Shown: positions 1-64,000 of the stretch, piece by piece
Position numbering within the stretch: position 1 is the first letter of the stretch
Layout of the letters: every line of letters begins with the position of its first letter
Virus record (IMG/VR): IMGVR_UViG_3300025929_000001
Coordinates: 31,418-95,417 of that record
Strand: one strand, 5' to 3'
Length of the DNA: 64,000 nt
Source: a virus
The notes under the pieces: model-generated
Databases searched by the model: none
The model's input: the letters and a program-made list of their open reading frames with translations, nothing else
What the model was told of the DNA's origin: nothing
Translations under genes and position numbers: made by a program

Positions 1-34
1 AGATGCATAACTCGAAACCGAAAGAGAAAACATA

Positions 35-3000
35 ATGAGCACTCCAGGCGGCAACGGACCAGATACCAACAGCGAATTAGGTCTAAACGTATCCACGAAT
101 GCGCCAGAAGCGGCTGCACAACTGGATGCGTTCGGTACCGTTGTCGTCAAACTTATTGACAGTGTTGACAAGCTAGCAGCTAGCTTGGATAAACAAGCTG
201 AGAAGCAAGAAAAAGCCAAGAAGTCTACAACCCAACTGACCGAAGCTCAGCGCGAGCAGCAACGTCAGCAGGCAGCGTCTTTGGAACTGCAAAAGCAAGC
301 TGACAAAGCGGCTGAACAAGCACTCGCTGCGGGCGAAAAGCTGATTGCTCAACTGCAAGACGAGATTGCCACGTTCGGCATGTCGCGTCTGGAAGTCAAA
401 GCATACCGCGCTGAGATCCTGGGCGTTAGCGAAGCTGCTGACCCATTGATTGCTAAACTGGAAGCACTTACCCGCGCACAGTTCGAGTTGACCACACAAC
501 AGCGCCGCGACATCGAAACCATGCGCGAGCAACAAGGCGCCTACGTCGCTCAGCAGCGGATGGTTGAAGACCGGGATATGTGGTTACACAACCAACGCGC
601 CAAAGATTACGCTGATTATATTAGCTGGTGGGAAAAGACCCTGGCTACGGAAGATGCCAACCAAGCTAAGATGATGGAGATTGGGCAGTCGCGCGACCTC
701 TGGCATCACGAGCAGCGTGCAAAAGACTACGCTGATTATATCTCATGGTGGGAAAAGACGCTTGCTGCTGAAGAAGCGGCATCTGCACGCATGATTGCTA
801 TCGAGCAAGCACGCGACGTCGAGCTCAACAACATGCGCAATGCGCAGATCGCAGCAGATGCAGAAGCGGCCGCTAAGCGTCAGGCAATCGTGGAAAACCG
901 CGATATGCAGATGCACAACATGCGCACCAAGATGGCAGAGGATGAAATGAAGCTGGCCGAACGCCAAGCTATCAATGACATCCGCTACGCCGAGATGTCT
1001 ACGTCTGCTAAGATCCGCGAGCTCGAGAAGCTTACCGCGTATCAAGCAGCGCATGCGGCGGGGTCAATCTCAGCAGAGACAATGGCTAATAACTTTAGCC
1101 CCGCAATGATTAAGGATCTGCCGAACCTTAGCAACTATCGTCGTGAGCTGGATGCAGTTAGAGCATCGCTGGAAGGTGCAACACACTCGACAGAAGGTCT
1201 GCAACTGACGAACAAGAGCTTTGCACGCGAACTGATTGTTATCGGTCACGAATTTGTGACAGGTAACTGGTCGCGTATCCCCGGTTCCATGATGGTGCTG
1301 GGCGAGCGAATGAACGCGGCTGCACTGCTGTTTAGCGGAATGGGCCTTGCTGCACTGAGCGCGGTCGTCGCCCTCGGCGGGTTCGTCTACGCTACTGCAA
1401 AAGCGATCGAAGCGCAGCACGAGATGAACAACGCGATGATCCTGACGAACAACTACGCAGGCATCACGGAAGGTCGCATAACAGGCATGGCTGCTGCAAT
1501 CGCAAACAGCGGTCAAAATATTGCGATTGCTACCGAAGCAATCACCGCACTGACCGCAAGCGGCAAGTTCACCGCAGAGCAGATCGGTACGATTAGCGAA
1601 GCGATTGTCAACCTGGAACGTACTACCGGTTACTCCATCGGTAACAGCGTTAAGAACTTTGAAAGCTTGCAAGTCAAGGTAGGTGACTCTGCAACTGCTA
1701 TCCGGGACAAACTGCTCCAGTCTGTACTTAAACTGGACGAGCAGTTCCACTACCTCGACAGCACGATGATCAACCAGATCCTCACATATACCCGCATGGG
1801 CGATATGCAGAAGGCATCTAGTGTGGCCACAGACCAGCTCACCGAAGCAACGAACCGCATGGCTCGCGAAGGTGAAGCGCAACTCGGTTACTTCGCAAAG
1901 CGCTGGCTCGAACTGAAAGACGCTGTACAGCAAACGATTCACGCGATGGGTGAATGGGGTAAGACCCAGACCTCTGCAATGAAGGTTGGTTCGCTCTCCG
2001 CTGAGCTGGCTGCAATGGACGCTTCCCAAAATGCAGCACTCAGCCGCGCAGCGCTGCCCGGTCAGTCCGGTGGTGCAGCACAGATCGAAGCAATGCGCAA
2101 GAACTTCGCTGAGCAGCGTGCTAAGAAGTCTGCTGAGCTTACCGCAGCCATTGAGCAGAACAATAAAGAAGTCGCAGACGCTGAGCGTCGCGGCCAAGAA
2201 ACCCGTTTGCAATCACAGGTTAACTTCTACAAGATTAGCGACGAGCGCGATCGTGTAGCAATGGAACGTAAGGTCAAAGGCGTAACCGCCACAGAAGAAA
2301 AGATCGAGCAGTACATGACCCGCGTTAAAGCGGCTAAAGAATTGGAGAAGCTCAACGGCGTAGTTGATCCGCAATACTCCGATGAAGCAGTTGCGCACCA
2401 AATCGACCTGATCAAACAAACTTCCGAAAAGAAAGCAAAGGCGGTTAGCGACGGTCGTAAGCAAACGCTGCTGATGAATATGGCGGACGCTGCTGCTGAG
2501 TTCAAGCTGTTGGAAGACCAGACCAAAGCGGAAGAAGCTCTGATTAAGAGCGACATGCGCACGAAGGAAATTACTACCGAAGAAGGGTACGCTAAGATCC
2601 GCGCAGGTCGTGAACAAGAACTGGTTGCGCTGGACAACACCTACGCCAAGCAGAAGAAAATCCTGGACGATTACAACGCCAAGGATGCTAAAGACGCTGC
2701 GGAGAAAGAACGCCGCCAGCATGCGCTGCTCGCTGCATACAACCTGACCAAACAAAAGATCAACGAAGCTATCGACAAAAACGATAGCGACGAGGACTTA
2801 GCTAAGTACAAGGAAAAAGAAGCGCTGCTGAAGTCCATCAACAAGGAAGGCAAAGCCGTCACAGACAGCCTGCAAAAGCAAATCGATAAAGAGCGTTTGC
2901 ACAACGAAGAGATCGGTAAGACCAAAGAGCAAATCGAACTGGCTAAGAAAGCGCAGCAAGATGCAGAGGTCGCTGACTTGGAGAACCAAGCGAGCGCTTA

Positions 3001-6000
3001 CTCGTTTGCTATCCAAAATCTTGCGCTGAACGAAGCTGAAAGGGAACTCTATACCGCCAAGCTGCAACAGATCCAGTCTGAGATTGCACTGCGTAAAGAC
3101 CTTGCTAACGTCCAGGCAGCAGGCGCAGGCATTGCTAGCGACAGCCCTGATGTTGTGGGCAAGCTTGCAGATGAAACCGCTAGGAAGTGGAAGAAGGCTG
3201 GCGAGGACATCAAGAAGTCGCTGCGGGATGCGTTTGGTGATGTTGGCGGTGCTATCGGCGACATGTTCAAAGTGTACGCTGACGGTCAAGCTAACACCAT
3301 CAAGATCAACGACGAGTACAACAAGAAACGTGCTGCCGCACTCGGTACCGAGAACATGCAGCAACGTCTGCTTGCTGCTGAGCAGGAAAAGGCCAACGAG
3401 CTTACCGCTAACCAGATGCATCAATGGGGCGGTATGGCGGATGCTGCGTCCAACTACTTTGACCAGTCCTCGACCGGTTACAAGACGTTGCATGCGGTTG
3501 CCCAAGTGTTCCACGCTGCTGAAATGGCGCTCATCATTGCCAAGCAAGTCCCGCTTGCGATCAACGCTGTGTTGGGTCAAGGCGCAGGCGATCCGTACAC
3601 TGCCTTCGCTCGCATGGCTGCAATGGCGGCGGTTGTGACTGGTCTTGGTGTGGCCATCAGTGCTAGCCAGGCCGGTGCAATGCGTGAGGACGTTGCTAAG
3701 AAAGCGCAAGAAACTCAAGGAACCGGAACTGTACTTGGTGACAGCACCGCTAAGTCCAACTCGATCCAAAAAGCACTCGACCTTATTGGCGACAATTCCG
3801 ACGTCACGCTGCGCTACACTTCGCAAATGGCGCAGTCGCTGAAGAATATCGAAAGCGGCATCGGTGGACTTGCTAACATCATCTTCCGCACTAGCGGCAT
3901 GACGTCGGGTCAAAACTTTGGTGTTCAAACTGGTATCCTGGCCACTAACAAAGGCGACCCGATCGCAAATGCGCTTGGTCTGGGCGGCGTTGCAAGCACG
4001 CTCGCTAACATGACCCCATTCCTGGGCGGCATCATCAACAAGCTGCAAAGCCTTTGGGGTAAGACCGAGCAAAGCATCGTTGACACCGGTCTGGAAGTTA
4101 AGGGTTCGATTAACGACCTGATGAACGGTACGGGTGTGCAGCAGTACGTCAACGTTGAGCAGAAAAAGACTAGCTGGTTCGGTCTGGTTAAGGACTATAG
4201 CTATAACACAGTCGAGCAGAACGCGGGTTCTGAGATTGCGCAGCAGTTTGGCACCATCTTTACCAACCTGAACAAGACCCTGACGGCTGCCGGTGCAGCG
4301 CTCGGTATGGGTGGCCAGCGCCTGCAAGAAGCTTTGGCTACTACGCAAATCAGCGTTGACCCGACTAGCTTTAAAGACCTGAAAGGTCAAGAGCTCGTCG
4401 ATGCGCTGAACGCAGTTGTCAGCAAAGCGTCCGACCAAGTCGCGCAAGCTGTATTGCCCGGCCTGGACAAGTTCATGCAAGTTGGTGAAGGCTACGCACA
4501 GACCGCGATTCGTGTGGCTACCGGTGCCGAGAAGGCGCAAGTATCCCTCCAGAAGCTGGGCATCAGCGCAATCAACTATGGTGACATCGTCAACAAGCAA
4601 GGTGACGTTGCTGCGGAAATTGTGCGTCAGTCTTTGGTTGCACGCGAGACGAGCAGCCAGTTTATCATCTCCTGGAGCGGGATGTTCAACACCATTGCTT
4701 ACACGACCAGCGGCATCGGTGACATCATGAGCACCCTGAACGGTACTGCTGATGAAATGATTGCGACCTACAAGTCGCTCGTTGAAATCCGTCGTATTAT
4801 GATGGCCACAAACAGCAATCCGAACAACAATCGGACGGGTGGCAACCTGACGCAAGCTACTGTCGCTGGTGCGGGTGGCGTTGAAGACCTTGCTAGCGGT
4901 ACAAGGGACTTCCTGGACAAATACTTCTCGGATACCGAAAAGACCCGCATCGAAACGCAACGCTTGACGGAAGAATTTAACCGCCTGGGTCTGCAACTGC
5001 CGCGCTCCAAAGAGGAGTTTCGTTCTCTGCTGGTTGGTATCGACCAAACGACCGAAGCAGGTCAAGCGCTGTACGGTAGCATGATTGTGCTGTCGGGTTC
5101 GTTTGCTGACCTGATGGACAGCGCTAAGAATGCTTCCGCTACGACCAACACCATCATTGACGACCAAATTGCTCGGGTTAACGACCTGAGCGAGAAGGCG
5201 CAGCGTTGGTTAGCGGTTCGTAACAGCGCAAGTGATCTGCAAGACAGCCTTACCGAGAACATGGGCGGCAAGGTTGACACTAGCGCACGTCAGGAAGCTC
5301 TGTGGGCGATGCTTGCACAAGGCGACAAGATCAGCCCTGAGCAGCAAATCTCGCTGGCGACCGAGCTGCAAAATCTGATACTGAAGAAGTACCAGACCGA
5401 GAAAGCTAACGCGACCGACCTGCTGAATGTGGCTAAGTCGCTGCGTAGCTACCTGGACAGCTTGAAGGTTGGCGATCTTGCTCCGGGTACCAGTACCGAG
5501 AAGCTGAACGAAGCTAAGTCGCAGTACCAACTGACGCTGAGCAAAGCACAAGGCGGTGACGCAACGGCTGCGGGTGATCTGCAAAACAAGGCGCAAGCTT
5601 ACCTGTCCCTGGCTCGTGATTACTACGCTTCGTCTGACCCATACAAGGAGATATTTGCTAGCGTCTACTCGTCGCTTGATCAATACGCTACGACCGCAGA
5701 AAGCGCTGAGCAGTTGCAAGCTGAAGGCAATGCAATTGCCCAAGGCCAGATCGACGAGCTGAGCAAGCTGCGCGATATCGTAAGTGTGGTCATGGAGCAC
5801 GCAGATACCAACTACGAACAAACCGTGACCGAGCTGCAAGCATCGCTCAACGCTCTGCAGATGATCAATACGTCACTGAATGTACTGTCGACGGTACCAG
5901 ACCTGCTCCGCGGTATGCCTGCGGAGCTGGCTGCGAACTTGCAGCAATCGCTTGGTGGTATCATCAACGCGGTTGGAAGTGCGAACGACCAAGCTGCAAT

Positions 6001-6571
6001 CCAAGCAGCAGCCGTCGCAGCACAACAGCAACGGGTTCTGGATGCAGCAGCTCAAGCAGCACAGGCGGCAGCGGCCTCCGCAGCATCTGCTCAAGCAGCG
6101 GCAGCAAACGCAACAAACGCCTACGGTGGCGCACAGGTTCCGCAAGGGCCAACGCCGTTCTATCAACTGTATTTCCAACACGCAAACGGTCTGAACTTCG
6201 TGCCTTACGACGGGTATCAAGCTGAGTTGCATCGCGGTGAGCGAGTCTTGACAGCAGCGGAGAACGAAAAGTACACGTTCGACAAAGTCTACAGGGCTCC
6301 TGACGATGAAAAGGTGTTGACCTCTACCGCGAACCGCAGTAGTATAGGTGCGGGACAAAATACTGCATCTAGTGGCGCTCTTGCCCAGGAAATCAAAGCA
6401 CTCCGCGAAGAACTAGCCGCGTTGCGCGAAGATCAAGCTAAGCAACATCAAGAGTCTATTGCAACCAACTACGATGCGAACGACCGGGCAGCTAACAAGG
6501 TCGCATCCGCAACGTGTGATGCAGCAGACAAAGCTAACTGGCAAAAGCGCTCTGCCGCGACACTTAGATAG
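35..6571 (+). CDS. Tail tape measure protein
   Basis: 2178 aa, Ala/Gln/Lys-rich and helical, with internal 40- and 29-aa repeats and a lambda TMP-like segment. The C-terminal HANG..VPYDGY.AELHRGERVLTA motif is typical of TMPs, and tail-tip genes follow. Confidence 0.93.
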   Translation: MSTPGGNGPDTNSELGLNVSTNAPEAAAQLDAFGTVVVKLIDSVDKLAASLDKQAEKQEKAKKSTTQLTEAQREQQRQQAASLELQKQADKAAEQALAAGEKLIAQLQDEIATFGMSRLEVKAYRAEILGVSEAADPLIAKLEALTRAQFELTTQQRRDIETMREQQGAYVAQQRMVEDRDMWLHNQRAKDYADYISWWEKTLATEDANQAKMMEIGQSRDLWHHEQRAKDYADYISWWEKTLAAEEAASARMIAIEQARDVELNNMRNAQIAADAEAAAKRQAIVENRDMQMHNMRTKMAEDEMKLAERQAINDIRYAEMSTSAKIRELEKLTAYQAAHAAGSISAETMANNFSPAMIKDLPNLSNYRRELDAVRASLEGATHSTEGLQLTNKSFARELIVIGHEFVTGNWSRIPGSMMVLGERMNAAALLFSGMGLAALSAVVALGGFVYATAKAIEAQHEMNNAMILTNNYAGITEGRITGMAAAIANSGQNIAIATEAITALTASGKFTAEQIGTISEAIVNLERTTGYSIGNSVKNFESLQVKVGDSATAIRDKLLQSVLKLDEQFHYLDSTMINQILTYTRMGDMQKASSVATDQLTEATNRMAREGEAQLGYFAKRWLELKDAVQQTIHAMGEWGKTQTSAMKVGSLSAELAAMDASQNAALSRAALPGQSGGAAQIEAMRKNFAEQRAKKSAELTAAIEQNNKEVADAERRGQETRLQSQVNFYKISDERDRVAMERKVKGVTATEEKIEQYMTRVKAAKELEKLNGVVDPQYSDEAVAHQIDLIKQTSEKKAKAVSDGRKQTLLMNMADAAAEFKLLEDQTKAEEALIKSDMRTKEITTEEGYAKIRAGREQELVALDNTYAKQKKILDDYNAKDAKDAAEKERRQHALLAAYNLTKQKINEAIDKNDSDEDLAKYKEKEALLKSINKEGKAVTDSLQKQIDKERLHNEEIGKTKEQIELAKKAQQDAEVADLENQASAYSFAIQNLALNEAERELYTAKLQQIQSEIALRKDLANVQAAGAGIASDSPDVVGKLADETARKWKKAGEDIKKSLRDAFGDVGGAIGDMFKVYADGQANTIKINDEYNKKRAAALGTENMQQRLLAAEQEKANELTANQMHQWGGMADAASNYFDQSSTGYKTLHAVAQVFHAAEMALIIAKQVPLAINAVLGQGAGDPYTAFARMAAMAAVVTGLGVAISASQAGAMREDVAKKAQETQGTGTVLGDSTAKSNSIQKALDLIGDNSDVTLRYTSQMAQSLKNIESGIGGLANIIFRTSGMTSGQNFGVQTGILATNKGDPIANALGLGGVASTLANMTPFLGGIINKLQSLWGKTEQSIVDTGLEVKGSINDLMNGTGVQQYVNVEQKKTSWFGLVKDYSYNTVEQNAGSEIAQQFGTIFTNLNKTLTAAGAALGMGGQRLQEALATTQISVDPTSFKDLKGQELVDALNAVVSKASDQVAQAVLPGLDKFMQVGEGYAQTAIRVATGAEKAQVSLQKLGISAINYGDIVNKQGDVAAEIVRQSLVARETSSQFIISWSGMFNTIAYTTSGIGDIMSTLNGTADEMIATYKSLVEIRRIMMATNSNPNNNRTGGNLTQATVAGAGGVEDLASGTRDFLDKYFSDTEKTRIETQRLTEEFNRLGLQLPRSKEEFRSLLVGIDQTTEAGQALYGSMIVLSGSFADLMDSAKNASATTNTIIDDQIARVNDLSEKAQRWLAVRNSASDLQDSLTENMGGKVDTSARQEALWAMLAQGDKISPEQQISLATELQNLILKKYQTEKANATDLLNVAKSLRSYLDSLKVGDLAPGTSTEKLNEAKSQYQLTLSKAQGGDATAAGDLQNKAQAYLSLARDYYASSDPYKEIFASVYSSLDQYATTAESAEQLQAEGNAIAQGQIDELSKLRDIVSVVMEHADTNYEQTVTELQASLNALQMINTSLNVLSTVPDLLRGMPAELAANLQQSLGGIINAVGSANDQAAIQAAAVAAQQQRVLDAAAQAAQAAAASAASAQAAAANATNAYGGAQVPQGPTPFYQLYFQHANGLNFVPYDGYQAELHRGERVLTAAENEKYTFDKVYRAPDDEKVLTSTANRSSIGAGQNTASSGALAQEIKALREELAALREDQAKQHQESIATNYDANDRAANKVASATCDAADKANWQKRSAATLR
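575..815 (+). repeat. 40-aa tandem repeat in the TMP (RDxWxHxQRAKDYADYISWWEKTLA x2)
   Basis: Copies start at about 575 and 695 (120-nt period), followed by degenerate RD..xNMR units. Confidence 0.85.
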
Positions 6572-6579
6572 GAAACCAA

Positions 6580-9500
6580 ATGGCCGACGTAATCCGCACA
6601 GTAACAGACAACGCATCATTCCAGGCAGCATGCAACACCGCGAATGGATTTGATTGCGTCGGCCAAGCGGCTAACTTTCGCATTCAACTCACCAACAGTT
6701 TTGTTCCAAGTGGTATCAGCGTAGGTGCTGGAACCAGTAGCGATGACTATAAAGTCATTGTCGAAGCTGCACCCGGCATGGGTCACGCAGACCTTGCGAA
6801 CACCGGCGCATACAACTACGGCAATCAGGGTATCGAACTGACGCTTAACAACGACAGCGCGATTATCGCTCATTCTGGTGTGTGGTTTCACAACCTCCGT
6901 ATTACCTCCAATGCATATCACGGCTTTCTTGCGCAGAGCGGTGGCAATGGCGTATTACCACGCATCAACGAATGTAAGGTACGCTGTGAAGCATACGGCG
7001 CTATCGGTATCCAAGCATACCAGTCTCTTGAAGTCTACTCCTCATTGTTTGTGCGTAGCTCGACAAGCGGTGGCCCGCTGATCGACGGCTCCTGGAGCTT
7101 GACCGCATTCTTCAGCACGTTCGTACTCCTGCCAGGCGCTACCGCAGAGAAAGCGCACTCGGGCGGATGGGGCGGTCAGTACTCTGTCTTGATCGACAAC
7201 CTGTATGTCGGTTTTGCAAACCCTTACGACGGTTCGTTCTGGTGCGTCAACAATTACTCGAACTACGGTAGCGCGAACAACTGCACAGTCGTATCCAACA
7301 TTGTTGTTGATACGAGCAACGACTTCCGCGCAGGCTCCAGCGTCCGTGGCCTGGGTACTAGCGAGATGATATCCACGCTGGACGGTCGCGGTAACAATCG
7401 CGGCAACTTCCCTGATCCAGGCGCAGTGATGTACAATCCGGCAGAAGCTGCTGCGATCCCAACCATCACCAGTCAAACATTTTCGAACGGTACGCTGACA
7501 CTCAGCGGCACCTATACCAACAACGCCACGGGCGGATTGCTCGTTGTCGATCCTCTGTACCGGACTGCGGGCGTACCGCGTCAACAAACCAGCAGCATCT
7601 CGATCAACTCCGGTAACAAGACGTTCTCAGTTACGCTGTCCGGTATGCCGCGTGAGATTTACCGCGTCCCCGTTATGCGGCTGTCGAACACTGGTGGCCT
7701 TGGCCCTAAAGCGACCGTCGGCGTCAGTGCAATCACGAACTACGTTGCGCTCGGTGCAAACCCAACTCCTCCGCCTACCATCCTGCAACCGAACCGGTGG
7801 CAGCCGGCATGGAGCAGCAGCACAAACCTCGGCGACCGCAAAGTCGAACATCGCCGCAACGGTCAAGTCCTTGCAACCTACGGTGAACTTGGCGATCTGC
7901 TCGGGCCCGACCAACGTTACGGCGGCACGCAGTTCCCACTCTTGCCAGGTGACGAAATTCTGGTCTACCCTGCACGCTATTACAAAGCCGTCTGGTTCGG
8001 CATGCCTAGCGGTGGCGCTGGCGGTAATTCGTCAAGCCCGCTGACCGGTGTTACAGTTCGCGGTCTAACCATTAACGGCGAGCGTCCTGTTATCTGGTGG
8101 AAGTACCTTGACGGGACGGAAGGTCAATACGGTTACGCCAAAGGTAACGGCGCGATCTACGGTACGGGTGTCGTCTATGTAGGCTACACCGGCGACGGTT
8201 GTGTGTGGGATAACATTGACATTATCGACGTCGATGGTTGGACGGGTAAGTCGTTGCTGTACATCAACAACGGCGTTGAAGGCATGGTTACGTTCAAGAA
8301 CATGCGTGTTATGGGTGCTATCATTAGCGGTCATAACGGCATCCTGTCTGCGCATGGTACCCGTTGCGGTCTGACGTTTGAGAACGTGGAAACTGCATAC
8401 CTTGGCGGCGGTGCGACAACCCCTCCGGACATCAACGAAGCACTTGCGCATGGCTACTATATCACGCGTCACGAGCCTAACGCTCAAGGCGTGTACCCGC
8501 AAATTAACTTCAAAGGTTGTTACTTCCATCACGGCTGGTACGGTCACTTGCTGAAGGTTCGTAACCCGCAACTGACGGTTGAAGGCTGCTATTTCATGGG
8601 CGTCAACTCCAAAGCGTTTGGCGACTCGCTGACCCCAGACTTCTGGCGCATGCCTCAGTCGGGTGCAGCACCTTCTGTTAACGACTCCGCAGAAGTTTCA
8701 AACCTGGATATGCCGAACGGCGGTACGCTGACGTTCATCAATAATGTGGTTGTCAAGAACTACACCGGTCGCGACGTTGGTATATTCTGCCTGAATTGGG
8801 GTGCTGAATCAAACATCGGTTGGAGCGGTGGCGAAGCTGGCGTCGACGGTAAAATTACCATCGAGAACAATACGTTTGTGGCCATGTCGAACAAGGTGCG
8901 GGTTGAAGGCAGTAGCGGTAGCGCTGTCCCTCCGGTTCCCTTGGGCTTCTCCAATGGCCAAGACCATCCCACCAGTGATACATGGCCACATGACCGCGTG
9001 CCTGTATCCATCCGGAACAACGTGTACGCGGGCTTCGTCGACGAAAGCTGGAAAGAACCAAGCGCACAAATCCTCACCATCGACCAAATTAACCTGCCGG
9101 GTCGTGATAGCGGTGTGCCGTTCTCGCCGAAGGTCACGCAAGGTTCGATTGGTACTAATGGCGGTCAAGGTCGTCCGATGTACGCTCACCGCACGTCCTG
9201 GGCTACTCGTACCGACACAAACAAGGGCGGTGTTGGCGACTTCCAAAGCACGCTGTCTGCTACGGGTAACGGTACCGGCCAACTGCCGATGATAACCCCA
9301 TTCCGCAACACAGATGCTCAAGCACTGTCAGGCGGTCAGAATGGCGCAGTGGCTTATCCGCTGCAATACGAATGGTCTGTAACCGGTTCGTCTGCGGTGA
9401 CTGTGAACAGCGGCACTGCTGGCGCTCAAGCTGACGAAGTTGTCCCATCTGGTAGCAGTGGCGGTACGGGTGGAACCGGCGGCGGTGGAACCACACCTCC

Positions 9501-12500
9501 TGATACGGGTGGCGGCACCACGGGCGCTCCAACAAACACGACGCAAGCGTCCGGAGCACCGGTCAACTTTACGGCTGCTAAATTGTGGTCATTTGACACC
9601 GATACGCAAGGTTGGGTCATGGAGGGTTACGGCTCTCCGTCCGGCGGCCCTAACGTGTTCGACGTGCAGATGGGTACGCTGCGGGTCTTCCCGAACTACG
9701 CAGATAACGTTATCAAGTCGCCAGGTAGCTTGGGCGTGAATGGTGCCGCCAATCCTAAAGTGCAAGTTAGCGTCAAACGCGTCAACGGTAGCACATGGGA
9801 AGGCGGTTTGCGCTGGATCACTACTACCGACAGCAATTGGGACGACGTCAAGTATAAGCAGGTCAACAATACCATCAATTCGTCGGGTTACACGACGTTG
9901 GATTGGGACATGTCGACCATGACCAACTGGACGGGCGGCACCATTAGCCAGATTCGTCTTGACCTTGGCGTGTCACTGGACGACGAATTCTTTGTTGACT
10001 GGATTGCTATTGGTGCAGCAGCCGCATCCGGTGGCGGAACAAATCCTCCAGGCAGCACTACGGGCACTGTCACCGTCGACCGCACCAATGCGCTAGGCGC
10101 GAAGGTTATTGCCTTCTACCCTCTGAATGGTTCAGACGGTGAGATTGTTTCAGGTCTGCCTCTGACACTGGTTGCTGGTACTTACGTCACGGACGCAACA
10201 TACGGCAAGGTGCTCCAAGGTTCCACAGACCAAGTTGGCGCTACTATCAATCTTGACCTTAGCACTAAGAACCAGATCTCGTTCTCATTCCGTGCTAAAA
10301 ACATAGGTGAGAAAGACATCTTCCAGCATGGCGGAAACTGGCAGCTCAACGAAAACGGTGGCGCAATTATGGTTTCCGGTAACTTCGGAGGCGAATACAT
10401 TGCTGGTGTCAACCATGGACGTAACGGATACGCGGGAACCGGCTTCCCACATCCTGGCGTAGACAGTGCTGCATGGAACTACCACATCATTACCCTCGAT
10501 AACACCAATAAACCTGAACCGTTTGCGACTTGGATGGTCAACGGTACCGAGCTGACCGAATGGAATAGCTTTGGTACTAGCGGCACATCGTTTAAATCCG
10601 GTCTGCTGGAAATCATGAAAACCAGCGGCGGTCAAATACAAAACCTAACGTTCTTTGACGGTATCCTATCATCAGCTGAACGTACATCGCTCAACACAAA
10701 CCCGTCACAGTATTACAAGGTCAATGTTACTAATCCGGGTGGCGGCACCGGTGGCGGAACGGGCGGTAGCGGCACTGTCACAATCAATACGAGCAACGCG
10801 CTCGGTGCGAAGGTGCTTAAGTACTTCCCGTTCAATGGTGTCGACGGTGAGATCATTAGCGGTAACTCGCTTAACGTGAACAGTAACGGTCTGTTTATTA
10901 CGGACTCGACTTACGGTAAAGCGCTCCAGCTCAATGGCGCTGGCCCTGCTGCGACCGTGAACGTCGACCTTAGCGGTCACAATACCATCACGCTCGCCTT
11001 CCGCGCAAAGAACATCACCAATGCTAGCCTTATCCAGCACGTTGGTGATCCGTACAATGCAAACTATACGACGGAGCATGGCTTCTTGGTTCGCGGTCGT
11101 GATACAGAGATTAACAACACGAACTTCTTTGTTACGAATCATGGTAGCGGTTGGTCTGCAACCCATTTCAACTACGACTACCGCAATCTGGACGATACCG
11201 GCTGGCATTACCATATTGTCACTCTTATCAACACCTTGGAAGGCGTGCCTCATGGAACGTGGTACACAGACGGCGTAGCTAATACCGTCAACGGCGGCTA
11301 TGGTTCCGCTGGCTACAAGTTCATCAACGGTTTGATGTCCTTCTTGCTGACTGGTGGTGCAGCAATCCAAAACCTTGCAATCTTTGCAGACACACTCACG
11401 TCCGCAGAGATCACCAGCCTTAGCAACAACCCGGCACAACTGGTCAACGTCGCAACTACGGAAGGCCCGGGCTTCAGCATCTCGAGCGCGGTCATCCCTG
11501 ATAACGCACGTAACACGATCGTCTTGCAACTTGGTGCTAGTCTGGACACGACGCACGCTGCGCCAGCTTTCAGCCAGTGGTCAATCACTAACCACACAGT
11601 GACGTCCTACACCTACCCGAACGGCGCAAACAGCTTCATCGTAACGCTGATTATGAACTCGGAGTTTGCATACGGTGATGTGGTCAAGCTCAGCTACACG
11701 CGACCAACCGCTCCAGCGGGTTTCGCAACGACCGGTAACAGCTATCTGGTTAACACGACGAACTTCTCGGTTACAAACGCTATCGCAGCGCCGGCAGTTG
11801 GTGAAGGTGCAGCAATCAGCGTCGTAAGCGCAACCATCACCAACGCTAACACGAACGCAATTGTGGTCGTGCTCAGCGGTAATATTGATACGTCGCATGC
11901 TGCTCCGCCTTTCGGTCAGTGGATTCTAACAGGTCGCACCGTCACCGGTTACAGCTATCCAAATGGTACTAGCGGTAACACAGTCCAACTGACGGTTAGC
12001 GGCGCTGCATTCGCCTATGGTGATGTAGTCACCTTGGGATATACGCGTCCGAGTGCTCCGGTCGGCTTTGCGGCTGCGGGTAACAGTTATCTGGCGTCGT
12101 TCAGCAACCTTGCAGTGACGAATAGCATTCCGTCCGGTAGCGGTACGTCCGAAGGCACACCAATTACCATTCTCAGCGCAACGGTGAACAACTCGTCGCC
12201 TGGTTCTGTGTCCGTGGTGCTAAGCGACTTCCTGGACCGTTCGCACGCTGACCCTGCTTATGGTCAATGGGCCGTGACTGGCCATAGCGTTACCGCATAC
12301 GAGTTCGACCAGACCAACGCCAACAAGCTCAACTTGGTTCTAAACTCGCCTGTTGTGTACGGTACAACTCTGTCGCTCGGCTACACCAGGCCTACAGCGC
12401 CCGCAGGCTTTGCTGCGTCGGGCAATCGGTACCTGTCGACCTTTTCGGGTTTGAGCATCACCAATAACGTTGCCTACGTCTATGTACCGTCGGATATTCC

Positions 12501-14034
12501 TAAGGGTATCTCCGCTTTTGTCATGGCTACACCAAGCACGAACCCTGTGCCTACAGGTTTTGTGTTCGCGCAAAGCTATCAAGACTGGTTGACGTCAGAC
12601 AACGCTGCACGCTGCTTGCTGGTCGAAGTCTCGGTACTGGATAGCGGTGGCAATCCGCAAACGATCTTCCTGTCCAGCACTGGTTACGTCACGAGCCCAA
12701 CCGACAGCCCTGCTAACGTCCACTATCTGCCAGTGGTGTCCAATGGCGTTAGCTTCTCGGAGAAGTTGGCAGTTGACTCCGCACAACTGTCTTACGGTGA
12801 CATCGAGCTCGACAATAGCTCCGCTGAGCTCGACCCATACCTGTCGTATGTGTGGGCAAACAAAGCAATTAAGATTTACTCCGGTGACGTGCGTTGGTCG
12901 CGTTCGCAGTTCCAGCTGATCTTTACGGGCTTGGTCGAGAATATCGACAGCAGTTCGCGCACTACGCTGAATCTGAAGCTGCGTGACAAAATGCAGCAAC
13001 TGAACACGCCGCTGACCGATGTCAAGGTAGGCGGTACGTCGCAGTTTAAAGACTCACTGATACCATTGGTGTTCGGCGAAGTACACAACATGACGCCGGT
13101 TCTGGTCGACGCAGCATTGCACACCTACCAGTTCCATCAACGTCGTGCAAACTATGTAATCGAAGTTCGCGACAATGGTGCACCAGTGGTTGTGACCTCT
13201 GATCCATTTATCGGCATGTTCCAGTTGTCGGGTTCGCCAGCGGGTGCGATCACTTGCAGCGTGCAAGGCGATATGCCCAATGGTGTGTGGCCAGTGACCG
13301 TTGCTAGCATCATTAAAACAATCGTCACGAGCTTTGGTAAAGCTAGCACGCGCTTGACCCTTGCAGACATCGACACCGCTAACTTCGATGCGTTCGACGC
13401 AGCAAACCCGCAACCTGTCGGCTTCTGCGCCACAAACACCATCAACGTAATCGACGCTTGCCAGCAGCTTGCAGCGACGGTTGGCGCTCAGTTGATGTTC
13501 AACCGCCTTGGACTGCTGCAACTGGTGAAGCTGCAAATTCCGGGTCTGGGTACGCCGCAAGCAATTGGGCCAGCAGACATGTTGACGCATACGCTGCACG
13601 TTGCAGCTAGGCCTGACATCCAAGCTGCGGTGAAGCTTGGTTACTGCAAGAACTGGACTGTTCAAGCTAACCTGCAAACCGGCATTCTGGAAGAACACAA
13701 AGCTCGCTATGCGACCGAGTGGGACACCAAGACGGTTGTGAATTCCACGGTTGCAGCTACATACAATCTGGACGTTGAGCCTACCCAACGCGACACAATG
13801 TTCCTGCGTTCATCTGAAGCTGAGGTCGAAGCCAACCGTCTGTTGTTCATAATGGGCGCTGCAAGAACTGTGTATGAGTTCACCGGTTTGCCGATCTGCC
13901 AAAACCTGTATCTGGGCCAGGCGGTAACACTCACACACGGTCGGTTCGGTTTGGATACCGGAAAAGCGGGAGTTGTGGTAGGATTAGACCCGGACTGGTT
14001 AACCGGCCGCGTTGTAGTCCAAGTCCTCATATAA
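6580..14034 (+). CDS. Giant multidomain tail protein: beta-helix, CBM/LamG-like domains and three SwmB-like repeats fused to a C-terminal ~490-aa tail hub/tip domain
   Basis: 2484 aa directly after the TMP. It has parallel beta-helix-like repeats (ITIENNTFV, SIRNNVY), two duplicated NALGAKV..FYP.NG.DGEI domains, three V.LGYTRP.AP.GFA..GN.YL repeats and Gly/Thr linkers. The C-terminus (YQDWL...RCLLVEV...LVFGEVHN.TP...VVGLDPDW.TGRV) resembles siphovirus tail-tip proteins. Confidence 0.8.
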   Translation: MADVIRTVTDNASFQAACNTANGFDCVGQAANFRIQLTNSFVPSGISVGAGTSSDDYKVIVEAAPGMGHADLANTGAYNYGNQGIELTLNNDSAIIAHSGVWFHNLRITSNAYHGFLAQSGGNGVLPRINECKVRCEAYGAIGIQAYQSLEVYSSLFVRSSTSGGPLIDGSWSLTAFFSTFVLLPGATAEKAHSGGWGGQYSVLIDNLYVGFANPYDGSFWCVNNYSNYGSANNCTVVSNIVVDTSNDFRAGSSVRGLGTSEMISTLDGRGNNRGNFPDPGAVMYNPAEAAAIPTITSQTFSNGTLTLSGTYTNNATGGLLVVDPLYRTAGVPRQQTSSISINSGNKTFSVTLSGMPREIYRVPVMRLSNTGGLGPKATVGVSAITNYVALGANPTPPPTILQPNRWQPAWSSSTNLGDRKVEHRRNGQVLATYGELGDLLGPDQRYGGTQFPLLPGDEILVYPARYYKAVWFGMPSGGAGGNSSSPLTGVTVRGLTINGERPVIWWKYLDGTEGQYGYAKGNGAIYGTGVVYVGYTGDGCVWDNIDIIDVDGWTGKSLLYINNGVEGMVTFKNMRVMGAIISGHNGILSAHGTRCGLTFENVETAYLGGGATTPPDINEALAHGYYITRHEPNAQGVYPQINFKGCYFHHGWYGHLLKVRNPQLTVEGCYFMGVNSKAFGDSLTPDFWRMPQSGAAPSVNDSAEVSNLDMPNGGTLTFINNVVVKNYTGRDVGIFCLNWGAESNIGWSGGEAGVDGKITIENNTFVAMSNKVRVEGSSGSAVPPVPLGFSNGQDHPTSDTWPHDRVPVSIRNNVYAGFVDESWKEPSAQILTIDQINLPGRDSGVPFSPKVTQGSIGTNGGQGRPMYAHRTSWATRTDTNKGGVGDFQSTLSATGNGTGQLPMITPFRNTDAQALSGGQNGAVAYPLQYEWSVTGSSAVTVNSGTAGAQADEVVPSGSSGGTGGTGGGGTTPPDTGGGTTGAPTNTTQASGAPVNFTAAKLWSFDTDTQGWVMEGYGSPSGGPNVFDVQMGTLRVFPNYADNVIKSPGSLGVNGAANPKVQVSVKRVNGSTWEGGLRWITTTDSNWDDVKYKQVNNTINSSGYTTLDWDMSTMTNWTGGTISQIRLDLGVSLDDEFFVDWIAIGAAAASGGGTNPPGSTTGTVTVDRTNALGAKVIAFYPLNGSDGEIVSGLPLTLVAGTYVTDATYGKVLQGSTDQVGATINLDLSTKNQISFSFRAKNIGEKDIFQHGGNWQLNENGGAIMVSGNFGGEYIAGVNHGRNGYAGTGFPHPGVDSAAWNYHIITLDNTNKPEPFATWMVNGTELTEWNSFGTSGTSFKSGLLEIMKTSGGQIQNLTFFDGILSSAERTSLNTNPSQYYKVNVTNPGGGTGGGTGGSGTVTINTSNALGAKVLKYFPFNGVDGEIISGNSLNVNSNGLFITDSTYGKALQLNGAGPAATVNVDLSGHNTITLAFRAKNITNASLIQHVGDPYNANYTTEHGFLVRGRDTEINNTNFFVTNHGSGWSATHFNYDYRNLDDTGWHYHIVTLINTLEGVPHGTWYTDGVANTVNGGYGSAGYKFINGLMSFLLTGGAAIQNLAIFADTLTSAEITSLSNNPAQLVNVATTEGPGFSISSAVIPDNARNTIVLQLGASLDTTHAAPAFSQWSITNHTVTSYTYPNGANSFIVTLIMNSEFAYGDVVKLSYTRPTAPAGFATTGNSYLVNTTNFSVTNAIAAPAVGEGAAISVVSATITNANTNAIVVVLSGNIDTSHAAPPFGQWILTGRTVTGYSYPNGTSGNTVQLTVSGAAFAYGDVVTLGYTRPSAPVGFAAAGNSYLASFSNLAVTNSIPSGSGTSEGTPITILSATVNNSSPGSVSVVLSDFLDRSHADPAYGQWAVTGHSVTAYEFDQTNANKLNLVLNSPVVYGTTLSLGYTRPTAPAGFAASGNRYLSTFSGLSITNNVAYVYVPSDIPKGISAFVMATPSTNPVPTGFVFAQSYQDWLTSDNAARCLLVEVSVLDSGGNPQTIFLSSTGYVTSPTDSPANVHYLPVVSNGVSFSEKLAVDSAQLSYGDIELDNSSAELDPYLSYVWANKAIKIYSGDVRWSRSQFQLIFTGLVENIDSSSRTTLNLKLRDKMQQLNTPLTDVKVGGTSQFKDSLIPLVFGEVHNMTPVLVDAALHTYQFHQRRANYVIEVRDNGAPVVVTSDPFIGMFQLSGSPAGAITCSVQGDMPNGVWPVTVASIIKTIVTSFGKASTRLTLADIDTANFDAFDAANPQPVGFCATNTINVIDACQQLAATVGAQLMFNRLGLLQLVKLQIPGLGTPQAIGPADMLTHTLHVAARPDIQAAVKLGYCKNWTVQANLQTGILEEHKARYATEWDTKTVVNSTVAATYNLDVEPTQRDTMFLRSSEAEVEANRLLFIMGAARTVYEFTGLPICQNLYLGQAVTLTHGRFGLDTGKAGVVVGLDPDWLTGRVVVQVLI

Positions 14035-14055
14035 CCACACTTAATCGGGCGATCA

Positions 14056-16389
14056 ATGAGCGCAATTATTAATGACCGCGACGTCTGGCTTGAGTCCTTC
14101 TTAAGCCGGTTCGGTGTTTCCACTGTTCAGCCCGCTTCCGGGATTGGTTCGCTGCAAGCGTCTACAACCGGCGTCAACATTGCTGCGGCTAAGAAACTGG
14201 ACTTGGTCGCAACTACGCAAACATTCACGACGGCAAACGGCTCAACCGAACCGCCAGTGATTATTGTGTCGCCAACGCTGCGCAATCTGACAGGCACGCC
14301 GTCGTATAGTGTGGTCAGCGGGTCTGCTACGCTCAACGCGTCGGGCACTGGCGTACAGGTGTTCTTCAATTCAATGGGGAACAAGGTAACTATCAAGGGT
14401 CAGATTACAGACTCCGGTGTTACCTATATGGATCAGGTAACACTGGTGAAGCTTAGCAGCGGAACCGGTGTTACCACTCTCCTGACGAACGAGTACCATG
14501 CCTATCTTGCCGACACCTTTGGCAACATCTTCAATTACATGGGCGGCAGCGGCACGTTCCGGGTGTGGGACGGCACGTTCGAAGTCACCAATGCTTGCAC
14601 ATTCTCTGTCTTAACGAATACAAACAATCTGCTAGTAAGCATATCCAATATCGGTCAGTACGCTGTCACTGGTATGCCTAGCAACGTGGACAATGCGACG
14701 ATCACATTCCGCGCAGTCTATAAGACCGTCAACTACGACCTAACGCTCACGCTAGCAAAGCTCAAAGCGGCAGCAGGAAGTCCCGCTGATCCTACACAGT
14801 ACACGGCTGGCGGATTGCGCATACCTGTCAAGGTTAGTGCGCCTATTGGTGCGAGCTCCTGGAGCAATGCGACCGCAACTTCGTTGTTCTCGTCGGTTGG
14901 TGGCCCGGTGCTAAACGACGTCGTAACCGAGTACAATAATTCCACGAACCCACCATTCCAGGAAACTCGGTTCTACGCTAACAATACGTGGAACCTGCTG
15001 ACTGCGTCCATTGACGGCAACTTGCTTGTGAACGGTACGGTCGGTGCGGATAAGATTGCTGCGGGTTCCATTACTGCTGACAAGCTAGCTATTGGCGCAA
15101 TCAGTGTTAGCAATGCTCCGGGTTCGATTACCGGAACCATGATTGCGGACGGTACCATCACGACCGCTAAAATCGCAGCGAACCAGATTACTGCTGCGCT
15201 GATCGCAGCGAATACCATCACCGCGGATAAGCTCGCGATTGGTGTGGTCAACAGCACGCTTGGCCAACCCGGTACCATTACCGGGACGATGATCGCTGAC
15301 GGCACAATCACTACTGCTAAGATTGCAGCTAACTCCATTACCGCCGATCGTATCGCGGTTGGTGTTATTCCGTCCAGTACTGTAGGTCAACCGGGTTCGA
15401 TTACTGGTACCATGATCGCCAATGGTACGATCCTCACTGCTAACATCGGCGCGAACCAAATTACGTCAGCGCTGATCGCAGCGGGTACGATCACAGCAGA
15501 TCGCATTGCAGTAGGTGTGATCCCAAGCAGCAACGTCGGACAGCCTGGTTCCATCACCGGTACCATGATTGCCGATGGGACGATTACCACTGCCAAGATT
15601 GCAGCGAACCAAATAACCGCAGATAAAATCTCGGTTGGTAGCCTTGGTGCGATCTCTGCCAACATTGGCACTGTGACCTCTGGTTTCATCAAGGGTAATG
15701 TAATTGTCGGCGGTCCTGGATACACCACTACAAACTATCAATGGCCTGGAGATCAAGGAAATGGTGGATCTGCTGGCGGCTTCCATCTGAGCCCTGCCGG
15801 CCTTTTGATGGGCAATCCTAGCAGCGGCAGATATGTACAGATAACCGAGGGCGGTAATATCTACTGCCCGAACTTTAGCATTGTGAACGGCTCAGTCGGC
15901 ATCAACGGTAACGGTTCTTTCTCCGGCAACGTGTACGCTTACGACGGTTATTTTGCTGGCGACATCTCCGCTTCACGCGGTAATATTTCGGGTACTGCGT
16001 ATATTGCTGACGCTAGTATTCTAAACGCAAAGATCGGCAACCTGCAAGTCGATACAATTAAGATTGCAAATTCATCTGTTTCCAATATCTTAGGCTTTGG
16101 TGCAATCAACGTAGATGAATTTTGGGCGTACTACTTTGATGTCCCGGGAGATACGTTTGCAGCAATTCTAGTTTCATTTTATTCGAATACAACGGACTAC
16201 TTTGGGAATACGCTGGTTCAGTACGTCAGTGACGGTGGCGATAACCATGTCTTGAATAACTCAGGTAGCGGCTCGTTTACGCAACTGGCTTTCGTGCCGC
16301 CTGGACGGTATTATATTCGTATGCGGTCACAAGGTTACGCCACGTACCATCAGGAAAGCCTGACGCAAGTGATTATCTTAAAGAAATAG
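14056..16389 (+). CDS. Tail fibre / host-specificity protein with DGTITTAKIAA repeats
   Basis: 777 aa with four PG(S/T)ITGTMIA(D/N)GTI.TA.I repeats. The SIDGNLLVNGTV and YIADASILNAKIGNL motifs are typical of siphovirus fibre/J-like C-termini. Confidence 0.8.
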   Translation: MSAIINDRDVWLESFLSRFGVSTVQPASGIGSLQASTTGVNIAAAKKLDLVATTQTFTTANGSTEPPVIIVSPTLRNLTGTPSYSVVSGSATLNASGTGVQVFFNSMGNKVTIKGQITDSGVTYMDQVTLVKLSSGTGVTTLLTNEYHAYLADTFGNIFNYMGGSGTFRVWDGTFEVTNACTFSVLTNTNNLLVSISNIGQYAVTGMPSNVDNATITFRAVYKTVNYDLTLTLAKLKAAAGSPADPTQYTAGGLRIPVKVSAPIGASSWSNATATSLFSSVGGPVLNDVVTEYNNSTNPPFQETRFYANNTWNLLTASIDGNLLVNGTVGADKIAAGSITADKLAIGAISVSNAPGSITGTMIADGTITTAKIAANQITAALIAANTITADKLAIGVVNSTLGQPGTITGTMIADGTITTAKIAANSITADRIAVGVIPSSTVGQPGSITGTMIANGTILTANIGANQITSALIAAGTITADRIAVGVIPSSNVGQPGSITGTMIADGTITTAKIAANQITADKISVGSLGAISANIGTVTSGFIKGNVIVGGPGYTTTNYQWPGDQGNGGSAGGFHLSPAGLLMGNPSSGRYVQITEGGNIYCPNFSIVNGSVGINGNGSFSGNVYAYDGYFAGDISASRGNISGTAYIADASILNAKIGNLQVDTIKIANSSVSNILGFGAINVDEFWAYYFDVPGDTFAAILVSFYSNTTDYFGNTLVQYVSDGGDNHVLNNSGSGSFTQLAFVPPGRYYIRMRSQGYATYHQESLTQVIILKK
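15118..15630 (+). repeat. Internal tandem repeats of the tail fibre (4 units, ~41-50 aa)
   Basis: The repeated peptide GSITGTMIADGTITTAKIAANQIT is encoded with synonymous codon divergence. Confidence 0.85.
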
Positions 16390-16396
16390 GTGCAGC

Positions 16397-16960
16397 ATGG
16401 ACGAAACACCGGAAGTTCCATTCCCAGAAATGCCCGTCGTAAACCCCAACAATCGTCCAGATGATTGGGTGGCACCGCAACGACCGGTCGACATACCACT
16501 TGATCCGTCTGTAGTCATGCGGCCGTCTAAATATAACTGCTTGATTTATCATTACTATACGGGCGAAATACGCGGCAATTTTGACGTACCTTCGCCTGCA
16601 TTGGATGATTGGTTGGAATATCATTCGACAAACCATTTAATGTTCGCAGGTGATCCGCTGACGCAATATGTCGACATTGTAAACAAAGTCTTGATTGACC
16701 GTCCCGAGAATCCCGCAGCACTGGACGGTGGCTTTATTCGCAACGTACCATCTCCAACGATCCCCGCAGCTATTGCTGACGGTCCAATTGAAGGGGTACA
16801 ACTAAAGACAACCGTACTCGTTAGCGTCAACGGCAGCAACAAGTGGCAGTTCTTTGAAACAGAGGACGATGAAATCGAGTTGGACTTTGCACCGGGTAGT
16901 TATAAAGTCGAAATCCGCGCATTCCCATACAAGAACAAAATCATAGAGGTCACAATATGA
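16397..16960 (+). CDS. Putative tail fibre assembly/accessory protein
   Basis: Follows the fibre gene; the YTGEI, QYVD..LIDRP and YKVEIRAFPYK segments resemble tail accessory proteins. Confidence 0.55.
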   Translation: MDETPEVPFPEMPVVNPNNRPDDWVAPQRPVDIPLDPSVVMRPSKYNCLIYHYYTGEIRGNFDVPSPALDDWLEYHSTNHLMFAGDPLTQYVDIVNKVLIDRPENPAALDGGFIRNVPSPTIPAAIADGPIEGVQLKTTVLVSVNGSNKWQFFETEDDEIELDFAPGSYKVEIRAFPYKNKIIEVTI

Positions 16961-17325
16961 AGCTTACCATCCTGGACAATTCCTATAAAGAGCAAACATG
17001 GGAACGGCTGAAAGCTGTCCGGGACGCTGCGGAGTACGGCGGGTTCACATATAACGGCGCAGTGTTTGATTCAGATGAAACTAGCGTGCGTCGGATTACC
17101 GGCGCGGTGACGCTTGCAATGATTGCGCAAAGCACCGGCGAACCCTACAGCGAGACTTGGATTCTTGCCGACAATAGCACCATGCAGCTTGACGCCCAAG
17201 GTGTTATCGGGCTCGGTGTGGCCATGGGAGCACACGTCAAAGCATTGTTTGCACGATCGGTTGCAGCACGAATAGAAGTAGAAGCAGCAACGACCAAAGC
17301 TCAACTAGACGCAATTGTCTGGTAA
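16957..17325 (+). CDS. DUF4376-like tail fibre chaperone
   Basis: LKAVRD...GFTYNG.VFDSD..S..RI.G...W.LADN...LDAIVW pattern; ATGA overlap with the previous gene. Confidence 0.75.
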   Translation: MKLTILDNSYKEQTWERLKAVRDAAEYGGFTYNGAVFDSDETSVRRITGAVTLAMIAQSTGEPYSETWILADNSTMQLDAQGVIGLGVAMGAHVKALFARSVAARIEVEAATTKAQLDAIVW

Positions 17326-17345
17326 TAACCACACTAGGACACATC

Positions 17346-18152
17346 ATGCCGAACTTACGCATAGTCTCAAACAACCTTGCTGACACAGGCACGCTGTCTG
17401 GTACCACGGGCGCGGGTACGCTCGTGCTGGCTAACTTGAGAAAGGACGCTAAGAGCTTAGTGTGGCGAGTATCAGCAACGACCGCGACCATAACGCTTAT
17501 TCTGCCCACTTCGCAGCTGATCCGGTTTGTAGGACTTGCGTTCACTAATCTTACTGCAAACGCAACCATGTCTGTGTCTGGTGCGGGTAGCACTGTATCC
17601 GCACAAGCTTGTGTCCCTGCTGTCTATCCAAAGCCTTTTGATTGGGGTACTGCTGCAAACGGCGCAAATACATTCACGTATGGTGGCGGCAACTTTGCAC
17701 GTCTGTACTTCGCTGGTGGCTCAACTACTTCCATCACAATAACTATCAACGATCCGTCGAACCCAGACGGTTATATCGAAGCATCCCGACTTATCGTTGG
17801 CGACTATTGGGAACCAACATACAACGTCGACATCGGTGCTTCTGCTAATGTGGTCGACCAAAGCACCAACAATCGCAGCGATGCGGGCGACCTTATAACC
17901 GACCGCGGATCTCGCCACCGCACAATGACGGTTGCGCTCAGCACCCTTACCGCAGCAGATCGTTCTACGTTATACAAGATATTAAACGGTAACGGTATGA
18001 GCCGGGCGATGTTTGCTAGCGTCTATCCGCAGTCCGCAGATGGTGATTTGGAACGCGACCATCAAATGTATTGTAAGCTGAGTGAACTATCACAAATCTC
18101 TTACCAGTTTATTAATATGTTTAGCGGAAACCTTACATTCGAAGAAGTTTAA
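17346..18152 (+). CDS. Tail component (distal tail-like protein)
   Basis: 268 aa, MPNLRIVSNN...GYIEASRLIVGDYWEP...LTFEEV; a minor tail protein type with an AGGAC RBS. Confidence 0.65.
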   Translation: MPNLRIVSNNLADTGTLSGTTGAGTLVLANLRKDAKSLVWRVSATTATITLILPTSQLIRFVGLAFTNLTANATMSVSGAGSTVSAQACVPAVYPKPFDWGTAANGANTFTYGGGNFARLYFAGGSTTSITITINDPSNPDGYIEASRLIVGDYWEPTYNVDIGASANVVDQSTNNRSDAGDLITDRGSRHRTMTVALSTLTAADRSTLYKILNGNGMSRAMFASVYPQSADGDLERDHQMYCKLSELSQISYQFINMFSGNLTFEEV

Positions 18153-18165
18153 TTAAAACAAGTAC

Positions 18166-18194
18166 TTGCACTCTGCAAAAAGACGCTTTAAACT
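18166..18194 (+). promoter_or_regulatory. Sigma70-like promoter upstream of the lysis cassette
   Basis: TTGCAC-17 bp-TAAACT in intergenic DNA. Confidence 0.55.
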
Positions 18195-18298
18195 TCCGCT
18201 TAGTGACCATACATACATCTGTCATGTCATCAGTCTCTCGTAGCTTTATGACCTGACCTGCATCCTGCGGGTTGAAACTAACCCGTATAGGACGCAGC

Positions 18299-18628
18299 AT
18301 GACTCTCGACCAATCCTTCCTACTACCCGGACTTTTTGGCATTATCCTTTCATGCCTTTCTTGGTGGATCAATACCACCTGGGCCAAGGTCCAATCTCTC
18401 AGCTCAGAACTCGGTGCAGCAAAAGCTGACCTAGCTAACTTCAAGACTGAGGTTGCCCGGGACTGTGTGGCCAAAGCTGACCTCGAGAAGATCACAGACC
18501 GCATCTTCGACAAGCTCGATGAAGTTGGTAAAGAACTCAACCACATAAGTCGCAATCAAGCCCAAGTCAAAACACTTGCAGACGCTCTGCGGGATGTACG
18601 GCGCGATCGCGACGGACATAACGGCTAG
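18299..18628 (+). CDS. Putative holin-like membrane protein (N-terminal TM + coiled coil)
   Basis: One hydrophobic helix followed by a coiled coil, located upstream of the endolysin; start placed at MTLDQ after AGGA. Confidence 0.5.
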   Translation: MTLDQSFLLPGLFGIILSCLSWWINTTWAKVQSLSSELGAAKADLANFKTEVARDCVAKADLEKITDRIFDKLDEVGKELNHISRNQAQVKTLADALRDVRRDRDGHNG

Positions 18629-18636
18629 GAGCGATT

Positions 18637-19080
18637 ATGCCATACCGTCGAATTGTATCAGCTTGCGCCATAGCTGTAGGGGCTATCTCAACAGTCGCGG
18701 TTGTGACTGCGGGTTACAGCATCGCGGTTGACAAACCCTATTTGCAATATAAGAATCTGCCTTTCCCGACCAAGCAGCTAGCGGTGAAGGCTGGTCAGGT
18801 GATGCCGTTGCAAGTCGAAAGATGCAATACAGATTCTGTTCCGCACAATTACAGCACATCCCATGCGATGCAGAATCTCGTTACGCGTGAAAGCTATATT
18901 CTGCCGGAAGCAATTGTTAACATCATGCCAGGCTGTACGTCTTCCGAAAGTCGTGTAAACAGACTACCAGATAACGTCACACCCGGTAAATATCGTCTGT
19001 TTGGCATCGCAGAGATACAGGGTCGGTTTACTACCCATTTTGTCGAATGGCACTCACAACCTTTTGAGGTAGTCCAGTGA
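18637..19080 (+). CDS. Membrane-anchored lysis-cassette protein
   Basis: N-terminal TM segment and a beta-rich periplasmic domain with two Cys; AGGAG RBS. Confidence 0.5.
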   Translation: MPYRRIVSACAIAVGAISTVAVVTAGYSIAVDKPYLQYKNLPFPTKQLAVKAGQVMPLQVERCNTDSVPHNYSTSHAMQNLVTRESYILPEAIVNIMPGCTSSESRVNRLPDNVTPGKYRLFGIAEIQGRFTTHFVEWHSQPFEVVQ

Positions 19081-19559
19081 CTCCAAACATGTATGCTTTT
19101 CTTACGATGATTGCTTGCTCTGAAGGCACGCACGATCATCCGCTGACACACTGGCAAGGTTACGACGTAATTGTAACTGGTGTGGACAGGAAGCCGGAAA
19201 TCTTTACTGACTTTACAACGCATCCATTTGCCAAGCGTAAAGCTAAGCTGATTAACGCGCACGACGGTTTGTATTCAACCGCGTCAGGCCGTTACCAGTT
19301 CTTGTACAAGTATTGGGAGCATTACCGCGACCTGCTGAAGCTCAACGACTTCGGCCCGGTGTCACAAGACCGTTGGGCAATACAGCTAATCCGCGAATGC
19401 AATGCCATCTCACTAATTGAACGGGGTTTGTTCAAGCAAGCTGTGATTGCGTGCAATAGCCGTTGGGCGTCTTTGCCTGGTGCTGGATACAACCAGCACG
19501 AAAACTCGGTCGACAAGCTTGCAGTCATTTATGAAATTTGCGGAGGTAAGATAGCATGA
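19077..19559 (+). CDS. Endolysin, lambda R-type lysozyme/transglycosylase (GH104)
   Basis: AFL.MIA.SEGT, STASGRYQFL, DF.P.SQD and WASLPGAGY.Q motifs; GTG start. Confidence 0.93.
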   Translation: MTPNMYAFLTMIACSEGTHDHPLTHWQGYDVIVTGVDRKPEIFTDFTTHPFAKRKAKLINAHDGLYSTASGRYQFLYKYWEHYRDLLKLNDFGPVSQDRWAIQLIRECNAISLIERGLFKQAVIACNSRWASLPGAGYNQHENSVDKLAVIYEICGGKIA

Positions 19560-19816
19560 GCACAGTTTGCCTGAGATGCAAGAACCTTAGCTTGGTTTGC
19601 TCCTGCTCCAAAGAGCCATTGGCAGACCCGCAGATACCAGTTCGCGCCAAAGCTGCGGACGAAATGAAACCGCGCAAGTATGTGACCCAGGACCGGCTCG
19701 AGCTACTCGAGGAATTGAGCCGCATTGTTGAAGAGATTATCGAAGTTGAGGAGCGCGGCGAGATACTACTCTGCAAGCAAGAAGACATCCTCGAACTTTT
19801 AAGGAACACGCCATGA
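19556..19816 (+). CDS. Hypothetical protein (N-terminal CxxC...CxC)
   Basis: Coupled by ATGA overlaps; GGAGG RBS. Confidence 0.55.
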   Translation: MSTVCLRCKNLSLVCSCSKEPLADPQIPVRAKAADEMKPRKYVTQDRLELLEELSRIVEEIIEVEERGEILLCKQEDILELLRNTP

Positions 19817-20286
19817 AGAAGCTATTTGTTTTTGTCGCCCTATCCTTGTTGTGTGGTCATCTGTTTGCGGGTGAGCTGCCCGACGCTATTGTCACGCCTG
19901 GGTACACTAACCCGGACGTCACGCAAGAGAATATTGACGAAACGATTTGCGTTTCGGGTTACACCAAGACCATTCGGCCGACGACCAGCTACACCAATGC
20001 ACTCAAGCTCAAGCAGCTAACGGAACTGCCGTACATGTCCACCGAGCCCATGAGCGCATTCGAGGAAGACCATCTGATTAGCTTGCAGCTAGGCGGCAAC
20101 CCGGTCGACGAGCGCAACCTATGGCCACAGCCTTACGGCGGCGAGTGGGGCGCTCGTAAGAAAGATGTGTTGGAAACCAAGCTCAAGCGATTGGTGTGTA
20201 ACGGGGATGTCACGCTTGAAGAAGCCCAGCTTGCAGTCGCGCAAGACTGGATTGCAGCCTATAAAAAGTATGTGGGGAAGAAATGA
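19813..20286 (+). CDS. Secreted HNH-fold (His-Me finger) protein
   Basis: Signal-peptide-like N-terminus; EEDHLISLQLGG.P...NLWPQ...K motif. Confidence 0.65.
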   Translation: MKKLFVFVALSLLCGHLFAGELPDAIVTPGYTNPDVTQENIDETICVSGYTKTIRPTTSYTNALKLKQLTELPYMSTEPMSAFEEDHLISLQLGGNPVDERNLWPQPYGGEWGARKKDVLETKLKRLVCNGDVTLEEAQLAVAQDWIAAYKKYVGKK

Positions 20287-20753
20287 ATAAGATAATTGCA
20301 ATCATCGACCTGTTTCGGAAGGGGAGTCAAGTTGCTAACCCTGAAGTCTGGAAAGACAACACCAACCTCGGCCTTCTGCTTGGCGCACTCATTATGTCTG
20401 TGCTGTCCGCGCTTAAGATTTTCTTTGATATCGATCTTGGCATGGATCTCAATACTGCTAACAGCATCGGTGCAGGCTTCGGATGCCTTATCGCCTTTGT
20501 CGTCAATAACATTAGCTCCAAGCGAGCCGGTGTTTTGCCGTCCAAGAATCCCGAACACCCTATTGCAGTGCCTGACACTCCCGTACCTCACGGAGCCAAT
20601 GAACTTTATTTCGAGCATCCCGAGGAACACCCGAAAGCGATCCCTGAAATTCCAGAGGGATCGGCGGCAGCTCGCGGCGTACCAACTGCCGGGATGCCGC
20701 AAGTCGATGACGCCGCTCTTAAAGCAGCACTTAGAGCTCTCCGAGCTAAGTAA
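20283..20753 (+). CDS. Two-TM membrane protein (holin candidate)
   Basis: Two hydrophobic helices and a Pro-rich tail; lies in the lysis region. Confidence 0.5.
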   Translation: MNKIIAIIDLFRKGSQVANPEVWKDNTNLGLLLGALIMSVLSALKIFFDIDLGMDLNTANSIGAGFGCLIAFVVNNISSKRAGVLPSKNPEHPIAVPDTPVPHGANELYFEHPEEHPKAIPEIPEGSAAARGVPTAGMPQVDDAALKAALRALRAK

Positions 20754-20821
20754 TGAACTTAGCCTGGACGTTATAGACGGTATCAGTTTTTCTGTGAAGT
20801 GCCTTTACTAGGAGTCATAAA

Positions 20822-21037
20822 ATGCAATACGTTCTCATTATCCAATCTCTGCTGTCCCTGATCAAAGCAATCGAAGCTTTCATGCCCAATAGCTCGGGCA
20901 AGGAAAAACTCGACGCGGTGTTAGCTGCCTTGGAAGGCCTGTACGGTCAAGTCCCGAACGTGATCCCTGTGATCAACACGTTTGTGGCCACACTGCACGC
21001 CACCGGCATCTTCTCCAAGAAACCTTCAGGTGCCTGA
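20822..21037 (+). CDS. Small hypothetical protein
   Basis: AGGAG RBS; 71 aa, amphipathic. Confidence 0.6.
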   Translation: MQYVLIIQSLLSLIKAIEAFMPNSSGKEKLDAVLAALEGLYGQVPNVIPVINTFVATLHATGIFSKKPSGA

Positions 21038-21456
21038 TGTTTGGTTATGACCTCGACGAGCTAGAAAAGCTATCCAACTGTCTGTTCTTTGCGGTTGCGC
21101 TTTTCTGCCGTCGACTCGTCAAGGGGGAGCGCGGTTATTTCACGATGCGCAAATCGGACTACGGTCGCTTCCCTCACTTCCTCTATGTGCGCGTAGACCC
21201 GCTTGGCAAAGAACGCTTTGTGTCTTTCGTGCCCAACGAACCTATTCCACGAGACTTCCCGCCACCCTTCTTTAAGGGTCATGTACAGTGGGGAGATCCT
21301 AAGCCGACTAAAGGGTGTCAAAGAAATGAGCTACATGACTGTTTGGCTGATTGTATGGAACATGTGGTGGATTCAAATGCACCCTGCAAGCACTACCAGC
21401 AAACACCCTGCCGCAAACGGCAAGCACCCGGCAAGCGCATAAAAATAACCCGCTAG
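21037..21456 (+). CDS. Hypothetical protein
   Basis: TGATG coupling; last + strand gene before the terminator. Confidence 0.55.
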   Translation: MFGYDLDELEKLSNCLFFAVALFCRRLVKGERGYFTMRKSDYGRFPHFLYVRVDPLGKERFVSFVPNEPIPRDFPPPFFKGHVQWGDPKPTKGCQRNELHDCLADCMEHVVDSNAPCKHYQQTPCRKRQAPGKRIKITR

Positions 21457-21480
21457 TACCTACCTAGCGGGTTTTATTTT
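21441..21480. terminator. Bidirectional intrinsic terminator between the convergent late and replication modules
   Basis: AAAAAT-AACCCGCTAG-tacctac-CTAGCGGGTT-TTATTTT. Confidence 0.85.
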
Positions 21481-21501
21481 AAACAGCTTAAAACGCTTGT
21501 A

Positions 21502-22107
21502 TTAGCTTTGCGTCATCATGTAAGACGTCCAAGGGTGCATTTCATCTGTGCGGTATTCGAAGTCCTCCAAGACCAGCAGCATTTCCCGGAACAGTACCAG
21601 CGCGCCTTCGAACTGGACTAATAGCCCGTTCTCTTGTTGAATCAAGTTATCCAGGATTGCGGTCATTGGGTTGTCGTCTGTTTTAGACGACATGCGGTTG
21701 CGCACATTGGTGATGCGCTCGATCTTAGCGGTGCTAGTAGACTCGCGCGCTTCGAACTGTTTAACCTGCTGTTCCGTCATCTGACGCATGTGCGACAGAA
21801 TGCTAGTGTGGTTAAAGTCAATACGCGGGTCGTTCATAAGCGCATTCAACATCGCTGCAAACTCCTGCATTACCCGGTCACGCAGTGGAGGTTGGTTCTT
21901 TCCAACTTGCCCGGTGCGGTCGTATTCTTCACGCCGCAGCACGTCACCTAAGATGTCGTAAGCTTCTTGCACGCGCTTGAATATAGTACCATCGTCATTA
22001 CCTTTATCCGGATGCCACATCTGCGCAAGGCTGCGGTAAGCCCTTTTAATTTCATCTGCGGTAGAGTCTTTCGCAACTCCGAGGACTTCATACAGGTTCT
22101 TGTTCAT
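21502..22107 (-). CDS. J-domain (DnaJ-like) protein
   Basis: NLYEVLGV...EIKRAYRSLA..WHPDK...F..VQEAYDIL.D..RR..YD; start re-placed at MNKNLY (22107) after AGGAG. Confidence 0.88.
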   Translation of the reverse strand: MNKNLYEVLGVAKDSTADEIKRAYRSLAQMWHPDKGNDDGTIFKRVQEAYDILGDVLRREEYDRTGQVGKNQPPLRDRVMQEFAAMLNALMNDPRIDFNHTSILSHMRQMTEQQVKQFEARESTSTAKIERITNVRNRMSSKTDDNPMTAILDNLIQQENGLLVQFEGALVLFREMLLVLEDFEYRTDEMHPWTSYMMTQS

Positions 22108-24295
22108 CTTGTGACTCCTTAGGTGTATGGCCAATATTAGCCAAGATGTTATACGTTTCCGTGATGTACCATTGATAATCAATATCCGTCGGGAACTCAT
22201 CGGGCAAGTCCATCAACGGTTGTGCCCCTTCACTACGAGGCACTTTATTTCCAGTCTTTGCTGCAATAATCTCACCTTCCGCATTCGTGCCGTAATACCA
22301 ACGAATGATAGTTCCAAGGTACTGACCCTTACCGGCGCTCTGACACGCAACCGCATAAGCATCGCGCAAGCTGCGAGCTTCCCATTCTGCTTCACCGGGG
22401 AAGCGCCACAACAGTTCGTCTTGCGGGAAAGCGCCTTTAGCTTTAACCGCTTCGATCATTTGCGACTCGGTAGCGTTAGGGTTGAAACTGTCTTTCGCAA
22501 GCTTGACCGCGCCACCGTTTACCCGACGCATTGTGGTGAACTGCGTTATGTCGCGCACTTGCGGAATAAAGTCTTCCGGCTTGGTACCATGCTCGATGTA
22601 AGCCTTCAGCGCTTCAATGCAAACTTCGTTCACCGCATTTTTCTTAGGCGCTGTCTCTGCGTACAGACCCTTCGTTTTAAACAATTTGCCCTTTTGCGGA
22701 GTCTCATAGACGGCGATATAATTGTTAATATCTTTGGAGTAAGTAGCGCGGTACCGTGTTTCTTCAGTACCAAGGCCAGTTTCCTGCTCCCATTGGGTGA
22801 CGATCTGATGGAAAATATGCTCCAAACTCCGTTTGCACTTAACCACGATACCGTCGGTGTTGACCGATGTAACTTCGATGCCTGCAAGTTCAAACCTTTC
22901 TGCCAGCATTAAAATAGACAGCTGGCCTGTCAGTGTAACCTGGATCAGCAGGTTAGGTGCATACAGGATAGACCATTTACTTCCAAGCTTACCGAACGAT
23001 CCGTTAACCACAATCTTAAGCACTTCGGCCATAATCTTGTCGTCATTCTTCTTAGCTGCAACACGCTCTTGCAGGATGTTGTAATACACTTGCAAAAATG
23101 CCGAACCTAAGTTCTCCGGTACCAGGCCAGCGTTCACAATCAGGTACGGGTAGTAGGACGTAACGTCAGTATCGACAACCACATACTCGTCGTCTGAAAC
23201 GTGTGCAATGCTCTTTTCTTTACTGTGCAATCCACCGATACCCATTTGGTAAGTGCTCTTGTTCATGGTAATAGCCATGTTCGCGAGCTCGGGTGGAATA
23301 ATAACTGCGCCGTCCATGTCGTCAACAAAGAACGTTGCATTGCGTACCGTGTCCAGCACCCAATTCATTAGCGGTGTGGAGTACTTAATGTACGCTGGAA
23401 CCTGATACTTAAAGTTGGTACCGTTCGGAAGCTCTAAACGTTTGAGATGCTTCCTGCCGCTAATGCGCCGGACTTCGCTTGCAATGATCGCTTCCGCCAT
23501 TTGCGCATCGGAGTGGCTGCGCAAGTCCAAACCGTACTTATCACCCTGCGATGCGCGAATGTCAATAAGCTTTTTGACGTTGCGGTATAGCAGTCCGGTA
23601 TTGTCCAAGTCGTTAATACAATAACGACGCGTAATTGCAATCTGATTCTCAGTAAGGAACGAACCGGGTTTGAATGGTAAGTCCTGCATGCGCTTTGCGT
23701 GCAGACGTCCAGCAACCACTTTCAAGCCGGGCCCGAGCGCGGTAAGCTCAATAAGGTCGACTTGGTTGATCTGTAACGGCTTGGTCTTATATTTCTTGTA
23801 GACTTCTTGCGCTTGCAGTTGAAATTCAATGATCATCTGCGTAGCGTCCCACAAATCTTCTGTACCGTAACCAGCCAGAGCTAGTGTGGTAACTGGAAAG
23901 TCATACTTGCGGCCGTTAAAGTTAATGATGCAGAAGTGGTGCAGAATCCAATTCAGCTTTGCAATCTCTTCATCCCAAAGGCGGTCATGGAAATCGTTGT
24001 CGAATTCAAGGTAAACGACCTTACCCGTATCTACACCCTTAAAAGCAAACAAGCAGTAGTTCGGGTAGCACTCTATATCGAATAACAACGGTTCAAAATT
24101 GTGCGCAGCTTGAACCAATTCCTCATCTGTATAAAGGTCAGGCTTAAAATTTATAGCCTCCTCCAAACCAGGCAAATAATCAGGCTCTAGCCAAAACGGT
24201 TCAGGTGGCAGCCGCTTGACCTTTTCCTTCTTTTCTTTTTTAATCTTGGACAGATCTTCCCAGAACAATCCAATGCTGTCGACACGCTTACCCAT
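22088..24295 (-). CDS. Family B DNA polymerase with 3'-5' exonuclease
   Basis: ExoI FDIECYPN, ExoII NFNGRKYD and ExoIII YCINDL; pol motifs A DTDVTSYYP, B KIVVNGSFGK and C NTDGI. Confidence 0.92.
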   Translation of the reverse strand: MGKRVDSIGLFWEDLSKIKKEKKEKVKRLPPEPFWLEPDYLPGLEEAINFKPDLYTDEELVQAAHNFEPLLFDIECYPNYCLFAFKGVDTGKVVYLEFDNDFHDRLWDEEIAKLNWILHHFCIINFNGRKYDFPVTTLALAGYGTEDLWDATQMIIEFQLQAQEVYKKYKTKPLQINQVDLIELTALGPGLKVVAGRLHAKRMQDLPFKPGSFLTENQIAITRRYCINDLDNTGLLYRNVKKLIDIRASQGDKYGLDLRSHSDAQMAEAIIASEVRRISGRKHLKRLELPNGTNFKYQVPAYIKYSTPLMNWVLDTVRNATFFVDDMDGAVIIPPELANMAITMNKSTYQMGIGGLHSKEKSIAHVSDDEYVVVDTDVTSYYPYLIVNAGLVPENLGSAFLQVYYNILQERVAAKKNDDKIMAEVLKIVVNGSFGKLGSKWSILYAPNLLIQVTLTGQLSILMLAERFELAGIEVTSVNTDGIVVKCKRSLEHIFHQIVTQWEQETGLGTEETRYRATYSKDINNYIAVYETPQKGKLFKTKGLYAETAPKKNAVNEVCIEALKAYIEHGTKPEDFIPQVRDITQFTTMRRVNGGAVKLAKDSFNPNATESQMIEAVKAKGAFPQDELLWRFPGEAEWEARSLRDAYAVACQSAGKGQYLGTIIRWYYGTNAEGEIIAAKTGNKVPRSEGAQPLMDLPDEFPTDIDYQWYITETYNILANIGHTPKESQDEQEPV

Positions 24296-24311
24296 GGATT
24301 AGTTCCTGATA

Positions 24312-24608
24312 TTATTCTGCGGTTACTTCACGCGAGAATGGCGCAAGTACCAAATTAGTCGCTTTTACAAGCTCGGTCATTGTCTCGTAACTGTCTACGG
24401 TCATAGCGGCATAGAATGTGCCGTCAGCTCTGTAGTGATAACCATACGCAGTCCAACGATAACAATCAATTAATCGGTTGGTACGGTATGCACCCGTAGC
24501 CGGATAGATGTGTTCGGGCAACCAAGTTAATTTTACTCCCGCAGCGTTAAGCGGAAAGCTCTTTTGCAGAAGCTTAGCGAGCCTTTGTCTGGTGCGCCCG
24601 ATTGTCAT
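24312..24608 (-). CDS. Hypothetical protein
   Basis: Coupled ORF in the - strand operon. Confidence 0.55.
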   Translation of the reverse strand: MTIGRTRQRLAKLLQKSFPLNAAGVKLTWLPEHIYPATGAYRTNRLIDCYRWTAYGYHYRADGTFYAAMTVDSYETMTELVKATNLVLAPFSREVTAE

Positions 24609-24988
24609 TTCTTCAACTCCGGTAGGTGCAAGTATTTGACCGGGTACACGTCAATGCCGCGTGCTCGCGCTTGGTCGCACATGTTTCTAGTCCCGCTACC
24701 GCCTGGGAATGCAATAATCAGGTCGGGTAAACCCCAATCAAGCATCCACATATTGCGAACAGGTCCAGCGTTGTTGCCGTAGTACTGCCAGTTAGCTGGC
24801 ATCTTGATGATGGGCACACCACGTTCCGCAGCCCAAGCTATGGCCATGCGGTCTGCACCTTTTGCATCACCGCTAATAACGCAGAACTGGTTGGAGAAGT
24901 AGGGCTCGCACTGAGACATTGTGTGGTTAAACAATTCCAGATGTGCGAAGTCCCTACCGCCGCAGACAAGTATTCGTTTTTTATTCAT
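24605..24988 (-). CDS. YspA-like SLOG family protein (DUF2493-like)
   Basis: ILVCGGRDF, ISGDAKGAD, AGPVRN..M and AFPGGSGT.NM motifs. Confidence 0.88.
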   Translation of the reverse strand: MNKKRILVCGGRDFAHLELFNHTMSQCEPYFSNQFCVISGDAKGADRMAIAWAAERGVPIIKMPANWQYYGNNAGPVRNMWMLDWGLPDLIIAFPGGSGTRNMCDQARARGIDVYPVKYLHLPELKK

Positions 24989-25167
24989 CAGTCTTGGTAG
25001 CACGTTTGAGGCGCACGCGCCAGATCGAAGGCGGCTCGCGTGTAGCCGACGATGTCGAACTCAATATGCTTATTTTCTGCATCCTTGTCAGCAGGTACAA
25101 ACTTGACAAATTGCATTTTAAGCGTCGTGATTTCATCCAGGGTTAGGTCGCGTACCATCTTCATCAT
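24988..25167 (-). CDS. Hypothetical protein
   Basis: GGGAG RBS; TGATG-coupled to the SLOG gene. Confidence 0.5.
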   Translation of the reverse strand: MMKMVRDLTLDEITTLKMQFVKFVPADKDAENKHIEFDIVGYTRAAFDLARAPQTCYQD

Positions 25168-25322
25168 AAGACTCCCAATTGAGTGGACCAAAGCCGTTAG
25201 TCCCTACATAGCGGCCACGTTGCCCATTATAACTGAACTCTAGGGTTGATGCGCTAGCTAAATATAGGGTCTGATCGTGCATCGGACCCCCATTACAGGT
25301 GAAAGATCGTTTAGCTTGTGTC

Positions 25323-25523
25323 TTAGACCTTGCCATGGAATATAGTCTCCGCATTAGACCGCTTACCAGCATTGAAGCCTTTCTCGTAAGCACAAGTGTA
25401 GACTGCCGACATGAGCGCAATGATTAGCACAATGATGACTGCTAAAGGAAAGAATGGGAAGATTGGAGCGTCTATGTCGCCTGTGACGTCCTGGGCGTAA
25501 GGTCTGTCAATATACTTAGTCAT
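25323..25523 (-). CDS. Small single-TM protein
   Basis: Hydrophobic helix; ATGA overlap with the clamp gene. Confidence 0.5.
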   Translation of the reverse strand: MTKYIDRPYAQDVTGDIDAPIFPFFPLAVIIVLIIALMSAVYTCAYEKGFNAGKRSNAETIFHGKV

Positions 25524-26479
25524 CGTTTCATTCCGATAATGGCACCGCGTAACCTTGCGCTTTGAAACTGGCAAGGGCCTGGGTACTTAGACCAGTCGAT
25601 AGTTTGCACTGTGTCCTTGAGCAGCTCGAGCATCTTGACGTTGTAGCAGCCGGTGTACGGCATATCAAGGTCGAAGCTAGCGCCTTCGTTTTCTTCCTTA
25701 TGTGTGGCCATACGACCGTCAATAAAGAACACCGACCCCATTTGGTCGACAAAAGGTTTGATAACTTCGATACCCGCAAATATAGCAGGGTTGATAGGCT
25801 TTTGCTCGGACGGTTGGTCAAGGATGCGGCTAATGTCCGGCCAGCTTGACGCGTCAAACAGTTGTGTGCGCAGCCAGCGATCTTCGCTGTAGTGAAAGGT
25901 AACGCTATGCTCAGTCACTTGCGCAAAGATAGGCGGTTCATTGATGCGCAACATTTCCTTTACAGCTTCACGCGGGATGTTGACCACACATGGGAAGCTG
26001 AAGCCAACCCAATACTGGACGAGCGTGACGTTGTTAGTCGCGAGCAAGCAGTCCTTTTCGAACAGTACACCGTTGGCCCAACGTCGCGATGCGTCGTCAC
26101 CAATGAACGGCGCGACTTCCTTTAACCCTGTGAGCAGTGCTGCGCCGTCAAAGTGCACAATCTCGCCTTCCGGGGTAGCGTGCGGGGTTTCTTCTTGTAC
26201 GCAATCGACGAAGGCTTTGAATGCACCCGACTTAACGCTGAGTCTCCCTGCCGGGGTAAGTGCAAGCTGGACGGTATCGTCGCAGTTGCTAATCGCTTTG
26301 ATAAGTGTGTCAGCGCGGGGTTTGCAGCTGATGTTAAAAGGGATCGGACTGGACAGTGCGAGCGTGCCGTTGAAGCCGCGCACATGTCCATTCTCGATAA
26401 CAAAGTGCTTGAGGCTCGGTACAAAGTCTTTCTTTGCAATGGAACCCTGGCAAAACTTCAATGCGTTAATTATGGACAT
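25520..26479 (-). CDS. DNA polymerase sliding clamp (beta-clamp-like)
   Basis: 319 aa with a three-domain clamp pattern (FIGDDASRRWANGVLF..LLATN, WPDI.RIL, GAIIGM); lies next to polB. Confidence 0.8.
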   Translation of the reverse strand: MSIINALKFCQGSIAKKDFVPSLKHFVIENGHVRGFNGTLALSSPIPFNISCKPRADTLIKAISNCDDTVQLALTPAGRLSVKSGAFKAFVDCVQEETPHATPEGEIVHFDGAALLTGLKEVAPFIGDDASRRWANGVLFEKDCLLATNNVTLVQYWVGFSFPCVVNIPREAVKEMLRINEPPIFAQVTEHSVTFHYSEDRWLRTQLFDASSWPDISRILDQPSEQKPINPAIFAGIEVIKPFVDQMGSVFFIDGRMATHKEENEGASFDLDMPYTGCYNVKMLELLKDTVQTIDWSKYPGPCQFQSARLRGAIIGMKR

Positions 26480-26756
26480 GTATGCTCCCGTAATCCATCA
26501 TATTGATTAATTTGTCGTCAACTTCGCCACGGCTTTTGAGTTGCAAGGTTTCGGAGTCGCCATGGCAACCTTCTTCTATAGCGGTCGATGAAATAAAGCC
26601 CGCGCTAACCGGACGCACTAATGCGCCTCGGTATTGCTGACGCAGTGCACGATCAAAGCCAAACGCCATGGTTGAATGTACGCACACTTCAGGGAACACG
26701 AAGGGGAGTTCTATATTTAACTCGCCTAGTCTAACTGACATAACAACGTATTTCAT
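26466..26756 (-). CDS. Hypothetical protein
   Basis: GAGGAG RBS; MKYVVM...PFVFP...VSAGF...GDSETL. Confidence 0.65.
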   Translation of the reverse strand: MKYVVMSVRLGELNIELPFVFPEVCVHSTMAFGFDRALRQQYRGALVRPVSAGFISSTAIEEGCHGDSETLQLKSRGEVDDKLINMMDYGSIHVHN

Positions 26757-26773
26757 CTTGACTCCTCGCGGTA

Positions 26774-26989
26774 TTATTTTATCGTTAGGATGACAGGTGG
26801 TTGGACTGAGTTCCATACCGGGTAAAACACTTCTTCGCCTTCTTTAAGATCAGGCTCTGCGCGATTGTGTCGGTAGGCTTCTCGTGAGCTTATGCGAGCT
26901 ATTTCAATGTAATAGAACGCCATCTGATATTTGCGTTGCTCGAGATTACCGTCCACCAGAACATCCATTGTGCCATCAGCGTGTATCAT
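26774..26989 (-). CDS. Hypothetical protein
   Basis: TAATG-coupled ORF. Confidence 0.5.
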   Translation of the reverse strand: MIHADGTMDVLVDGNLEQRKYQMAFYYIEIARISSREAYRHNRAEPDLKEGEEVFYPVWNSVQPPVILTIK

Positions 26990-27219
26990 TAATCCCTCAT
27001 CAGTTTAAAAGGTACACCAAAGATTGTTTCTTCACCTCTAGCGTTTATGCTAAAGGCAATGCGTGCGTCTTTCTCGCACTTGATATTGTAATAGTCCTGC
27101 GGGCTAGCAACGAACGCATCTATCACATTACCTTCAGCGACAGATTTGTAGTACGCAAGACGCATACCCATGAGGGAAGTCGCTTGCACAAGGTTCTGTT
27201 GAACGGTCGCGTTTGTCAT
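26989..27219 (-). CDS. Hypothetical protein
   Basis: ORF with an AGGGA RBS. Confidence 0.55.
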   Translation of the reverse strand: MTNATVQQNLVQATSLMGMRLAYYKSVAEGNVIDAFVASPQDYYNIKCEKDARIAFSINARGEETIFGVPFKLMRD

Positions 27220-27313
27220 TTTTAGTATTCCCTGTAAAAGTTGAATTAGCTGCTGTAAAGCAAAACATTATACAGGGAAACATTTTAATCGCTCGCGAAT
27301 TTTGAGTGTCTTT

Positions 27314-28243
27314 TTAAAAAAGTTGTTGGGACATTGCACACGGATACTGATAGTTATTGCGTCTAGCATCCTCGTTTACAAGGTCGTTGAGCTCCATGTA
27401 ACCTAGCATGTTGTAGATTGCGCGGCTCTCGTAAATCGAGCTAAGCCGATCATAATTAAAACCCTTACGATCCAACATGTTAGCGAGCTGTTGCTGCTCT
27501 AACTCTGTAAGTGTGGTAAAATGACGCCCGTTCTCATGCTTGCTTGGACTGTCCTTGGAAACCGCGATTGGGCCGTGTTCACTGGTAAAGATGCTTCCAA
27601 ACGCAGCAGCCTGAATCCAGGAGGACGAGTCACAAGAATGCCAAGGGTAGCGCATCATCAGGTTGGGCGACGTCATACCAAACCCATGCACTTTGAGCTT
27701 CGCACGACCCGACCCGTCCATCATGCGTTCCCACACGCGGTCTAACCACACTTCTTGGTCTTTAGCCGACTTACCGACCAGACCTCCAATCGTGATGTAC
27801 GAGTAGCGCTCCACATACCAGTCAAGATAACGTATGTCCTCACCGTAGTGGAAGCAGGGTAGCGGTTTAGCATCCTGCCGTTCCATCTCGAGTTGGTTTT
27901 GCCAGGTCTTTAGCGGATCACCAATGCCGTCAAGTACGGAAGCCATGACAGCACCATCTTCAACGCGTAGGATGTCCCGGTTGCGACGGATGTAATCACA
28001 ATAATCATCAATGCTAATATGCACGCCAAGGCTGTGAGCCGAGAAAGCACCTGAGTCCAGGAACACCTTGTGGCCTTGTTGTCTGATGACATCGACGAAG
28101 CGCTGTCCAGATATGTAATGATAGGATTCCAAAATGTGGGGTACACAACCGACGATTTCTTTTTCGATGTCTGTGAGTTTTTCATAACGTGCCTGTGTCT
28201 CTCGATAGTTATTTGTGAAAACTGCCGCAAGGAACAAATTCAT
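27314..28243 (-). CDS. dpdA: DNA 7-deazaguanine transglycosylase (DpdA, TGT-fold)
   Basis: ILESYHY, FLDSGAFSA, LDGIGD, PCFHYGE, IGGLV, KVHGFG and SCDSSSW motifs; close to folE/queD/queC/queE. Confidence 0.88.
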   Translation of the reverse strand: MNLFLAAVFTNNYRETQARYEKLTDIEKEIVGCVPHILESYHYISGQRFVDVIRQQGHKVFLDSGAFSAHSLGVHISIDDYCDYIRRNRDILRVEDGAVMASVLDGIGDPLKTWQNQLEMERQDAKPLPCFHYGEDIRYLDWYVERYSYITIGGLVGKSAKDQEVWLDRVWERMMDGSGRAKLKVHGFGMTSPNLMMRYPWHSCDSSSWIQAAAFGSIFTSEHGPIAVSKDSPSKHENGRHFTTLTELEQQQLANMLDRKGFNYDRLSSIYESRAIYNMLGYMELNDLVNEDARRNNYQYPCAMSQQLF

Positions 28244-28743
28244 TTGTTTAAATCCTCCAAACTAATACGGTTGCGCTTAGCCTTATTCTCTGATTCGGTA
28301 AGATATTGCAAATTGCCAAGTACATGTAAACCCGACACTAATTCACCTTGCAGCGGAATAATGTGGTCAACGTGCAGACCTTCAGGACAATTAGCATAAA
28401 ACGCTTCTATTAAATCAAGCTCTGCCCAAAATGGTACGCGCATTAAACGTCTGGCCCTTATCAAGCTTTGACTAGCCCGAATCTTTACCGCATTTCGTGC
28501 ATAGTAATTGCGTTGCAGCTCTCGTGATCGTTCACGATTTGCCTGACGCCATTCTACGGTTTCTTGGTTCTTTTTCTTTGCATGCTTAGCATAGGACTTC
28601 TGCGTATGCTCTCGCTGACAGGTTGCGCAACCTCCCGTCACATAGCGAATATCGATGTGCCCAAACTTGCAGGGTTTGCCCGTGAAGTAATGTTTTAATC
28701 CGCGGGCTTTTGCTTCCTTGCAACTTATGATTTCCACAATCAA
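28240..28743 (-). CDS. Free-standing HNH homing endonuclease
   Basis: N-terminal YFTGKPCK.GH...C..C; C-terminal HVDHIIPL.G..VSGLHV..NLQ.L...EN..K.N. Confidence 0.88.
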   Translation of the reverse strand: MIVEIISCKEAKARGLKHYFTGKPCKFGHIDIRYVTGGCATCQREHTQKSYAKHAKKKNQETVEWRQANRERSRELQRNYYARNAVKIRASQSLIRARRLMRVPFWAELDLIEAFYANCPEGLHVDHIIPLQGELVSGLHVLGNLQYLTESENKAKRNRISLEDLNK

Positions 28744-28970
28744 TCCACCTTAATACCGAACGCTTCCAGTTTTTCTTCCAGCGCATCGAGTTCTTGTAAG
28801 AGTTCGCGCAACACATGCGGACGAATTTTATCGACAAAGTCGTCGTTTTGATACCGACCGCCAAAAGTGACGCCCAACGCGACACCACTTTGGATTTCTC
28901 GGTAGACTTTCCGCTTGTCCACGTACAGTTGTGATATAGCGTTTGCTTCTTGCATATCGCTAAGTTTCAT
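28740..28970 (-). CDS. Hypothetical protein
   Basis: AGGAG RBS. Confidence 0.6.
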   Translation of the reverse strand: MKLSDMQEANAISQLYVDKRKVYREIQSGVALGVTFGGRYQNDDFVDKIRPHVLRELLQELDALEEKLEAFGIKVD

Positions 28971-29083
28971 TGTGGTAAAGCTCCTATAATAGCGCTGCCG
29001 TACGTTTAAACAGCGGGCAACGCGTTAAAAAAGCGGGTACACCCCAAAGCATACCCGCTTGATTTAAAACGCTTAAAACGCGT

Positions 29084-29482
29084 TTAAACCTTTGGGTCTT
29101 CCGCTGGAAATTCGGACGACACTGCCTGGTCTGCGACCTTGGCGTCAACAAACTTGCCCGTACTGTTCACGGTCTTTGGCGACAACTTGCCAGCGGCAAT
29201 CTCAGCGGCCGAAACTGCACCAGACAGGTCGTACTTGGAAGCTTGCTCTTTCTGGTAAGGCATCCAGCAAGCATACGCGCCGTTCGGCGGAGTTTCGTCG
29301 CCTTGCACCAGATACAGATCACGCAGTGCGAACGGGGTGCCGGTGTAGTCGAAACCACCGACGTTGATCTTGTTGTCAGCATGCACATAGCAGACCAGCG
29401 CGGGTTCCGGCTCGGTACCGGGTTCGTTGCGAAAGACCAGTACGACGCGGCCGACGGTAGGTTTGATGATAGGTGTGGTCAT
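29084..29482 (-). CDS. Conserved phage hypothetical protein (KPTVGRVV...WMPYQ)
   Basis: GAGG RBS; ATGA overlap. Confidence 0.65.
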   Translation of the reverse strand: MTTPIIKPTVGRVVLVFRNEPGTEPEPALVCYVHADNKINVGGFDYTGTPFALRDLYLVQGDETPPNGAYACWMPYQKEQASKYDLSGAVSAAEIAAGKLSPKTVNSTGKFVDAKVADQAVSSEFPAEDPKV

Positions 29483-29883
29483 TGTGTTACCTCTGTGAAG
29501 TTAAAGTTAGGAAGGCGCTCTTTCACCTTGGACATCATTTCGGCAAAGAGCGCAGCGTCCATTGTCTCAGCACGAATGGCTTCTGTCAAGGCTGCGGATG
29601 ACAAGTAGCCAAGTTGGACAGCGCGGAGCAATGCAACCATAGATGGAAGATCACGCCGGCAAATATCATTGTAAAGCAGATAGATGTTGCTGTCATAAAT
29701 ACTAAGCGTATCCAAGAACAGCACACAACCCAGGCCGCCCATAATGTCATCGGGGTCAATAGCAGCGGCTTCTTTCTGAAGGCGTACTACTGCTTCCATG
29801 GCGCCTGGATTGCCACCCGACATCTTTATCACGACGTCAAGAATGGTGTCTGTCAATTGAATACGCGAGTCTTTCTTCAACAT
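29479..29883 (-). CDS. Hypothetical protein (MSGGNPGA motif)
   Basis: AGGAG RBS. Confidence 0.65.
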   Translation of the reverse strand: MLKKDSRIQLTDTILDVVIKMSGGNPGAMEAVVRLQKEAAAIDPDDIMGGLGCVLFLDTLSIYDSNIYLLYNDICRRDLPSMVALLRAVQLGYLSSAALTEAIRAETMDAALFAEMMSKVKERLPNFNFTEVTQ

Positions 29884-29898
29884 GGTACTGCTCCTAAG

Positions 29899-30522
29899 TT
29901 ACATTGCGATTTTGAGGAACTCTGCACGAGTCTCGGCCTGGTCTTTCATCACACCGCGCAGAGCGGAAGTAACAGTGTGATGTCCCTGCTGGCAAATGCC
30001 GCGTGACTCCATGCACATGTGCCTAGCTTTTATGACAACACCGACGCCCTTTGGCTGCAAGTGCAATTGCAGCGCGTCTGCGATCTGGCAAGTAAGACGT
30101 TCTTGCACTTGGAGGCGACGTGCAAAAGCGTCAGCAAGGCGAGACAGTTTGCTAAGACCAACAATATTACCATCAGGGATATAAGCAATAGTAGCGGTGC
30201 CAAAAATATCAGCAAGATGATGCTCACACTTCGAGTAAATCGGGATGTCTTTAACGACGACCATTTCATCATAACCCTCCGAGCCGTCTTTGAACACCTT
30301 GAGGAGTTTAGCGATGTCGACGGAATACCCGCTAGTCCAGTGCTTCCAAGCTTTGACCACACGCGCTGGCGTTTCTGCCAAACCTTCGCGGTCTGCATTC
30401 TCACCTTGCACGACGCCGCCAAGCAGGTCGTAAATAATCCCTTCCTTGCTCTTTTGGGCAAGGTAGTCCATCTCGCGTTCTTCCTCGATCGCGGTCAGTT
30501 GTGCGTTGATATTGTTATCCAT
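29899..30522 (-). CDS. folE: GTP cyclohydrolase I
   Basis: REGL.ETP.RV, S.CEHH, GLSKL.R, RRLQVQERLT and H.CM..RG motifs. Confidence 0.96.
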   Translation of the reverse strand: MDNNINAQLTAIEEEREMDYLAQKSKEGIIYDLLGGVVQGENADREGLAETPARVVKAWKHWTSGYSVDIAKLLKVFKDGSEGYDEMVVVKDIPIYSKCEHHLADIFGTATIAYIPDGNIVGLSKLSRLADAFARRLQVQERLTCQIADALQLHLQPKGVGVVIKARHMCMESRGICQQGHHTVTSALRGVMKDQAETRAEFLKIAM

Positions 30523-30525
30523 GTC

Positions 30526-30975
30526 TCACCCTGTATAAACTGCTGAGTTAGCGCCGTGTTCTTTTACTTCGCATGACACAAGCTTAACGCGACCGATTTG
30601 TCTAACATCGAACAACCATTGCACGACCATGTCGAATACCATCTTTGCGAACATCTCGCAACCGACTGCCGGAACGGTAATGACTTCTGCTATGCCTAAG
30701 CCAGCAAGCGCACAGATTTCGTCATGTTGCGGGTCATCTTCTGCGACCAGCAATTTATGGTCGAAGGTATCTTGCAGCATCTTTTTAATGCTAGCAAGAC
30801 CGCCAAAGTCAATGACCCACATGCGCTCGTCGAGCAGTTCCGACTCGAACACCAGCTTGACCGCTATTGCATAGCCATGCAGATATTGGCAGTGTGAATG
30901 CGTTGCACGCCATTGACGGAATGCGCAGCTAAGGCCAATATCATGCCCCCATTGTTTTGTGCTTTGGAATGGCAT
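30526..30975 (-). CDS. queD: 6-carboxy-5,6,7,8-tetrahydropterin synthase
   Basis: HC.YLHGY, V.DFGGL, FDHK, E..A and EHGANSA motifs. Confidence 0.93.
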   Translation of the reverse strand: MPFQSTKQWGHDIGLSCAFRQWRATHSHCQYLHGYAIAVKLVFESELLDERMWVIDFGGLASIKKMLQDTFDHKLLVAEDDPQHDEICALAGLGIAEVITVPAVGCEMFAKMVFDMVVQWLFDVRQIGRVKLVSCEVKEHGANSAVYTG

Positions 30976-31757
30976 TATACCTCCGCAGACGTGCCGCGTT
31001 CGATGTCGTAGTTGCTGCTGAGCGGCAGCTCCATCAGACCAGCTTTAACCGCACGCATCACCAGCGGGTCAGGGACACCGGCTTCTTCGAAGCCTTTTGC
31101 ACGCAGCAGCGTCGCATGGTCGTGACCGGTCGGCGGATACTTGCCGTCGTAAGATGTGTGGCTATACGCCAGCGCTGCCATGCAATCGTGTAAGCTCATT
31201 GCAAGCTTGACCGATTCCGCCTTGGTAAGCGACATCAGCGGGGTCAAAATGCGCAGTGGTGGGATTGTGCCAGCTTCGCCGGTGAAGGTACCATAGTTGC
31301 AAGCTTCTTGCAGGGTGTTGATAAATACTGCGCGGCAGTCAGGATACCCGCCGTTATCTTCCTGGCAAACACCGGTCACAAGGATGTTGCAGCCCAGGAC
31401 GTATGCGCGGTTCGCTGCAACGGTGATGAACAACTGGTTGCGCATGGGTACGAAGGTCTTTTCCAGACCGCCGGGCAGCGACTGATGGTCAGCGTACTGT
31501 TCGAGCTCGACCGACTTGTTAGTCAGTGGGGACGTACCAGCGAGGATGCCGTCGCCAAGACGGATGAACTCGTGCTTCTCGCGGGGAATACCAGCCATCA
31601 TGGCAACGTGCTGTGCGGCGTCGAGTTCGATGCGGTGTTTTTGACCGTAGTCGAAAGTCACGCAGTGCACGTCGTAACCTTCGTTGATTGCCCAGAACAG
31701 GCAGGTCGTGCTATCTTGACCGCCGGACAGAATTACAAGTGCCTTTTGCTTAGCCAT
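30975..31757 (-). CDS. queC: 7-cyano-7-deazaguanine (preQ0) synthase
   Basis: LSGGQDSTT, FDYGQKH..E, TFVPMRN, GYPDCR and TPLM..TK motifs; the C-terminal Zn-binding cysteines are substituted. Confidence 0.93.
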   Translation of the reverse strand: MAKQKALVILSGGQDSTTCLFWAINEGYDVHCVTFDYGQKHRIELDAAQHVAMMAGIPREKHEFIRLGDGILAGTSPLTNKSVELEQYADHQSLPGGLEKTFVPMRNQLFITVAANRAYVLGCNILVTGVCQEDNGGYPDCRAVFINTLQEACNYGTFTGEAGTIPPLRILTPLMSLTKAESVKLAMSLHDCMAALAYSHTSYDGKYPPTGHDHATLLRAKGFEEAGVPDPLVMRAVKAGLMELPLSSNYDIERGTSAEV

Positions 31758-31767
31758 TTTTAGACTC

Positions 31768-32469
31768 CTATTCAACATCAATTATCTTGTGGGTCTGCAA
31801 TTGCAGGATGTAACCATGCTTCATGCAGCTAGCTTTGACCGCATCGACGTTGACCTTGTAAATGACTTCGTCTTTGGGGTCCATGGGCTGCACATAGATA
31901 GGCCTGGTATTGTCTTTGGGCGGCCGAGCAAGTTGCGGCGATGCTGTGTGGCCAAGCGCTTGGACTGGCAAACCGTCCGCGTCGTTAAGGCTGTCAGCGC
32001 TTAAGACGTATTTGAAGGCGTTGATATGGCTGAGCAGCTTGGGGCTGACCTTACCCGTCTTGGGGCTGCAAATGACCACAACCTTAGAGGGGAAGTCCTC
32101 CGGCGGTGCGAGCGTGCCGTTAGTCTCGACCTGAACGGTGAAACCTGCCGACAACAGCTTTTTGCATAGCGGGGTGATGTTTTGGCGGAATGGTTCGCCG
32201 CCGGTTATGACAACCAGGCAAGGCTTGTCAAGTGGGTTAAAGAAGAACACCTGATCGACTACGTCATGCATCGACATTTCCTTGCGACCAACCGTGTAGT
32301 CGGTATCGCAACCTGGGCACTGTAGATTACAGCCAGCCAGACGGACGAATACAGCGGGGTGTCCGCTGAAAGGGCCTTCGCCTTGGATTGTGTAGAAGAT
32401 GCTATGAACCGAGAGGATGATGCCGTTTGAGTCCCGATATTTTTCAATCGGTTGTTGGTTCTGGTTCAA
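31768..32469 (-). CDS. queE: 7-carboxy-7-deazaguanine synthase (radical SAM)
   Basis: FYTIQGEG, FVRLAGCNLQCPGCDT, ITGGEP, VETNG and QTHK motifs; probable TTG start at 32469 after GAGG. Confidence 0.95.
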   Translation of the reverse strand: MNQNQQPIEKYRDSNGIILSVHSIFYTIQGEGPFSGHPAVFVRLAGCNLQCPGCDTDYTVGRKEMSMHDVVDQVFFFNPLDKPCLVVITGGEPFRQNITPLCKKLLSAGFTVQVETNGTLAPPEDFPSKVVVICSPKTGKVSPKLLSHINAFKYVLSADSLNDADGLPVQALGHTASPQLARPPKDNTRPIYVQPMDPKDEVIYKVNVDAVKASCMKHGYILQLQTHKIIDVE

Positions 32470-32629
32470 TGTAACCTCACGAGGAACAGACAAGCCCTAG
32501 GCCTGTTGTGTACGGGTTTTGATGCGGGAGGGAGTGAACGGTTTTTACCGGGAAGCGCACGTTCCTTCTAGGTGGTGCACTTGCCGACAGGATAACCGAA
32601 AACCTCCGGGATGCCAGGCCGGAGTAGGC

Positions 32630-33214
32630 TTAGGCGGCGGCAGCTTCTGCGACCGGAGCGGCAGCAGGAGCTTCTGCAACGACAGGCTTGGCGACTTGGC
32701 CGAACACGCCGTTGAAGGTTTTCCAGCGAGCGTACTGCGTGCGGGTCGTTGCGTCGTTCAGGCCTTCGGCGGCGGTACGCTTGCTCAGCAGTGCGATGGT
32801 GACAGGCTGGCCCAGTTCAGCCGACATTGCGTCAGCGATTGCCCAGACCTTGCCGCAGGCGCCGTCTGGCTTCGGACGGGTGATGCCGTTCGATTGGGGC
32901 ATGACGACCTTCGGTGCTTTCTCGACAGCAGCGGCAGCAGCCTTCTGCTCAGCGGCCAGCTTGGCAGCGGCTTCCTTGGCTTCCTTGGCGGCCTGCTTTT
33001 CGGCTTCCTTCTTGGCCTTCACTTCGGCGCGTGCCTTGTCGGCCAGTTCCTTGGCTTCCTTCTTGGCAGCATCTGCCTTGGCCTTTGCTTCAGCTTTTGC
33101 AGCGTCAGCAATTTTCTTTGCTTCTGCTTTTGCAGCAGCAGCATCTGCCTTCGCTTTTGCAGCGGCATCGGCGGCTGCGGCGACTTGTTCTGGGGTTTGG
33201 ACGACGTCGTTCAT
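32630..33214 (-). CDS. Ala/Lys-rich histone-H1-like protein with a C-terminal helical domain (paralog family)
   Basis: AK-rich N-terminal half; C-terminal ITRP..G..G.VW.IAD...T.RTQYARW; AGGAG RBS. Confidence 0.75.
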   Translation of the reverse strand: MNDVVQTPEQVAAAADAAAKAKADAAAAKAEAKKIADAAKAEAKAKADAAKKEAKELADKARAEVKAKKEAEKQAAKEAKEAAAKLAAEQKAAAAAVEKAPKVVMPQSNGITRPKPDGACGKVWAIADAMSAELGQPVTIALLSKRTAAEGLNDATTRTQYARWKTFNGVFGQVAKPVVAEAPAAAPVAEAAAA

Positions 33215-33276
33215 GTTGACTCCTACTTGTGGTTTAGCCAAGGTGGCGGGAAAAAGTGTTACTGCGATCGAGTGAC

Positions 33277-33307
33277 AATATTAATGCAAGTGTTTAACAG
33301 GGGCAAG
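33277..33307 (-). promoter_or_regulatory. Sigma70-like promoter
   Basis: TTGCCC-17-TAATAT on the - strand, upstream of 33214. Confidence 0.45.
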
Positions 33308-33384
33308 CGTTTTTTGCTAGATTTTTAAAAATATTTCGGGTCTGAACATAGCACAACACTTCGATGCTCTAGACCCGAAAACAT

Positions 33385-34134
33385 TCACTTAGTCGACTTC
33401 CATTTTCCGAACTGCACGCTAGCAGTGCTACCGTTAATTCCTTCCGCTTCGCACGCTGCAATGATCTGTTTGCGGACGTCTTTTAACTCGCTCGGGCTAC
33501 CGGCAGCTAACCACACTTGTTCTGCGATCTCCCATACCCGACCGGTTTTCGATCCGGCTGCCGGTGCGCCAGCTGCAACCGGGGCCGCATTTGGGTCACG
33601 CGGTGCACGCGGCGTAGGCGCCTGTTTTGCTTGGGTAGCAAGCGCGTTAACAATGGGGTTTGCAACGCGGGCAACGGGGGTAGGCGCTGCGTTTGCTGCG
33701 GGTAAGGGGGGTATTACCGGTACATACGGCGCAGCGCTTACAAGGGGTTTTGCTGCGTATGCGTCATTTACTTCCAGGGGTTTGGTTTGACCTGGCGCGT
33801 AGCGGTAGTAATTGAGGTCGGTCGCGCTGACGAACGCGGCTTGTGTGGCTATCTCCGCAGCGTTAAGCGTAGACTCCGGCAGGTCGGTGAGCAGCGTGCT
33901 AATGTTCGGCTCGAGTCCATGACGCGTAAAGCCCGGAAAGTTGGTACCGGTCAGGTTCTTGTAGAGCAGTCTAAGCTCGAGGTCGCTAAACTTCTGCCAT
34001 GGCATCGTCACCTCGCAAGACAGCACTGCGGCTGCGCACTGCGGAAATTCGATGTGCATCAGGTCTGCAAGCACCTTCGCATCCGCGTGCTTGTAACGAA
34101 CCTGCATTGCATCTTTATCTATTAAGACGTACAT
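33385..34134 (-). CDS. Hypothetical protein with the same C-terminal helical domain (paralog family)
   Basis: C-terminal GSKTGRVWEIAE...GIN.STASVQF.KW; AAGGAG RBS. Confidence 0.75.
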   Translation of the reverse strand: MYVLIDKDAMQVRYKHADAKVLADLMHIEFPQCAAAVLSCEVTMPWQKFSDLELRLLYKNLTGTNFPGFTRHGLEPNISTLLTDLPESTLNAAEIATQAAFVSATDLNYYRYAPGQTKPLEVNDAYAAKPLVSAAPYVPVIPPLPAANAAPTPVARVANPIVNALATQAKQAPTPRAPRDPNAAPVAAGAPAAGSKTGRVWEIAEQVWLAAGSPSELKDVRKQIIAACEAEGINGSTASVQFGKWKSTK

Positions 34135-34190
34135 TCTAAATCTCCTTGTGCTGTTTAAACAGCTTTTATTGTAGCACAAATTTTTAAAAG

Positions 34191-35903
34191 CTAAAACGGA
34201 ATTTCATTACCGTTGATAGCTGTTTGGAACCCGCCGGTGAACGACACTTGCAGGATTTCAGGATGCGGCTTGTTGAGCCAGACCTTTATGTGCGTCGGTG
34301 CGAGCAATTGGTCAAAGAGCTTTGCAGCAGCGTCCGTAGACTCAGGGAATGGTAAGCTTGTCCGTTCTTCCCACCATTCACGAGCTTTGCGGCGGCCGAA
34401 CCCTTCGTGCTCGAACAACACCCATTGATTGTATCGGTGGACGCCGCAAAAGTACGTTACCCAAAGGCTAGGCGGTTTGCCAGGCTTATTGTGTATCTTA
34501 AAGGTAATGGTGTCAACCTTCAGCACCTCCACGACGGGCATGTCATTCTTGATGAGCTCCTCACTGCTAGCATTCATCTTGAGCAGCACCTTAAAGGTGA
34601 ACTCCATGCCGCAGCCCGCGGGTGACTTAAAAGGTTCGCCGCCGCAATAGCGTGCTGAGATGTGGTTATACATCCCGCAGCCGTCGCAAATTTTGATAGG
34701 TACGTCGCCTTTAGCGCCACCCTTCTTGCGCGGCAGCACCGGGTCGTTGATAGGTCCTAAGCGCTTGGAGTTCTGCGCAAAGTCCATCACCAAGCAATTT
34801 TGCTTTTCGGAATGCTCAATTGCATCCAAACGGCCCTGAGTAGTTGTCAGGTCAAAACCGTCTGCGTATAACGGACGCGTACCACGACCAAGCATTTGCA
34901 CCCAAAGAACTGTCGACTGTGTTGGACGCAGCATAACGATAAGGTCAATAGCCTTGAAGTTAACACCGGTCGTCAATATACCGTTGTTCACCATTGCTTT
35001 GAACTTACCCGCTTTCCAGTCCGCGATATTGTCATCGCGTTCCTTGTCGGTCATCTTACTGTGAACACACCGGGCACTGATGCCCAGATAGTTCAGCATT
35101 TGTGTTATCTTAAGTACGTGCTGAATCCCGCTACCAAAAACAAGCCAATGTTCTCGACCATAACCGTGTAGAACGGCCTCTTTGAGCGCAGCAAAAGTAA
35201 TTTCATCTTTATCAACTGCAAGTTGCAGTTCCTTTTGGTTGAATTCGCCACCCTGTAAGTGCACGCCAGTGACGTCCAGGATTGTCTCTGTACTCTTTGG
35301 CACCAACGGCACCAAATAGCCTTCTTTGATGAAACGATTAAATGCCGCCATGCTAGTTACGTCAAACGGAATATCCGTAAAGATACCGTCGTCAGTAATC
35401 TTGCCTTGACCAGCTCGCCACGGCGTAGCGGTAAGACCGATAACGCGCAGATACGGGTTTACTTCTTTGAGCTTAGCGATAACCTTTTGATACATCGACT
35501 CATCGTTTTGCGAGAGCAGGTGGCACTCGTCGATTATCATAAGGTCAACCCGACCGAAGTCAGCAATTGCCTTGTTAATCGACGCGATACCGCAAAAGGT
35601 AATATTGGAATGGAGGTCTTTGCGCTTGAGTCCAGCGCTGTAAATGCCTGCGGGTGCAGTGGGCCAGATGCCCATGAACTCGAGATAGTTTTGCTCGATA
35701 AGTTCTTTTACATGTGTGGCTACAAGTATCTTCTGCCTAGCATACATGCGCAATGCACGTTCCAGGAATGCAGCAATGACCACACTCTTGCCGGTTCCGG
35801 TCGGCATGGCCACCACGGGATGCCTGTCTAAATCAGGCGTCTTTGCAAAATAATCAAATAGGCAGTTAACCGCTTCGTCTTGGTAATCGCGAGGGACTAG
35901 CAT
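34191..35903 (-). CDS. SF2 DNA helicase (RadD/YejH-like) with Zn finger
   Basis: PRDYQ, PTGTGKS, DECH, LTATP, LTTG, QMLGRGTR, and CxxC...C motifs. Confidence 0.93.
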   Translation of the reverse strand: MLVPRDYQDEAVNCLFDYFAKTPDLDRHPVVAMPTGTGKSVVIAAFLERALRMYARQKILVATHVKELIEQNYLEFMGIWPTAPAGIYSAGLKRKDLHSNITFCGIASINKAIADFGRVDLMIIDECHLLSQNDESMYQKVIAKLKEVNPYLRVIGLTATPWRAGQGKITDDGIFTDIPFDVTSMAAFNRFIKEGYLVPLVPKSTETILDVTGVHLQGGEFNQKELQLAVDKDEITFAALKEAVLHGYGREHWLVFGSGIQHVLKITQMLNYLGISARCVHSKMTDKERDDNIADWKAGKFKAMVNNGILTTGVNFKAIDLIVMLRPTQSTVLWVQMLGRGTRPLYADGFDLTTTQGRLDAIEHSEKQNCLVMDFAQNSKRLGPINDPVLPRKKGGAKGDVPIKICDGCGMYNHISARYCGGEPFKSPAGCGMEFTFKVLLKMNASSEELIKNDMPVVEVLKVDTITFKIHNKPGKPPSLWVTYFCGVHRYNQWVLFEHEGFGRRKAREWWEERTSLPFPESTDAAAKLFDQLLAPTHIKVWLNKPHPEILQVSFTGGFQTAINGNEIPF

Positions 35904-35904
35904 T

Positions 35905-36831
35905 TTAGAATGGTGTGTATTCCTGGCACGCGGCCAATTGCATCTCTTTAGTTAAGATGTCGTTAGTTGGGTCTGGTTGAGTAAATGCACGCCGAGCGCT
36001 CTTGCAACGCCAAGTTCCGTCCTCTGCTGCATACGCATGAAAGCAAGTCCTACAGTTGACCGCTTTTGGAGCATCGTTGTGACAAATGTCTTTCATGTCG
36101 CAGTAGCGGCACGCATACAAACCGGGTGACGCACCGCGTATCTTTGCAGGCGCTTCTCTCAGGTAAATGATTTGCTTTGCGCGGTCAAGGTATTGGTCTG
36201 CAAGCAAGGTGTCCAGGATTACAATCTCCATGTGATACTCGTCAGTGTTCTTGTTGACGGCACCATACAGCGCGTACATCAAACCCATCTTGCGCATGTA
36301 AGTATTCATCTGCGCATAGTGTTCTGGCTTCGCTACCTGTACACCGGACTTCTGTAACTTTAGAAAGGAATTCTCTCCATGAGTCTTGAACTCAAGGAGG
36401 CAAGGCGTACCAACAGGAACATCAGGGACCCCAATGCCCACCCCGTCACCACTGCCGCCAAAATGCCCGCCACAATCTGAAATGCGAAACTGGTTTCCGC
36501 TAGCGTCTTGTTGATAGACCTGCACGCCAATCGAAAGTAGCGCCGCAATAAAACGCGCCTCCTCCAAATGGCCACGATTAAACAGACGTAACATTCGACC
36601 AGTAAACTTCGGCTTCTTAGACCAATGAAATCCATACCAAATTTCCCTCGCACATTCTCGTCCGATCATAGATGCTCCAAGGTGCGACCTGAACCCTTCG
36701 TCTGCACCGCGGAACGCGTCGCCCATGTGGGGCATTACTTGACCCTGCGCAACTCTAAAAGCAGCACCCTGATCCGCCTCCATGGACGATTCGATCAAGG
36801 ACAATGTTTTTAGGGCTAGCTGGTATGCCAT
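35905..36831 (-). CDS. Cas4-like / PD-(D/E)XK exonuclease
   Basis: HLGAS.IG.EC.R, RGH.EE, GSGDG, LEFKT and HYAQ...YM motifs; C-terminal CxxC...C cluster. Confidence 0.85.
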   Translation of the reverse strand: MAYQLALKTLSLIESSMEADQGAAFRVAQGQVMPHMGDAFRGADEGFRSHLGASMIGRECAREIWYGFHWSKKPKFTGRMLRLFNRGHLEEARFIAALLSIGVQVYQQDASGNQFRISDCGGHFGGSGDGVGIGVPDVPVGTPCLLEFKTHGENSFLKLQKSGVQVAKPEHYAQMNTYMRKMGLMYALYGAVNKNTDEYHMEIVILDTLLADQYLDRAKQIIYLREAPAKIRGASPGLYACRYCDMKDICHNDAPKAVNCRTCFHAYAAEDGTWRCKSARRAFTQPDPTNDILTKEMQLAACQEYTPF

Positions 36832-36851
36832 GTGATTCTCTTATTGTGGTC

Positions 36852-36884
36852 AAAAAGACCAGACCCGTTTTACGGGGTCTGGTT
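36852..36884 (-). terminator. Intrinsic terminator after the SSB gene
   Basis: ACCAGACCC-cgtaaaac-GGGTCTGGT-CTTTT on the - strand. Confidence 0.7.
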
Positions 36885-36938
36885 GAACTCTAGCCTTGGT
36901 AGGCTGAGAGGAGACAGGGTACTACCGAAAAGAAAAGA

Positions 36939-37784
36939 TTACTGCGCAGGCTGAGCCATCCAGGGCGGAACAGCAGCGCCGGCGGCCGGGTTAGCAGCCA
37001 TCGGGGCCGGGGCACCGGTCGATGCCTGTGAGGGGGCAGTAGTCATCGCCGGGGCCGGGGCAGTCTGGGTAGGGACACCCGCCCAAGCAGGCTGAACCTG
37101 TTGGGCTTGCTGGACGTTTGGGTCTTGCACCGGTGGCTGATAGGCTTGTTGCTGGACTGGCGCAGCTTGTTGGACTGGAGCAGCTTGCGCTGGAGCCTGG
37201 AACGGGACTGCGCCAGCTGGCGGGTTCCATTGGGCTTGTGCTGCGTTCGGTGCAGCGGCGGGAGGTTGATACGCGGCAGGTGGAGCGCCGACCGGGGCAG
37301 CGGCTGGCGGTGGCATCATTGGGGCTGCGCGGACTGGAGCAGGTGCGACCAGATTGACGCCGGTGCTCTTGCTGACTGCGGTTGGGTCGTCTGCACGACG
37401 GAACGCGGTAACGTCGTTGGACTCGTCGTAGTTGCCAGAAGCGGGACGAACCTTGACTTTGGCGCGGAATGGGATGTTGTGGAGTTGCGCGGTGTCTTGC
37501 AGCATCAGCATGTTGCAAGCATGGCAGAGTGCCGACAGTTGCTTCTGGCCGATTTCTTGCGCTTGTGCGGACTGGTTCTGGATGTTGAAGTTCATGAAGA
37601 CCTTACGACCAGCGTATTGACCTTCCAGCACTTTTGCGACAGCAGCCATGATTGTGCCTGTACCAGTACTGGTCGGCTTGACCTCGGTTGACTCGATCGC
37701 GAACAGGTACCAATCCGGTGGAATTGCACCAGCGCGGCCTTCGTCTGGTTGAACATTGTTCGCATTGAAATTAATTTGTGCCAT
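36939..37784 (-). CDS. Single-stranded DNA-binding protein (DUF669-like)
   Basis: INFNA..V.P...IP.DWY...EG.YAGRKVF..FNI.N...A.EIG..QLS.LCHA; long Pro/Ala/Gln tail ending PPWM. Confidence 0.8.
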   Translation of the reverse strand: MAQINFNANNVQPDEGRAGAIPPDWYLFAIESTEVKPTSTGTGTIMAAVAKVLEGQYAGRKVFMNFNIQNQSAQAQEIGQKQLSALCHACNMLMLQDTAQLHNIPFRAKVKVRPASGNYDESNDVTAFRRADDPTAVSKSTGVNLVAPAPVRAAPMMPPPAAAPVGAPPAAYQPPAAAPNAAQAQWNPPAGAVPFQAPAQAAPVQQAAPVQQQAYQPPVQDPNVQQAQQVQPAWAGVPTQTAPAPAMTTAPSQASTGAPAPMAANPAAGAAVPPWMAQPAQ

Positions 37785-37958
37785 TTGATACTTTCGTTTG
37801 TTTAGGTCGGATATCCATTAAAATCCGCTGGATATCGGTGCGGTTACTAAAAGGGTGGGCAGCTACGCTATCTATTCAGATGACCACCTGATAGCTAGGC
37901 GGTTCACTACGTTTGGTAACGACCATCCTGTTTTACTGCTGCCCGTTGATCTGTGTGG

Positions 37959-38078
37959 TTACTTGCCCCATCCGTAGGGTAGACCATTGCGGAACATCAT
38001 GTGGATCAGTATGGTCATTTGCTTCGGTATCAAGTTCGGTACGTGAACTGGAGCTTTCGGGAGTTTATTTTTAGCCAT
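37959..38078 (-). CDS. Possible 39-aa ORF (MAKNKLPKAP...GWGK)
   Basis: Open frame between the AAA gene and the SSB leader; no clear RBS. Confidence 0.3.
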   Translation of the reverse strand: MAKNKLPKAPVHVPNLIPKQMTILIHMMFRNGLPYGWGK

Positions 38079-38101
38079 GATGATATTTTGGGTAAAATTT
38101 T

Positions 38102-38935
38102 TTAAACGTCACGATTGTAGACGTCAACGCCGCTGCACTGGTAAATCTCGGCAGCAAGATGATTCCAACCGTGTTCTTTTGGGAGTGCGATACTGTTGAC
38201 CACACCAAAGCGATTACCTGCGACCCATCCGGGTGTACGGGTCAAAGCCAGGACGCGTCCTTGGTTTGCGCTGACACCCTTGTTCATAGTCTTGCCTTCA
38301 GACACGTACAATGGTTCGTGCAGGAAGCCGACAACGTCTGCCCATTGGGTCAGCATTTCGCGCTTGCCGTAAGTCTTTTGATTTTTGGGGGAGTGTAACA
38401 GGATGTCCCACGTATCATATTCGCCAAATGCAGGGTCGACGACCTTAGCTGCAAATACGTGACACGTAAGAACGATATTGATGCCGTAATGGACGGCCAG
38501 TTGATCGCACTTGGTAAGGAAGTTTCCAAACAGTTCGTTGGCGTAGTTGTACGCCTTTCCATATCCGCCCAGGGCGCTTTCCATAGTCACGGCCTTTTTG
38601 TTGCCGTTAGCGGATGCGGGGTCGGAGGAGATAACCGATTGGTGGATCAGACGCTCGAGAGCAGTAGCGCTGTCGAAGATGATGCTTTGGTATGGGAATT
38701 GACCGGCTGCACAATTGGCAAGGACTTCGTCCAGCAGCATCATGACATGGTCGTAGTGTTCCAGCATTGGGGTCTTGTGCACCACGACACCAGCAAAGCC
38801 GACTTCGAGTGGAACTAACAGTGCGCGGGGAGCGCTGCACGCTAGAGTAGTTTTACCCATCTTCTCGACACCGGAAACGACGACGCGAATACCGGTACGG
38901 GCTGAACTGTGCGATACTGCTGCAAGTATTGACAT
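38102..38935 (-). CDS. AAA_24 / Sak4-like ATPase
   Basis: Walker A G.EKMGKTT, IIFDSATALE, GGYGKAY, WADVVGF and AGNRFG motifs. Confidence 0.85.
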   Translation of the reverse strand: MSILAAVSHSSARTGIRVVVSGVEKMGKTTLACSAPRALLVPLEVGFAGVVVHKTPMLEHYDHVMMLLDEVLANCAAGQFPYQSIIFDSATALERLIHQSVISSDPASANGNKKAVTMESALGGYGKAYNYANELFGNFLTKCDQLAVHYGINIVLTCHVFAAKVVDPAFGEYDTWDILLHSPKNQKTYGKREMLTQWADVVGFLHEPLYVSEGKTMNKGVSANQGRVLALTRTPGWVAGNRFGVVNSIALPKEHGWNHLAAEIYQCSGVDVYNRDV

Positions 38936-39024
38936 GTTTTTGTAAACTCCAAAGATAGGAATACCGCCTAAGGCTCTGGCCTAGCGGGGTTTTTAACTCC
39001 CCGGCGTTAACCGGGGGTAACTAA

Positions 39025-39053
39025 ACTATATGCGTTCAGTTTAGCGAATGCAA
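39025..39053 (-). promoter_or_regulatory. Sigma70-like promoter
   Basis: TTGCAT-17-TATAGT on the - strand. Confidence 0.65.
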
Positions 39054-39079
39054 GCACTATTTTTCAGGCTGATACCAAA

Positions 39080-39442
39080 TTATTTAATCGGATCTGGCGG
39101 TGGTGTATCTGCGTTGAAAGGATGACCTAATCCATACTTAAGCTTCTGCATGTGCGTATGTGCTTCCGTGACTCTTATGCGCAACGCTATGATATATGCA
39201 TCGTCATCGTCGTAACAGTCTCTAGGCGAAGCATAAGCTTCAAATATTAAGCGGAACGCATGGTCGAAGTGCGCTTGCCTTGCCGGATCAGTAAATGTAG
39301 CCGGGTGGACGAATTGATAGCACTGAGGACACTTCTTAACATCCGCAATGTCATGGTCTGACATGATTTTGATCTGCGCACAGCACGAACTACATTCATA
39401 GACCTTCGAATACTGAAAAGTCTCAACTAGCTTCCATTGCAT
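39080..39442 (-). CDS. Zn-ribbon protein
   Basis: CxxC...CxxC motifs. Confidence 0.55.
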   Translation of the reverse strand: MQWKLVETFQYSKVYECSSCCAQIKIMSDHDIADVKKCPQCYQFVHPATFTDPARQAHFDHAFRLIFEAYASPRDCYDDDDAYIIALRIRVTEAHTHMQKLKYGLGHPFNADTPPPDPIK

Positions 39443-39744
39443 TTTGAGTCCCTCATTTGTTTGAGTGCAACTGCATATTGATTCCAGTAGTCGACCGCTT
39501 GCTTCATCCGACTAAAATGGAACTCAGCTGACGGTAAGTATAACAGACAGCCGCAAAACAGATCGCTTGTTTGTGGCCCAAAGCGATCCCCTTGTGTGCA
39601 ACAGACAAGGGTTTCCGTCTTTTCGTGCGGGCCTTCGCTGTAACGGAAAAGCTCTGCTGGAGAGCCACATATCGGACATGCTTCCAATGTCACGCCTTCC
39701 GGTGTAGGGATAGGCTTATAGCAGTCATGCATAGGTGTAGTCAT
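39427..39744 (-). CDS. Lar-like Zn-finger protein
   Basis: LEACPICGSPA...C...C...AV.YWN resembles the restriction-alleviation Lar family pattern. Confidence 0.5.
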   Translation of the reverse strand: MTTPMHDCYKPIPTPEGVTLEACPICGSPAELFRYSEGPHEKTETLVCCTQGDRFGPQTSDLFCGCLLYLPSAEFHFSRMKQAVDYWNQYAVALKQMRDSKCNGS

Positions 39745-40235
39745 TTTGCAGCCTCCTCAGCAATTTCAATTAGACGACGTAACCGTTCCATTGCTTGCGT
39801 CTGGTTGGTGGCACCAAGCAAGTTCCAGAGCGCATGCATAGCGGTAGACGTACTCTGCGCAGCGATGCTGTCGCTCGTGAAGCCCTGCGCCCACTGCGGT
39901 CGCATACTGCGTTCCGTTTCAAGCTGCTGCTCTAGCCTTTTAATTCGACTACGCATAAGCGATATGGTCGCAGGTCGCGTATTTGCATCGGCCAATATGA
40001 CGAAGTTGTCAGCAATTGCATCTAACAACTCATTGCGCGTTGCATCGCGGTTTTCCATCGGGCCTGCACGCATAAGCACGCGCTCGATAACTTCTTTTAA
40101 GTCACTCATGTTTTCTCCTGAACTGGTTGGTGCGAACAAACCTTTGTCTGATTCGCATAAGCTGCAAACAGGCTGCGCACGAATGGTCTGGTCGCCACAT
40201 TCGGTGCACCTAATCCAATCGTACGCATCACTCAC
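39741..40235 (-). CDS. Hypothetical protein (N-terminal CxxC pairs)
   Basis: Coupled ORF. Confidence 0.55.
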   Translation of the reverse strand: MSDAYDWIRCTECGDQTIRAQPVCSLCESDKGLFAPTSSGENMSDLKEVIERVLMRAGPMENRDATRNELLDAIADNFVILADANTRPATISLMRSRIKRLEQQLETERSMRPQWAQGFTSDSIAAQSTSTAMHALWNLLGATNQTQAMERLRRLIEIAEEAAK

Positions 40236-41140
40236 ATGTCCTCCGCGGAACGTATGCTTTTGAAGGTTGGGAAGCGCGGTTTATCTTTCACACCTTTCGG
40301 GAACCGCTTGTAGGTGATGAACTGCTTAAGAATCTTTTCCGGGTGCAGGAAGAGATCCCGTCGCATGTCGTGTGGCATTGCGCCAGCACTGACCACAATA
40401 GGCTCACCTGTCTCTACGTCAGTACAATCCAACGCACCGACCATCCCGTTCGGCACCTTGTTTGCCTTATGCGACGTGCGGAACGTGCGACCTAGCTCAT
40501 TGGTCTGTGCTTCATTGAGATTCTCTTCACCTTCAATGATGCCGTTAACCAATGCTTCCGCATCTTCAAAGTCCTTGATGCGCAAGTAGCTGCCTTGCTT
40601 GACGGTACTTTTACCGTTTTTGTGAGCGCCGTTTAGGTCACGCAGGATTGTCCCCTCGTAACCCATCTCAACCCAGGCAGCATGTTGACGGCGCAACTGC
40701 TCGACGTTCTCAACCACAATAAGCGGGACGACCCGCAGTGTGCCACACTTGCCGGCATTCTGCATGGTATAGACGTGATTGGTAAGCAACGCATGCCGCT
40801 GGCGATATGGTAGCTCGATAATGTCGCTGCGGATAAAGTCGAACGCATGCCACAAGGTGAACGGCGTCCCCTCGATGGTATTTACAGCAGACGACGTCAA
40901 CCGGCATAAGTCCGGGTGCGTTTCGTCTTGAGCTGCAAGCTCGCCGTCGATACCTTCGAACTCTGGCTTGCTGTAAAATTCCGTCGTGTAACGGTTTTTT
41001 AAACGTTTGAGCGTGCGTGCGTACATTTGACCAGCAGGGTTAATTCCTCGCACGCCGTCTATCTTTGGCATCGCACCGATCGGGAAGCGTAGTTTATCTT
41101 CTTCGTAGTTCTCCGCCTTGTGTGGTTTAACGAATGTCAT
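40232..41140 (-). CDS. ATP-dependent DNA ligase
   Basis: KIDGVR, IDGEL, AFD, EG.ILR and PRFP motifs. Confidence 0.93.
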   Translation of the reverse strand: MTFVKPHKAENYEEDKLRFPIGAMPKIDGVRGINPAGQMYARTLKRLKNRYTTEFYSKPEFEGIDGELAAQDETHPDLCRLTSSAVNTIEGTPFTLWHAFDFIRSDIIELPYRQRHALLTNHVYTMQNAGKCGTLRVVPLIVVENVEQLRRQHAAWVEMGYEGTILRDLNGAHKNGKSTVKQGSYLRIKDFEDAEALVNGIIEGEENLNEAQTNELGRTFRTSHKANKVPNGMVGALDCTDVETGEPIVVSAGAMPHDMRRDLFLHPEKILKQFITYKRFPKGVKDKPRFPTFKSIRSAEDM

Positions 41141-41622
41141 GGCTTATCTCCATTTTGGAATGGTTTATTGTCAATCTTACCAGACGCCAAGCTAATATGC
41201 ACGCCGTCGTCGTGTAAGTTTGGACGCGGGTCGTCATCCTCCCGGCGTGCTAGGTTCGGACCCACACCAATGTCACCGCGTACCAATACAGGTGGCGCAG
41301 CATCCTGCTCAGCTTGCAGGCGCCGCGCTTCCTTCAGCTTGCGTTCTTTTAGGACTAGCGGCCCGTAGTGTGCGATCTTCTCGCCGTCGTAAATGCCGTC
41401 AGGTTTGTCACCGGGTTTGCCCAGACCATGAGTGCGCATGTTGGCGCTACGCCAGAGAGCTTTGAACACGTTGAATTCGTAACCGGTAAGACCGAGTGCA
41501 CTTGCGATGTCATCACACTCAGCGCGGTAAGGGTGTTGGTCTGGACGGTTAGGGTGCGTGACGTCGACCAGATAGTAATTCACTTGGCCGCCGTGGGCCA
41601 CTTTGTCTTTCTCGATTGTCAT
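41137..41622 (-). CDS. DUF3310-like hypothetical protein
   Basis: GG.VNYY.V...Y.AEC.DI...L...EFNVFKALWR...YD.EK..HY. Confidence 0.6.
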   Translation of the reverse strand: MTIEKDKVAHGGQVNYYLVDVTHPNRPDQHPYRAECDDIASALGLTGYEFNVFKALWRSANMRTHGLGKPGDKPDGIYDGEKIAHYGPLVLKERKLKEARRLQAEQDAAPPVLVRGDIGVGPNLARREDDDPRPNLHDDGVHISLASGKIDNKPFQNGDKP

Positions 41623-41640
41623 GTCTTTATTCCTGATAAT

Positions 41641-41662
41641 AAAAAAGCCCCTCGCGGGGCTT
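41641..41662 (-). terminator. Intrinsic terminator
   Basis: AAGCCCC-GCGA-GGGGCTT-TTTT on the - strand. Confidence 0.8.
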
Positions 41663-41677
41663 GGTGGGTTCGGTTGA

Positions 41678-42118
41678 TTAAGCAACCGGCGTTGGCGCTG
41701 CTCGCTTTGGGAGAACGATTTCGAGTCCCGGGGTGCCTTCGGAAATTTTCAGCACCGCATCGAATTCCTTGCGTTGCTTTTCGTCGAGCTTGCGGTACTC
41801 CGCAGTAACCACTTCAGGCTTATACCGGATCAGCGCGTCGACCGGTATTTTCTTCTTGCGGAAGTCTGCCAGATGATTGGCGAGCAACGGCGCATCGACA
41901 GTGCGGTTGATGCGGTACTCGCCTTTAAGCACCCATCCAGCGCTCAGCGGGACGCTGTTGACGCCTTCCGTAGGCTGCGTGAAGTTGTAGTTGAAAATCT
42001 TCTTGCGCAACTCCAGCTCACGGGCCTTGAGAGCTTCCAGTTGCTTCGTGGTAGTGAACCACTCGTCCATATCTGCTTGGGTGACGATTGCAACCGGGGT
42101 CTTGATTACTGCGTTCAT
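41678..42118 (-). CDS. Conserved phage replication-module protein
   Basis: AGGAG RBS; coiled coil followed by LIRYKPE...GTP.LEI. Confidence 0.7.
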   Translation of the reverse strand: MNAVIKTPVAIVTQADMDEWFTTTKQLEALKARELELRKKIFNYNFTQPTEGVNSVPLSAGWVLKGEYRINRTVDAPLLANHLADFRKKKIPVDALIRYKPEVVTAEYRKLDEKQRKEFDAVLKISEGTPGLEIVLPKRAAPTPVA

Positions 42119-42145
42119 GGTATTGCTCCTAAATGTGAAGTGTGG

Positions 42146-42688
42146 TTAGTTCCTGCCGCTTGGTAGCGGGTCAAACGCGCCGATTGTTTCAGTTCGCGTT
42201 GCCTGGCGCGTAAGCCCCGCGAGCGCTTCGATCTGCATGCTACCGAGCATAACAGAAATCTTGGGTTCCGGTTTCCAGTAGTTCGGGCCCTTGAGGAACT
42301 TGCCCTCGTCGTCCTTAAGAACTTCGCCGTTGGCGCCGAGCTTGCTGAAGTTGCTTTGCATAATCAGCTGAAGTACCGCATTGTTCGGCAGACCAAACTT
42401 CAGCATCTCGCTGGCGCAGAACACTTGCATGTCGCCGAGCAGGTCAGCTAGCGCGGTCAGCACTTCCAGTTCCGTCGGTGCATTCTCGCCGGTACCCATG
42501 TGACCCGCAAGCTGGATAACGTCGTCGATCTCGTCCAACTCTTTGAGCACGATGCTCTTGAAGTTGCGCAAACGCTGGATTAGCGGCATGCCAATCTTGA
42601 CCGTAGGTGCTTCATTGACCGGTAGCTCGTACATCGTGTTCATGCGGCGGATGTCGGCGCTAAAATCGTAGTTCTTTATATCGTTCAT
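42146..42688 (-). CDS. MazG-like nucleotide pyrophosphohydrolase
   Basis: KE.DE, LADLLGD.QV and SNFSKLG..G.V.KD.EGKFLKGPNYWKP motifs. Confidence 0.8.
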   Translation of the reverse strand: MNDIKNYDFSADIRRMNTMYELPVNEAPTVKIGMPLIQRLRNFKSIVLKELDEIDDVIQLAGHMGTGENAPTELEVLTALADLLGDMQVFCASEMLKFGLPNNAVLQLIMQSNFSKLGANGEVLKDDEGKFLKGPNYWKPEPKISVMLGSMQIEALAGLTRQATRTETIGAFDPLPSGRN

Positions 42689-42728
42689 AGATTGGACTCC
42701 AAGGGGTTAAGGGACGTGCTACCCTGTA

Positions 42729-42756
42729 ATTATAGCATACGCACGTAAATACACAA
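42729..42756 (-). promoter_or_regulatory. Extended -10 sigma70 promoter
   Basis: TTGTGT-16-TATAAT with a TGn extension. Confidence 0.6.
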
Positions 42757-42759
42757 CTG

Positions 42760-45237
42760 CTAATTTTTACGGGCTGACTTAAGTTCCTTCTCTTCGGACG
42801 TAGACAGTGGAAGGTGCACTATGCGGAAGCTTCTACCGTGGAAGTTATAGTTCGTAACGCACTTGTCTTTTGCGTACTCCAACAAGTAACCGGAGTCGAT
42901 AAGCGACTTAATGGTCAGATCCAGCGCACTGTTCGCACCTTGTCTGTGGCCACTAAACGATGTAGTCCGTTGCAAGCTGATTTGCAAGTACTTGCGCGGA
43001 ACGATACCATCACGCCGCATCTGGTCGGTAACTTGATAGCTCTCCGGAATAGGCGACTTCAGGTACTTGGTCAAGACTGAGAGCATTTTCTTTTCACGTG
43101 CGGAGTCACCTGTACCCACGTCACCGGAACTAATGCGACGGCGCATAATTGCAATGTCTGCACGTATGAGGTCCAAAGCCCATTGAACATGGTAAGGTTG
43201 TATGACAGGAGCGACGTAGTTATCGCCCACGGCCAATAGGGCTGCAATGCGGAGCGCTTTGAGATGAGCACGATTCCACATCTGGCGCCAGCCTTCATCG
43301 TCGGTCTTATTAATTTGCTCATCACACTCCCGATCAAAGGCTGCTAGCATTGCATGCGCCGCAGACGAGCGCTCTACTTCCTGATTCGCGAACCTACCGT
43401 TAAGCTGGATAGCTTGCGCTGTTAGACCACACAACGCTTCCAGCAGATATTTATCCGGATGCTTTTGCGGGTTAGGATTAGCGGACGGTCTGTCACCTGC
43501 ATACTCGATTACCGTAAAGCGTGACAGGAAACCATCCTCCATCATGTTCTCGGTAAGCGCTTCGTAGAAGCCGCCTGGTGTAGACTCACCAATCATGCTG
43601 TAGGCTGCACCAGACACGCTAGCTACATTGTTTTCCTTGTTGCTGTACCCGATACCACCAACAATCGAGGCAGGACCAGACTTCTGATACAGGTTCGTCA
43701 TTACTGTGCGCAATGATTGCATCGGACCGTCGCGACCATCCTCGACCGCCAGGCGCTTAAGCTTGCGTCCCCACTCACCGGACACGTTAACGAACGACGG
43801 GTTTGCTGCAACTGCCTTAGACAGTGCAGGGCCCGACGCATAGTCGCTAAAGTCGATGAACTCAATTGCCTTGGGTATGCTGGAATTGACATGCGTCATC
43901 ACGTTAGCGATACCGCTATGCATTGCTTCCTTACCTACCGCTGACCGCGCGACGAGTACGATGTAGAGGTTAAGGCCTGACTGCGGTATAGAAAATGCTT
44001 TGCCACAAATTCCCGCCATGAGTCCGAGGGCACTGACAATCGCCACTTCTCGCACCGGTCGCGGTGCAGTCGAATATATGTACTCAGCGAGCGCGCCAAC
44101 CATACCCGGCGGCCATTCAAGGCTGGACGGTCTTGGGGTATTCTCCTCGTCGTCCGTACCCATACTATCATCTCCGCCTTCGTCAGCATAGGGCGCCGGC
44201 GTAGTAAGCTCCTCGGGGAACGGGATGGGTGTGCGCGGAACGGCGTAGAGGGGTACATTAGATGCTCCTGGAGGTGCGTTATACGCGGGTTGAACTTGCT
44301 GCGCTGGCATAGGTGCGTTTAACTTTGCTACGAGCGCGGCGCTAGTTGCAGCAGCATAGACGTCGACTTCTTCTTCAGACGCTTGGCGTCCCCGGATAAC
44401 AGACAGTATCCGGTTAAGTGCTACGTCGTTCTTTGTAGCCTTAGCACGTTCACCAAGCTTGGTCAGACGGAACATGCGACGGCATTGTTCGTTCGACTTG
44501 CTGTAGAATGCAAATATGGACATCAAGGCCAAGTCTGCTTCTGACTGCGACGGGTAGTCTGTTGTCCAGTTACCGCTACACAGTTGCACGAACTTGTCGC
44601 TGTTGTCAGCTTCCTTAGCACGCTCCCAAATTACTTCGTCGGGCTCTGTTGCTTCAACCTCGACCAGCGCGAACTTCTTTTGGTCGTCCGGCATTCCCTG
44701 CCTAATTTCAGCAACAAGGATATCAAGCAGTTCTTGTCGGGGTTGGATATCGCGCTGGAGATACACATCGCCCGTACAGACGATAAATCGTTCTTGAGAG
44801 TAAACCTCAACACCATCCCGCTTGAGCCCTTCACCGATCTTACCGCGTACCCAGATATGAAATCCTTGTCCGCTAGCAGAGCGTTCAGTATAGCTGTCAA
44901 ATGCGTGGATGATTCGATAAAAACGCTGAATGTGTTCTTCGGGAGTGTGCTTTGTGTGGTCAGGTTCGTTGAACTCATTTTTAATATCCAGATCAATACA
45001 AGTGTACGCGTCTTGTTTGCTTAGGATATAACCAATGCCGGCACCTTCGACGGTAGCAGCAGCTTCAATCGTTGTCTCAATGTCCTTCCAATGGAAACTT
45101 TGTGTAGGGCTGATGTGCATTAGTCCGCGTGGGCTTAAAACGTGCGGAGCTTTCATCTTGCCATACTGATCCGGGCCTGCAACAGCCCAATTCCTACCCC
45201 ACCGGAGTTCTTCCGGTATTTTGTCGTAGTCGACCAT
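42760..45237 (-). CDS. Primase-polymerase (NrS-1-like AEP) fused to a DUF3987-type helicase
   Basis: IDLD, ERS.SG.G.HIW, EVYS..RF and SQSEADLAL motifs; C-terminal ARSAVGKE P-loop and DGFLSRF. Confidence 0.85.
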   Translation of the reverse strand: MVDYDKIPEELRWGRNWAVAGPDQYGKMKAPHVLSPRGLMHISPTQSFHWKDIETTIEAAATVEGAGIGYILSKQDAYTCIDLDIKNEFNEPDHTKHTPEEHIQRFYRIIHAFDSYTERSASGQGFHIWVRGKIGEGLKRDGVEVYSQERFIVCTGDVYLQRDIQPRQELLDILVAEIRQGMPDDQKKFALVEVEATEPDEVIWERAKEADNSDKFVQLCSGNWTTDYPSQSEADLALMSIFAFYSKSNEQCRRMFRLTKLGERAKATKNDVALNRILSVIRGRQASEEEVDVYAAATSAALVAKLNAPMPAQQVQPAYNAPPGASNVPLYAVPRTPIPFPEELTTPAPYADEGGDDSMGTDDEENTPRPSSLEWPPGMVGALAEYIYSTAPRPVREVAIVSALGLMAGICGKAFSIPQSGLNLYIVLVARSAVGKEAMHSGIANVMTHVNSSIPKAIEFIDFSDYASGPALSKAVAANPSFVNVSGEWGRKLKRLAVEDGRDGPMQSLRTVMTNLYQKSGPASIVGGIGYSNKENNVASVSGAAYSMIGESTPGGFYEALTENMMEDGFLSRFTVIEYAGDRPSANPNPQKHPDKYLLEALCGLTAQAIQLNGRFANQEVERSSAAHAMLAAFDRECDEQINKTDDEGWRQMWNRAHLKALRIAALLAVGDNYVAPVIQPYHVQWALDLIRADIAIMRRRISSGDVGTGDSAREKKMLSVLTKYLKSPIPESYQVTDQMRRDGIVPRKYLQISLQRTTSFSGHRQGANSALDLTIKSLIDSGYLLEYAKDKCVTNYNFHGRSFRIVHLPLSTSEEKELKSARKN

Positions 45238-45240
45238 GTG

Positions 45241-45522
45241 TTAGTAACCCCGGCGGAACTTGAGTGCCTGCTTCCAGTTATCGATATACGGCTGGACGGT
45301 CTGTCGTTCCCAAATGAATAGGCGGCCATCATTAACTTCGATAGCTGGCGGTAACTTTCCGGTACGTCTTGCGTTCATCAAGCTGGCGCGGGTAAGACCA
45401 AGGTTCTCCATGATCTCGCTACCAGTGATGTATGTGGCGTCGAATAAAGCCTGTGCTGCGGGAATTTCTACTGAGTTGGAGTTTGCATCTATACTGCCAG
45501 ACGCTTGTGGTGTTTTATCCAT
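45241..45522 (-). CDS. AlpA/Xis-like HTH DNA-binding protein
   Basis: YIT.SEI...LGLTR..L...R.GKLP.AI......IW.R. Confidence 0.7.
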   Translation of the reverse strand: MDKTPQASGSIDANSNSVEIPAAQALFDATYITGSEIMENLGLTRASLMNARRTGKLPPAIEVNDGRLFIWERQTVQPYIDNWKQALKFRRGY

Positions 45523-45562
45523 TGAGTGTCTCAGGGTGCTGTGAACGCTGCGAAAGGTGCTT

Positions 45563-45591
45563 AGTATAATACATGCGTTTACCAATCGCAA
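45563..45591 (-). promoter_or_regulatory. Sigma70-like promoter for the HTH-primase genes
   Basis: TTGCGA-17-TATACT. Confidence 0.65.
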
Positions 45592-45606
45592 CGTTCGTTT
45601 ACATAT

Positions 45607-45831
45607 TTATTTTCCCACCGCAACGTCAGGTTCCTGACTTTGCATCTCTTTGGTATCATCGTACATCATATTTGCGAGCTTTTTAAGATCATCAGAAGCC
45701 GTCTGGCACTCTTTTATCGCGCGTAAGACATCTTCGATGGTCACAAGGTTAGCTTCACGAGTAAGGACTCGTTTAGCTGTTTGGATGCTCTCCAGCGCTA
45801 TCTCGCGCATGCGATTCTCTTTGTTGTTCAT
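45607..45831 (-). CDS. Hypothetical protein
   Basis: ORF in the early operon. Confidence 0.5.
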   Translation of the reverse strand: MNNKENRMREIALESIQTAKRVLTREANLVTIEDVLRAIKECQTASDDLKKLANMMYDDTKEMQSQEPDVAVGK

Positions 45832-46039
45832 TTTTCTTTATGCTTTCTCTTAAGTACTGATACTCGGGCCCAAGTTCAATTACCTCAGTTAAAACCGGAA
45901 TATCATGCTCCATTATCATTTTCGCTTGGGCGTGTAAATATGCCACAATAGCGACACGAATGGCTCGACTTAATACAGGCACACGCTCCACATCCAGGAG
46001 CAGTAGGCACAGTTGTTTCAAGCGGGGCTCAAGCTCCAT
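45773..46039 (-). CDS. Hypothetical protein
   Basis: Start at MELEPR after AGGGA. Confidence 0.45.
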   Translation of the reverse strand: MELEPRLKQLCLLLLDVERVPVLSRAIRVAIVAYLHAQAKMIMEHDIPVLTEVIELGPEYQYLRESIKKNEQQRESHARDSAGEHPNS

Positions 46040-46502
46040 TTTCTTGTCCCTTGCAAGCTGGCCAGAATTCACTATGCGGATTCCAGATGTTACCACACTT
46101 GCAGACCATTTGTTCGCCGACCTGTTCAGCCCGGCATGGAGGTTCTACTTTGACTTTATACGATAGGTTTCCTTCAGAGTTTAAACCGCTGACTTTCCCT
46201 TGACGTATTGTTTGCGCAGCAGCCGCGCCACCTTGGAATGTGGCCAGCTCAGTCTCTAACGACTTAATGCGCTGTGTTTGAATCTGCCCGACGCGACGTT
46301 GCAATGTGACAGCACGCTTGTACTTGCCAACTTCCTGTATGCTGACTACTGCTCCGTCCTGAACGCCTTTCTCGTAGTTCATACGGCATAAGAACTGCAA
46401 GGCGCTTTCGTGACGACTGGCATCATCGTTCCACCCCAATTCACGGGCTGCTTCTACGACTTGGTTGCCTAGCTGCTGGCTAACTGAGTCCACTATTGTC
46501 AT
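46029..46502 (-). CDS. Hypothetical protein
   Basis: GGAG RBS. Confidence 0.55.
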   Translation of the reverse strand: MTIVDSVSQQLGNQVVEAARELGWNDDASRHESALQFLCRMNYEKGVQDGAVVSIQEVGKYKRAVTLQRRVGQIQTQRIKSLETELATFQGGAAAAQTIRQGKVSGLNSEGNLSYKVKVEPPCRAEQVGEQMVCKCGNIWNPHSEFWPACKGQENGA

Positions 46503-46549
46503 TTTTATCTCCGCAAAAAAGGGCGGCTGTTAAGGCCACCCGATGATTA

Positions 46550-46777
46550 TTACTCCGGTTTGGGCGTGTGAGCGTCCCGGATGTGGTCACGTAACCCTGT
46601 CCGTTTGACCTTCTTCTTGCAAGTCGGGCAAATAACCTTATTCGGGACCGCCTGCTTGCTGTGATTGGGTCTGCACTGAGCACAATAGCACGGATACCCT
46701 GGCGGGTTGAGGTTTATCAGCTCACCGCAGCCTTCGCAGAGTGTACCGTCCAGCATCATTTCTGCGACTTCACCCAT
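46550..46777 (-). CDS. Small Zn-finger protein
   Basis: MGE.AEMMLDG.LCEGCG...C.QC...CPTC...H...H. Confidence 0.7.
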   Translation of the reverse strand: MGEVAEMMLDGTLCEGCGELINLNPPGYPCYCAQCRPNHSKQAVPNKVICPTCKKKVKRTGLRDHIRDAHTPKPE

Positions 46778-46952
46778 TTTGCTGACTCCTAGGATTGTAA
46801 GGTTCTACGGGAATAAACTTGAACCCGAGCTGTTCCATCCTTCGCGTACTGACGACGTGTGCACTACCAATACTAAAGACAGAATTTTCATGTACCTCCA
46901 CGATGGAGTCAGAATCCCCAGGCTTGAGCAACCAATAGTAGCCGTCATCCAT
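46770..46952 (-). CDS. Hypothetical protein
   Basis: GGAG RBS; overlapping chain of ORFs. Confidence 0.5.
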   Translation of the reverse strand: MDDGYYWLLKPGDSDSIVEVHENSVFSIGSAHVVSTRRMEQLGFKFIPVEPYNPRSQQNG

Positions 46953-47121
46953 TTTGCTGCTCCCGGGCCCGTGTGAGTTTTTGCACCTTGGCTTCCAACT
47001 TCTCGATTGCGCGTTGGGCTTCTTCGTAATCCACGTAATCGCCTTTAGGCGCGGGTACCATCACTGCATCGGTGCGCATGAACTTATGGCCGATCGTGGG
47101 GTTGTAACGTCTGAGTTTCAT
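46945..47121 (-). CDS. Hypothetical protein
   Basis: AGGAG RBS before MKLRRY; GDYV.YE motif. Confidence 0.6.
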   Translation of the reverse strand: MKLRRYNPTIGHKFMRTDAVMVPAPKGDYVDYEEAQRAIEKLEAKVQKLTRAREQQNG

Positions 47122-47389
47122 CGACTTGCTCCTGTAAAGGTTGGATTGCAAATTCTCCGGTCTTAGAAAGACGCCGCCATTGAAGCTGCGTAACTTCGTC
47201 CGGTACTGATGGATATGGCATGTACGCGTCATAAAACTTATGACTTTCGGACGTCCATATTACTTCTACTATCTTGCGCCCATGGTTGAGCGCAAATACC
47301 CTGCTACCCGGACTTGGCGGCTCGTTGCCAGCAAGCGGGATTAAAGAACATGATTGTGCAACAATGCGCTTTATGATCAGGTCGTTCAT
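47084..47389 (-). CDS. Hypothetical protein
   Basis: ATGA-coupled to radC. Confidence 0.55.
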   Translation of the reverse strand: MNDLIIKRIVAQSCSLIPLAGNEPPSPGSRVFALNHGRKIVEVIWTSESHKFYDAYMPYPSVPDEVTQLQWRRLSKTGEFAIQPLQEQVDETQTLQPHDRP

Positions 47390-47862
47390 ATTTCTCCGTG
47401 ATCTGAAAAAGAATACGTGTGCGTCCCTGCGACAATGACGTGGTCGACAATTGCACAGTTGACTATGCTTAGCGCTTCCTGTAGCTTGCGCGTAAGTTCG
47501 TGATCTGCCAAGCTTGGAGTGGATTCGCCGCTTGGGTGATTGTGGTAGATAACCACATTGTTCGCGTTGTACTTGAGTGCTTCTTTCACAACCTCGCGCG
47601 GATACACGTTTACGTGACCGAGCGTGCCGCGAAATAACAGTACGTCGACTATCAGCTTATTGCGCATGTCCAGGAACAATGCGCCGAAAGCTTCGTAAGG
47701 TAGTTCTGCCAGACGTAACGTCAAATACTTCTTAACGTTATCCGCAGCACCGAGAGCAATCCCGGGCGTGCGTAGCCGGTGTTCCAGTATGCGCAATGCT
47801 TCGTTGATGTAATACTCCTCAAGCAACGGTTGCGATACTGGTTCGGTAGTGGTAGGGTTCAT
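47386..47862 (-). CDS. radC: RadC-like JAB/MPN domain protein
   Basis: E.F..LFLD.RN.L, GTL..V.VYPREV.K.AL, HNHPSG...PS.AD and DHVIV motifs. Confidence 0.9.
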   Translation of the reverse strand: MNPTTTEPVSQPLLEEYYINEALRILEHRLRTPGIALGAADNVKKYLTLRLAELPYEAFGALFLDMRNKLIVDVLLFRGTLGHVNVYPREVVKEALKYNANNVVIYHNHPSGESTPSLADHELTRKLQEALSIVNCAIVDHVIVAGTHTYSFSDHGEI

Positions 47863-48134
47863 ATTTTGCCAATAGGTTTCTTCTCTTTACGCTCGAAAAT
47901 CGATATTGGCATTTTCGGGAACTTTGCTTGCATGGACTTGACAGTTTCAACAAACGCTGCCAAGTTTTGAGATTGCATCCGTTGCATCTTACCGCCAATG
48001 TTCATAACTGCGACATAGGTTATAATCTCGGAGTGGTTGCCCACAATACGACCGAGTGCGCGATCTTCTTTCTCAATCGCTGCGGCAATTGCACGCTGTA
48101 GACCTTGTTGCTCGACTATGGTGGCACCGGACAT
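47859..48134 (-). CDS. Hypothetical protein
   Basis: AGGAGAAATATC-ATG. Confidence 0.6.
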   Translation of the reverse strand: MSGATIVEQQGLQRAIAAAIEKEDRALGRIVGNHSEIITYVAVMNIGGKMQRMQSQNLAAFVETVKSMQAKFPKMPISIFERKEKKPIGKI

Positions 48135-48294
48135 GATATTTCTCCTAAATGAACCTTCTGAACTCCATCTGCTAAACGTGCGTTTATAGCGTTTATTTTA
48201 GCACATAGGGGGTAGGGTGCAAGCGCTTAAATTTGCGTGCGGTAGGGTGTTTAAAACGGGTTAAAAGCGATAGTTTTACGGGGTTAAACCCCAA

Positions 48295-48361
48295 CCAGAC
48301 AGGGTCCGTAAAGACCCTGTTTCGTCTAATTAATAGATGTAATTAATAGACTCATCAGTGG
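48295..48361 (-). ncRNA. Type I hammerhead ribozyme HH-A (cleavage GUC| between 48298 and 48297)
   Basis: CCA-CUGAUGA-[GUCUAUUAAU uacaucu AUUAA u UAGAC]-GAAA-[CAGGGUC uuuacg GACCCUG]-UC|UGG. The core is intact but stem I is short. Confidence 0.85.
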
Positions 48362-49461
48362 GACTGTTGCTGCGAATCGATTTCGGACAGCGTGCTAAGC
48401 AAGACACCGATGTTGCCTCGGACTTTCTCGAACTTAAGGTTCGCAGCCTTCAATGCTTCTTCGTGCTTGTGCGGAATCATGTTGACCATTAACAAAACCC
48501 GATCCGCACTAGCTGCCATGCTTTTGAGCTTGTGGACCGATTCGTCAGTGTGGTAAAAGGTCAGCTTAAACTTATCGCCGAACTTATCCTTTACTTCTTC
48601 AATGTGTATGGACTTAAGTAGTCCTGCGACGACTATCTTTTGTTTGCTAACAGTCGGTTCCATGGCTACCCCGATCGGGTTGTGTCTGATTGGACTTCGA
48701 TTGTGCGTCTGTGGGCGTAACATGTCTTGTACCTCCGATGATTTGAGAATGTCTAGTACGTTAACCTTAAATCGGTCAGCGAGTTTGTCCAGCAATGCGT
48801 CCAGCAATTGACCTGCGGTAAAGTCTGCCGGTGTAGCAGCTAGCGCGAGCGCTACAGGTTCCGTTATAGCTGGTGCGGGCTCCGGTACGCTGGCAGCAAC
48901 AAGGTCCACCATGTCTGCAAGCCAGTGCGCGTTGACCTTAATGTTCCCGATTGGAATGCGCCGCCTGTCTTCTGCCAAACATGATGCCTGGGCTTGGTCG
49001 AGCGCCTGGCTTAAGCTTACGAACGGTTGCTTCCTGCGGATAACCGCAACCTCATGCGCAAGCGTGATGCGCTCGTCGTGTGACCACACAATCTTAGGCT
49101 TCCGTCCCTTGATACCTTCAGGAACTTCTCGAACGACCGGTGTAGTCAGTTCGACGCTAGGTGTAGGTTGAAGCGGCCCTACGAACTCGGGCACGTCCGG
49201 TTGCTTTAACCGATACTTGTAAGCCCGCTGACCACCTGACTTATCGACTTCTAATGTGTGGTTATTAACCAGCATCTGAATTCGATTAGCCACCATCTTC
49301 TTATCATACGTAGAGCAGACATCCATTATATCAGCAGACTTTGCCCAGAGGTTAGCGGTGTTATTGAACATGTCAATGATCAGTTTACCTACCTGCGAAC
49401 GGGCTTCCGTCTGCGACTCGCTTACTACCATGCGAGCGTGTTGTATCTCTATGTTGTTCAT
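48355..49461 (-). CDS. Multidomain hypothetical protein (N-terminal winged-helix-like, C-terminal DUF2325-like alpha/beta)
   Basis: 368 aa; AGGAG RBS; the stop codon is the UGA of the hammerhead core. Confidence 0.7.
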   Translation of the reverse strand: MNNIEIQHARMVVSESQTEARSQVGKLIIDMFNNTANLWAKSADIMDVCSTYDKKMVANRIQMLVNNHTLEVDKSGGQRAYKYRLKQPDVPEFVGPLQPTPSVELTTPVVREVPEGIKGRKPKIVWSHDERITLAHEVAVIRRKQPFVSLSQALDQAQASCLAEDRRRIPIGNIKVNAHWLADMVDLVAASVPEPAPAITEPVALALAATPADFTAGQLLDALLDKLADRFKVNVLDILKSSEVQDMLRPQTHNRSPIRHNPIGVAMEPTVSKQKIVVAGLLKSIHIEEVKDKFGDKFKLTFYHTDESVHKLKSMAASADRVLLMVNMIPHKHEEALKAANLKFEKVRGNIGVLLSTLSEIDSQQQSH

Positions 49462-49470
49462 TGCTGTCTC

Positions 49471-49746
49471 CTAGTTCAAACGGGTTATCTTGGCAAACTT
49501 ACCTTGTTCCATGCTCCAGAAGTTGCCGTTTATCATGGAGCCGGCGTCGTTCTTAGCGAACGCTGCGGGTGCTAACGCTTGCTGATCTTCCAGCCCTTCC
49601 AGAACCAACTGCACTTCGCTGACGAAGGTGTCAGTACGTTCGCATATCAGCTTGGGGACGTTGCGGTGTATCTGGTATATGCGAGCCGTTTTATATAACG
49701 AGTCACCCTTCTTGGTTTCGTAGTAGGTATAGACGAAGTGTTTCAT
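49471..49746 (-). CDS. Hypothetical protein
   Basis: AGGAG RBS. Confidence 0.65.
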   Translation of the reverse strand: MKHFVYTYYETKKGDSLYKTARIYQIHRNVPKLICERTDTFVSEVQLVLEGLEDQQALAPAAFAKNDAGSMINGNFWSMEQGKFAKITRLN

Positions 49747-49767
49747 TGATCATTGCTCCTAAAAAGT

Positions 49768-49796
49768 AAAAACCCCGGCAAACATCACCGGGGCTT
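49768..49796 (-). terminator. Intrinsic terminator
   Basis: GCCCCGGUGA-ugu-UUGCCGGGGU-UUUU on the - strand. Confidence 0.75.
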
Positions 49797-49814
49797 ATGG
49801 GACGCTGTTAAGCG

Positions 49815-50330
49815 TTAAGATTGCTGGCCTTGCTTGGCAAGCTCGTCGAACTTTTCCGCAATCACACCTTGCAGACCATCGTAGCAGCCGTCGACATACT
49901 CGGCGGTTTGGATGCCTTGGTCAGCTTGGCCGCCAGCGACGTCGATTTCGCGGAACAGGATTGCAGCCAGTGCAAGCTGGGCGATGCCGGCTTCCATTAT
50001 CTGGTTTGCAAAGAACATGCGTGCATCCTGTCCTTGCGCCGGTTGGGCCGCTTGTTGTGTCGCTTGGGTTTGCGCTGGCGCGGTTTGAGCTTGTTGCGCA
50101 ACGGCTGCGCCACCCTGCTCCCCGCCAAGGGTTTCAGCGAGGTCGCCGTTGCTTTGCTCATTCCCGTTCTGACCGCCGGTGTTCGTAACGTTACCGATGC
50201 GACCGTCGGTGGCCGGGTCAGTAACTCGACCACGACCATCGCTACCCTGATTGGTTTGCTTGGCCTGAGTGGGCTGTGCTGCGCCCTGGCGGGTTTGATT
50301 TGAACGACCGCGAGTGCCTGTTGTTGCCAT
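49815..50330 (-). CDS. Gln/Gly-rich low-complexity protein with a helical C-terminus
   Basis: AGGAGCAATATC-ATG at 50330; lies 37 nt downstream of the HH-B cleavage site. Confidence 0.7.
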   Translation of the reverse strand: MATTGTRGRSNQTRQGAAQPTQAKQTNQGSDGRGRVTDPATDGRIGNVTNTGGQNGNEQSNGDLAETLGGEQGGAAVAQQAQTAPAQTQATQQAAQPAQGQDARMFFANQIMEAGIAQLALAAILFREIDVAGGQADQGIQTAEYVDGCYDGLQGVIAEKFDELAKQGQQS

Positions 50331-50362
50331 GATATTGCTCCTATAAAGATGCGATGAAGTTA

Positions 50363-50438
50363 CCGCATACACAATAAGCCCGCGTGTAAGGCGAGCTATT
50401 GTGTTTCGTCCGAGAACCACTCGGACTCATCAGTGCGG
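50363..50438 (-). ncRNA. Type I hammerhead ribozyme HH-B (cleavage GUA| between 50368 and 50367)
   Basis: CCGCA-CUGAUGA-[GUCCGAG ugguu CUCGGAC]-GAAA-[CACAAUAGCUCGC cuuacac GCGGGCU u AUUGUG]-UA|UGCGG. Confidence 0.93.
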
Positions 50439-50439
50439 A

Positions 50440-51252
50440 TTACGCTGCGGGTGCAGGCTGTTCTGCTGCCGATTGTTCGGTAGCGGCTGCTGGCGCTTCT
50501 TGCCCTTCCGGGAGTTCGAAGTTACCAGCGGGGCCGAACCCGACCGTCCACACCGGCGCAGGCTGTTGAGCTTGCACTGGCGTTGGCAGAGCGACGCGAC
50601 CGCGAACACCGTGATATGCACGCCACCGAGCGTACTGCGTTTTGATGGTGTGGTCATTCATACCGCGGATACGGCTGTCTGCTTTGATCTCCGCAATGGT
50701 TGCCGGCGTCGTTCCCGGATGCGACTTGCTGATCTCGTCCGCAACATCCCAGACCGTACCGGTCAGCGTACCAGACGCGGGGCGGGTGATGTTGTTGCGG
50801 GTCAGCTTAGCTGGCCGCGGAGGTTGTGGGGCCTGGCCTTGCAGCAGTTGGGTGACTGCGTTCGGGTCGGAGATGCCCAGTTCCTTAGCGACGTTGGCGG
50901 CTGCTTCTTCCATTTTTTGCTTGAACTCGGCAGCGACCTGTTCCGGAGTGCGATGCAGCGGGTCGGCACCATCGGGTACCACTGGAGCGGCGAGATGCTG
51001 CGCGACGAAGGCGTGCGCTTGGTCCGGCTGGATTGCGCGGCGTTCTTCGCGTTCGCGCCGTTCCTGGGCGATAACTTCTGGCGGCAGGTCGGATGCGGCC
51101 TGGTCGTTGGTGTTCGTGGTGTCTTGGGCACCTTGCAGCTTGAGCTCGTCTGCGTGCTGCTTGTCTTCAGCAGACATAACCTTGGATGCGATGGGCTTAG
51201 CAGCGACGGATTTACGACCTTTTGGTGCGACGTGGGATTGAACGTTTGCCAT
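50440..51252 (-). CDS. Protein with the paralogous helical domain, flanked by two hammerheads
   Basis: NNITRP.SG..TG.VW.VAD...T.KTQYARW; AGGAGCAATATC-ATG. Confidence 0.8.
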   Translation of the reverse strand: MANVQSHVAPKGRKSVAAKPIASKVMSAEDKQHADELKLQGAQDTTNTNDQAASDLPPEVIAQERREREERRAIQPDQAHAFVAQHLAAPVVPDGADPLHRTPEQVAAEFKQKMEEAAANVAKELGISDPNAVTQLLQGQAPQPPRPAKLTRNNITRPASGTLTGTVWDVADEISKSHPGTTPATIAEIKADSRIRGMNDHTIKTQYARWRAYHGVRGRVALPTPVQAQQPAPVWTVGFGPAGNFELPEGQEAPAAATEQSAAEQPAPAA

Positions 51253-51378
51253 GATATTGCTCCTATGATGAACTGCGGTTGGTGCTGGAAGGTTCCAGCT
51301 GGCTTAACTATATAACAATTTTGCGGTAGCGGTTGGCGTTTAAACAAACTTTCGCTAGCTTGCTGATAGGCCACCTTT

Positions 51379-51443
51379 ACTGCTGACGTAGACCTTAAGT
51401 GTCTGGGTCTACGTTTCGGATCATTAATCCTCATCAGAGCAGT
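51379..51443 (-). ncRNA. Type I hammerhead ribozyme HH-C (cleavage GUC| between 51385 and 51384)
   Basis: ACUGCU-CUGAUGA-[GGAU uaaug AUCC]-GAAA-[CGUAGACC cagacacuuaa GGUCUACG]-UC|AGCAGU. Confidence 0.94.
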
Positions 51444-51444
51444 T

Positions 51445-51726
51445 CTATGAATGAAACTCGTACTCGGCTTTCGGGGCACGCTGAATGCATCCCATAGTCA
51501 GGCGGAAGTCTGTGTGATAGCGGATGTTAATGATCCACTCCAGCCACCCTGGATGCTTGTAAGCAGGCGCATCTGCGGGGACGCGCTCTTGCGGGTAGAT
51601 GTCTATAAGCTTCGCGCATTTGACGTGCTGCGCTACGCGAGCTAAGACAGCTTCCAGCATCTGCTGATCCAGTTCCCAACCGAGAACGTTGTGAATGTTA
51701 ATCTGGCAGGTTTTATCTTGACTCAT
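51445..51726 (-). CDS. Hypothetical protein
   Basis: AGGAG RBS; the TAG stop lies 1 nt before HH-C stem I. Confidence 0.65.
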   Translation of the reverse strand: MSQDKTCQINIHNVLGWELDQQMLEAVLARVAQHVKCAKLIDIYPQERVPADAPAYKHPGWLEWIINIRYHTDFRLTMGCIQRAPKAEYEFHS

Positions 51727-51803
51727 GGCATTGCTCCTAAGTTGGGTTGAACTAGCTGCTAAACGCACGCTTATATTAGCAGCGTTTAACAGCTTTGGGC
51801 GTT

Positions 51804-52076
51804 TTACTTTGGGACGTACAAAAGTTCGACAGTGTACGCAGTTAGAGGCCGGTTCGGCAGACCGTCGAGCCTGGTCGGATGCGTATTGCTCACGGCGCGG
51901 TATGCGTCCATCGCTACGACCATATTGTCGTACTTCAGGGCTTCATCCGGGTTCTCGGTAAAGGTGATGGTACCCATACCGTCGTTCCCGTCTGGATCGT
52001 AGCTGGCCACATACATCCCGCGTTCGGGACACGGTGAGCCAATTGCCGCACCTACAATCTTAATTACAGTTGACAT
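51804..52076 (-). CDS. Hypothetical protein (PTR.DG.PNRPLTA motif)
   Basis: AGGAG RBS. Confidence 0.65.
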   Translation of the reverse strand: MSTVIKIVGAAIGSPCPERGMYVASYDPDGNDGMGTITFTENPDEALKYDNMVVAMDAYRAVSNTHPTRLDGLPNRPLTAYTVELLYVPK

Positions 52077-52086
52077 GTTGTTGCTC

Positions 52087-52272
52087 CTAAGGTTGCTTGG
52101 CGTTGTGCCATTCCACCCCGCGAAGGAAACCTTCATACAGGGTATTGATGCGAGTCGCTGGTACATTGTGTGAGCCCGCATAAGCGTGAACGTACATCCT
52201 ACCGTTCCAGACATAACGGGTCATGTCGATGTGGCACATGCGCTCAAATGCTTCACGCAATTTCTCGTTCAC
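52087..52272 (-). CDS. Hypothetical protein
   Basis: AAGGAG RBS; GTGA overlap. Confidence 0.55.
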   Translation of the reverse strand: MNEKLREAFERMCHIDMTRYVWNGRMYVHAYAGSHNVPATRINTLYEGFLRGVEWHNAKQP

Positions 52273-52484
52273 ATGTTCTCCTTTCTTAATTCATCGTAAG
52301 CGAGGTCGAGAATGCTTTGTGCCTTATCAATAGACCGCGCCATACGCCTAACAATTTCCTTATTGCGATCAGCCATTTCCTTGTCTGCTTGCAACAAGGC
52401 TATACCCGACGTAATAACGTTCATCTGCGTGCGGATGTCGTGGTTCATTTTATTAAACTTCTCGAATGCTTCTGGTGACATCAT
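52269..52484 (-). CDS. Small helical protein (weak HisKA-like H-box)
   Basis: NHDIRTQMNVI..GI.LL; GGAGG RBS. Confidence 0.55.
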   Translation of the reverse strand: MMSPEAFEKFNKMNHDIRTQMNVITSGIALLQADKEMADRNKEIVRRMARSIDKAQSILDLAYDELRKENM

Positions 52485-52499
52485 TTATCCTCCAGGGTT

Positions 52500-52562
52500 A
52501 CTCCAAAGCGGAGTCCATAGCCTGCTGACCTGTATGTGGTCACCAAGCTATGAAATTGCTTT
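52500..52562 (-). promoter_or_regulatory. RNase III-like processing stem with a switchable 5' hairpin
   Basis: AAAGC..[CAUAGCUUG-UGACC/GGUCA-CAGGCUAUG]..GCUUU; alternative hairpin ACUCC-GCUUU-GGAGU. Confidence 0.65.
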
Positions 52563-52809
52563 AGCTATTGTCTGCGGGTTTCCGTGCACGCAAGATTGTC
52601 AATTGCGATTCGCAATAGGCAATATAATCAGCATGCGGCGCTTTGGGTTTAAGGTTGAACTCTTTAGCCAAACGCGGCCGCAATGCACCACCGCTTGACT
52701 TAAGACCGACTTGTTCGAGCTTGAGTTGTTGCTTAATTGACGCGAACCGGAAATAGGAAACAGCATCCGGCGTATCCGCGATAAATGCTTTCTCTTGTTG
52801 GCTGCTCAT
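52561..52809 (-). CDS. Hypothetical protein
   Basis: AAGGAG RBS. Confidence 0.6.
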   Translation of the reverse strand: MSSQQEKAFIADTPDAVSYFRFASIKQQLKLEQVGLKSSGGALRPRLAKEFNLKPKAPHADYIAYCESQLTILRARKPADNS

Positions 52810-53081
52810 TGCGGGTTCTCCTTTTTGACAAGAACATCGGTAAGTACTTCGGACAACATCTTGTGAAGCGCTTGCGCCTTAAGCGCTTCGAACAGTGTGT
52901 GGCAGACAAACATGACCTCCGCTTTGTTGAGATCATATTTGTCGACCAACATGTTGTTCACTTCGCGAACGATGTTGCCAAGTTCGTCGTCAGACTTCTC
53001 GAACAGTTTAGCCAGCTTACCGTTTTCATCCCGCGTGCGGTTAGGGTCGCGTGGCTCTTTTGCTTTTAATGTATCGGACAC
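52806..53081 (-). CDS. Hypothetical protein
   Basis: AGGAG RBS; GTG start. Confidence 0.6.
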   Translation of the reverse strand: MSDTLKAKEPRDPNRTRDENGKLAKLFEKSDDELGNIVREVNNMLVDKYDLNKAEVMFVCHTLFEALKAQALHKMLSEVLTDVLVKKENPQ

Positions 53082-53113
53082 GTTCTTGCTCCTAAGTTAG
53101 TGGTTGTATTGAA

Positions 53114-53452
53114 TTAATGCAGAGTTGGCCGGTCAGCTAGCACTTCCGTCAGTGCGTCGTGCCGCGCTTCTTGTTGGGTCATTTCTGCATTGTACTCCTC
53201 GTGCGTATCGGCTAAGAACCCTTCGCTGGTGTAGTTGACACCGAGTTCATCCGTTGGGATGTTCTGGAAACAACCGAACAGCGGGGAGTTCGTAAAAAGC
53301 TGACCGTTAGGCCCTGGCTTTGCTGCCCAATACGGTTCCCAGAAATTGTCCGGGTTGTCGTCGAACTTGTCCTCGTTAAACAAGATCAACAAACCGCGAT
53401 CCAGAGCAGCTTTTGCCCAGGCCATTTGGTCTGTGTAGCGATGGATTGCCAT
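53114..53452 (-). CDS. Hypothetical protein (paralog of 60353..60700)
   Basis: AGGAG RBS; shared residue pattern. Confidence 0.65.
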   Translation of the reverse strand: MAIHRYTDQMAWAKAALDRGLLILFNEDKFDDNPDNFWEPYWAAKPGPNGQLFTNSPLFGCFQNIPTDELGVNYTSEGFLADTHEEYNAEMTQQEARHDALTEVLADRPTLH

Positions 53453-53467
53453 TTTGTTGTGCTCCTA

Positions 53468-53496
53468 AAAATGGGCTGACCATACAGCGCCAGCCC
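53468..53496 (-). terminator. Possible weak terminator hairpin
   Basis: GGGCUGGC-gcuguaug-GUCAGCCC-AUUUUU. Confidence 0.45.
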
Positions 53497-53507
53497 GTGG
53501 TTGATAC

Positions 53508-53837
53508 TTAGCAATTCACATAGTGTACCGGGCTGCGCACTACCAGATCCTCTGGCAGCTTAATGCCAACCAGCGGCAGATAGGCACGCGGCTTACGACC
53601 GAAGAAGTCAACCCTGCGGTGCGGTTCGAACTCCGCGGTTGCGATTTCATCCACTCGGCGCACCTCGACGATGGTACCGTCGCTGTCCCGTCCGATAATG
53701 TAATCGGGCAGTCCTTTCTTGACGCGCTTGTCCCGGCTGAACGGGTTAGCGACCCATGATTGCTGAACGCGCCCTGTTTGGTACACGTTAACAATGATGC
53801 AGCGCTGGCTAAGTAAATCACTTAATAGCTTAGGCAT
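53508..53837 (-). CDS. Hypothetical protein
   Basis: GGAG RBS. Confidence 0.6.
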   Translation of the reverse strand: MPKLLSDLLSQRCIIVNVYQTGRVQQSWVANPFSRDKRVKKGLPDYIIGRDSDGTIVEVRRVDEIATAEFEPHRRVDFFGRKPRAYLPLVGIKLPEDLVVRSPVHYVNC

Positions 53838-53854
53838 AATAAATACTCCGGTTA

Positions 53855-53919
53855 CGGGCAAAGCGCCCGCGATAACCACACTGGTGAGTTGTGGATTGTG
53901 TGGTTATCACTGGTGCTTT
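53855..53919 (-). promoter_or_regulatory. RNase III-like processing stem with a switchable 5' hairpin
   Basis: AAAGC-acca-[GUGAUAACCACAC/GUGUGGUUAUCGC]-gggc-GCUUU; alternative hairpin CGGGC-GCUUU-GCCCG. Confidence 0.7.
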
Positions 53920-53922
53920 AGG

Positions 53923-54522
53923 TCAGATTTGACCTTTGTATTCTACTTCCCAAATTTCTGCCATGCGAGTTGCTACTTGGTAACAGAAATCTTGCTCGCT
54001 GAAACCGTAGATAGTGTCGTGCGGATTATTGCGCAAACTAGACAGGTATCCTGCGTAGAAGTCGACGTCGCTGAAGCTATTCTTAGCAGCGTCCTGTTCT
54101 TGGGTAATGCGCTTGACAATAAAGAACTTCAGATATTGCTGCGCGTTGTGTTCGACTTCAACCAGATGGCTTAATTGGCGCTGCACTTGCTCGGAGACAG
54201 CGCTGGCAAACTGCATACCATCGCCGCTCATAAGCTCATTGTGCACCCATGTTTCGTGATACTGGCTGGTTGGTCCGATGTGTTCTGGGTTGCCTTTGCA
54301 TTCCGCCCATTGTTTGGCAGACAACCATTCCGCGGTTGCTTCGACCATGCGCTCGTAAGCAGCTTCGACCGGGTCCATGTCTTCAGTTCGTTTGGAATCG
54401 TCCACTTGGCAGTACCCTGGAATGAATTGGGCTGCTGTTTCTACCATAGCAGCCATGACAGCTTTGTCTTCCTTAGTTGGGATTGGAGATACTTTGAAAG
54501 GACGCTTTTTGTTGTCAGACAT
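53923..54522 (-). CDS. Hypothetical protein
   Basis: AGGAGCAATATC-ATG. Confidence 0.65.
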   Translation of the reverse strand: MSDNKKRPFKVSPIPTKEDKAVMAAMVETAAQFIPGYCQVDDSKRTEDMDPVEAAYERMVEATAEWLSAKQWAECKGNPEHIGPTSQYHETWVHNELMSGDGMQFASAVSEQVQRQLSHLVEVEHNAQQYLKFFIVKRITQEQDAAKNSFSDVDFYAGYLSSLRNNPHDTIYGFSEQDFCYQVATRMAEIWEVEYKGQI

Positions 54523-54708
54523 GATATTGCTCCTGAGGTGAAATGCATCTGTTGGATGCGGTTGGGTAAATGCGTATTGTACTGCTAAACGTGCGTTTAT
54601 GGTGCACATTTAAACGCGTTTTAAGCGCTTAAATGCATTTTTGCGGGGAGGGTATAGGGTACCCGCTAAAAACGCAGGCAACATGCGTTGCCCACGGTTT
54701 AAACGGTA

Positions 54709-55200
54709 TTAATAGCGCGTGCCCCGGTACCAATCCGGGTAACACACAAATTCCCCTGCATCATTGCGCCCTGTCTCGCGGATGCGGTCAGCTTCGTTCT
54801 CCGCACGCAGACGTTCTGCTGCACGCTTGTCGTTGCTACGAATCTTCCCTGACCCTTCGCAGGTGTAGCAGGTCTTATCGTACCCGCCGTTGAAATACAT
54901 TTCGCGGGACTCCTCGTCGTCAAAGGCTTCGTAGAATTCAGACTGCGTGTAGCTGCCCAGATGCCTGCAGTGGTGCCCGTCCCCTGAACAGGTTGGGCAG
55001 ATAACCCAACCGCCGCGCACTTCAGACTCTGCGGGTGAGAACTCACCACAATCGCACCCTGCCTCGGTTTCGTGGCAGTTAATGCAGATCGTTGAGGCAG
55101 ATTTGGGTGCGGAGAAGCTTTCGCACTCGCAGTAGACTTCAGGTTCGCGGCAGACTGTGCATTTTGGCAGGGAATCTGGATCAATTTGATTGTAGCGCAT
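54709..55200 (-). CDS. Cys-rich Zn-finger protein (two CxxC..CxC units plus a DnaJ-type CxxCxGxG pair)
   Basis: CTVC..CEC, CINC..CDC, CPTCSGDG and CYTCEGSG motifs. Confidence 0.7.
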   Translation of the reverse strand: MRYNQIDPDSLPKCTVCREPEVYCECESFSAPKSASTICINCHETEAGCDCGEFSPAESEVRGGWVICPTCSGDGHHCRHLGSYTQSEFYEAFDDEESREMYFNGGYDKTCYTCEGSGKIRSNDKRAAERLRAENEADRIRETGRNDAGEFVCYPDWYRGTRY

Positions 55201-55222
55201 GGTAAGGCTCCTAAAGTGAAAT

Positions 55223-55276
55223 GATGCAGAACGCATCCAAATGCCCGCTGTTGCCAGTGAGCATTTAGGGTGTTCT
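55223..55276 (-). promoter_or_regulatory. RNase III-like processing stem with a switchable 5' hairpin
   Basis: AGAAC..[AAAUGCUC/GGGCAUUU]..GUUCU; alternative hairpin GAUGC-GUUCU-GCAUC. Confidence 0.65.
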
Positions 55277-55682
55277 AGTTCATGTTTTTGAGATACAGCA
55301 CAAAGTCGACCTGAAACTTAAACAAGCCGATCATTTCCGCAGGGCTGTACCCTTCAGAATCTTCCATGTCCATGTATTCCAACAAGGCTTGCTTAACCTT
55401 ATCTGCTGGCATTGCTTCTATCTCAGATAAGAATTCCTTATCGGTCATGGGTACGAATTCAGGAACGAACTTGTGTTCCTCGACCATTTCGTCACTGCGA
55501 TCTTCTAGCCAGTGTGCAAACTCACAGGCCCAACCTTCTAATTCTTCTTCGGGCACCATAATTTGCAGCGAATTACCAAATTGCTCGAACTGCCCATCAT
55601 CCATGCGGTTGTCGAGAAACAGTTCAGCTTGCTTAGAGCCTTGAACAAACAGGAAATCGCTGAGGTTGCGTAGTGTGGTCAT
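55275..55682 (-). CDS. Acidic hypothetical protein
   Basis: AGGAG RBS; very Asp/Glu-rich. Confidence 0.65.
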   Translation of the reverse strand: MTTLRNLSDFLFVQGSKQAELFLDNRMDDGQFEQFGNSLQIMVPEEELEGWACEFAHWLEDRSDEMVEEHKFVPEFVPMTDKEFLSEIEAMPADKVKQALLEYMDMEDSEGYSPAEMIGLFKFQVDFVLYLKNMN

Positions 55683-55705
55683 TTATTGCTCCTAAAATGG
55701 GTGAT

Positions 55706-55758
55706 GGTGCAAAGTGCACCCACTAGCCTACTCAGGGAGAAGGCTAGGAGGTTACTTT
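55706..55758 (-). promoter_or_regulatory. RNase III-like processing stem with a switchable 5' hairpin
   Basis: AAAGU..[CUAGCCU/AGGCUAG]..ACUUU; alternative hairpin GGUGC-ACUUU-GCACC. Confidence 0.65.
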
Positions 55759-55764
55759 ACGTTG

Positions 55765-56223
55765 TTAAATGATGCCGTAAGTGATGCTGTGGGCGTGACC
55801 GTCCTCGAAAGCTTCCAGGGTGCGATCGCGGGAACGGTATTGGATATCGTTTGCTACGGATGGGCGTTCCAGACTGAAGTAGCATGGCCCGTCTGCCCAG
55901 TTGAGTGTGTGGTCGATGTGGGCTTGCACAGCTTCCTTAGTTGCATCGACGATGCGAACCTTCCCTGCGTACTGCACACCATCGCAATCCATACCGGATT
56001 CGAGAACGGCGATTTTGCCATCCTCAGCGAGTGCGGTAAGGTCGCGCAGAAATTGGATCCGCTGCTGGCGTGCTTCCCGGGCTGACCACAATGCGTGATC
56101 GTGGACTTGGCGGTGCGCCTTGAGGATATAAGAATCCAGAAAGCGGTAGTCCTCCGGAACCACTGCGTTGCGAATCATTGGGGAGGTGGCTTTCCAGTAC
56201 AGCGAAGGTGTGATGGATTTCAT
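55765..56223 (-). CDS. Hypothetical protein (SGMDCDG / SRDR.LEAFEDGH motifs)
   Basis: AGGAGCCTTACC-ATG. Confidence 0.7.
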   Translation of the reverse strand: MKSITPSLYWKATSPMIRNAVVPEDYRFLDSYILKAHRQVHDHALWSAREARQQRIQFLRDLTALAEDGKIAVLESGMDCDGVQYAGKVRIVDATKEAVQAHIDHTLNWADGPCYFSLERPSVANDIQYRSRDRTLEAFEDGHAHSITYGII

Positions 56224-56246
56224 GGTAAGGCTCCTAAAAGGGTTAC

Positions 56247-56319
56247 GCTGCGGATTGTAGATTGCAGCCACTAACCTGCTCGTAATGAAAGGGGGTGAAC
56301 AGGTTAGTAGATGTATCTA
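56247..56319 (-). promoter_or_regulatory. RNase III-like processing stem
   Basis: UAGAU..[ACUAACCUGUUC/GAGCAGGUUAGU]..AUCUA; alternative hairpin GCUGC-N12-GCAGC. Confidence 0.6.
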
Positions 56320-56325
56320 AGTTAG

Positions 56326-56580
56326 TTACTCGTCTTTTGGAGTTAAATGCTCCAGGTAAATGGGCACCATGTATTCCTGAAGCATTAGGCGCAGCTTTTG
56401 CTCTGCGACTTGGAGGGCTTCAGACAGGGTGTCGAAGGAAAGTACCTGATGCAGTTCACCGACTAGGGTGCTGACTTTGTATGTTGTAGTGTCGTCTGTG
56501 AGATTAAACTCGGTCAGGCTTACCAAGAGGTTAGATGCTGCATTGTTGTACTGGAAGTACAGATGGTTGGTTGTTTTCAA
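56326..56580 (-). CDS. Hypothetical protein
   Basis: AGGAG RBS; TTG start. Confidence 0.55.
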   Translation of the reverse strand: MKTTNHLYFQYNNAASNLLVSLTEFNLTDDTTTYKVSTLVGELHQVLSFDTLSEALQVAEQKLRLMLQEYMVPIYLEHLTPKDE

Positions 56581-56678
56581 GTCAAGCTCCTAAGAAGGTG
56601 ATGCGGTGGTGGTGCAACTGGTATTGTACTGCATAATGTGCGTGCAGTATATGCTTGCAGTTGGGTAAGTGATATGCC

Positions 56679-56930
56679 TTACTCCAATACAACCGTGATA
56701 CCTGCTTGTTCGAGAACGTTGCGCAGGAGGTTGGTGACTGCTGGAGCATAAAATTGCCGGTTGGCTTCCACGACAGATATGTGGTTAGTTTCCCATTCCT
56801 CTGCTGCAACAGGATACGCAGACAAGCTAATTGCATCCTCGTCAGTGAAAAGGTAGACGGTAGGCTTAGCCGGGGTCTGGTCTGTACGACGACCGGTTGG
56901 GAAAGGCCAGGAAGTAGGTTTGTCGGACAT
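56679..56930 (-). CDS. Hypothetical protein
   Basis: AAGGA RBS. Confidence 0.6.
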   Translation of the reverse strand: MSDKPTSWPFPTGRRTDQTPAKPTVYLFTDEDAISLSAYPVAAEEWETNHISVVEANRQFYAPAVTNLLRNVLEQAGITVVLE

Positions 56931-56939
56931 TTGGGTTCC

Positions 56940-57176
56940 TTATGCTTGTGGTAAGTTGAAAAGCTCGATGTCGGTGTAGTTACCATCGGCATCTTTGAGT
57001 GCAAGAGTAAGCTTTGCCTGGTCTTGTTGAATTGCGTATTCGTACAAGCGAAGCGCATTGCGGATCACCTCTGTGTACGAAGTAGCTTCGCTCGCTTGCT
57101 TAATCCATTCCAAGCGCCGATAGCTATTTTCTGGTATCTTGAGCTTGAACTCGCGTGTTGGTTCTTTTTTAAGCAT
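56940..57176 (-). CDS. Ribbon-helix-helix-like DNA-binding protein
   Basis: F.LKIP..SY.RLE.IK....S.TEVIRNALRLYE. Confidence 0.65.
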   Translation of the reverse strand: MLKKEPTREFKLKIPENSYRRLEWIKQASEATSYTEVIRNALRLYEYAIQQDQAKLTLALKDADGNYTDIELFNLPQA

Positions 57177-57196
57177 GATATTGCTCCTATGGTGTA

Positions 57197-57251
57197 GATG
57201 CAAAGCGCATCGTATAGCCTATGTTTTGGGATAGGCTATGGGCTGAGCTTT
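57197..57251 (-). promoter_or_regulatory. RNase III-like processing stem with a switchable 5' hairpin
   Basis: AAAGCUCA-gccc-[AUAGCCUAU/AUAGGCUAU]-acga-UGCGCUUU; alternative hairpin GAUGC-GCUUU-GCAUC. Confidence 0.72.
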
Positions 57252-57257
57252 GGAGGG

Positions 57258-57776
57258 TTAAGATTCGTGCGGGTCGGCGGGGATTGGATAATCAGCGACC
57301 AGTTGTATTTGCCGTTTAATTCGTGCTAGGGCTAATTCCTTATCGCTGATGCTGGAACCGTATGTGGCGAATAGGTTGTTGTCCAATGTGCCGTTACCAC
57401 GCATATCGAACAGACGCGCCCAAGCACGCGGGCCGAAGAAGCGATTTAACCACACGTAGTGGCCGGGAGCGTCTAGTTCGTATTGCGTGAGGTTGGCGGG
57501 TTCGACCGGGTACCATTGCCCTTCACCTTTCCATTCCTTAAGTGCGAAACCCAAGTCTTGGAAATGCGGGACTAGGGTAAGTTCGCCAAAGGCGCAGTAG
57601 TGAGCGCCGCATGGGTTGCGTTCGGTTGGCTGAACTGAGCCAGGTTGCATGTAATGGCGCAGATTGAGTTCTTCCTCGGGAACCAGTGCGATGGCTTTGT
57701 AAGCCTTGTGCAGGTTGTCCAGGATGAAAGGTGTGTGGTAATAGTTGTCGTCGGTGATTGTTGGCATTGTAGGCAT
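57258..57776 (-). CDS. Hypothetical protein
   Basis: AGGAG RBS; CG..YCAFG motif. Confidence 0.65.
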   Translation of the reverse strand: MPTMPTITDDNYYHTPFILDNLHKAYKAIALVPEEELNLRHYMQPGSVQPTERNPCGAHYCAFGELTLVPHFQDLGFALKEWKGEGQWYPVEPANLTQYELDAPGHYVWLNRFFGPRAWARLFDMRGNGTLDNNLFATYGSSISDKELALARIKRQIQLVADYPIPADPHES

Positions 57777-57800
57777 GGTTAAGGCTCCTGAGTTGGTGAG

Positions 57801-57853
57801 GATGCAAAGCGCATCTGGTTACTCCCTTAGTAGGAAGTAACGGGCTGAGCTTT
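57801..57853 (-). promoter_or_regulatory. RNase III-like processing stem with a switchable 5' hairpin
   Basis: AAAGCUCA-gccc-[GUUACUUCC/GGGAGUAAC]-caga-UGCGCUUU; same flanks as 57197 but a different upper stem. Confidence 0.72.
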
Positions 57854-57913
57854 ATACGAAATAATGCACTGCGGGGAATAGGCAATGCATTATGGGCGGG
57901 GCTTTATGGATGG

Positions 57914-58153
57914 TTATTGGAAACTGCCGAGCAATTGTTGAGCTAAGGCCATGTTTAAGATTTCTATACAATCGGCAATGTCGTAGAGTTGCGATTCAAC
58001 GCCGGTTTCGAGATTGAGGACACGGAACAGCGGGTTCGCAAAGCAAGGTGCCATATAGGAGGCTATGGTGTCGACGATGCAATAATGCTGCTTGCGGTAC
58101 ATAACGCGGCGACCGCCGATGATTGTATCTTCGTTGGGTGTTTGGGCTGGCAT
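57914..58153 (-). CDS. Hypothetical protein
   Basis: GGAGGAG RBS. Confidence 0.6.
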   Translation of the reverse strand: MPAQTPNEDTIIGGRRVMYRKQHYCIVDTIASYMAPCFANPLFRVLNLETGVESQLYDIADCIEILNMALAQQLLGSFQ

Positions 58154-58154
58154 G

Positions 58155-58430
58155 TTAAGGCTCCTCCATTGTTGGTACGGAAGCAGACGCAGCAACTGCA
58201 TCTGCACGCTTAATAAACTTTTTCATATCCAGCCAAGAGTAGGTATAAACTGGCGGATATATTTGCTGCTTGTGATAACGGTTGGCATATCGCATCGCTC
58301 CAGCTTGCGTCAGGAATGCATAAAGCTTTCCCTTAACTTCCACACAGTAGAGCGGACGTCCCTTTTGAGCACAGGTCCGAGGCACAATTTGCTTCATATT
58401 GCTCGGCCAGATAAATGGAGGCTTTGCCAT
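58155..58430 (-). CDS. Hypothetical protein
   Basis: In-chain ORF. Confidence 0.5.
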   Translation of the reverse strand: MAKPPFIWPSNMKQIVPRTCAQKGRPLYCVEVKGKLYAFLTQAGAMRYANRYHKQQIYPPVYTYSWLDMKKFIKRADAVAASASVPTMEEP

Positions 58431-58432
58431 GG

Positions 58433-59317
58433 TTATTGGTTTTGGAGCTGAGCAAGGTAGTTCATCCGCCAATTGCATGTTTGGGCGACGTAGTCTTGCA
58501 ACTGGACGAGATCATGCTGTTCCTTAAGCACCCAAGAATCCCATGTGAGGCCGAAAGGCTTAATGGACTCGAGAAACATCGGGTGCGGTACGGAATGCAT
58601 AAACTTCAGCGCTTGTTGCTTAGCAGCTTCGACCTGCTCGTCCCGATGACGGTTGGTGTAGGCAATTTCATCCCGAATCTTGTCGAAATGGGTGGCCACA
58701 CCGTCTTGGGTTATGAGTTCTTGGAAATCGGTGTATTGATTTTGATCCAAGCGCTGTATGAGATCGAGAGTTCCTTGCGCGAACGTTTTGGGCATCTCAG
58801 GCGGTAGGCCTTTAACCGGTGGCTCACCAATTTTGCGATTGGCGTTAGCGACCTGGGCTTTTGTGACTGTGCGCCGTGAATGCTGATACGTTTTGTCGTA
58901 ATCGATAAGCGCAGGGATGTCAAGGATACTACGCTGCCAAGGTAAATCTTGGATAGGTAGCGGTTGCTCGAGATATGTGCAGTATTCGATGAGCCGTTCG
59001 CGTTGGAAGTCGTCCAGGACGTAGTTGGTTACGATGTCCATAATGTTCTGGTCGCTTAAATGTGCGAAGGACAGCAGTTGAGAAACTACGATACCATCGT
59101 CGCCCTTGAACATAAAGGCGAGATCCACATAATTGGAAGGCTTCGCAATATTCCAACTGTTGTCTACCGGGTTGAAGCATCGATACACATAACGTTGTCC
59201 ATACGCAGACTTACTTTCGATCCAACTAAGCATAGTTGTGAACCGACCAAACACGTAAGGGAAGCGTTCATTACTGTACGCGTTACTTTCAGAATCGTAA
59301 TTTAATAGTTGTAGCAT
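58433..59317 (-). CDS. Hypothetical protein (294 aa)
   Basis: GGAG RBS; long ORF. Confidence 0.7.
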   Translation of the reverse strand: MLQLLNYDSESNAYSNERFPYVFGRFTTMLSWIESKSAYGQRYVYRCFNPVDNSWNIAKPSNYVDLAFMFKGDDGIVVSQLLSFAHLSDQNIMDIVTNYVLDDFQRERLIEYCTYLEQPLPIQDLPWQRSILDIPALIDYDKTYQHSRRTVTKAQVANANRKIGEPPVKGLPPEMPKTFAQGTLDLIQRLDQNQYTDFQELITQDGVATHFDKIRDEIAYTNRHRDEQVEAAKQQALKFMHSVPHPMFLESIKPFGLTWDSWVLKEQHDLVQLQDYVAQTCNWRMNYLAQLQNQ

Positions 59318-59319
59318 GG

Positions 59320-59880
59320 ATGTGACTCCGGTTGGTTGTGCTGCGTTGAAAACTTAATTGTACAGGTAGATTAGTTGGATATGCTAGTGGGTTATATGTA
59401 GGCCGGGTACTTAATTTGTGGTCGGGAGGGTAATATAATAGTGAAGCGCTGCGTTAGCAAACTAAGCCGCACATACAATATAAAAAATACTTTTTTACCC
59501 TACGGCCCCACCTCCCTACCCTAAAATTGAACAAACCCATTACTAATCATACTAAACCTGTATATTCACTACTATTTTACCTATATAAACACCCTTTTTA
59601 TCATCATTAGCATGCTAGTACAGTTTTAAACAGCATCTGCACTCCTGATAGAGATTTTTATATACCAAGGGTGGGTACCCAAAATCCTGAGCAGGTAAAA
59701 TTAGTACTATCGCGGCATAGTTTCTGCCGAGAATTAGTGACCAACCCTACCTACCCTAAAAATGCAGTCAACTAAGGGGTCTGTCACACCCCTTAAGTAA
59801 TGCATTCAACTCTTTTTATAGCCTCCCTGCCCAAATAATAGTGATAAAACACACTATGGCGAGCAAGAGAGCGATATGCA
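59320..59880. other. ~560-bp AT-rich non-coding region (origin/control region candidate)
   Basis: No ORF of 60 aa or more; strand-skewed CTACCCTAAA repeats; motifs shared with 63.7 kb; two hairpins at 59760-59875. Confidence 0.5.
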
Positions 59881-59883
59881 TGA

Positions 59884-60141
59884 TTATCCAACCTTCCTTA
59901 TGTCGTCCAGCCAGGATTCCATAGCATTACGGAACACAAGCAAGTCAAATAATATGGCTTCGTGACCCTGAACCAGCGTCCCTGCTCCAGAAAAATTGAC
60001 AGCAGTCACGTCCACATGGTGACGAAACGCGGGATTGTCCAGAATACGGTACAAATGCTCCGCATATTGTTCAGCGCGGTCCAGATCGGCTTCGAAACTA
60101 GCACTGTCGTAAACAGCCGACTCGTTGGATTGTGTGGTCAT
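59884..60141 (-). CDS. Hypothetical protein
   Basis: AAGGAG RBS. Confidence 0.6.
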   Translation of the reverse strand: MTTQSNESAVYDSASFEADLDRAEQYAEHLYRILDNPAFRHHVDVTAVNFSGAGTLVQGHEAILFDLLVFRNAMESWLDDIRKVG

Positions 60142-60352
60142 CTTAATCTCCTTAACGGTTTAAACGGGTTTTAAGCGCTTTAAATGCAAAGCTAGGGTTA
60201 GGTACCAGCTACCCGTTAAAAACAGCGTAGCGGTACCGCAAAACGCGTGCTATGGGGTTGATTTAATGCGCTTTAAAACCCTTAATACCGGGCGAAAGTA
60301 CCCGACACTAACCGCACCATTCGAGATAGTGTGGTTAGTAGCTGATCCTTTC

Positions 60353-60700
60353 TTAACCGCCCATGCGATTATTACGGGCGTCTTCTTCGTACTCGGCAGC
60401 TTGCCATGAGTCGTACGCTTCCTTAGTCTGGAACAGGTAGCCAACCCAATCGTGATCGTCGTCACTTTGTGGGTCAGGGCGCCATTCGCAACGCCACACC
60501 CCTACCACATCGCATTCTGAACGGCGCCAGTTGGTCTTGGGGTCGATTGCGAAGCATGGGTCCCACATATCGTCGCTAGATGGACCATTCTCGACATCTG
60601 CATACATGAAGGTTTCAAACCCTGCCGCAATCACGGCGGCTTTCCAAGTCTTGAAATCGTGATAGGTGCTTGTAACAATCATTGAGCTGAGGGGCATCAT
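60353..60700 (-). CDS. Hypothetical protein (paralog of 53114..53452)
   Basis: AAGGAG RBS. Confidence 0.65.
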   Translation of the reverse strand: MMPLSSMIVTSTYHDFKTWKAAVIAAGFETFMYADVENGPSSDDMWDPCFAIDPKTNWRRSECDVVGVWRCEWRPDPQSDDDHDWVGYLFQTKEAYDSWQAAEYEEDARNNRMGG

Positions 60701-60702
60701 AA

Positions 60703-61011
60703 TTACTCCTTAATGTAAGAACCGACGATTGCGCAGCCCGGATGTGCATTGCGAGCAGCTTCTTCAGCATCCGCTTGCAGACCGAAGTAACCATACTCGA
60801 ATTGCCCATCGCCAGCGCGTTCGACGAGGACTGCCCATTCGCGATGCGGCTCCTCATACGGGCGAACGTTAACCGATTCGGTCACGTTATTCAGGTAGGA
60901 CAGATAGTGCAAATCGCCTTCCTTAATGCCGCGCTGGATCGCATGCCCAAACAGCTCTTCGCTGACATGGTTGCCAACCGTTATTTCAACTACGAAAGTC
61001 TTACTTGCCAT
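60703..61011 (-). CDS. Hypothetical protein
   Basis: AAGGAG RBS. Confidence 0.65.
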   Translation of the reverse strand: MASKTFVVEITVGNHVSEELFGHAIQRGIKEGDLHYLSYLNNVTESVNVRPYEEPHREWAVLVERAGDGQFEYGYFGLQADAEEAARNAHPGCAIVGSYIKE

Positions 61012-61032
61012 GATGTATTTCTCCTTAGTTGT

Positions 61033-61088
61033 GCTTCGAGAGTGAAGCCAATAGCCAACTCGTTGGAGAAGGCTATTAAATTACTCTC
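61033..61088 (-). promoter_or_regulatory. RNase III-like processing stem with a switchable 5' hairpin
   Basis: GAGAGU..[AAUAGCC/GGCUAUU]..ACUCUC; alternative hairpin GCUUC-ACUCUC-GAAGC. Confidence 0.65.
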
Positions 61089-61352
61089 TTATTTACACTT
61101 GTGCTGGAACAGACGCCCTGCGGACATTTCCCTAGAGCATCCAGGGCAGATTGCACGGACACGGTGGAATTCCTTACGCTCGCGTGCATCTTCGAGACTG
61201 CGAACGTAAATGAATACGCCTTGCACCATGCGCATCGGTAGACCGCCAGCAGGCCATTTAGCCTTAGGATCCAGACCCATAAGAATTTTCATTCCTGAGT
61301 CGTGAACGTTGCGCTTATGTTCTGGCCAGCGAGGGTCAATGATTTTATACAT
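61089..61352 (-). CDS. Small Zn-binding hypothetical protein
   Basis: HRV...CP.C....SAGRL.QH.CK; AAGGAG RBS. Confidence 0.65.
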   Translation of the reverse strand: MYKIIDPRWPEHKRNVHDSGMKILMGLDPKAKWPAGGLPMRMVQGVFIYVRSLEDARERKEFHRVRAICPGCSREMSAGRLFQHKCK

Positions 61353-61379
61353 GTGCGGACTCCTTATTTGTGAGTGTGG

Positions 61380-61694
61380 TTAATGAAGGTGCTTATCGCT
61401 AGGCACGTCAGGAATAAAGCCCATCATCTTCTGGAGCTTGGTGTTAAATTCCAGCGCCAGCTGACGATATTGCTCGGGCGTGACTTCCATCTTAGCGCAG
61501 ATTTCAGAATTGTCGCACTCGTCACAGAGTGCAATATGTTCCGTTTCGTTACCAATAGCGTCCATCACCATCGCGAACACAACCGCAGGATTTTCAGCCT
61601 GGAGAATCATGTTCGCGATGCCGGTAAACGCCTCGGCAATAAACTGCGCCACCCTTAGTTCTTCCTGCGACAGAGGTTGCTTTTCGTCGTTCAT
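61380..61694 (-). CDS. Hypothetical protein
   Basis: AAGGAG RBS. Confidence 0.6.
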   Translation of the reverse strand: MNDEKQPLSQEELRVAQFIAEAFTGIANMILQAENPAVVFAMVMDAIGNETEHIALCDECDNSEICAKMEVTPEQYRQLALEFNTKLQKMMGFIPDVPSDKHLH

Positions 61695-61873
61695 GCTTGT
61701 GGCTCCTTATCCTGAGCAACTGCTTGAGTCATGAAGTTACGAATTGCTTCCGTGGTCGTGACACCCCGACGAATACAGAGCGCGTTAAATTCGTCACGAA
61801 GCTTAAGCGGGACCCGAATCGTTACCGGGCCCATATCCTCCTTGGGAGGCTTAGGTGCGAATACGTCAAACAT
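61691..61873 (-). CDS. Ribbon-helix-helix (CopG/Arc-like) protein
   Basis: VTIRVP..LRDEF..LC..RGVT.TEAIRNFM. Confidence 0.7.
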   Translation of the reverse strand: MFDVFAPKPPKEDMGPVTIRVPLKLRDEFNALCIRRGVTTTEAIRNFMTQAVAQDKEPQA

Positions 61874-61942
61874 GATAGTTACCTTTTGGAAAACCGGACA
61901 AGGCGTCCGCATAAGGGCCACGAAGACCCTTAAACTGAAACC

Positions 61943-62161
61943 TTATTCTTCTGGATCATCTCCAGAATCTTCATCTTCCCCTTGCAGCTCGCGAATCCAG
62001 CAAGCCTTAGCTTCAATCCCATAACTTTCGAGAACGAAGGCCGGATCCATATTTAAGGTCTGGACCATGTGCTGCATATCGTGAACTTCAGACTCCGCAT
62101 CGTCAATATTCGTGAAATCGGTAATTTGAGTCATTTCTTGCGCGAGGGAGATATTGGACAT
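61943..62161 (-). CDS. Small acidic protein
   Basis: AAGGAG RBS; D/E-rich. Confidence 0.6.
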   Translation of the reverse strand: MSNISLAQEMTQITDFTNIDDAESEVHDMQHMVQTLNMDPAFVLESYGIEAKACWIRELQGEDEDSGDDPEE

Positions 62162-62189
62162 TTCGAGACTCCTTAATTAGTGTGGTTAA

Positions 62190-62242
62190 CGGGCAAGCCG
62201 CCCGACTAAGGACTCCCGAGGGAATCCTTAAGCTGAAGGCTT
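62190..62242 (-). promoter_or_regulatory. RNase III-like processing stem with a switchable 5' hairpin
   Basis: AAGCC..[UAAGGAUUCC cucg GGAGUCCUUA]..GGCUU; alternative hairpin CGGGC-GGCUU-GCCCG. Confidence 0.68.
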
Positions 62243-62244
62243 AA

Positions 62245-62376
62245 TTACGGTCGTCGTGAGCACATGTGAAATCCAGACCCTGCCAGGGTGTCCCAGATGC
62301 GCTGTGCGTCGTACAGATTGTGTAGAACCGCGTGCTCGTAGCGATGATCGCTATTCCTGAACCAAATTGTGAACAT
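62245..62376 (-). CDS. 43-aa hypothetical protein not in the ORF track
   Basis: AGGAGCTTACC-ATG; MFTIWFRNSDHRYEHAVLHNLYDAQRIWDTLAGSGFHMCSRRP. Confidence 0.65.
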   Translation of the reverse strand: MFTIWFRNSDHRYEHAVLHNLYDAQRIWDTLAGSGFHMCSRRP

Positions 62377-62416
62377 GGTAAGCTCCTAAAATCGAGAATT
62401 GATTAGTTAGTCAGGA

Positions 62417-62623
62417 TTATGCTTCGACCTCGGCGGTAAGTTCACCGAAGTAAAGCGCTCCATGGACAATCGCCGCAAGAATGTGGTAGGCAATCACAGC
62501 CCACACAATGCCGCGATAAATCAACCCATAGTTGCCCAGTTCCATTATTGCCACTTGGTCAAAGGCCGCGAGCAGGAATGCGGTCAGGGTCGCGAACGTA
62601 AACTTGGTGAGGGACTTGATCAT
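62417..62623 (-). CDS. Small two-TM membrane protein
   Basis: AGGAGAAATACC-ATG; two hydrophobic helices. Confidence 0.65.
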   Translation of the reverse strand: MIKSLTKFTFATLTAFLLAAFDQVAIMELGNYGLIYRGIVWAVIAYHILAAIVHGALYFGELTAEVEA

Positions 62624-62652
62624 GGTATTTCTCCTAGTGAATGGATTGTTTG

Positions 62653-62714
62653 GTACTGCGGGTACTTCTTGGAGGCCACTAACCGTTATAGTGAGTGACC
62701 TCTAAGAAATACCC
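62653..62714 (-). promoter_or_regulatory. Long RNase III-like stem
   Basis: GGGUAUUUCUU-a-GAGGUCACU...AGUGGCCUC-c-AAGAAGUACCC (~20 bp), preceded by a CCAGGCC-GCAA-GGCCUGG hairpin. Confidence 0.65.
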
Positions 62715-62744
62715 AGGCCTTGCGGCCTGGATACTTGCTGCTAG

Positions 62745-63308
62745 TTAAGCCTTGCCTTGCTTAGCCAGCTGGAACTGCGTGGAAACAGTGGCCGGGTTGA
62801 TATAGTTGCTACCCGAGAAATGTTCCTTTACTTCCTTGCGGGTCATGGTCGGGTTTGCGTGCACGAACTCACGAACCCGCTTGCATGCGCCAGCGTTATT
62901 GCTTGGGGCGTTCTTTTGCTCCCCTGCCACTGCACGAACCGACATGGTATTGGGCACTGGCAATCCGTGCTGCGCAGCCAGGGCTTGCACTGCGGCCATG
63001 TATGCTGCTTGCTTGGCGTGCAATGTTGCCCCTTGGGACTGTTGCTTCAGCTCAGCGTTGCGACGTGCACGCAGCGTATTCCCAATCGCAGCGACGCGAT
63101 TTGCGCGGCGAACATAGTGCTCAGCGGAAAATTTCGCTGGTGCCACGACCTCTTCAACTACCGGGGTCGTCAGTTCTTGCTGCATTGGAACAGTGTGCTG
63201 CTCAGCCACAACAGTGTGCTGCTCTGCAACATCGTGCTGTTGGGCCACTTGCTGGGCGACAACTGCATTGTTGTTGCGGGAAGCTTTGGATTGTGCGGAT
63301 GCTTTCAT
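62745..63308 (-). CDS. First early gene, with a divergent C-terminal copy of the paralogous helical domain
   Basis: AGGAGAAATACC-ATG; GACKRV.E...RKEV...INPATVSTQF. Confidence 0.7.
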   Translation of the reverse strand: MKASAQSKASRNNNAVVAQQVAQQHDVAEQHTVVAEQHTVPMQQELTTPVVEEVVAPAKFSAEHYVRRANRVAAIGNTLRARRNAELKQQSQGATLHAKQAAYMAAVQALAAQHGLPVPNTMSVRAVAGEQKNAPSNNAGACKRVREFVHANPTMTRKEVKEHFSGSNYINPATVSTQFQLAKQGKA

Positions 63309-63696
63309 GGTATTTCTCCTAAGTAAGTGTTGGTCATTGGCAACATGCTGCACTATTGCAACATGCTCCCAAATGCCGCCTGTCACGCGGACACTTGCTG
63401 GCCTACCTGCTACTAACGCCCGTGCTATAGGGCAACAGTTTACGGTCAGTAAGGTTTCCATGCGCCAAGAGAGTTATCTTGTCCTACCCTTTGTTCCCAC
63501 TAGGCCAATAAAGGCTATAGCTTCCCGGGGGCAAGTCGTAACGCATGTTGCACTGTAGTAACAGCGCGAGCTAGATTTTTAAAGAACATCCCCCTCGCCC
63601 GGGTGCGATGTGCACCTGGACCGTACCACAGGACCGCGCGCGGGCAGCGCGACCCCCTACCACCTACCCCCTTGCTTGTTGTTTACCAATGACTAA

Positions 63697-63724
63697 AGTA
63701 TAGCACGTACTGCGCACCTTGCCA
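63697..63724 (-). promoter_or_regulatory. Early sigma70 promoter with extended -10 and an A-rich UP-like element
   Basis: TGGCAA-16-TATACT with TGn; A-tracts upstream. Confidence 0.6.
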
Positions 63725-63792
63725 GCCCCTTTTGCATGTTTTTATATTGTATGTTCCTATCAGCCTGATAGAGATTATATCTTGCATCTAGT

Positions 63793-63877
63793 CAACGTTG
63801 CCTGGTGGCATTGTTGCCTGGTCGCCACTGTTGCCTGGGTGCACTGTTTCTGTTCTGCAACGTTGCCTGGTCGCAAC
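63793..63877 (+). repeat. Five ~16-bp tandem repeats (CAxxGTTGCCTGGTxG)
   Basis: caacgttgcctggtgg / cattgttgcctggtcgc / cactgttgcctgggtg / cactgtttctgttctg / caacgttgcctggtcg. Confidence 0.8.
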
Positions 63878-64000
63878 CATTTCCGTAAGTAAACTTCCCG
63901 CAGTGCAACACAATGGGGTCCGGGCCATCTATACTAGGTAAGGATACCGACCTCCCCATCTGGCTTCTCCAACGCCAATACCGCAACACTAAACCCCCAC

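What the first reader, a model, noticed from the sequence alone, without database searches (positions are those of the whole stretch)
48295..51443. Three intact hammerhead ribozymes at gene boundaries of the early transcript
Seen: three - strand elements (48295-48361, 50363-50438, 51379-51443). Each has the full catalytic core: CUGAUGA, a G-C closing pair of stem II, GAAA, the A-U/C-G start of stem III, and a GUC/GUA/GUC cleavage triplet. All are type I topology. Their stems share no sequence yet pair, so structure rather than recent duplication is being conserved. All are in sense orientation and begin at or within a few nt of the upstream gene's stop codon. Established: hammerheads self-cleave to leave 2',3'-cyclic phosphate and 5'-OH ends, and 5'-OH RNAs escape the 5'-monophosphate-dependent RNase E pathway. 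Hammerheads are known in some phages, mostly without a defined function. Inference: the phage uses ribozymes as protein-independent mRNA maturation sites that split a polycistron into separately stabilised messages.
Basis: partly seen in the sequence, partly recalled or inferred. Interest (0 to 1): 0.92.

Follow-up and report, generated by a model that had tools for sequence, protein, structure and literature searches.

The report
Three hammerhead ribozymes between phage genes
Three genuine self-cutting hammerhead RNAs sit between genes of an uncultured 95-kb tailed phage, each flush against the preceding gene's stop codon. Clusters like this have been known in phages since 2011, and their job is still untested.

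Summary
A descriptor search finds type I hammerheads only at 48295-48361, 50363-50438 and 51379-51443, all on the - strand. Shuffled windows give about 0.01 per window. Each folds on its own into the three-way junction. A covariance model built only from hammerheads of five related viral contigs ranks the three elements as the top hits in the window (E 2e-8, 2e-5, 1e-4). Thirteen aligned copies show strong compensatory change in all three stems. The predicted cut sites are correct.

No Rfam family reaches its gathering score, because the long stems II and III are penalised. Ten of 15 copies in this phage group start within 1 nt of an upstream ORF's stop codon, and two more hold the stop inside CUGAUGA. 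All are type I.

The reading as mRNA processing sites is plausible. It is the hypothesis already published for clustered phage hammerheads (Perreault 2011, PMC3088659). No RNA data could be obtained. "Early transcript" is not established, and a strong intrinsic terminator lies inside the supposed polycistron.

This scan has already noted stop-codon-abutting phage hammerheads on other DNA.

Verdict: real, conserved, and a new member of a known kind.

The parts
51379..51443 (-). HH3, a type I hammerhead. Stem I is 6 bp (ACUGCU/AGCAGU), stem II 5 bp, stem III 9 bp. The triplet is GUC and the cut is predicted at 51385/51384. It starts 1 nt after the TAG stop of the 93-aa gene.
   Evidence: (36.8 bits, E 2.4e-8)
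50363..50438 (-). HH2, a type I hammerhead. Stem I is 5 bp (CCGCA/UGCGG), stem II 7 bp, and stem III is long and bulged. The triplet is GUA and the cut is predicted at 50368/50367. It starts 1 nt after the TAA stop of the 270-aa gene. After cleavage, a 37-nt leader runs to the next ATG.
   Evidence: (27 bits, E 2e-5)
48295..48361 (-). HH1, a type I hammerhead and the weakest of the three. Stem I is only 3 contiguous bp (CCA/UGG), with a possible bulged extension. Stem II is long and AU-rich, and stem III is 9 bp. The triplet is GUC and the cut is predicted at 48298/48297. The TGA stop of the 368-aa gene is the first UGA of CUGAUGA.
   Evidence: (24.2 bits, E 1.4e-4)
51445..51726 (-). 93-aa gene upstream of HH3. 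It matches no family and has no homologue in the relatives.
50440..51252 (-). 270-aa gene between HH3 and HH2. It belongs to a conserved phage family of unknown function (motif NGITRP...TQYARWR). Hammerheads flank it or lie near it in all five related contigs.
49815..50330 (-). 171-aa Gln/Ala/Gly-rich gene downstream of HH2. It starts at the ATG behind the conserved AGGAGCAATATC ribosome site and has no homologue in the relatives.
49770..49796 (-). Intrinsic terminator-like hairpin (12 bp, followed by a T-run) between the 171-aa and 91-aa genes, inside the supposed polycistron.
48355..49746 (-). 91-aa and 368-aa genes (49471-49746 and 48355-49461) between the terminator and HH1. Neither is conserved in the relatives.
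48169..48269 (-). Repeated regulatory module downstream of HH1 (ATTTAAGCGCTT and the palindrome-containing TAAACGCACGTTTAGCAG). It also occurs after the terminator at 54696-54673, and its second motif alone at 51756-51773. It is a candidate promoter or operator of the next unit.

Best explanation
These are three functional type I hammerhead self-cleaving ribozymes, transcribed in sense with the - strand genes of a siphophage. The phage carries a 2178-aa tape-measure protein, its own DNA polymerase and primase, and 7-deazaguanine DNA-modification genes. All three ribozymes lie in one putative unit of about 3.5 kb (about 51770 to 48295), bracketed by copies of an operator-like motif.

Inferred mechanism: once stem I's 3' strand has been transcribed, each ribozyme cuts after H17. 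Because the topology is type I, the upstream message keeps nearly the whole ribozyme as its entire 3' UTR. That UTR begins directly at the stop codon and ends in the stem III hairpin with a 1-nt overhang carrying a 2',3'-cyclic phosphate. Such an end should resist 3' exonucleases and polyadenylation. The downstream message starts with a 5'-OH and only 3-6 nt of ribozyme sequence ahead of its own leader.

The result would be discrete messages whose expression is insulated from their neighbours. The 270-aa gene would be released as a 1017-nt RNA. The 171-aa gene would run from HH2 to the terminator. HH1 would make the 3' end of the last block, in the position where the preceding unit uses an intrinsic terminator.

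Shown: sequence, fold, conservation, covariation and placement. Inferred: cleavage in vivo, the effect on stability, and the promoter assignments.
For: The core and helices are complete and the chance expectation is about 0.01 per window. An independent covariance model built from relatives finds the three as the top hits. Related contigs G001-G005 carry 2-3 type I copies each, all in gene orientation. Of the helix cells, 91.7% are paired, against about 35% in slid controls, and 13 of 17 pairs show changes on both sides. The relatives share synteny (g82, g270, g91a, RadC, and primase at 56-60% identity), while the genes between the hammerheads differ. Ten of 15 copies abut an ORF end within 1 nt (binomial 7e-17 against uniform placement) and two have the stop in the core. 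In a wider sample, 33 of 47 distinct copies have a stop within 3 nt. Most copies have a 26-41 nt leader with a Shine-Dalgarno site after the cut. HH1 lies just upstream of the regulatory module that at 54.6 kb follows an intrinsic terminator. In the literature, triple phage-type hammerhead arrays cleave in vitro and in E. coli (PMC3088659).
Against: There is no RNA data for this phage. No Rfam model reaches threshold. Stem I is short (3-6 bp), and I found no clear stem I-loop II tertiary contact, so the rate at cellular Mg2+ is uncertain. HH1's stem I is weak, competes with another pairing register and a downstream GGGG/CCCC hairpin, and lies partly in coding sequence. A strong terminator inside the unit, and possible promoters after HH3 and HH1, mean that less read-through RNA may exist to be processed. 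The stabilising effect of 5'-OH and cyclic-phosphate ends rests on general knowledge of RNase E and 3' exonucleases in E. coli, not on this host, which is unknown.
Confidence: 0.6

Rival explanations
1. The ribozymes mainly sever genes rather than stabilise them. Cleavage would uncouple and lower expression of what lies downstream, or of read-through into the next unit, acting as a terminator substitute or attenuator. The long untranslated 5'-OH leaders after HH3 (132 nt) and HH1 (163 nt) would then be degraded or become Rho loading sites.
For: HH1 sits at the end of a unit, in the place a terminator holds at 54696-54673. A terminator and ribozymes are used side by side in the same unit. Twister ribozymes placed in 3' UTRs change reporter expression (review PMC6765202).
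Against: HH2 and most copies in the relatives are followed within 26-41 nt by a strong ribosome site and start codon. That layout looks designed for expression of the downstream gene.
Confidence: 0.2
2. The ribozymes are insulators that travel with exchangeable gene cassettes. They would persist because they make a newly acquired gene's expression independent of context. Their conserved sequence may also serve as a recombination patch between phages.
For: The genes between hammerheads are not conserved among otherwise syntenic relatives. The same stem I sequence (CCACA/UGUGG) recurs in 61 IMG/VR stretches from many contigs. Perreault 2011 notes that the flanked genes are not constant.
Against: The window's three copies do not share stem sequences with each other or with the CCACA type, so they give little homology for recombination. 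This reading explains the origin of the ribozymes and does not exclude the processing mechanism.
Confidence: 0.12
3. The 1017-nt RNA between the HH3 and HH2 cuts, which carries a 5'-OH and a 2',3'-cyclic phosphate, is ligated into a circular or otherwise rejoined RNA by a host RtcB-type ligase or by the ribozyme itself.
For: The end chemistry is what RtcB joins. Another first-stage note on this genome raised the idea (e1-5965439).
Against: The fragment's 5' end (AGCAGU) cannot pair with HH2's stem I 5' strand (CCGCA), so no hammerhead can reform across the junction. Perreault 2011 looked for spliced or circular products from such arrays and found none.
Confidence: 0.03
4. The elements are inactive relics or chance look-alikes.
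For: Rfam scores are below threshold, HH1 has a weak stem I, and there is no tertiary contact evidence.
Against: The chance rate is 0.01 per window against 3 observed. Every core position is intact in all three, and there is compensatory covariation across 13 copies in six genomes.
Confidence: 0.05

Closest known systems
Clustered hammerhead ribozymes flanking single genes or short gene blocks in prophages and phages (Perreault et al. 2011, PLoS Comput Biol, PMC3088659)
   Same: Several hammerheads lie within a few kb, in gene orientation, between small phage genes whose identity varies. The proposed role is processing of long phage transcripts. A triple array has been shown to cleave in vitro and in E. 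coli.
   Different: This case is a lytic-type, uncultured 95-kb siphophage with no integrase seen in the window. All copies in it and in five relatives are type I. Stems II and III are unusually long. The starts are locked to the upstream stop codon. The array is associated with one conserved gene family (the 270-aa protein).
Rfam Hammerhead_1 (RF00163) and RAGATH-1-hammerhead (RF03152)
   Same: Same catalytic core and type I topology. cmscan aligns the full core of HH1 and HH2 to RF03152 and of HH1 to RF00163.
   Different: Scores are 16.9-23.4 bits against gathering scores of 34 and 56.3. The upstream hairpin and linker of RAGATH-1 are absent, and HH3 is not reported at all.
RiboJ-type synthetic ribozyme insulators (my own knowledge: Lou et al. 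2012, Nat Biotechnol)
   Same: A hammerhead placed between genetic parts cuts the transcript so that the downstream gene gets a fixed, context-independent leader.
   Different: RiboJ is derived from a type III ribozyme and stays on the 5' end of the downstream message. Here the type I ribozyme stays on the 3' end of the upstream message, and only 3-6 nt go downstream.
HF1/HF2 halovirus hammerhead upstream of the early helicase gene (discussed in PMC3088659)
   Same: A viral hammerhead lies a few nucleotides upstream of an early-region start codon. A mapped 5' end near the cut site suggests activity in vivo.
   Different: It is a single variant ribozyme in an archaeal virus, not an array abutting stop codons.

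Membership tests
Hammerhead ribozyme (class) | Conserved core: C3 U4 G5 A6 N7 G8 A9, G12 A13 A14, the A15.1-U16.1 pair, and H17 not G | tested here: met
   All three read CUGAUGA ... GAAA ... U-H with H = C, A, C
Hammerhead ribozyme (class) | Three helices around the core, closed next to the core (10.1-11.1, 1.1-2.1, 15.1-16.1) and supported by covariation | tested here: met
   The minimum-free-energy folds give the junction. All three have G10.1-C11.1. 91.7% of cells are paired and 13 of 17 pairs have double changes, against about 35% paired in slid controls.
Hammerhead ribozyme (class) | Self-cleavage after H17, giving 2',3'-cyclic phosphate and 5'-OH ends | not testable with these tools
   This needs in vitro transcription or end-specific RNA sequencing.
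Hammerhead ribozyme (class) | Stem I-loop II tertiary contact or pseudoknot, as in fast natural hammerheads | tested here: inconclusive
   Stem I is only 3-6 bp. A recurrent loop II motif (U/C)AAUG occurs in HH3 and 4 copies in relatives (G005a, G002a, G003a, G004b). The systematic pseudoknot test failed to finish.
Rfam hammerhead models (operational cut-off, not a defining feature of the class) | Score at or above the gathering threshold of RF00163, RF00008, RF02275-7 or RF03152 | tested here: not met
   No match at gathering. The best scores are 23.4 and 21.2 bits for RF03152 (cut-off 56.3) and 16.9 for RF00163 (cut-off 34). The long stem II and III insertions are penalised.
RAGATH-1 hammerhead subfamily (RF03152) | Extra 5' hairpin and an A-rich linker before a type I hammerhead | tested here: not met
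   The alignment gives only a trivial 4-bp stem, with no loop for HH1, and low scores. I do not file the elements here.
Clustered phage hammerhead arrays (Perreault 2011) | Two or more hammerheads within a few kb, in the sense of the genes, flanking single genes or short blocks in a phage genome | tested here: met
   Three copies lie within 3.15 kb on the gene strand, flanking one gene and one four-gene block. Five relatives have the same arrangement.

The most novel reading that the evidence does not exclude
In this phage group the exclusive type I topology and the 0-1 nt abutment to stop codons are functional, in three linked ways. (1) The terminating ribosome covers stem I's 5' strand and the core, so cutting is gated by translation of the upstream gene. 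(2) The cut leaves a ribozyme hairpin with a cyclic phosphate as a complete, exonuclease-proof 3' UTR. The element would then be a protein-independent substitute for an intrinsic terminator that also launches the next message. (3) A conserved CCAC box a few nucleotides after the cut, seen in the wider CCACA-type family, is part of that launch.
Probability: 0.25. Interest if true: 0.6.

Novelty: new member of a known kind. Interest (0 to 1): 0.32.

Why it matters
The biological role of bacterial and phage hammerheads is still called 'largely elusive' (PMC6765202). This locus adds a clean, conserved example in which placement rules can be stated: type I only, start at the stop codon, and a short leader after the cut. 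One gene would be released with both ends made by ribozymes, which makes the processing-and-stability hypothesis easy to test on a 3.6-kb fragment. It does not change what is known. It offers a good test case and a small covariance model for finding more.

Tried and rejected
1. Rfam at gathering on the whole window gave nothing. At E <= 10 on the whole window no hammerhead passed the filters. Weak sub-threshold hits appeared only on the 3.4-kb stretch.
2. Megablast and blastn of the region against 50,697 phage records found no match.
3. A search of viral contigs with the 368-aa protein found no relatives. With the 270-aa protein as a single query there was one distant locus. The primase as a single query gave four distant loci without hammerheads.
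7. The structure of the 270-aa protein was modelled (mean pLDDT 68). Foldseek against the PDB gave no match at E <= 0.001, only weak winged-helix look-alikes for the conserved C-terminal domain.
8. PADLOC, Pfam and PHROGs gave no function for the flanked genes.
9. Achromobacter phage vB_Ade_ART (95.3 kb, similar replication and 7-deazaguanine modules) has no convincing hammerhead by model R1. Its only hit is 17.4 bits, inside the exonuclease gene.
10. A post-cleavage hairpin between stem I's 3' strand and the downstream leader is present in 7 of 15 copies (P about 0.01-0.04). The downstream CCAC box does not covary with stem I in copies that have other stem I sequences, so I do not claim the hairpin.
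11. The loop II pseudoknot script stopped on a variant copy and was not pursued.
12. Circularisation by the hammerheads themselves was rejected, because the two ends cannot form one stem I.
Full report
**What is there.**

Read on the - strand, the three stretches each run in this order:
- stem I 5' strand
- CUGAUGA
- a stem II hairpin closed by G-C
- GAAA
- a stem III hairpin that opens with A-U and C-G
- GUC, GUA or GUC
- stem I 3' strand

I wrote a type I descriptor with these rules and ran it over both strands of the window. It returns exactly 48295-48361 (HH1), 50363-50438 (HH2) and 51379-51443 (HH3) and nothing else. Stem lengths I/II/III are 3/5/9, 5/7/9 and 6/5/9 bp.

Several checks support the hits:
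- 300 dinucleotide-preserving shuffles of the window gave three minimal hits in total, about 0.01 per window.
- The window has 13 CTGATGA words, and only these three continue as a hammerhead.
- ViennaRNA folds each element on its own into the three-way junction. Two of the three folds are better than nearly all shuffles (z -2.1, -3.5, -2.6).
- The stems share no sequence.

**Rfam.**

No family reaches its gathering score on the window. With permissive thresholds on the whole window, nothing hammerhead-like passes the filters. On the 3.4-kb stretch alone, HH1 and HH2 align over the whole core to RAGATH-1-hammerhead (23.4 and 21.2 bits, cut-off 56.3). HH1 also aligns to Hammerhead_1 (16.9 bits, cut-off 34). 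HH3 is not listed. The alignments show why: long insertions in stems II and III are penalised, and the extra 5' hairpin of RAGATH-1 is absent.

**The genome.**

The window is bases 31418-95417 of a 95,417-bp IMG/VR virus record. Its 'direct terminal repeat' is a 127-bp overlap. The physical ends, and with them the label 'early', are therefore not established.

The phage is a siphovirus with these genes:
- a 2178-aa tape-measure protein
- a family A-type DNA polymerase
- a primase-helicase, 52% identical to that of Pseudomonas phage NP1
- a Cas4-like exonuclease
- a ligase
- a DpdA-type transglycosylase

There is no close cultured relative at the DNA level. All genes from about 21.5 kb to the window's end are on the - strand, so the ribozymes are in sense. 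The whole genome holds only these three.

**Relatives and covariation.**

The 270-aa protein between HH3 and HH2 belongs to a conserved family of unknown function (motif NGITRP...TQYARWR). An alignment of it fetched 25 viral and 42 metagenome loci.

My descriptor found clean type I hammerheads, on the gene strand, in four of the related viral contigs. I built covariance model R1 from eight of those copies only, with none from the window. Run over the window with filters off, R1 ranks the three elements first: 36.8, 27.0 and 24.2 bits, E 2.4e-8, 2e-5 and 1.4e-4. The next hit scores 16.5 bits.

Over all loci, R1 adds two more copies in a fifth contig. Over the five whole records it finds 2-3 copies each, always on one strand and within a few kb.

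On the 13-copy alignment:
- 91.7% of helix cells pair, against 31-39% when partners are slid by 1-3 columns.
- 13 of 17 pairs show changes on both sides.
- No shuffle reaches the covariation score.

The alignment was fitted to the model, which favours pairing. The slid controls share that bias and remain far lower.

The five contigs are true relatives. They share the order g82, 270-aa gene, 91-aa gene, RadC, primase (56-60% identity). The 93-, 171-, 91- and 368-aa genes beside the window's ribozymes have no counterpart there.

**Placement rules.**

Across the 15 copies in six genomes:
- Ten begin -1 to +1 nt from the end of an ORF of at least 45 codons. The binomial P is 7e-17 against uniform placement at the observed density of ORF ends.
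- Two have the stop as the UGA inside CUGAUGA (HH1 and one copy in a relative).
- After the cut, most have a Shine-Dalgarno site and a start codon within 26-41 nt. HH2 has 37 nt.
- HH3 and HH1 have longer leaders, 132 and 163 nt.

A stop inside the core is less special than it looks. CUGAUGA holds two in-frame UGAs, so any ORF that enters it in one of the three frames ends there.

For a wider and partly independent sample, I scanned IMG/VR with the exact pattern of the commonest stem I type (CCACA...UGUGG), which hit 61 stretches. Of 47 distinct copies, 33 have a stop codon ending 0-3 nt before the element, and 24 of those follow at least 40 open codons. This scan has recorded the same abutment on other phage DNA (e1-3431444). 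My counts agree with that note.

**Transcription context.**

A strong intrinsic terminator (12-bp stem followed by a T-run) lies at 49796-49770, between the 171-aa and 91-aa genes. The motif TAAACGCACGTTTAGCAG, which contains a palindrome, occurs three times on the - strand, at 54582, 51756 and 48169, where 0.07 copies are expected. Each copy lies 35-60 nt upstream of a start codon. At 54.6 kb and at 48.2 kb it is preceded by ATTTAAGCGCTT.

If these motifs mark promoters or operators, one unit runs from about 51770 to 48295 and holds all three ribozymes in this order:
- 93-aa gene
- HH3
- 270-aa gene
- HH2
- 171-aa gene
- terminator
- 91-aa and 368-aa genes
- HH1
- the next regulatory module

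HH1 stands just upstream of that module, in the position where the preceding unit has a terminator (54696-54673). The promoter assignment is an inference. The consensus scan found no more sigma-70-like sites than in shuffles.

**How it most likely works.**

With a type I topology, the cut leaves almost the whole ribozyme on the upstream RNA. That RNA ends at the base of stem III with one unpaired nucleotide bearing a 2',3'-cyclic phosphate. The downstream RNA starts with a 5'-OH and 3-6 nt of stem I.

From general knowledge of E. coli RNA decay:
- 3' exonucleases and poly(A) polymerase need an accessible 3'-OH tail.
- RNase E is stimulated by a 5' monophosphate.

Both products should therefore be relatively protected. 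Because the element starts at the stop codon, the ribozyme is the whole 3' UTR. I take this as the best explanation: discrete, insulated messages, with HH1 also serving as a 3'-end maker. I hold it at moderate confidence, because nothing here shows cleavage or stability in cells.

The severing or attenuating role, the cassette-insulator origin, circular RNA and inactive relics are treated as rivals. The last two are unlikely. The ends of the 1017-nt fragment cannot rebuild a hammerhead, and the 2011 study found no circular or spliced products. Relics would not show intact cores and compensatory changes.

**Weak points.**

- HH1 has only three contiguous stem I pairs. Its minimum-free-energy fold uses another register of stem I, and a GGGG/CCCC hairpin follows directly.
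- Stem I is short in all copies. I found no firm tertiary contact, so rates at cellular Mg2+ are unknown.
- A loop II motif (U/C)AAUG recurs in HH3 and 4 copies in relatives (G005a, G002a, G003a, G004b). I did not complete a test of it.

**Comparison with what is known.**

Perreault et al. 2011 (PMC3088659) state that multiple hammerheads often flank single genes or short blocks in prophage genomes. They note that the flanked genes vary. [quoted passage not shown] A 2019 review still calls the function of such ribozymes elusive (PMC6765202). A method for capturing both cleavage ends in bacteria exists (PMC8782182).

The finding is therefore a new member of a known kind. The interpretation repeats a published hypothesis. 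What is added here:
- a documented phage group in which all copies are type I
- the abutment to the stop codon
- the association with one conserved gene family
- a working covariance model where Rfam's models fail

No read-level evidence could be sought.

Noticed in passing
window 48169-48186, 51756-51773, 54582-54599 (- strand); also 48221-48232 and 54623-54634: The motif TAAACGCACGTTTAGCAG, which contains the palindrome TAAACG-CA-CGTTTA, occurs three times where 0.07 copies are expected. Each copy lies 35-60 nt upstream of a start codon. Two copies are preceded by ATTTAAGCGCTT. It is a candidate operator or promoter module of a phage regulator.
   Followed up: partly
window 48131-48147, 50327-50343, 51249-51265, 51723-51739, 56220, 57173, 62620, 63305 (+ strand coordinates): Eight or more genes share a nearly identical translation start region (- strand TAGGAG-CAATATC-ATG). 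This is a strongly conserved ribosome-site context across the small-gene block.
   Followed up: no
window 50440-51252 (- strand); alignment A1: The 270-aa protein belongs to a conserved phage family with invariant residues in N..TRP...AD...N.HT.KTQY.RWR...G..GR. Its C-terminal domain has tblastn matches in 149 phage records and is annotated 'transcriptional activator' in Alteromonas phage R7M. The AlphaFold model has no significant PDB match, only weak winged-helix look-alikes.
   Followed up: partly
IMG/VR loci L083-L143: Type I hammerheads with the same stem I (CCACA/UGUGG) occur in 61 viral stretches. In 23 of 47 distinct copies, a CCAC box lies 2-25 nt after the element, where about 4 are expected. 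The box does not covary with stem I in copies that have other stem I sequences, so its role is open. It might form a 5' hairpin after the cut or be a separate signal.
   Followed up: partly
window 49770-49796 (- strand): A strong intrinsic terminator lies between the 171-aa and 91-aa genes, only about 24 nt before the next start codon. Expression of the 91-aa and 368-aa genes would need read-through.
   Followed up: no
genome G000 1-127 and 95291-95417: The record's 'direct terminal repeat' is only 127 bp. It looks like an assembly overlap of a circular or permuted map rather than a physical terminal repeat.
   Followed up: partly
L081 (Achromobacter phage vB_Ade_ART, MH746817.1): This cultured 95.3-kb phage has the same block of exonuclease, helicase, QueE/C/D, FolE and DpdA genes as the window, and a paralogue-like match to the 270-aa family. 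It has no convincing hammerhead by model R1.
   Followed up: partly
window 50377-50397 (- strand), inside HH2 stem III: The apical GC-rich hairpin of HH2's stem III, followed by UAUUGUGUAU, is flagged as terminator-like by the consensus scan. The T-run is poor and this may be chance.
   Followed up: no

Follow-up and report, generated by a model that had tools for sequence, protein, structure and literature searches.

We examined a 64,000-nt window comprising bases 31418–95417 of a 95,417-bp IMG/VR record from an uncultured phage that carries direct terminal repeats and was judged complete. Within a block of small genes on the minus strand lies an open reading frame (ORF) of 368 amino acids with an ATG start (48355..49461, minus strand); its product is without functional assignment, falling in no PHROG family and matching DUF2325 at a sub-threshold level. 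The 3′ end of this ORF runs into a type I hammerhead motif, here termed HH-A (48295..48361, minus strand), which we delineated from its sequence, its fold, and a custom covariance model.

HH-A consists of three helices arranged around a core; loops cap stems II and III, and stem I is open-ended. On the minus strand, stem I pairs 48361–48359 (CCA) with 48297–48295 (UGG), giving 3 bp, and is followed by the core CUGAUGA at 48358–48352. Stem II (48351–48324) comprises approximately 10 bp, is AU-rich with one bulged U, and is much longer than usual. It is followed by G12, A13, and A14 (48323–48321, within the GAAA at 48323–48320) and by stem III, in which 48319–48313 pairs with 48306–48300 over 7–8 bp. 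The GUC at 48300–48298 supplies C17 (48298), placing the predicted cut between 48298 and 48297. Every element of the invariant core is present: CUGAUGA, the G48351–C48324 pair (G10.1–C11.1), GAA, the A48320–U48299 pair (A15.1–U16.1), and C48298 (H17). From this sequence we consider HH-A a probable self-cutting type I hammerhead, for which cleavage is predicted.

The minus strand at the end of the ORF reads UCC (48363–48361), CAC (48360–48358), UGA (48357–48355), UGA (48354–48352), and G (48351), followed by UCU. The 368-aa ORF terminates at the first UGA, and both UGAs (48352..48357) fall within the invariant CUGAUGA. The last two codons furnish the 5′ strand of stem I (C48361, C48360, and A48359) as well as C3 of the core. 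A preliminary description of this DNA had reported an ORF ending in UCC CAC UGA UGA G with its stop embedded in the core, and had noted that the CCA strand of stem I is coding; the first account is exact in both coordinates and wording, and the second holds, as all three nucleotides lie inside the ORF. The same description singled out a tandem stop. A second in-frame UGA does exist; however, it is inherent in the CUGAUGA sequence and thus adds nothing independent of the core. The predicted cut lies 57 nt 3′ of the ORF stop, so the upstream message retains its stop codon whether cut or uncut.

Neighboring hammerheads and genomic setting

Two further type I hammerheads lie nearby on the minus strand. 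HH-B (50363..50438) has a stem I of 5 bp and a GUA with a predicted cut after 50368; the UAA of its upstream gene (50442–50440) ends 1 nt ahead of the 5′ strand of stem I (50438–50434). HH-C (51379..51443) has a stem I of 6 bp and a GUC with a predicted cut after 51385, and here too the upstream stop, a UAG at 51447–51445, lies 1 nt ahead of the 5′ strand of stem I (51443–51438). These spacings bear out an earlier observation that HH-B and HH-C begin within a ribosome footprint of their upstream stops. For both, the minimum-energy fold is a three-way junction.

Just downstream of the hammerhead block is a gene for a RadC-like JAB protein (47386–47862, minus strand; PF04002, E = 2e-37), and further along in the direction of transcription is a large DNA primase (42760–45237; PHROG 3022, E = 1.6e-222). 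A strong terminator-like hairpin, with 12 pairs followed by a U-run, occupies 49770–49796 on the minus strand, between the gene at 49815–50330, which follows HH-B, and that at 49471–49746; the three hammerheads may therefore not all share one transcript.

A comparable cluster occurs in an unrelated 78-kb phage fragment, IMGVR_UViG_3300033979_000663 (L141:870-1760), which has three hammerheads within 0.9 kb (bases 53264–54128) and is without a homologue of the 368-aa protein. Two of its hammerheads match HH-B exactly in core and stem II (CTGATGAGTCCGAGTGGTTCTCGGACGAAAC) and are located in a repeat of ~204 nt. This identity suggests, at the level of sequence, that hammerhead modules may move between phages.

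Hammerhead matches relative to chance

We compared the occurrence of hammerhead-like sequences with chance expectation using patterns of increasing stringency. A loose hammerhead pattern produced 19 overlapping matches against 2.4 expected, with the real ones at three minus-strand sites. A stricter core pattern occurred three times in the whole 95,417-bp genome, on one strand and within 3.1 kb. A structural descriptor requiring the core, U-H, and a minimum of 3 bp in each of stems I, II, and III likewise identified three minus-strand sites, and found none in 300 dinucleotide-preserving shuffles.

We also built a covariance model from 70 non-redundant type I hammerheads drawn from other IMG/VR contigs. 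Applied to both strands of the 64 kb, this model scored HH-A at 29.4 bits (E = 4e-6), HH-B at 40.2 bits (E = 2e-9), and HH-C at 25.2 bits (E = 7.5e-5), and a search of the whole genome again returned only these three. A scan of the whole window at Rfam gathering thresholds gave no matches. Under permissive settings, HH-A reached 23.4 bits with RF03152 (gathering score 56.3) and 16.9 bits with RF00163 (gathering score 34). HH-B and HH-C likewise score below the Rfam gathering thresholds, a sign that this phage group is poorly captured by the Rfam models.

The upstream gene and its relatives

The 368-aa ORF has one close relative, protein P0002 from a Logan assembly, which is also 368 aa in length and shares 62% identity with its product. 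The alignment extends to the last residue, and the ORF is real. Both proteins end in His despite a diverged tail (...IDSQQQSH in one and ...IKS---VH in the other, in the comparison with P0002). A shared terminal His is the pattern that would be expected were CAC UGA UGA kept, in what is a single case at the protein level.

Searches of IMG/VR, JGI metagenome, and GTDB genome contigs returned no relative of the 368-aa protein, and blastn against the phage collection gave no match to the locus. A DNA pattern specific to HH-A had no match in IMG/VR and, in JGI contigs, recovered one unrelated type III hammerhead only. Through the primase we identified four related phage fragments (45–55% identity), in the recovered parts of which there was no hammerhead. 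Weak matches to the custom model in these primase-related fragments were rejected as false; they sit within helicase-like coding sequence.

Stem I and the sequence downstream of HH-A

Stem I of HH-A is short, with 3 contiguous pairs by inspection and likewise only 3 in the custom-model alignment. Among 182 comparator hammerheads, described below, this helix has 3 contiguous pairs in 1, 4 in 21, 5 in 43, and 6 in 106, and thus at least 5 in 160. The non-coding 3′ strand of stem I, though free to change, does not match GUCCCA. By inspection we found no loop–loop or loop–bulge complementarity that would indicate a tertiary contact between stems I and II of HH-A, a type of contact that nearest-neighbor folds cannot score.

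Downstream of the predicted cut, the RNA starts UGGUUGGGGUUUAACCCC..., and the opening segment of the predicted 3′ product (48270..48297, minus strand) can fold into the hairpin GGGGU-UUA-ACCCC. The 3′ strand of stem I lies within UGGUU, which in the minimum-energy fold pairs with AACUA further down, so that the downstream hairpin competes with the 3-bp stem I. Nearest-neighbor folding favors the hairpin that sequesters this strand; since it also does so for the well-formed HH-B, the result is not decisive. We dropped the thermodynamic fraction of active fold as a test, since in the nearest-neighbor model it is equally tiny for HH-B.

HH-A is not tightly packed on its 3′ side. Between it and the next start codon (48134) are 160 nt of untranslated sequence (48135–48294, minus strand), which are AT-rich, contain repeated TTTAA and TAAAA tracts, and far exceed the 28-nt median gap of phage hammerheads. 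A weak sigma-70-like match lies in or near this gap, at 48162–48133.

Taken at face value, these features could mean that HH-A is a decaying or inactive hammerhead, persisting as a structured 3′ element made of the stem II and stem III hairpins or as a relic. We regard this as unlikely. It would account for the outlying length of stem I, of which the custom model aligns the same 3 pairs, for the scores under Rfam thresholds, for the thermodynamic advantage of the competing hairpin, and for the failure to find a relative of HH-A in IMG/VR or JGI contigs. Yet the core nucleotides, the G10.1–C11.1 and A15.1–U16.1 pairs, and the GUC are all intact, which would be unexpected after long neutral decay. 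Moreover, a three-nucleotide helix I is reported to be sufficient for a hammerhead acting in trans, according to a title cited in PMC1995221 (Tabler et al. 1994). Because a 3-bp stem I is unusual, yet a helix of this length is, by that title, sufficient in trans, we consider activity of HH-A plausible but uncertain.

Stop codons at phage hammerheads

To place the arrangement at HH-A in context, we surveyed 182 unique type I hammerheads from 135 IMG/VR loci, in two independent samples with different stem II sequences. The stop of the nearest upstream ORF with a minimum of 60 aa falls at −12 to +1 relative to the core C in 55.5% of the 182, compared with 3.2% at random same-strand positions. The spacer from upstream stop to first stem I pair has a median of 0 nt (182 hammerheads, loci L020–L257), and stops inside stem I, at offset −6, are rare. 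On the 3′ side, the median gap from stem I to the next start is 28 nt. The two sides vary together: the 5′ side is tight in 73% of hammerheads with a 3′ gap of at most 40 nt and in 48% of those with a longer one (p = 0.004). Flush 5′ placement thus accompanies flush 3′ placement, as expected from gene packing.

The core UGA is itself the stop of an upstream ORF of at least 60 aa in 26 of the 182 hammerheads (14.3%), with similar fractions in the two samples (11/79, 14%, and 15/103, 15%). Any TGA on the same strands ends such an ORF in 4.1% of cases (p = 1.5e-8 for the difference). ORFs in the survey were called mechanically at a minimum of 60 codons, such that a few percent are possibly spurious and about 4% of the 14% could be noise. 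HH-B provides an example, in that a spurious 75-aa ORF in another frame ends on its core UGA and the genuine gene, of 270 aa, has its UAA stop 9 nt upstream; mechanical calls can therefore inflate stop-in-core counts. In 25 of the 26 cases, no competing ORF of greater length ends within 150 nt upstream. Where an ORF extends into the ribozyme, it terminates at the core UGA in 26 instances and continues past it in 8 (p = 3e-7 against one third). The stop-in-core overlap at HH-A is therefore not special; it is a common layout in phage hammerheads.

Discussion

We propose that HH-A is a type I hammerhead, one of three in a cluster, in which the stop codon came to lie in the core through flush packing against the upstream gene and any masking by ribosomes is a side effect; we place the probability of this reading at roughly 0.68. 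The invariant CUGAUGA would offer an in-frame UGA, and a second UGA behind it, to any ORF arriving in that frame. Flush packing of phage hammerheads against the gene ahead of them would bring a stop codon into the core in this way. HH-A would sit in an early or replication-side operon of the 95-kb phage, where its most likely role, as presumed for other clustered phage hammerheads, is to cleave a long transcript between genes. The 5′ product would hold the 368-aa gene, stop codon intact, and terminate in the hairpins of stems II and III, and the 3′ product would begin with a 5′-OH beside a hairpin.

A ribosome with a stop codon in its A site covers approximately 12–15 nt 3′ of the P-site codon. 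With UGA 48357–48355 in the A site, this footprint takes in all of CUGAUGA together with the 5′ strand of stem I before it and the first part of stem II after it, and HH-A would be unfolded for that time. Judging from geometry and footprint size, a terminating ribosome would transiently mask the core of HH-A and, likewise, HH-B and HH-C. A stop footprint over folding elements is also found at 55% of the surveyed phage hammerheads. The preliminary description had proceeded from occlusion of the core by a terminating ribosome to a translation-gated ribozyme. Its first step agrees with the geometry, but the second is not supported, given that the overlap recurs in ~14% of phage hammerheads, that packing accounts for it, and that the predicted cleavage site is 57 nt 3′ of the stop. 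Masking is an unavoidable side effect and no demonstrated control device, and packing explains the layout without gating.

A gated ribozyme nevertheless deserves consideration. Under this proposal, ribosome traffic over the stop in the core sets the extent of HH-A cutting and, with it, transcript processing and stability; the 3-bp stem I and the competitor hairpin predicted downstream could heighten sensitivity, and the passage of one ribosome might hand over the 3′ strand of stem I. The geometry of the overlap fits such a scheme, as does the fact that HH-A, HH-B, and HH-C all start within the footprint of upstream stops. In addition, 48% of phage hammerheads with a long 3′ gap are still flush with the stop, against 3% at random. 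Among homologous upstream proteins, the overlap is retained in one family at 41% identity, and P0002 keeps its terminal His amid a diverging tail; however, the UGA is fixed by the invariance of the core, so that a conserved overlap would be expected even without gating, and in another homologous pair, at 40% identity, the stop lies at −13 in one member and at +1 in the other. The layout, moreover, correlates with general packing, and termination is probably brief relative to typical ribozyme half-times. On balance, we find gating quite improbable.

A more specific form of the idea holds that HH-A is kinetically fragile, that cutting is confined to the interval before the first ribosome terminates, and that flush placement is a selected coupling device. 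If so, the fraction of transcripts cut would report translation of the 368-aa gene. We view this version as a long shot. That the locus is simply an ordinary gene end with a chance resemblance to a hammerhead, for which the lack of an Rfam match at gathering thresholds might be cited, is so improbable that it can be set aside, given that 0 of 300 shuffles match the descriptor, that an independent model returns E = 4e-6, and that the same strand carries two more hammerheads inside 3.1 kb, the rest of the 95 kb having none.

Phage hammerheads recurrently lie flush against, or overlap, upstream stops, a regularity both simple and testable. The literature we searched contains no discussion of such placement: PMC3088659 makes no mention of stop codons, overlaps, or translation, and PMC6765202 makes none of stop codons. 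If ribosomes set cleavage, these hammerheads would be natural translation sensors; if they do not, the pattern documents how an invariant RNA core shares sequence with coding regions in compact genomes. The HH-A locus adds one more example and, with its unusually short stem I, a variant that is a good test case. What the thousands of hammerheads in bacteria and phages do biologically is still to be defined; a 2019 review (PMC6765202) calls for more work and lists the processing of polycistronic transcripts as a suggested but unproven function.

Among known systems, the nearest are the clustered hammerheads that flank genes in phages and prophages, shown by Perreault et al. 2011 (PMC3088659) to self-cleave both in vitro and in E. 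coli. As in those clusters, several hammerheads with a canonical core are spaced here between the genes of a phage operon, all on one strand, and the presumed role, cutting of polycistronic RNA, is shared. HH-A differs in its unusually short stem I and its long, AU-rich stem II. The best Rfam alignments, to the RAGATH-1 hammerhead (RF03152) and Hammerhead type I (RF00163), have the core and helix order seen in HH-A, but HH-A shows no convincing counterpart of the additional 5′ hairpin of RAGATH-1. The 26 stop-in-core hammerheads of our survey resemble HH-A in using the core UGA as the upstream stop and in having a coding 5′ strand of stem I; they differ in that their stem I is mostly 6 bp (17/26), compared with 3 bp in HH-A, which also has a long 3′ gap (160 nt). 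In rodent Clec2 3′ UTRs, a discontinuous hammerhead that Martick et al. reportedly described in 2008 is said to have a strand starting right after the mRNA stop codon. HH-A would share with it a hammerhead strand near a stop codon and differ in its phage operon setting, as the Clec2 ribozyme is, by that account, eukaryotic, is built from two distant segments, and affects the 3′ UTR and polyadenylation rather than operon processing. In sum, HH-A joins a known class, the clustered phage hammerheads, as an ordinary member whose stem I is atypically short.

What the first reader, a model, noticed from the sequence alone, without database searches (positions are those of the whole stretch)
50368..51384. 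One gene excised between two hammerheads: candidate 1017-nt circularisable mRNA
Seen: HH-C cuts 132 nt upstream of the ATG of 50440..51252, and HH-B cuts about 70 nt after its stop. The released fragment (51384 to 50368, 1017 nt) contains the complete RBS and ORF. Established: such a fragment has a 5'-OH and a 2',3'-cyclic phosphate, exactly the ends RtcB ligases join, and ribozyme-flanked RNAs circularise this way in viroid-like and engineered systems. Inference: this could be a naturally circularised or otherwise exonuclease-resistant phage mRNA for a putative DNA-binding protein. Caveat: a TATAGT -10-like sequence near 51307-51312 could start some transcripts inside the interval.
Basis: inference. 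Interest (0 to 1): 0.8.

Follow-up and report, generated by a model that had tools for sequence, protein, structure and literature searches.

The report
Hammerhead ribozymes flanking a phage gene
Two intact-looking self-cutting RNA motifs (hammerhead ribozymes) do sit on either side of one gene in this 95-kb phage, but this layout has been known in phages since 2011, most likely cuts a long transcript into single-gene messages, and nothing in the sequence supports a circular mRNA.

Summary
On the minus strand, two canonical type I hammerheads flank ORF 50440..51252. HH-C spans 51443-51379 and cuts after C51385. HH-B spans 50438-50363 and cuts after A50368. Double cleavage would release the stated 1017-nt RNA. 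A strict scan of the whole genome finds only these two, against 0.01 expected by chance.

The circular-mRNA reading finds no support in the sequence:
- The two ribozymes have different stems I, so a hybrid hammerhead forms only 3 of 6 pairs, with A·A next to the core.
- The fragment ends are no more complementary than shuffled controls.
- The phage encodes no RtcB or RNA ligase.
- Perreault et al. 2011 described this layout, raised the circular idea, and reported finding no circles.

Each hammerhead here starts 0-1 nt after a stop codon or overlaps it. The same placement holds across 119 viral hammerheads I surveyed. Related uncultured phages keep a hammerhead beside the same gene family, but on varying sides. 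The best reading is that ribozymes segment a polycistronic transcript into linear messages with defined, structured ends.

This is a new member of a known kind. This scan has flagged the same layout before on other DNA (93 notes in at least 86 genomes).

The parts
51379..51443 (-). HH-C, a type I hammerhead. It cuts after C51385 (GUC site). It starts 1 nt after the TAG stop (51447-51445) of upstream ORF 51445..51768.
   Evidence: Sequence read; core pattern; canonical fold; strict scanner (stems 6/5/9).
50363..50438 (-). HH-B, a type I hammerhead. It cuts after A50368 (GUA site). It starts 1 nt after the TAA stop (50442-50440) of ORF270.
   Evidence: stems 5/7/9. Weak RAGATH-1-hammerhead hit of 23.8 bits.
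50368..51384 (-). The 1017-nt RNA that double cleavage would release: a 132-nt leader, ORF270, and a 72-nt tail that is the body of HH-B.
   Evidence: Calculated. Folded: the 5' end folds locally, the 3' end keeps stems II and III, and there is no end-to-end pairing.
50440..51252 (-). ORF270, a 270-aa protein of a phage-only family. It has a conserved C-terminal domain (about residues 150-223, NGITRPA..WD.ADEIS..NDHTIKTQYARWR..HG..GR) with a winged-helix-like predicted fold. Function unknown.
   Evidence: alignment A1; pLDDT above 90 for residues 150-220; Z about 5 to winged-helix domains.
51253..51384 (-). Leader between the HH-C cut and the ATG. It holds the GTTTAAAC palindrome (51338-51345), a TATAGT -10-like hexamer (51312-51307), a hairpin (51299-51284), and the translation initiation region ATAGGAGCAATATCATGGCAA (51266-51246).
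   Evidence: The sigma-70 consensus scan calls no promoter here.
48293..48383 (-). HH-A, a third and looser type I hammerhead (context). The TGA stop codon of ORF 48355..49461 lies inside its CUGAUGA core. It cuts after C48298.
   Evidence: Its stem I is only 3 bp plus a bulge.
49815..50330 (-). ORF171, the gene downstream of HH-B. Its ATG lies 37 nt after the cut and it has the identical 21-nt translation initiation region.
49770..49796 (-). Intrinsic-terminator-like hairpin with a U tract, just after ORF171.
   Evidence: 12 pairs, 6 of them G-C, followed by TTACTTTTTA.
51445..51768 (-). ORF107, the upstream gene. After HH-C cleavage, its message would end in the HH-C body.

Best explanation
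Three co-oriented type I hammerhead ribozymes cut the leftward (minus-strand) polycistronic transcript of this complete 95-kb phage into gene-sized linear mRNAs. The phage is uncultured, and its primase/helicase is about 52% identical to that of Pseudomonas and Xanthomonas phages including the Queuovirinae genus Nipunavirus. Each ribozyme starts 0-1 nt after the stop codon of the gene before it or overlaps that stop. Cleavage therefore leaves the upstream message ending in the compact ribozyme body (stems II and III) with a 2',3'-cyclic phosphate, which should act as a 3' exonuclease block. The downstream message begins with a defined 5'-OH leader carrying its own Shine-Dalgarno sequence, and a 5'-OH end is a poor entry point for 5'-end-dependent RNase E decay. 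This uncouples the stability and translation of neighbouring cistrons, in the way engineered ribozyme insulators such as RiboJ do. ORF270 is one such unit, 1017 nt if both cuts occur. Shown here: the motifs, their improbability by chance, their placement at stop codons, and the recurrence of hammerheads next to this gene family in related phages. Inferred: that the ribozymes cleave in vivo, and the effects on stability and expression.
For: Both motifs have every conserved core nucleotide, perfect stems next to the core, and the canonical fold as their minimum-energy structure. Only 0.01 such motifs are expected per shuffled genome. All three hammerheads abut or overlap an upstream stop codon. 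In 119 distinct type I hammerheads from viral contigs, the stop of an ORF of at least 50 codons ends within -3..+6 nt of stem I in 45% of cases, against 4% at random positions. A further 18 use the UGA inside the core as the stop. The next SD-preceded start codon lies a median of 37.5 nt after the cut, and HH-B to ORF171 is 37 nt. A quarter of viral locus-strands with one hammerhead have two or more, spaced 0.2-6 kb apart. Homologues of ORF270 in uncultured phages have hammerheads beside them: both sides in L121/L226, upstream in L228 and L232, downstream in L125/L229. The family of related viral hammerheads shows compensatory changes in stem III. Literature: hammerheads flanking single genes in prophages cleave in vitro, and for the one Agrobacterium array tested, in E. 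coli, and are proposed to process long phage transcripts (PMC3088659). Prophage-associated hammerheads cleave in vivo in Desulfovibrio (PMC8782182). The polycistronic-processing role is still called a suggestion in the 2019 review (PMC6765202).
Against: There are no transcript data, so cleavage in vivo is not shown. No stabilising loop-loop or pseudoknot contact could be established for HH-B or HH-C; only 4-bp candidates were seen by eye. They could therefore be slow at physiological Mg2+. No Rfam model reaches threshold. The promoter structure of the region is unresolved, because promoter-like hits do not exceed chance. It is therefore not shown that one transcript spans both ribozymes. The stability consequences rest on general knowledge of bacterial RNA decay, recalled from memory and not tested here.
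Confidence: 0.65

Rival explanations
1. Circular mRNA. After both cuts, a host RtcB-type ligase, or hammerhead self-ligation, joins A51384 to A50368 and gives a 1017-nt covalently closed, exonuclease-resistant message for ORF270.
For: The end chemistry is right for RtcB. Engineered ribozyme-flanked mRNAs are circularised by native RtcB in E. coli and are translated (PMC12628768). In some other phage arrays, neighbouring hammerheads share an identical stem I, so a hybrid ribozyme could form. This holds for 6 of 12 adjacent pairs from the contigs fetched with the stem-I-neutral pattern, against 2.3% for cross-locus pairs, and for the pair L125a/L125b.
Against: Here the hybrid stem I forms only 3 of 6 pairs, with A·A next to the core, and folding does not rebuild the junction. 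The termini are no more complementary than shuffles, and in the minimum-energy fold each end is locked into local structure. The phage has no RtcB or RNA ligase, and the host is unknown. Relatives do not consistently bracket this gene. Perreault et al. looked for circular or spliced products from such arrays and found none. The ORF has a stop codon, so a circle would add nothing beyond stability.
Confidence: 0.05
2. The two ribozymes belong to different transcription units. ORF270 is mainly transcribed from its own, possibly activator-dependent, promoter inside the 132-nt leader. HH-C then only trims the 3' end of ORF107's message, and most ORF270 mRNA starts with a 5'-triphosphate near the hairpin at 51299-51284 and ends at HH-B.
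For: The leader is unusually long: 132 nt against a median of 37.5 nt in viral hammerheads. It contains a TATAGT hexamer, the genome-enriched palindrome GTTTAAAC (7 copies against 1.2 expected), and a block of about 19 nt, AGTTTGnnnAAACGCCAAC, shared with the equivalent leader of the distant relative L121. A hairpin follows.
Against: The consensus scan finds no sigma-70-type promoter here. There is no -35 match and no proper extended -10. L125 lacks the conserved block. The block could be an operator or an RNA structure instead of a promoter.
Confidence: 0.2
3. Cleavage is regulated instead of constitutive. Because stem I begins 1 nt after the stop codon, a terminating ribosome covers stem I and the core. 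Cleavage rate would then depend on translation of the upstream gene or on Mg2+ or other factors.
For: The tight stop-codon abutment is general. No obvious tertiary contact was found, so these may be slow 'minimal-like' ribozymes. Perreault et al. suggest that slower phage variants may be conditionally active.
Against: This is purely inferential. Abutment may simply reflect compact phage intergenic spacers, since hammerheads are also close to the next start codon.
Confidence: 0.07
4. The motifs are inactive relics or chance look-alikes.
For: No Rfam model reaches its gathering score. There is no close homologue of this phage with which to show covariation in these particular copies.
Against: All invariant core positions are intact in all three copies, and the stems are perfect. 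Chance expectation is 0.01 per genome. The intergenic placement is the same as in 119 other viral hammerheads. Rfam also misses textbook relatives.
Confidence: 0.03

Closest known systems
Clustered hammerhead ribozymes flanking single genes or short gene blocks in prophages (Perreault et al. 2011, PLoS Comput Biol, PMC3088659)
   Same: Several co-oriented hammerheads sit within a few kb in phage DNA and bracket individual genes of varying identity. The proposed role is to process long phage transcripts into single-gene or operon-length mRNAs. Circular or spliced products were already considered there.
   Different: The tested arrays were in Clostridium, Azorhizobium and Agrobacterium prophages, and the Agrobacterium one is type II. 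Here there are three type I ribozymes in a complete, uncultured, DTR-ended 95-kb virion-type genome, and they bracket a different gene family. No activity data exist for these copies.
Widespread viral type I hammerhead subgroup with stem I CCACA/UGUGG (61 IMG/VR contigs; includes relatives L121, L125 and L228)
   Same: Same topology and same core. Same placement directly after a stop codon and a short distance before the next ribosome-binding site. Members lie next to homologues of ORF270.
   Different: The window's HH-B (CCGCA/UGCGG) and HH-C (CUGCU/AGCAG) have other stem I sequences and longer stem III hairpins.
Ribozyme-flanked circular RNAs: avsunviroids, retrozymes, and the engineered Tornado system
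   Same: Flanking self-cleaving ribozymes leave a 5'-OH and a 2',3'-cyclic phosphate, the substrates of RtcB or tRNA ligase.
   Different: In those systems the two ends come from copies of the same ribozyme, or from designed complementary arms, so that the ends are held together. Here the two hammerheads differ, the ends do not pair, and no junction evidence exists.
Engineered ribozyme insulators
   Same: A hammerhead between cistrons removes upstream context and gives the downstream gene a fixed short leader.
   Different: Those are synthetic parts derived from a plant satellite RNA ribozyme. The natural phage elements also form the 3' end of the upstream message.

Membership tests
Hammerhead ribozyme (type I) | Conserved core: C3 U4 G5 A6 N7 G8 A9, G12 A13 A14, the A15.1-U16.1 pair, and H17 (not G) at the cleavage site | tested here: met
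   HH-C: CUGAUGA ... GAAA ... U-C|A. HH-B: CUGAUGA ... GAAA ... U-A|U. HH-A: the same core with U-C|U.
Hammerhead ribozyme (type I) | Three helices radiate from the core, with Watson-Crick pairs directly adjacent to it (10.1-11.1, 1.1-2.1, 15.1-16.1). Stem I is open; stems II and III are closed by loops. | tested here: met
   Stems I/II/III are 6/5/9 bp in HH-C and 5/7/9 bp in HH-B by the strict scanner. The unconstrained minimum-energy fold is the three-way junction. HH-A has only a 3-bp stem I plus a bulge.
Hammerhead ribozyme (type I) | More motifs than chance would give | tested here: met
   Mean of 0.01 hits in 100 shuffled genomes against 2 observed, both on the same strand, intergenic, and 1 kb apart.
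Hammerhead ribozyme (type I) | Tertiary contact between stem I (or its flank) and loop II, which gives fast cleavage at physiological Mg2+ | tested here: inconclusive
   Only 4-bp candidate pseudoknots were seen by eye (loop II AAUG with upstream CAUU in HH-C; loop II GGUU with downstream AACU in HH-B). There is no covariation to test them.
Hammerhead ribozyme (type I) | Score above the gathering threshold of an Rfam hammerhead model | tested here: not met
   Best hits: RAGATH-1-hammerhead 23.8 bits (threshold 56.3) and Hammerhead_3 17.7 bits (threshold 48.5). This is a property of the models and does not define the class. The same search misses consensus-perfect type I hammerheads in L121 and L125.
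Hammerhead ribozyme (type I) | Compensatory base changes in the stems among homologues | tested here: inconclusive
   In the alignment of 38 related viral type I hammerheads plus L121b and HH-C (A4), two stem III pairs show 18-19 double changes. No close homologue of HH-B or HH-C themselves was obtainable, because the tool that could have fetched the 63%-identical relative's contig (look-up of encoding contigs) was closed.
Hammerhead ribozyme (type I) | Site-specific self-cleavage | not testable with these tools
   Needs in vitro transcription or RNA end mapping.
Clustered phage hammerheads that segment operons (Perreault 2011) | Two or more co-oriented hammerheads within a few kb of phage DNA, flanking single genes or short gene blocks in the sense orientation | tested here: met
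   HH-C, HH-B and HH-A lie on the minus strand at 51.4, 50.4 and 48.3 kb, in sense with all flanking ORFs. The record is a complete phage genome with direct terminal repeats.
Ribozyme-generated circular RNA (viroid / retrozyme / Tornado-like) | After cleavage, the two ends are held together, either by rebuilding one ribozyme from the two halves or by complementary terminal arms | tested here: not met
   The hybrid stem I forms 3 of 6 pairs with A·A at 1.1-2.1, and folding the hybrid loses the junction. The terminal duplex is -19.0 kcal/mol against -21.9 +/- 3.4 for shuffles.
Ribozyme-generated circular RNA (viroid / retrozyme / Tornado-like) | A ligase for 5'-OH and 2',3'-cP ends is available | tested here: inconclusive
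   The phage genome has no RtcB (PF01139) or RNA_ligase (PF09414) match. The host is unknown, and many bacteria encode RtcB (10 of the 14 control genomes).
Ribozyme-generated circular RNA (viroid / retrozyme / Tornado-like) | A covalent junction is detected | not testable with these tools
   Needs RNA data.

The most novel reading that the evidence does not exclude
The 1017-nt ORF270 message, cut out by HH-C and HH-B, is joined end to end by a host RtcB-type ligase during infection. That would make it a natural circular, translatable bacteriophage mRNA.
Probability: 0.05. Interest if true: 0.85.

Novelty: new member of a known kind. Interest (0 to 1): 0.25.

Why it matters
As it stands, this is one more clean example of a phage habit described in 2011 whose purpose is still not settled experimentally. 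The 2019 review PMC6765202 still calls the processing role a suggestion.

Three things here add a little. First, the same unknown, probably DNA-binding protein family has hammerheads beside it in several distantly related uncultured phages. Second, there is a quantified design rule for viral type I hammerheads: they begin at or inside the upstream stop codon and end about 37 nt before the next start codon. Third, neighbouring hammerheads sometimes share an identical stem I and sometimes do not.

These points give concrete constructs for testing whether the ribozymes act as natural insulators and 3'-end stabilisers. A natural circular mRNA would be a notable discovery, but the sequence gives no reason to expect one at this locus.

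Tried and rejected
- Rfam at gathering score on the whole window: no match. In E-value mode only sub-threshold hammerhead hits appeared.
- Megablast of the region against INPHARED phages: no match.
- tblastn of ORF270 against phages: only C-terminal-domain matches.
- Cultured relatives carrying the domain (Achromobacter phage vB_Ade_ART, Pseudomonas phage JG054): no hammerhead.
The contig of the closest homologue (P0002, 63% identity) could therefore not be examined, and covariation in HH-B and HH-C themselves could not be tested.
- Genome-contig scan for prophage copies of the family: none found. No host could be assigned.
- Pfam and PDB sequence searches for ORF270: nothing. Foldseek against PDB: nothing significant. 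VIA-align gave only generic winged-helix matches at Z about 5.
- Sigma-70 promoter scans: hits do not exceed chance, and none lies in the leader.
- I did not build a covariance model. MAFFT put stem II out of register in alignments A2 and A4, and custom alignments cannot be uploaded.
- Rejected: hammerhead self-ligation through a hybrid ribozyme at this locus, and Tornado-like terminal pairing.
- Rejected: the 21-nt translation initiation region is not specific to hammerhead-downstream genes. Similar regions precede other genes in the block (family D1).

Full report
WHAT IS THERE

The window is bases 31,418-95,417 of a complete 95,417-bp virus record with direct terminal repeats. It has no near match among deposited phages. 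Its primase/helicase is about 52% identical to that of Pseudomonas and Xanthomonas siphoviruses of the NP1/PaMx25/JG054 group, and JG054 is classified as Queuovirinae, Nipunavirus.

Between 53 and 48 kb all genes run on the minus strand. Read on that strand, the order is:
- ORF107 (51768..51445)
- HH-C
- ORF270 (51252..50440)
- HH-B
- ORF171 (50330..49815)
- a terminator-like hairpin (49796-49770)
- two more ORFs (49746..49471 and 49461..48355)
- HH-A

CHECKING THE OBSERVATION

HH-C reads ACUGCU-CUGAUGA-[GGAUUAAUGAUCC]-GAAA-[9-bp stem III]-UC|AGCAGU. HH-B reads CCGCA-CUGAUGA-[GUCCGAG UGGUU CUCGGAC]-GAAA-[stem III]-UA|UGCGG. The cuts fall after C51385 and A50368.

ViennaRNA, run without constraints, returns the canonical three-way junction for both elements (z = -4.2 and -3.7; 0 of 200 shuffles fold as well). 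A strict scanner requiring the core, H17 and contiguous pairs next to the core finds only these two in the whole genome. One hundred shuffled genomes gave a mean of 0.01 hits.

Rfam gives no hit at gathering score, and only weak RAGATH-1-hammerhead and Hammerhead_3 hits. The same search also fails on consensus-perfect compact type I hammerheads in related contigs. I therefore treat the Rfam result as a limit of the models.

PLACEMENT

HH-C starts 1 nt after the TAG of ORF107. HH-B starts 1 nt after the TAA of ORF270. The TGA stop of ORF 48355..49461 lies inside the CUGAUGA core of HH-A.

I tested whether this is general, using viral contigs fetched with two hammerhead patterns:
- Of 119 distinct type I hammerheads, 77% have an ORF of at least 50 codons ending within -45..+9 nt of the core. 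The figure for random positions in the same loci is 18%.
- In 45% the stop ends within -3..+6 nt of stem I, against 4% in controls. Another 18 use the core's own UGA as the stop codon.
- The next SD-preceded start codon lies a median of 37.5 nt after the cut, with an interquartile range of 30-62 nt. HH-B to ORF171 is 37 nt. HH-C to ORF270 is 132 nt, which is unusually long.
- A quarter of locus-strands with one hammerhead have two or more, 0.2-6 kb apart.

One gene sitting between two hammerheads is therefore a common phage layout.

RELATIVES

ORF270 belongs to a phage-only family (24 proteins at E below 1e-5; alignment A1). The family has a well-conserved C-terminal domain. AlphaFold models residues 150-220 at pLDDT above 90. 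The fold resembles winged-helix domains only weakly (Z about 5).

In the cultured phages ART and JG054 the domain protein lies close to the 7-deazaguanine (QueE/C/D, and in ART FolE and tRNA-ribosyltransferase) genes, and there are no hammerheads.

Among uncultured contigs with full-length-like homologues, the picture varies:
- L121/L226 has type I hammerheads on both sides of the gene, with a small extra ORF inside the bracket. The downstream ribozyme starts 2 nt after the stop.
- L228 has one directly upstream.
- L232 has one upstream, with a small gene in between.
- L125/L229 has one 240 nt downstream and another after the next two genes.
- Twenty more distant loci have none.

A hammerhead next to this gene is thus a recurrent feature of the clade, but the exact bracketing is not conserved. 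This fits general operon segmentation better than a specific need to excise this one gene.

TESTING THE CIRCULAR-mRNA READING

In viroids, retrozymes and the Tornado design, the two ends are brought together because they are halves of one ribozyme or form designed arms. Here that does not happen:
- The 5' end left by HH-C (AGCAGU) pairs with HH-B's stem I strand (UCCGCA) at only 3 of 6 positions, with A·A at the critical 1.1-2.1 pair. Folding the hybrid loses the junction.
- The first 40 nt and last 90 nt form a duplex of -19.0 kcal/mol, no better than shuffled 5' ends (-21.9 +/- 3.4).
- In the minimum-energy fold of the fragment, the 5' end forms its own local hairpin (nt 2-62) and the 3' end keeps stems II and III.
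- The phage encodes neither RtcB nor an RNA ligase, and the host is unknown.

On the other side, native E. coli RtcB can circularise engineered ribozyme-flanked mRNAs (PMC12628768), so the idea is not impossible. Perreault et al. 2011 raised it explicitly for such arrays and reported that neither circular nor spliced products were detected, as data not shown. I put the probability at about 5%.

A side observation bears on the same idea. In other phage arrays, neighbouring hammerheads do sometimes share an identical 6-bp stem I. This is true of 6 of 12 adjacent pairs from contigs fetched with a stem-I-neutral pattern, against 2.3% of cross-locus pairs. L125a and L125b are identical in stem I while their stems II and III differ. 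In CCACA-type arrays, by contrast, neighbours often differ exactly at the 1.1-2.1 pair. This may simply reflect recent duplication. The pair in this window is of the incompatible kind.

THE INTERNAL-PROMOTER CAVEAT

The consensus scan calls no sigma-70 promoter in the leader. TATAGT (51312-51307) has no -35 partner. The leader is nevertheless atypically long. It contains the palindrome GTTTAAAC, which occurs 7 times in the window against 1.2 expected. It also shares the block AGTTTGnnnAAACGCCAAC with the equivalent leader in L121, followed by a hairpin (51299-51284). This could be an operator, an activator-dependent promoter, or an RNA structure. I give about 20% to the view that most ORF270 mRNA starts inside the interval. 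In that case HH-C serves only the upstream gene.

MOST LIKELY MECHANISM

The hammerheads cut the polycistronic transcript co-transcriptionally. Each upstream message then ends, just past its stop codon, in the folded ribozyme body with a 2',3'-cyclic phosphate. Each downstream message starts with a 5'-OH and a short leader with a strong Shine-Dalgarno sequence. The identical 21-nt ATAGGAGCAATATCATGGCAA precedes both ORF270 and ORF171, and similar regions precede other genes of the block.

By general knowledge of bacterial RNA decay, which I recall from memory and did not test here, such ends slow both 3' exonucleases and 5'-end-dependent RNase E entry. Cleavage would therefore insulate neighbouring cistrons from each other. 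The anatomy and the statistics are shown. Cleavage in vivo and its effects are inferred. The 2019 review still calls the processing role a suggestion (PMC6765202). In vivo cleavage of hammerheads near phage genes has been shown in Desulfovibrio (PMC8782182).

COMPARISON AND VERDICT

This is a new member of the known class 'clustered hammerheads flanking genes in phage DNA' (Perreault et al. 2011). This scan has flagged the same layout many times on other DNA (93 notes in at least 86 genomes), and follow-ups there reached the same verdict. I score interest at 0.25.

Noticed in passing
IMG/VR loci L003-L120 and L163-L223; in the window HH-A 48352-48358, HH-B 50438, HH-C 51443: Viral type I hammerheads sit at the upstream stop codon. 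In 53 of 119, the stop of an ORF of at least 50 codons ends within -3..+6 nt of stem I (4% at random positions). Another 18 use the UGA inside the CUGAUGA core as the stop. The next SD-preceded start lies a median of 37.5 nt after the cut. I did not find this design rule stated in the papers I read.
   Followed up: partly
L171 (=L125) 3126-3179 and 3961-4026; L112, L114, L117, L005; contrast L163, L169: Neighbouring co-oriented hammerheads share an identical 6-bp stem I in 6 of 12 pairs from contigs fetched with a stem-I-neutral pattern (2.3% for cross-locus pairs). In the L125 pair, stems II and III have diverged while stem I is identical. In CCACA-type arrays, neighbours often differ exactly at pair 1.1-2.1. 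Either recent duplication or selection on cross-pairing could explain this.
   Followed up: partly
L121/L226 3453-4547; L228 2931-2980; L232 1644-1695; L125/L229 4684-4733 (L125 coordinates): Homologues of ORF270 (36-45% identity) in four other uncultured phage contigs also have type I hammerheads beside them: both sides, upstream only, or downstream only. Cultured phages ART and JG054, which carry the same domain near their 7-deazaguanine genes, have none.
   Followed up: yes
window 51338-51345, also 29004, 29082, 34153, 46179, 54697, 60158: The palindrome GTTTAAAC occurs 7 times against 1.2 expected (0 of 100 shuffles reach 7). One copy lies in the ORF270 leader, inside a block (AGTTTGnnnAAACGCCAAC) shared with the leader of the L121 homologue, where the palindrome is GTTTGCGCAAAC. 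It may be an operator.
   Followed up: partly
window 51246-51266 and 50324-50344 (also 48130-48149, 57170-57190): An identical 21-nt translation initiation region, ATAGGAGCAATATCATGGCAA, precedes both ORF270 and ORF171. Close variants precede the gene after HH-A and other genes of the block.
   Followed up: partly
window 48349-48374 and 50424-50449: HH-A and HH-B are paralogous beyond the ribozyme. The last codons of the two upstream ORFs plus the 5' half of the hammerhead are 77% identical over 26 nt (family D8).
   Followed up: no
L121 3453-3502 and 4497-4547; L125 4684-4733 and 5519-5580: The Rfam 15 gathering-score search reports no hammerhead for these compact, consensus-perfect type I hammerheads. 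Rfam-based annotation therefore under-counts this phage subgroup.
   Followed up: partly
window 49770-49796 (minus strand): A strong intrinsic-terminator-like hairpin with a U tract lies directly after ORF171. It suggests that the ORF270-ORF171 stretch may end a transcription unit.
   Followed up: no
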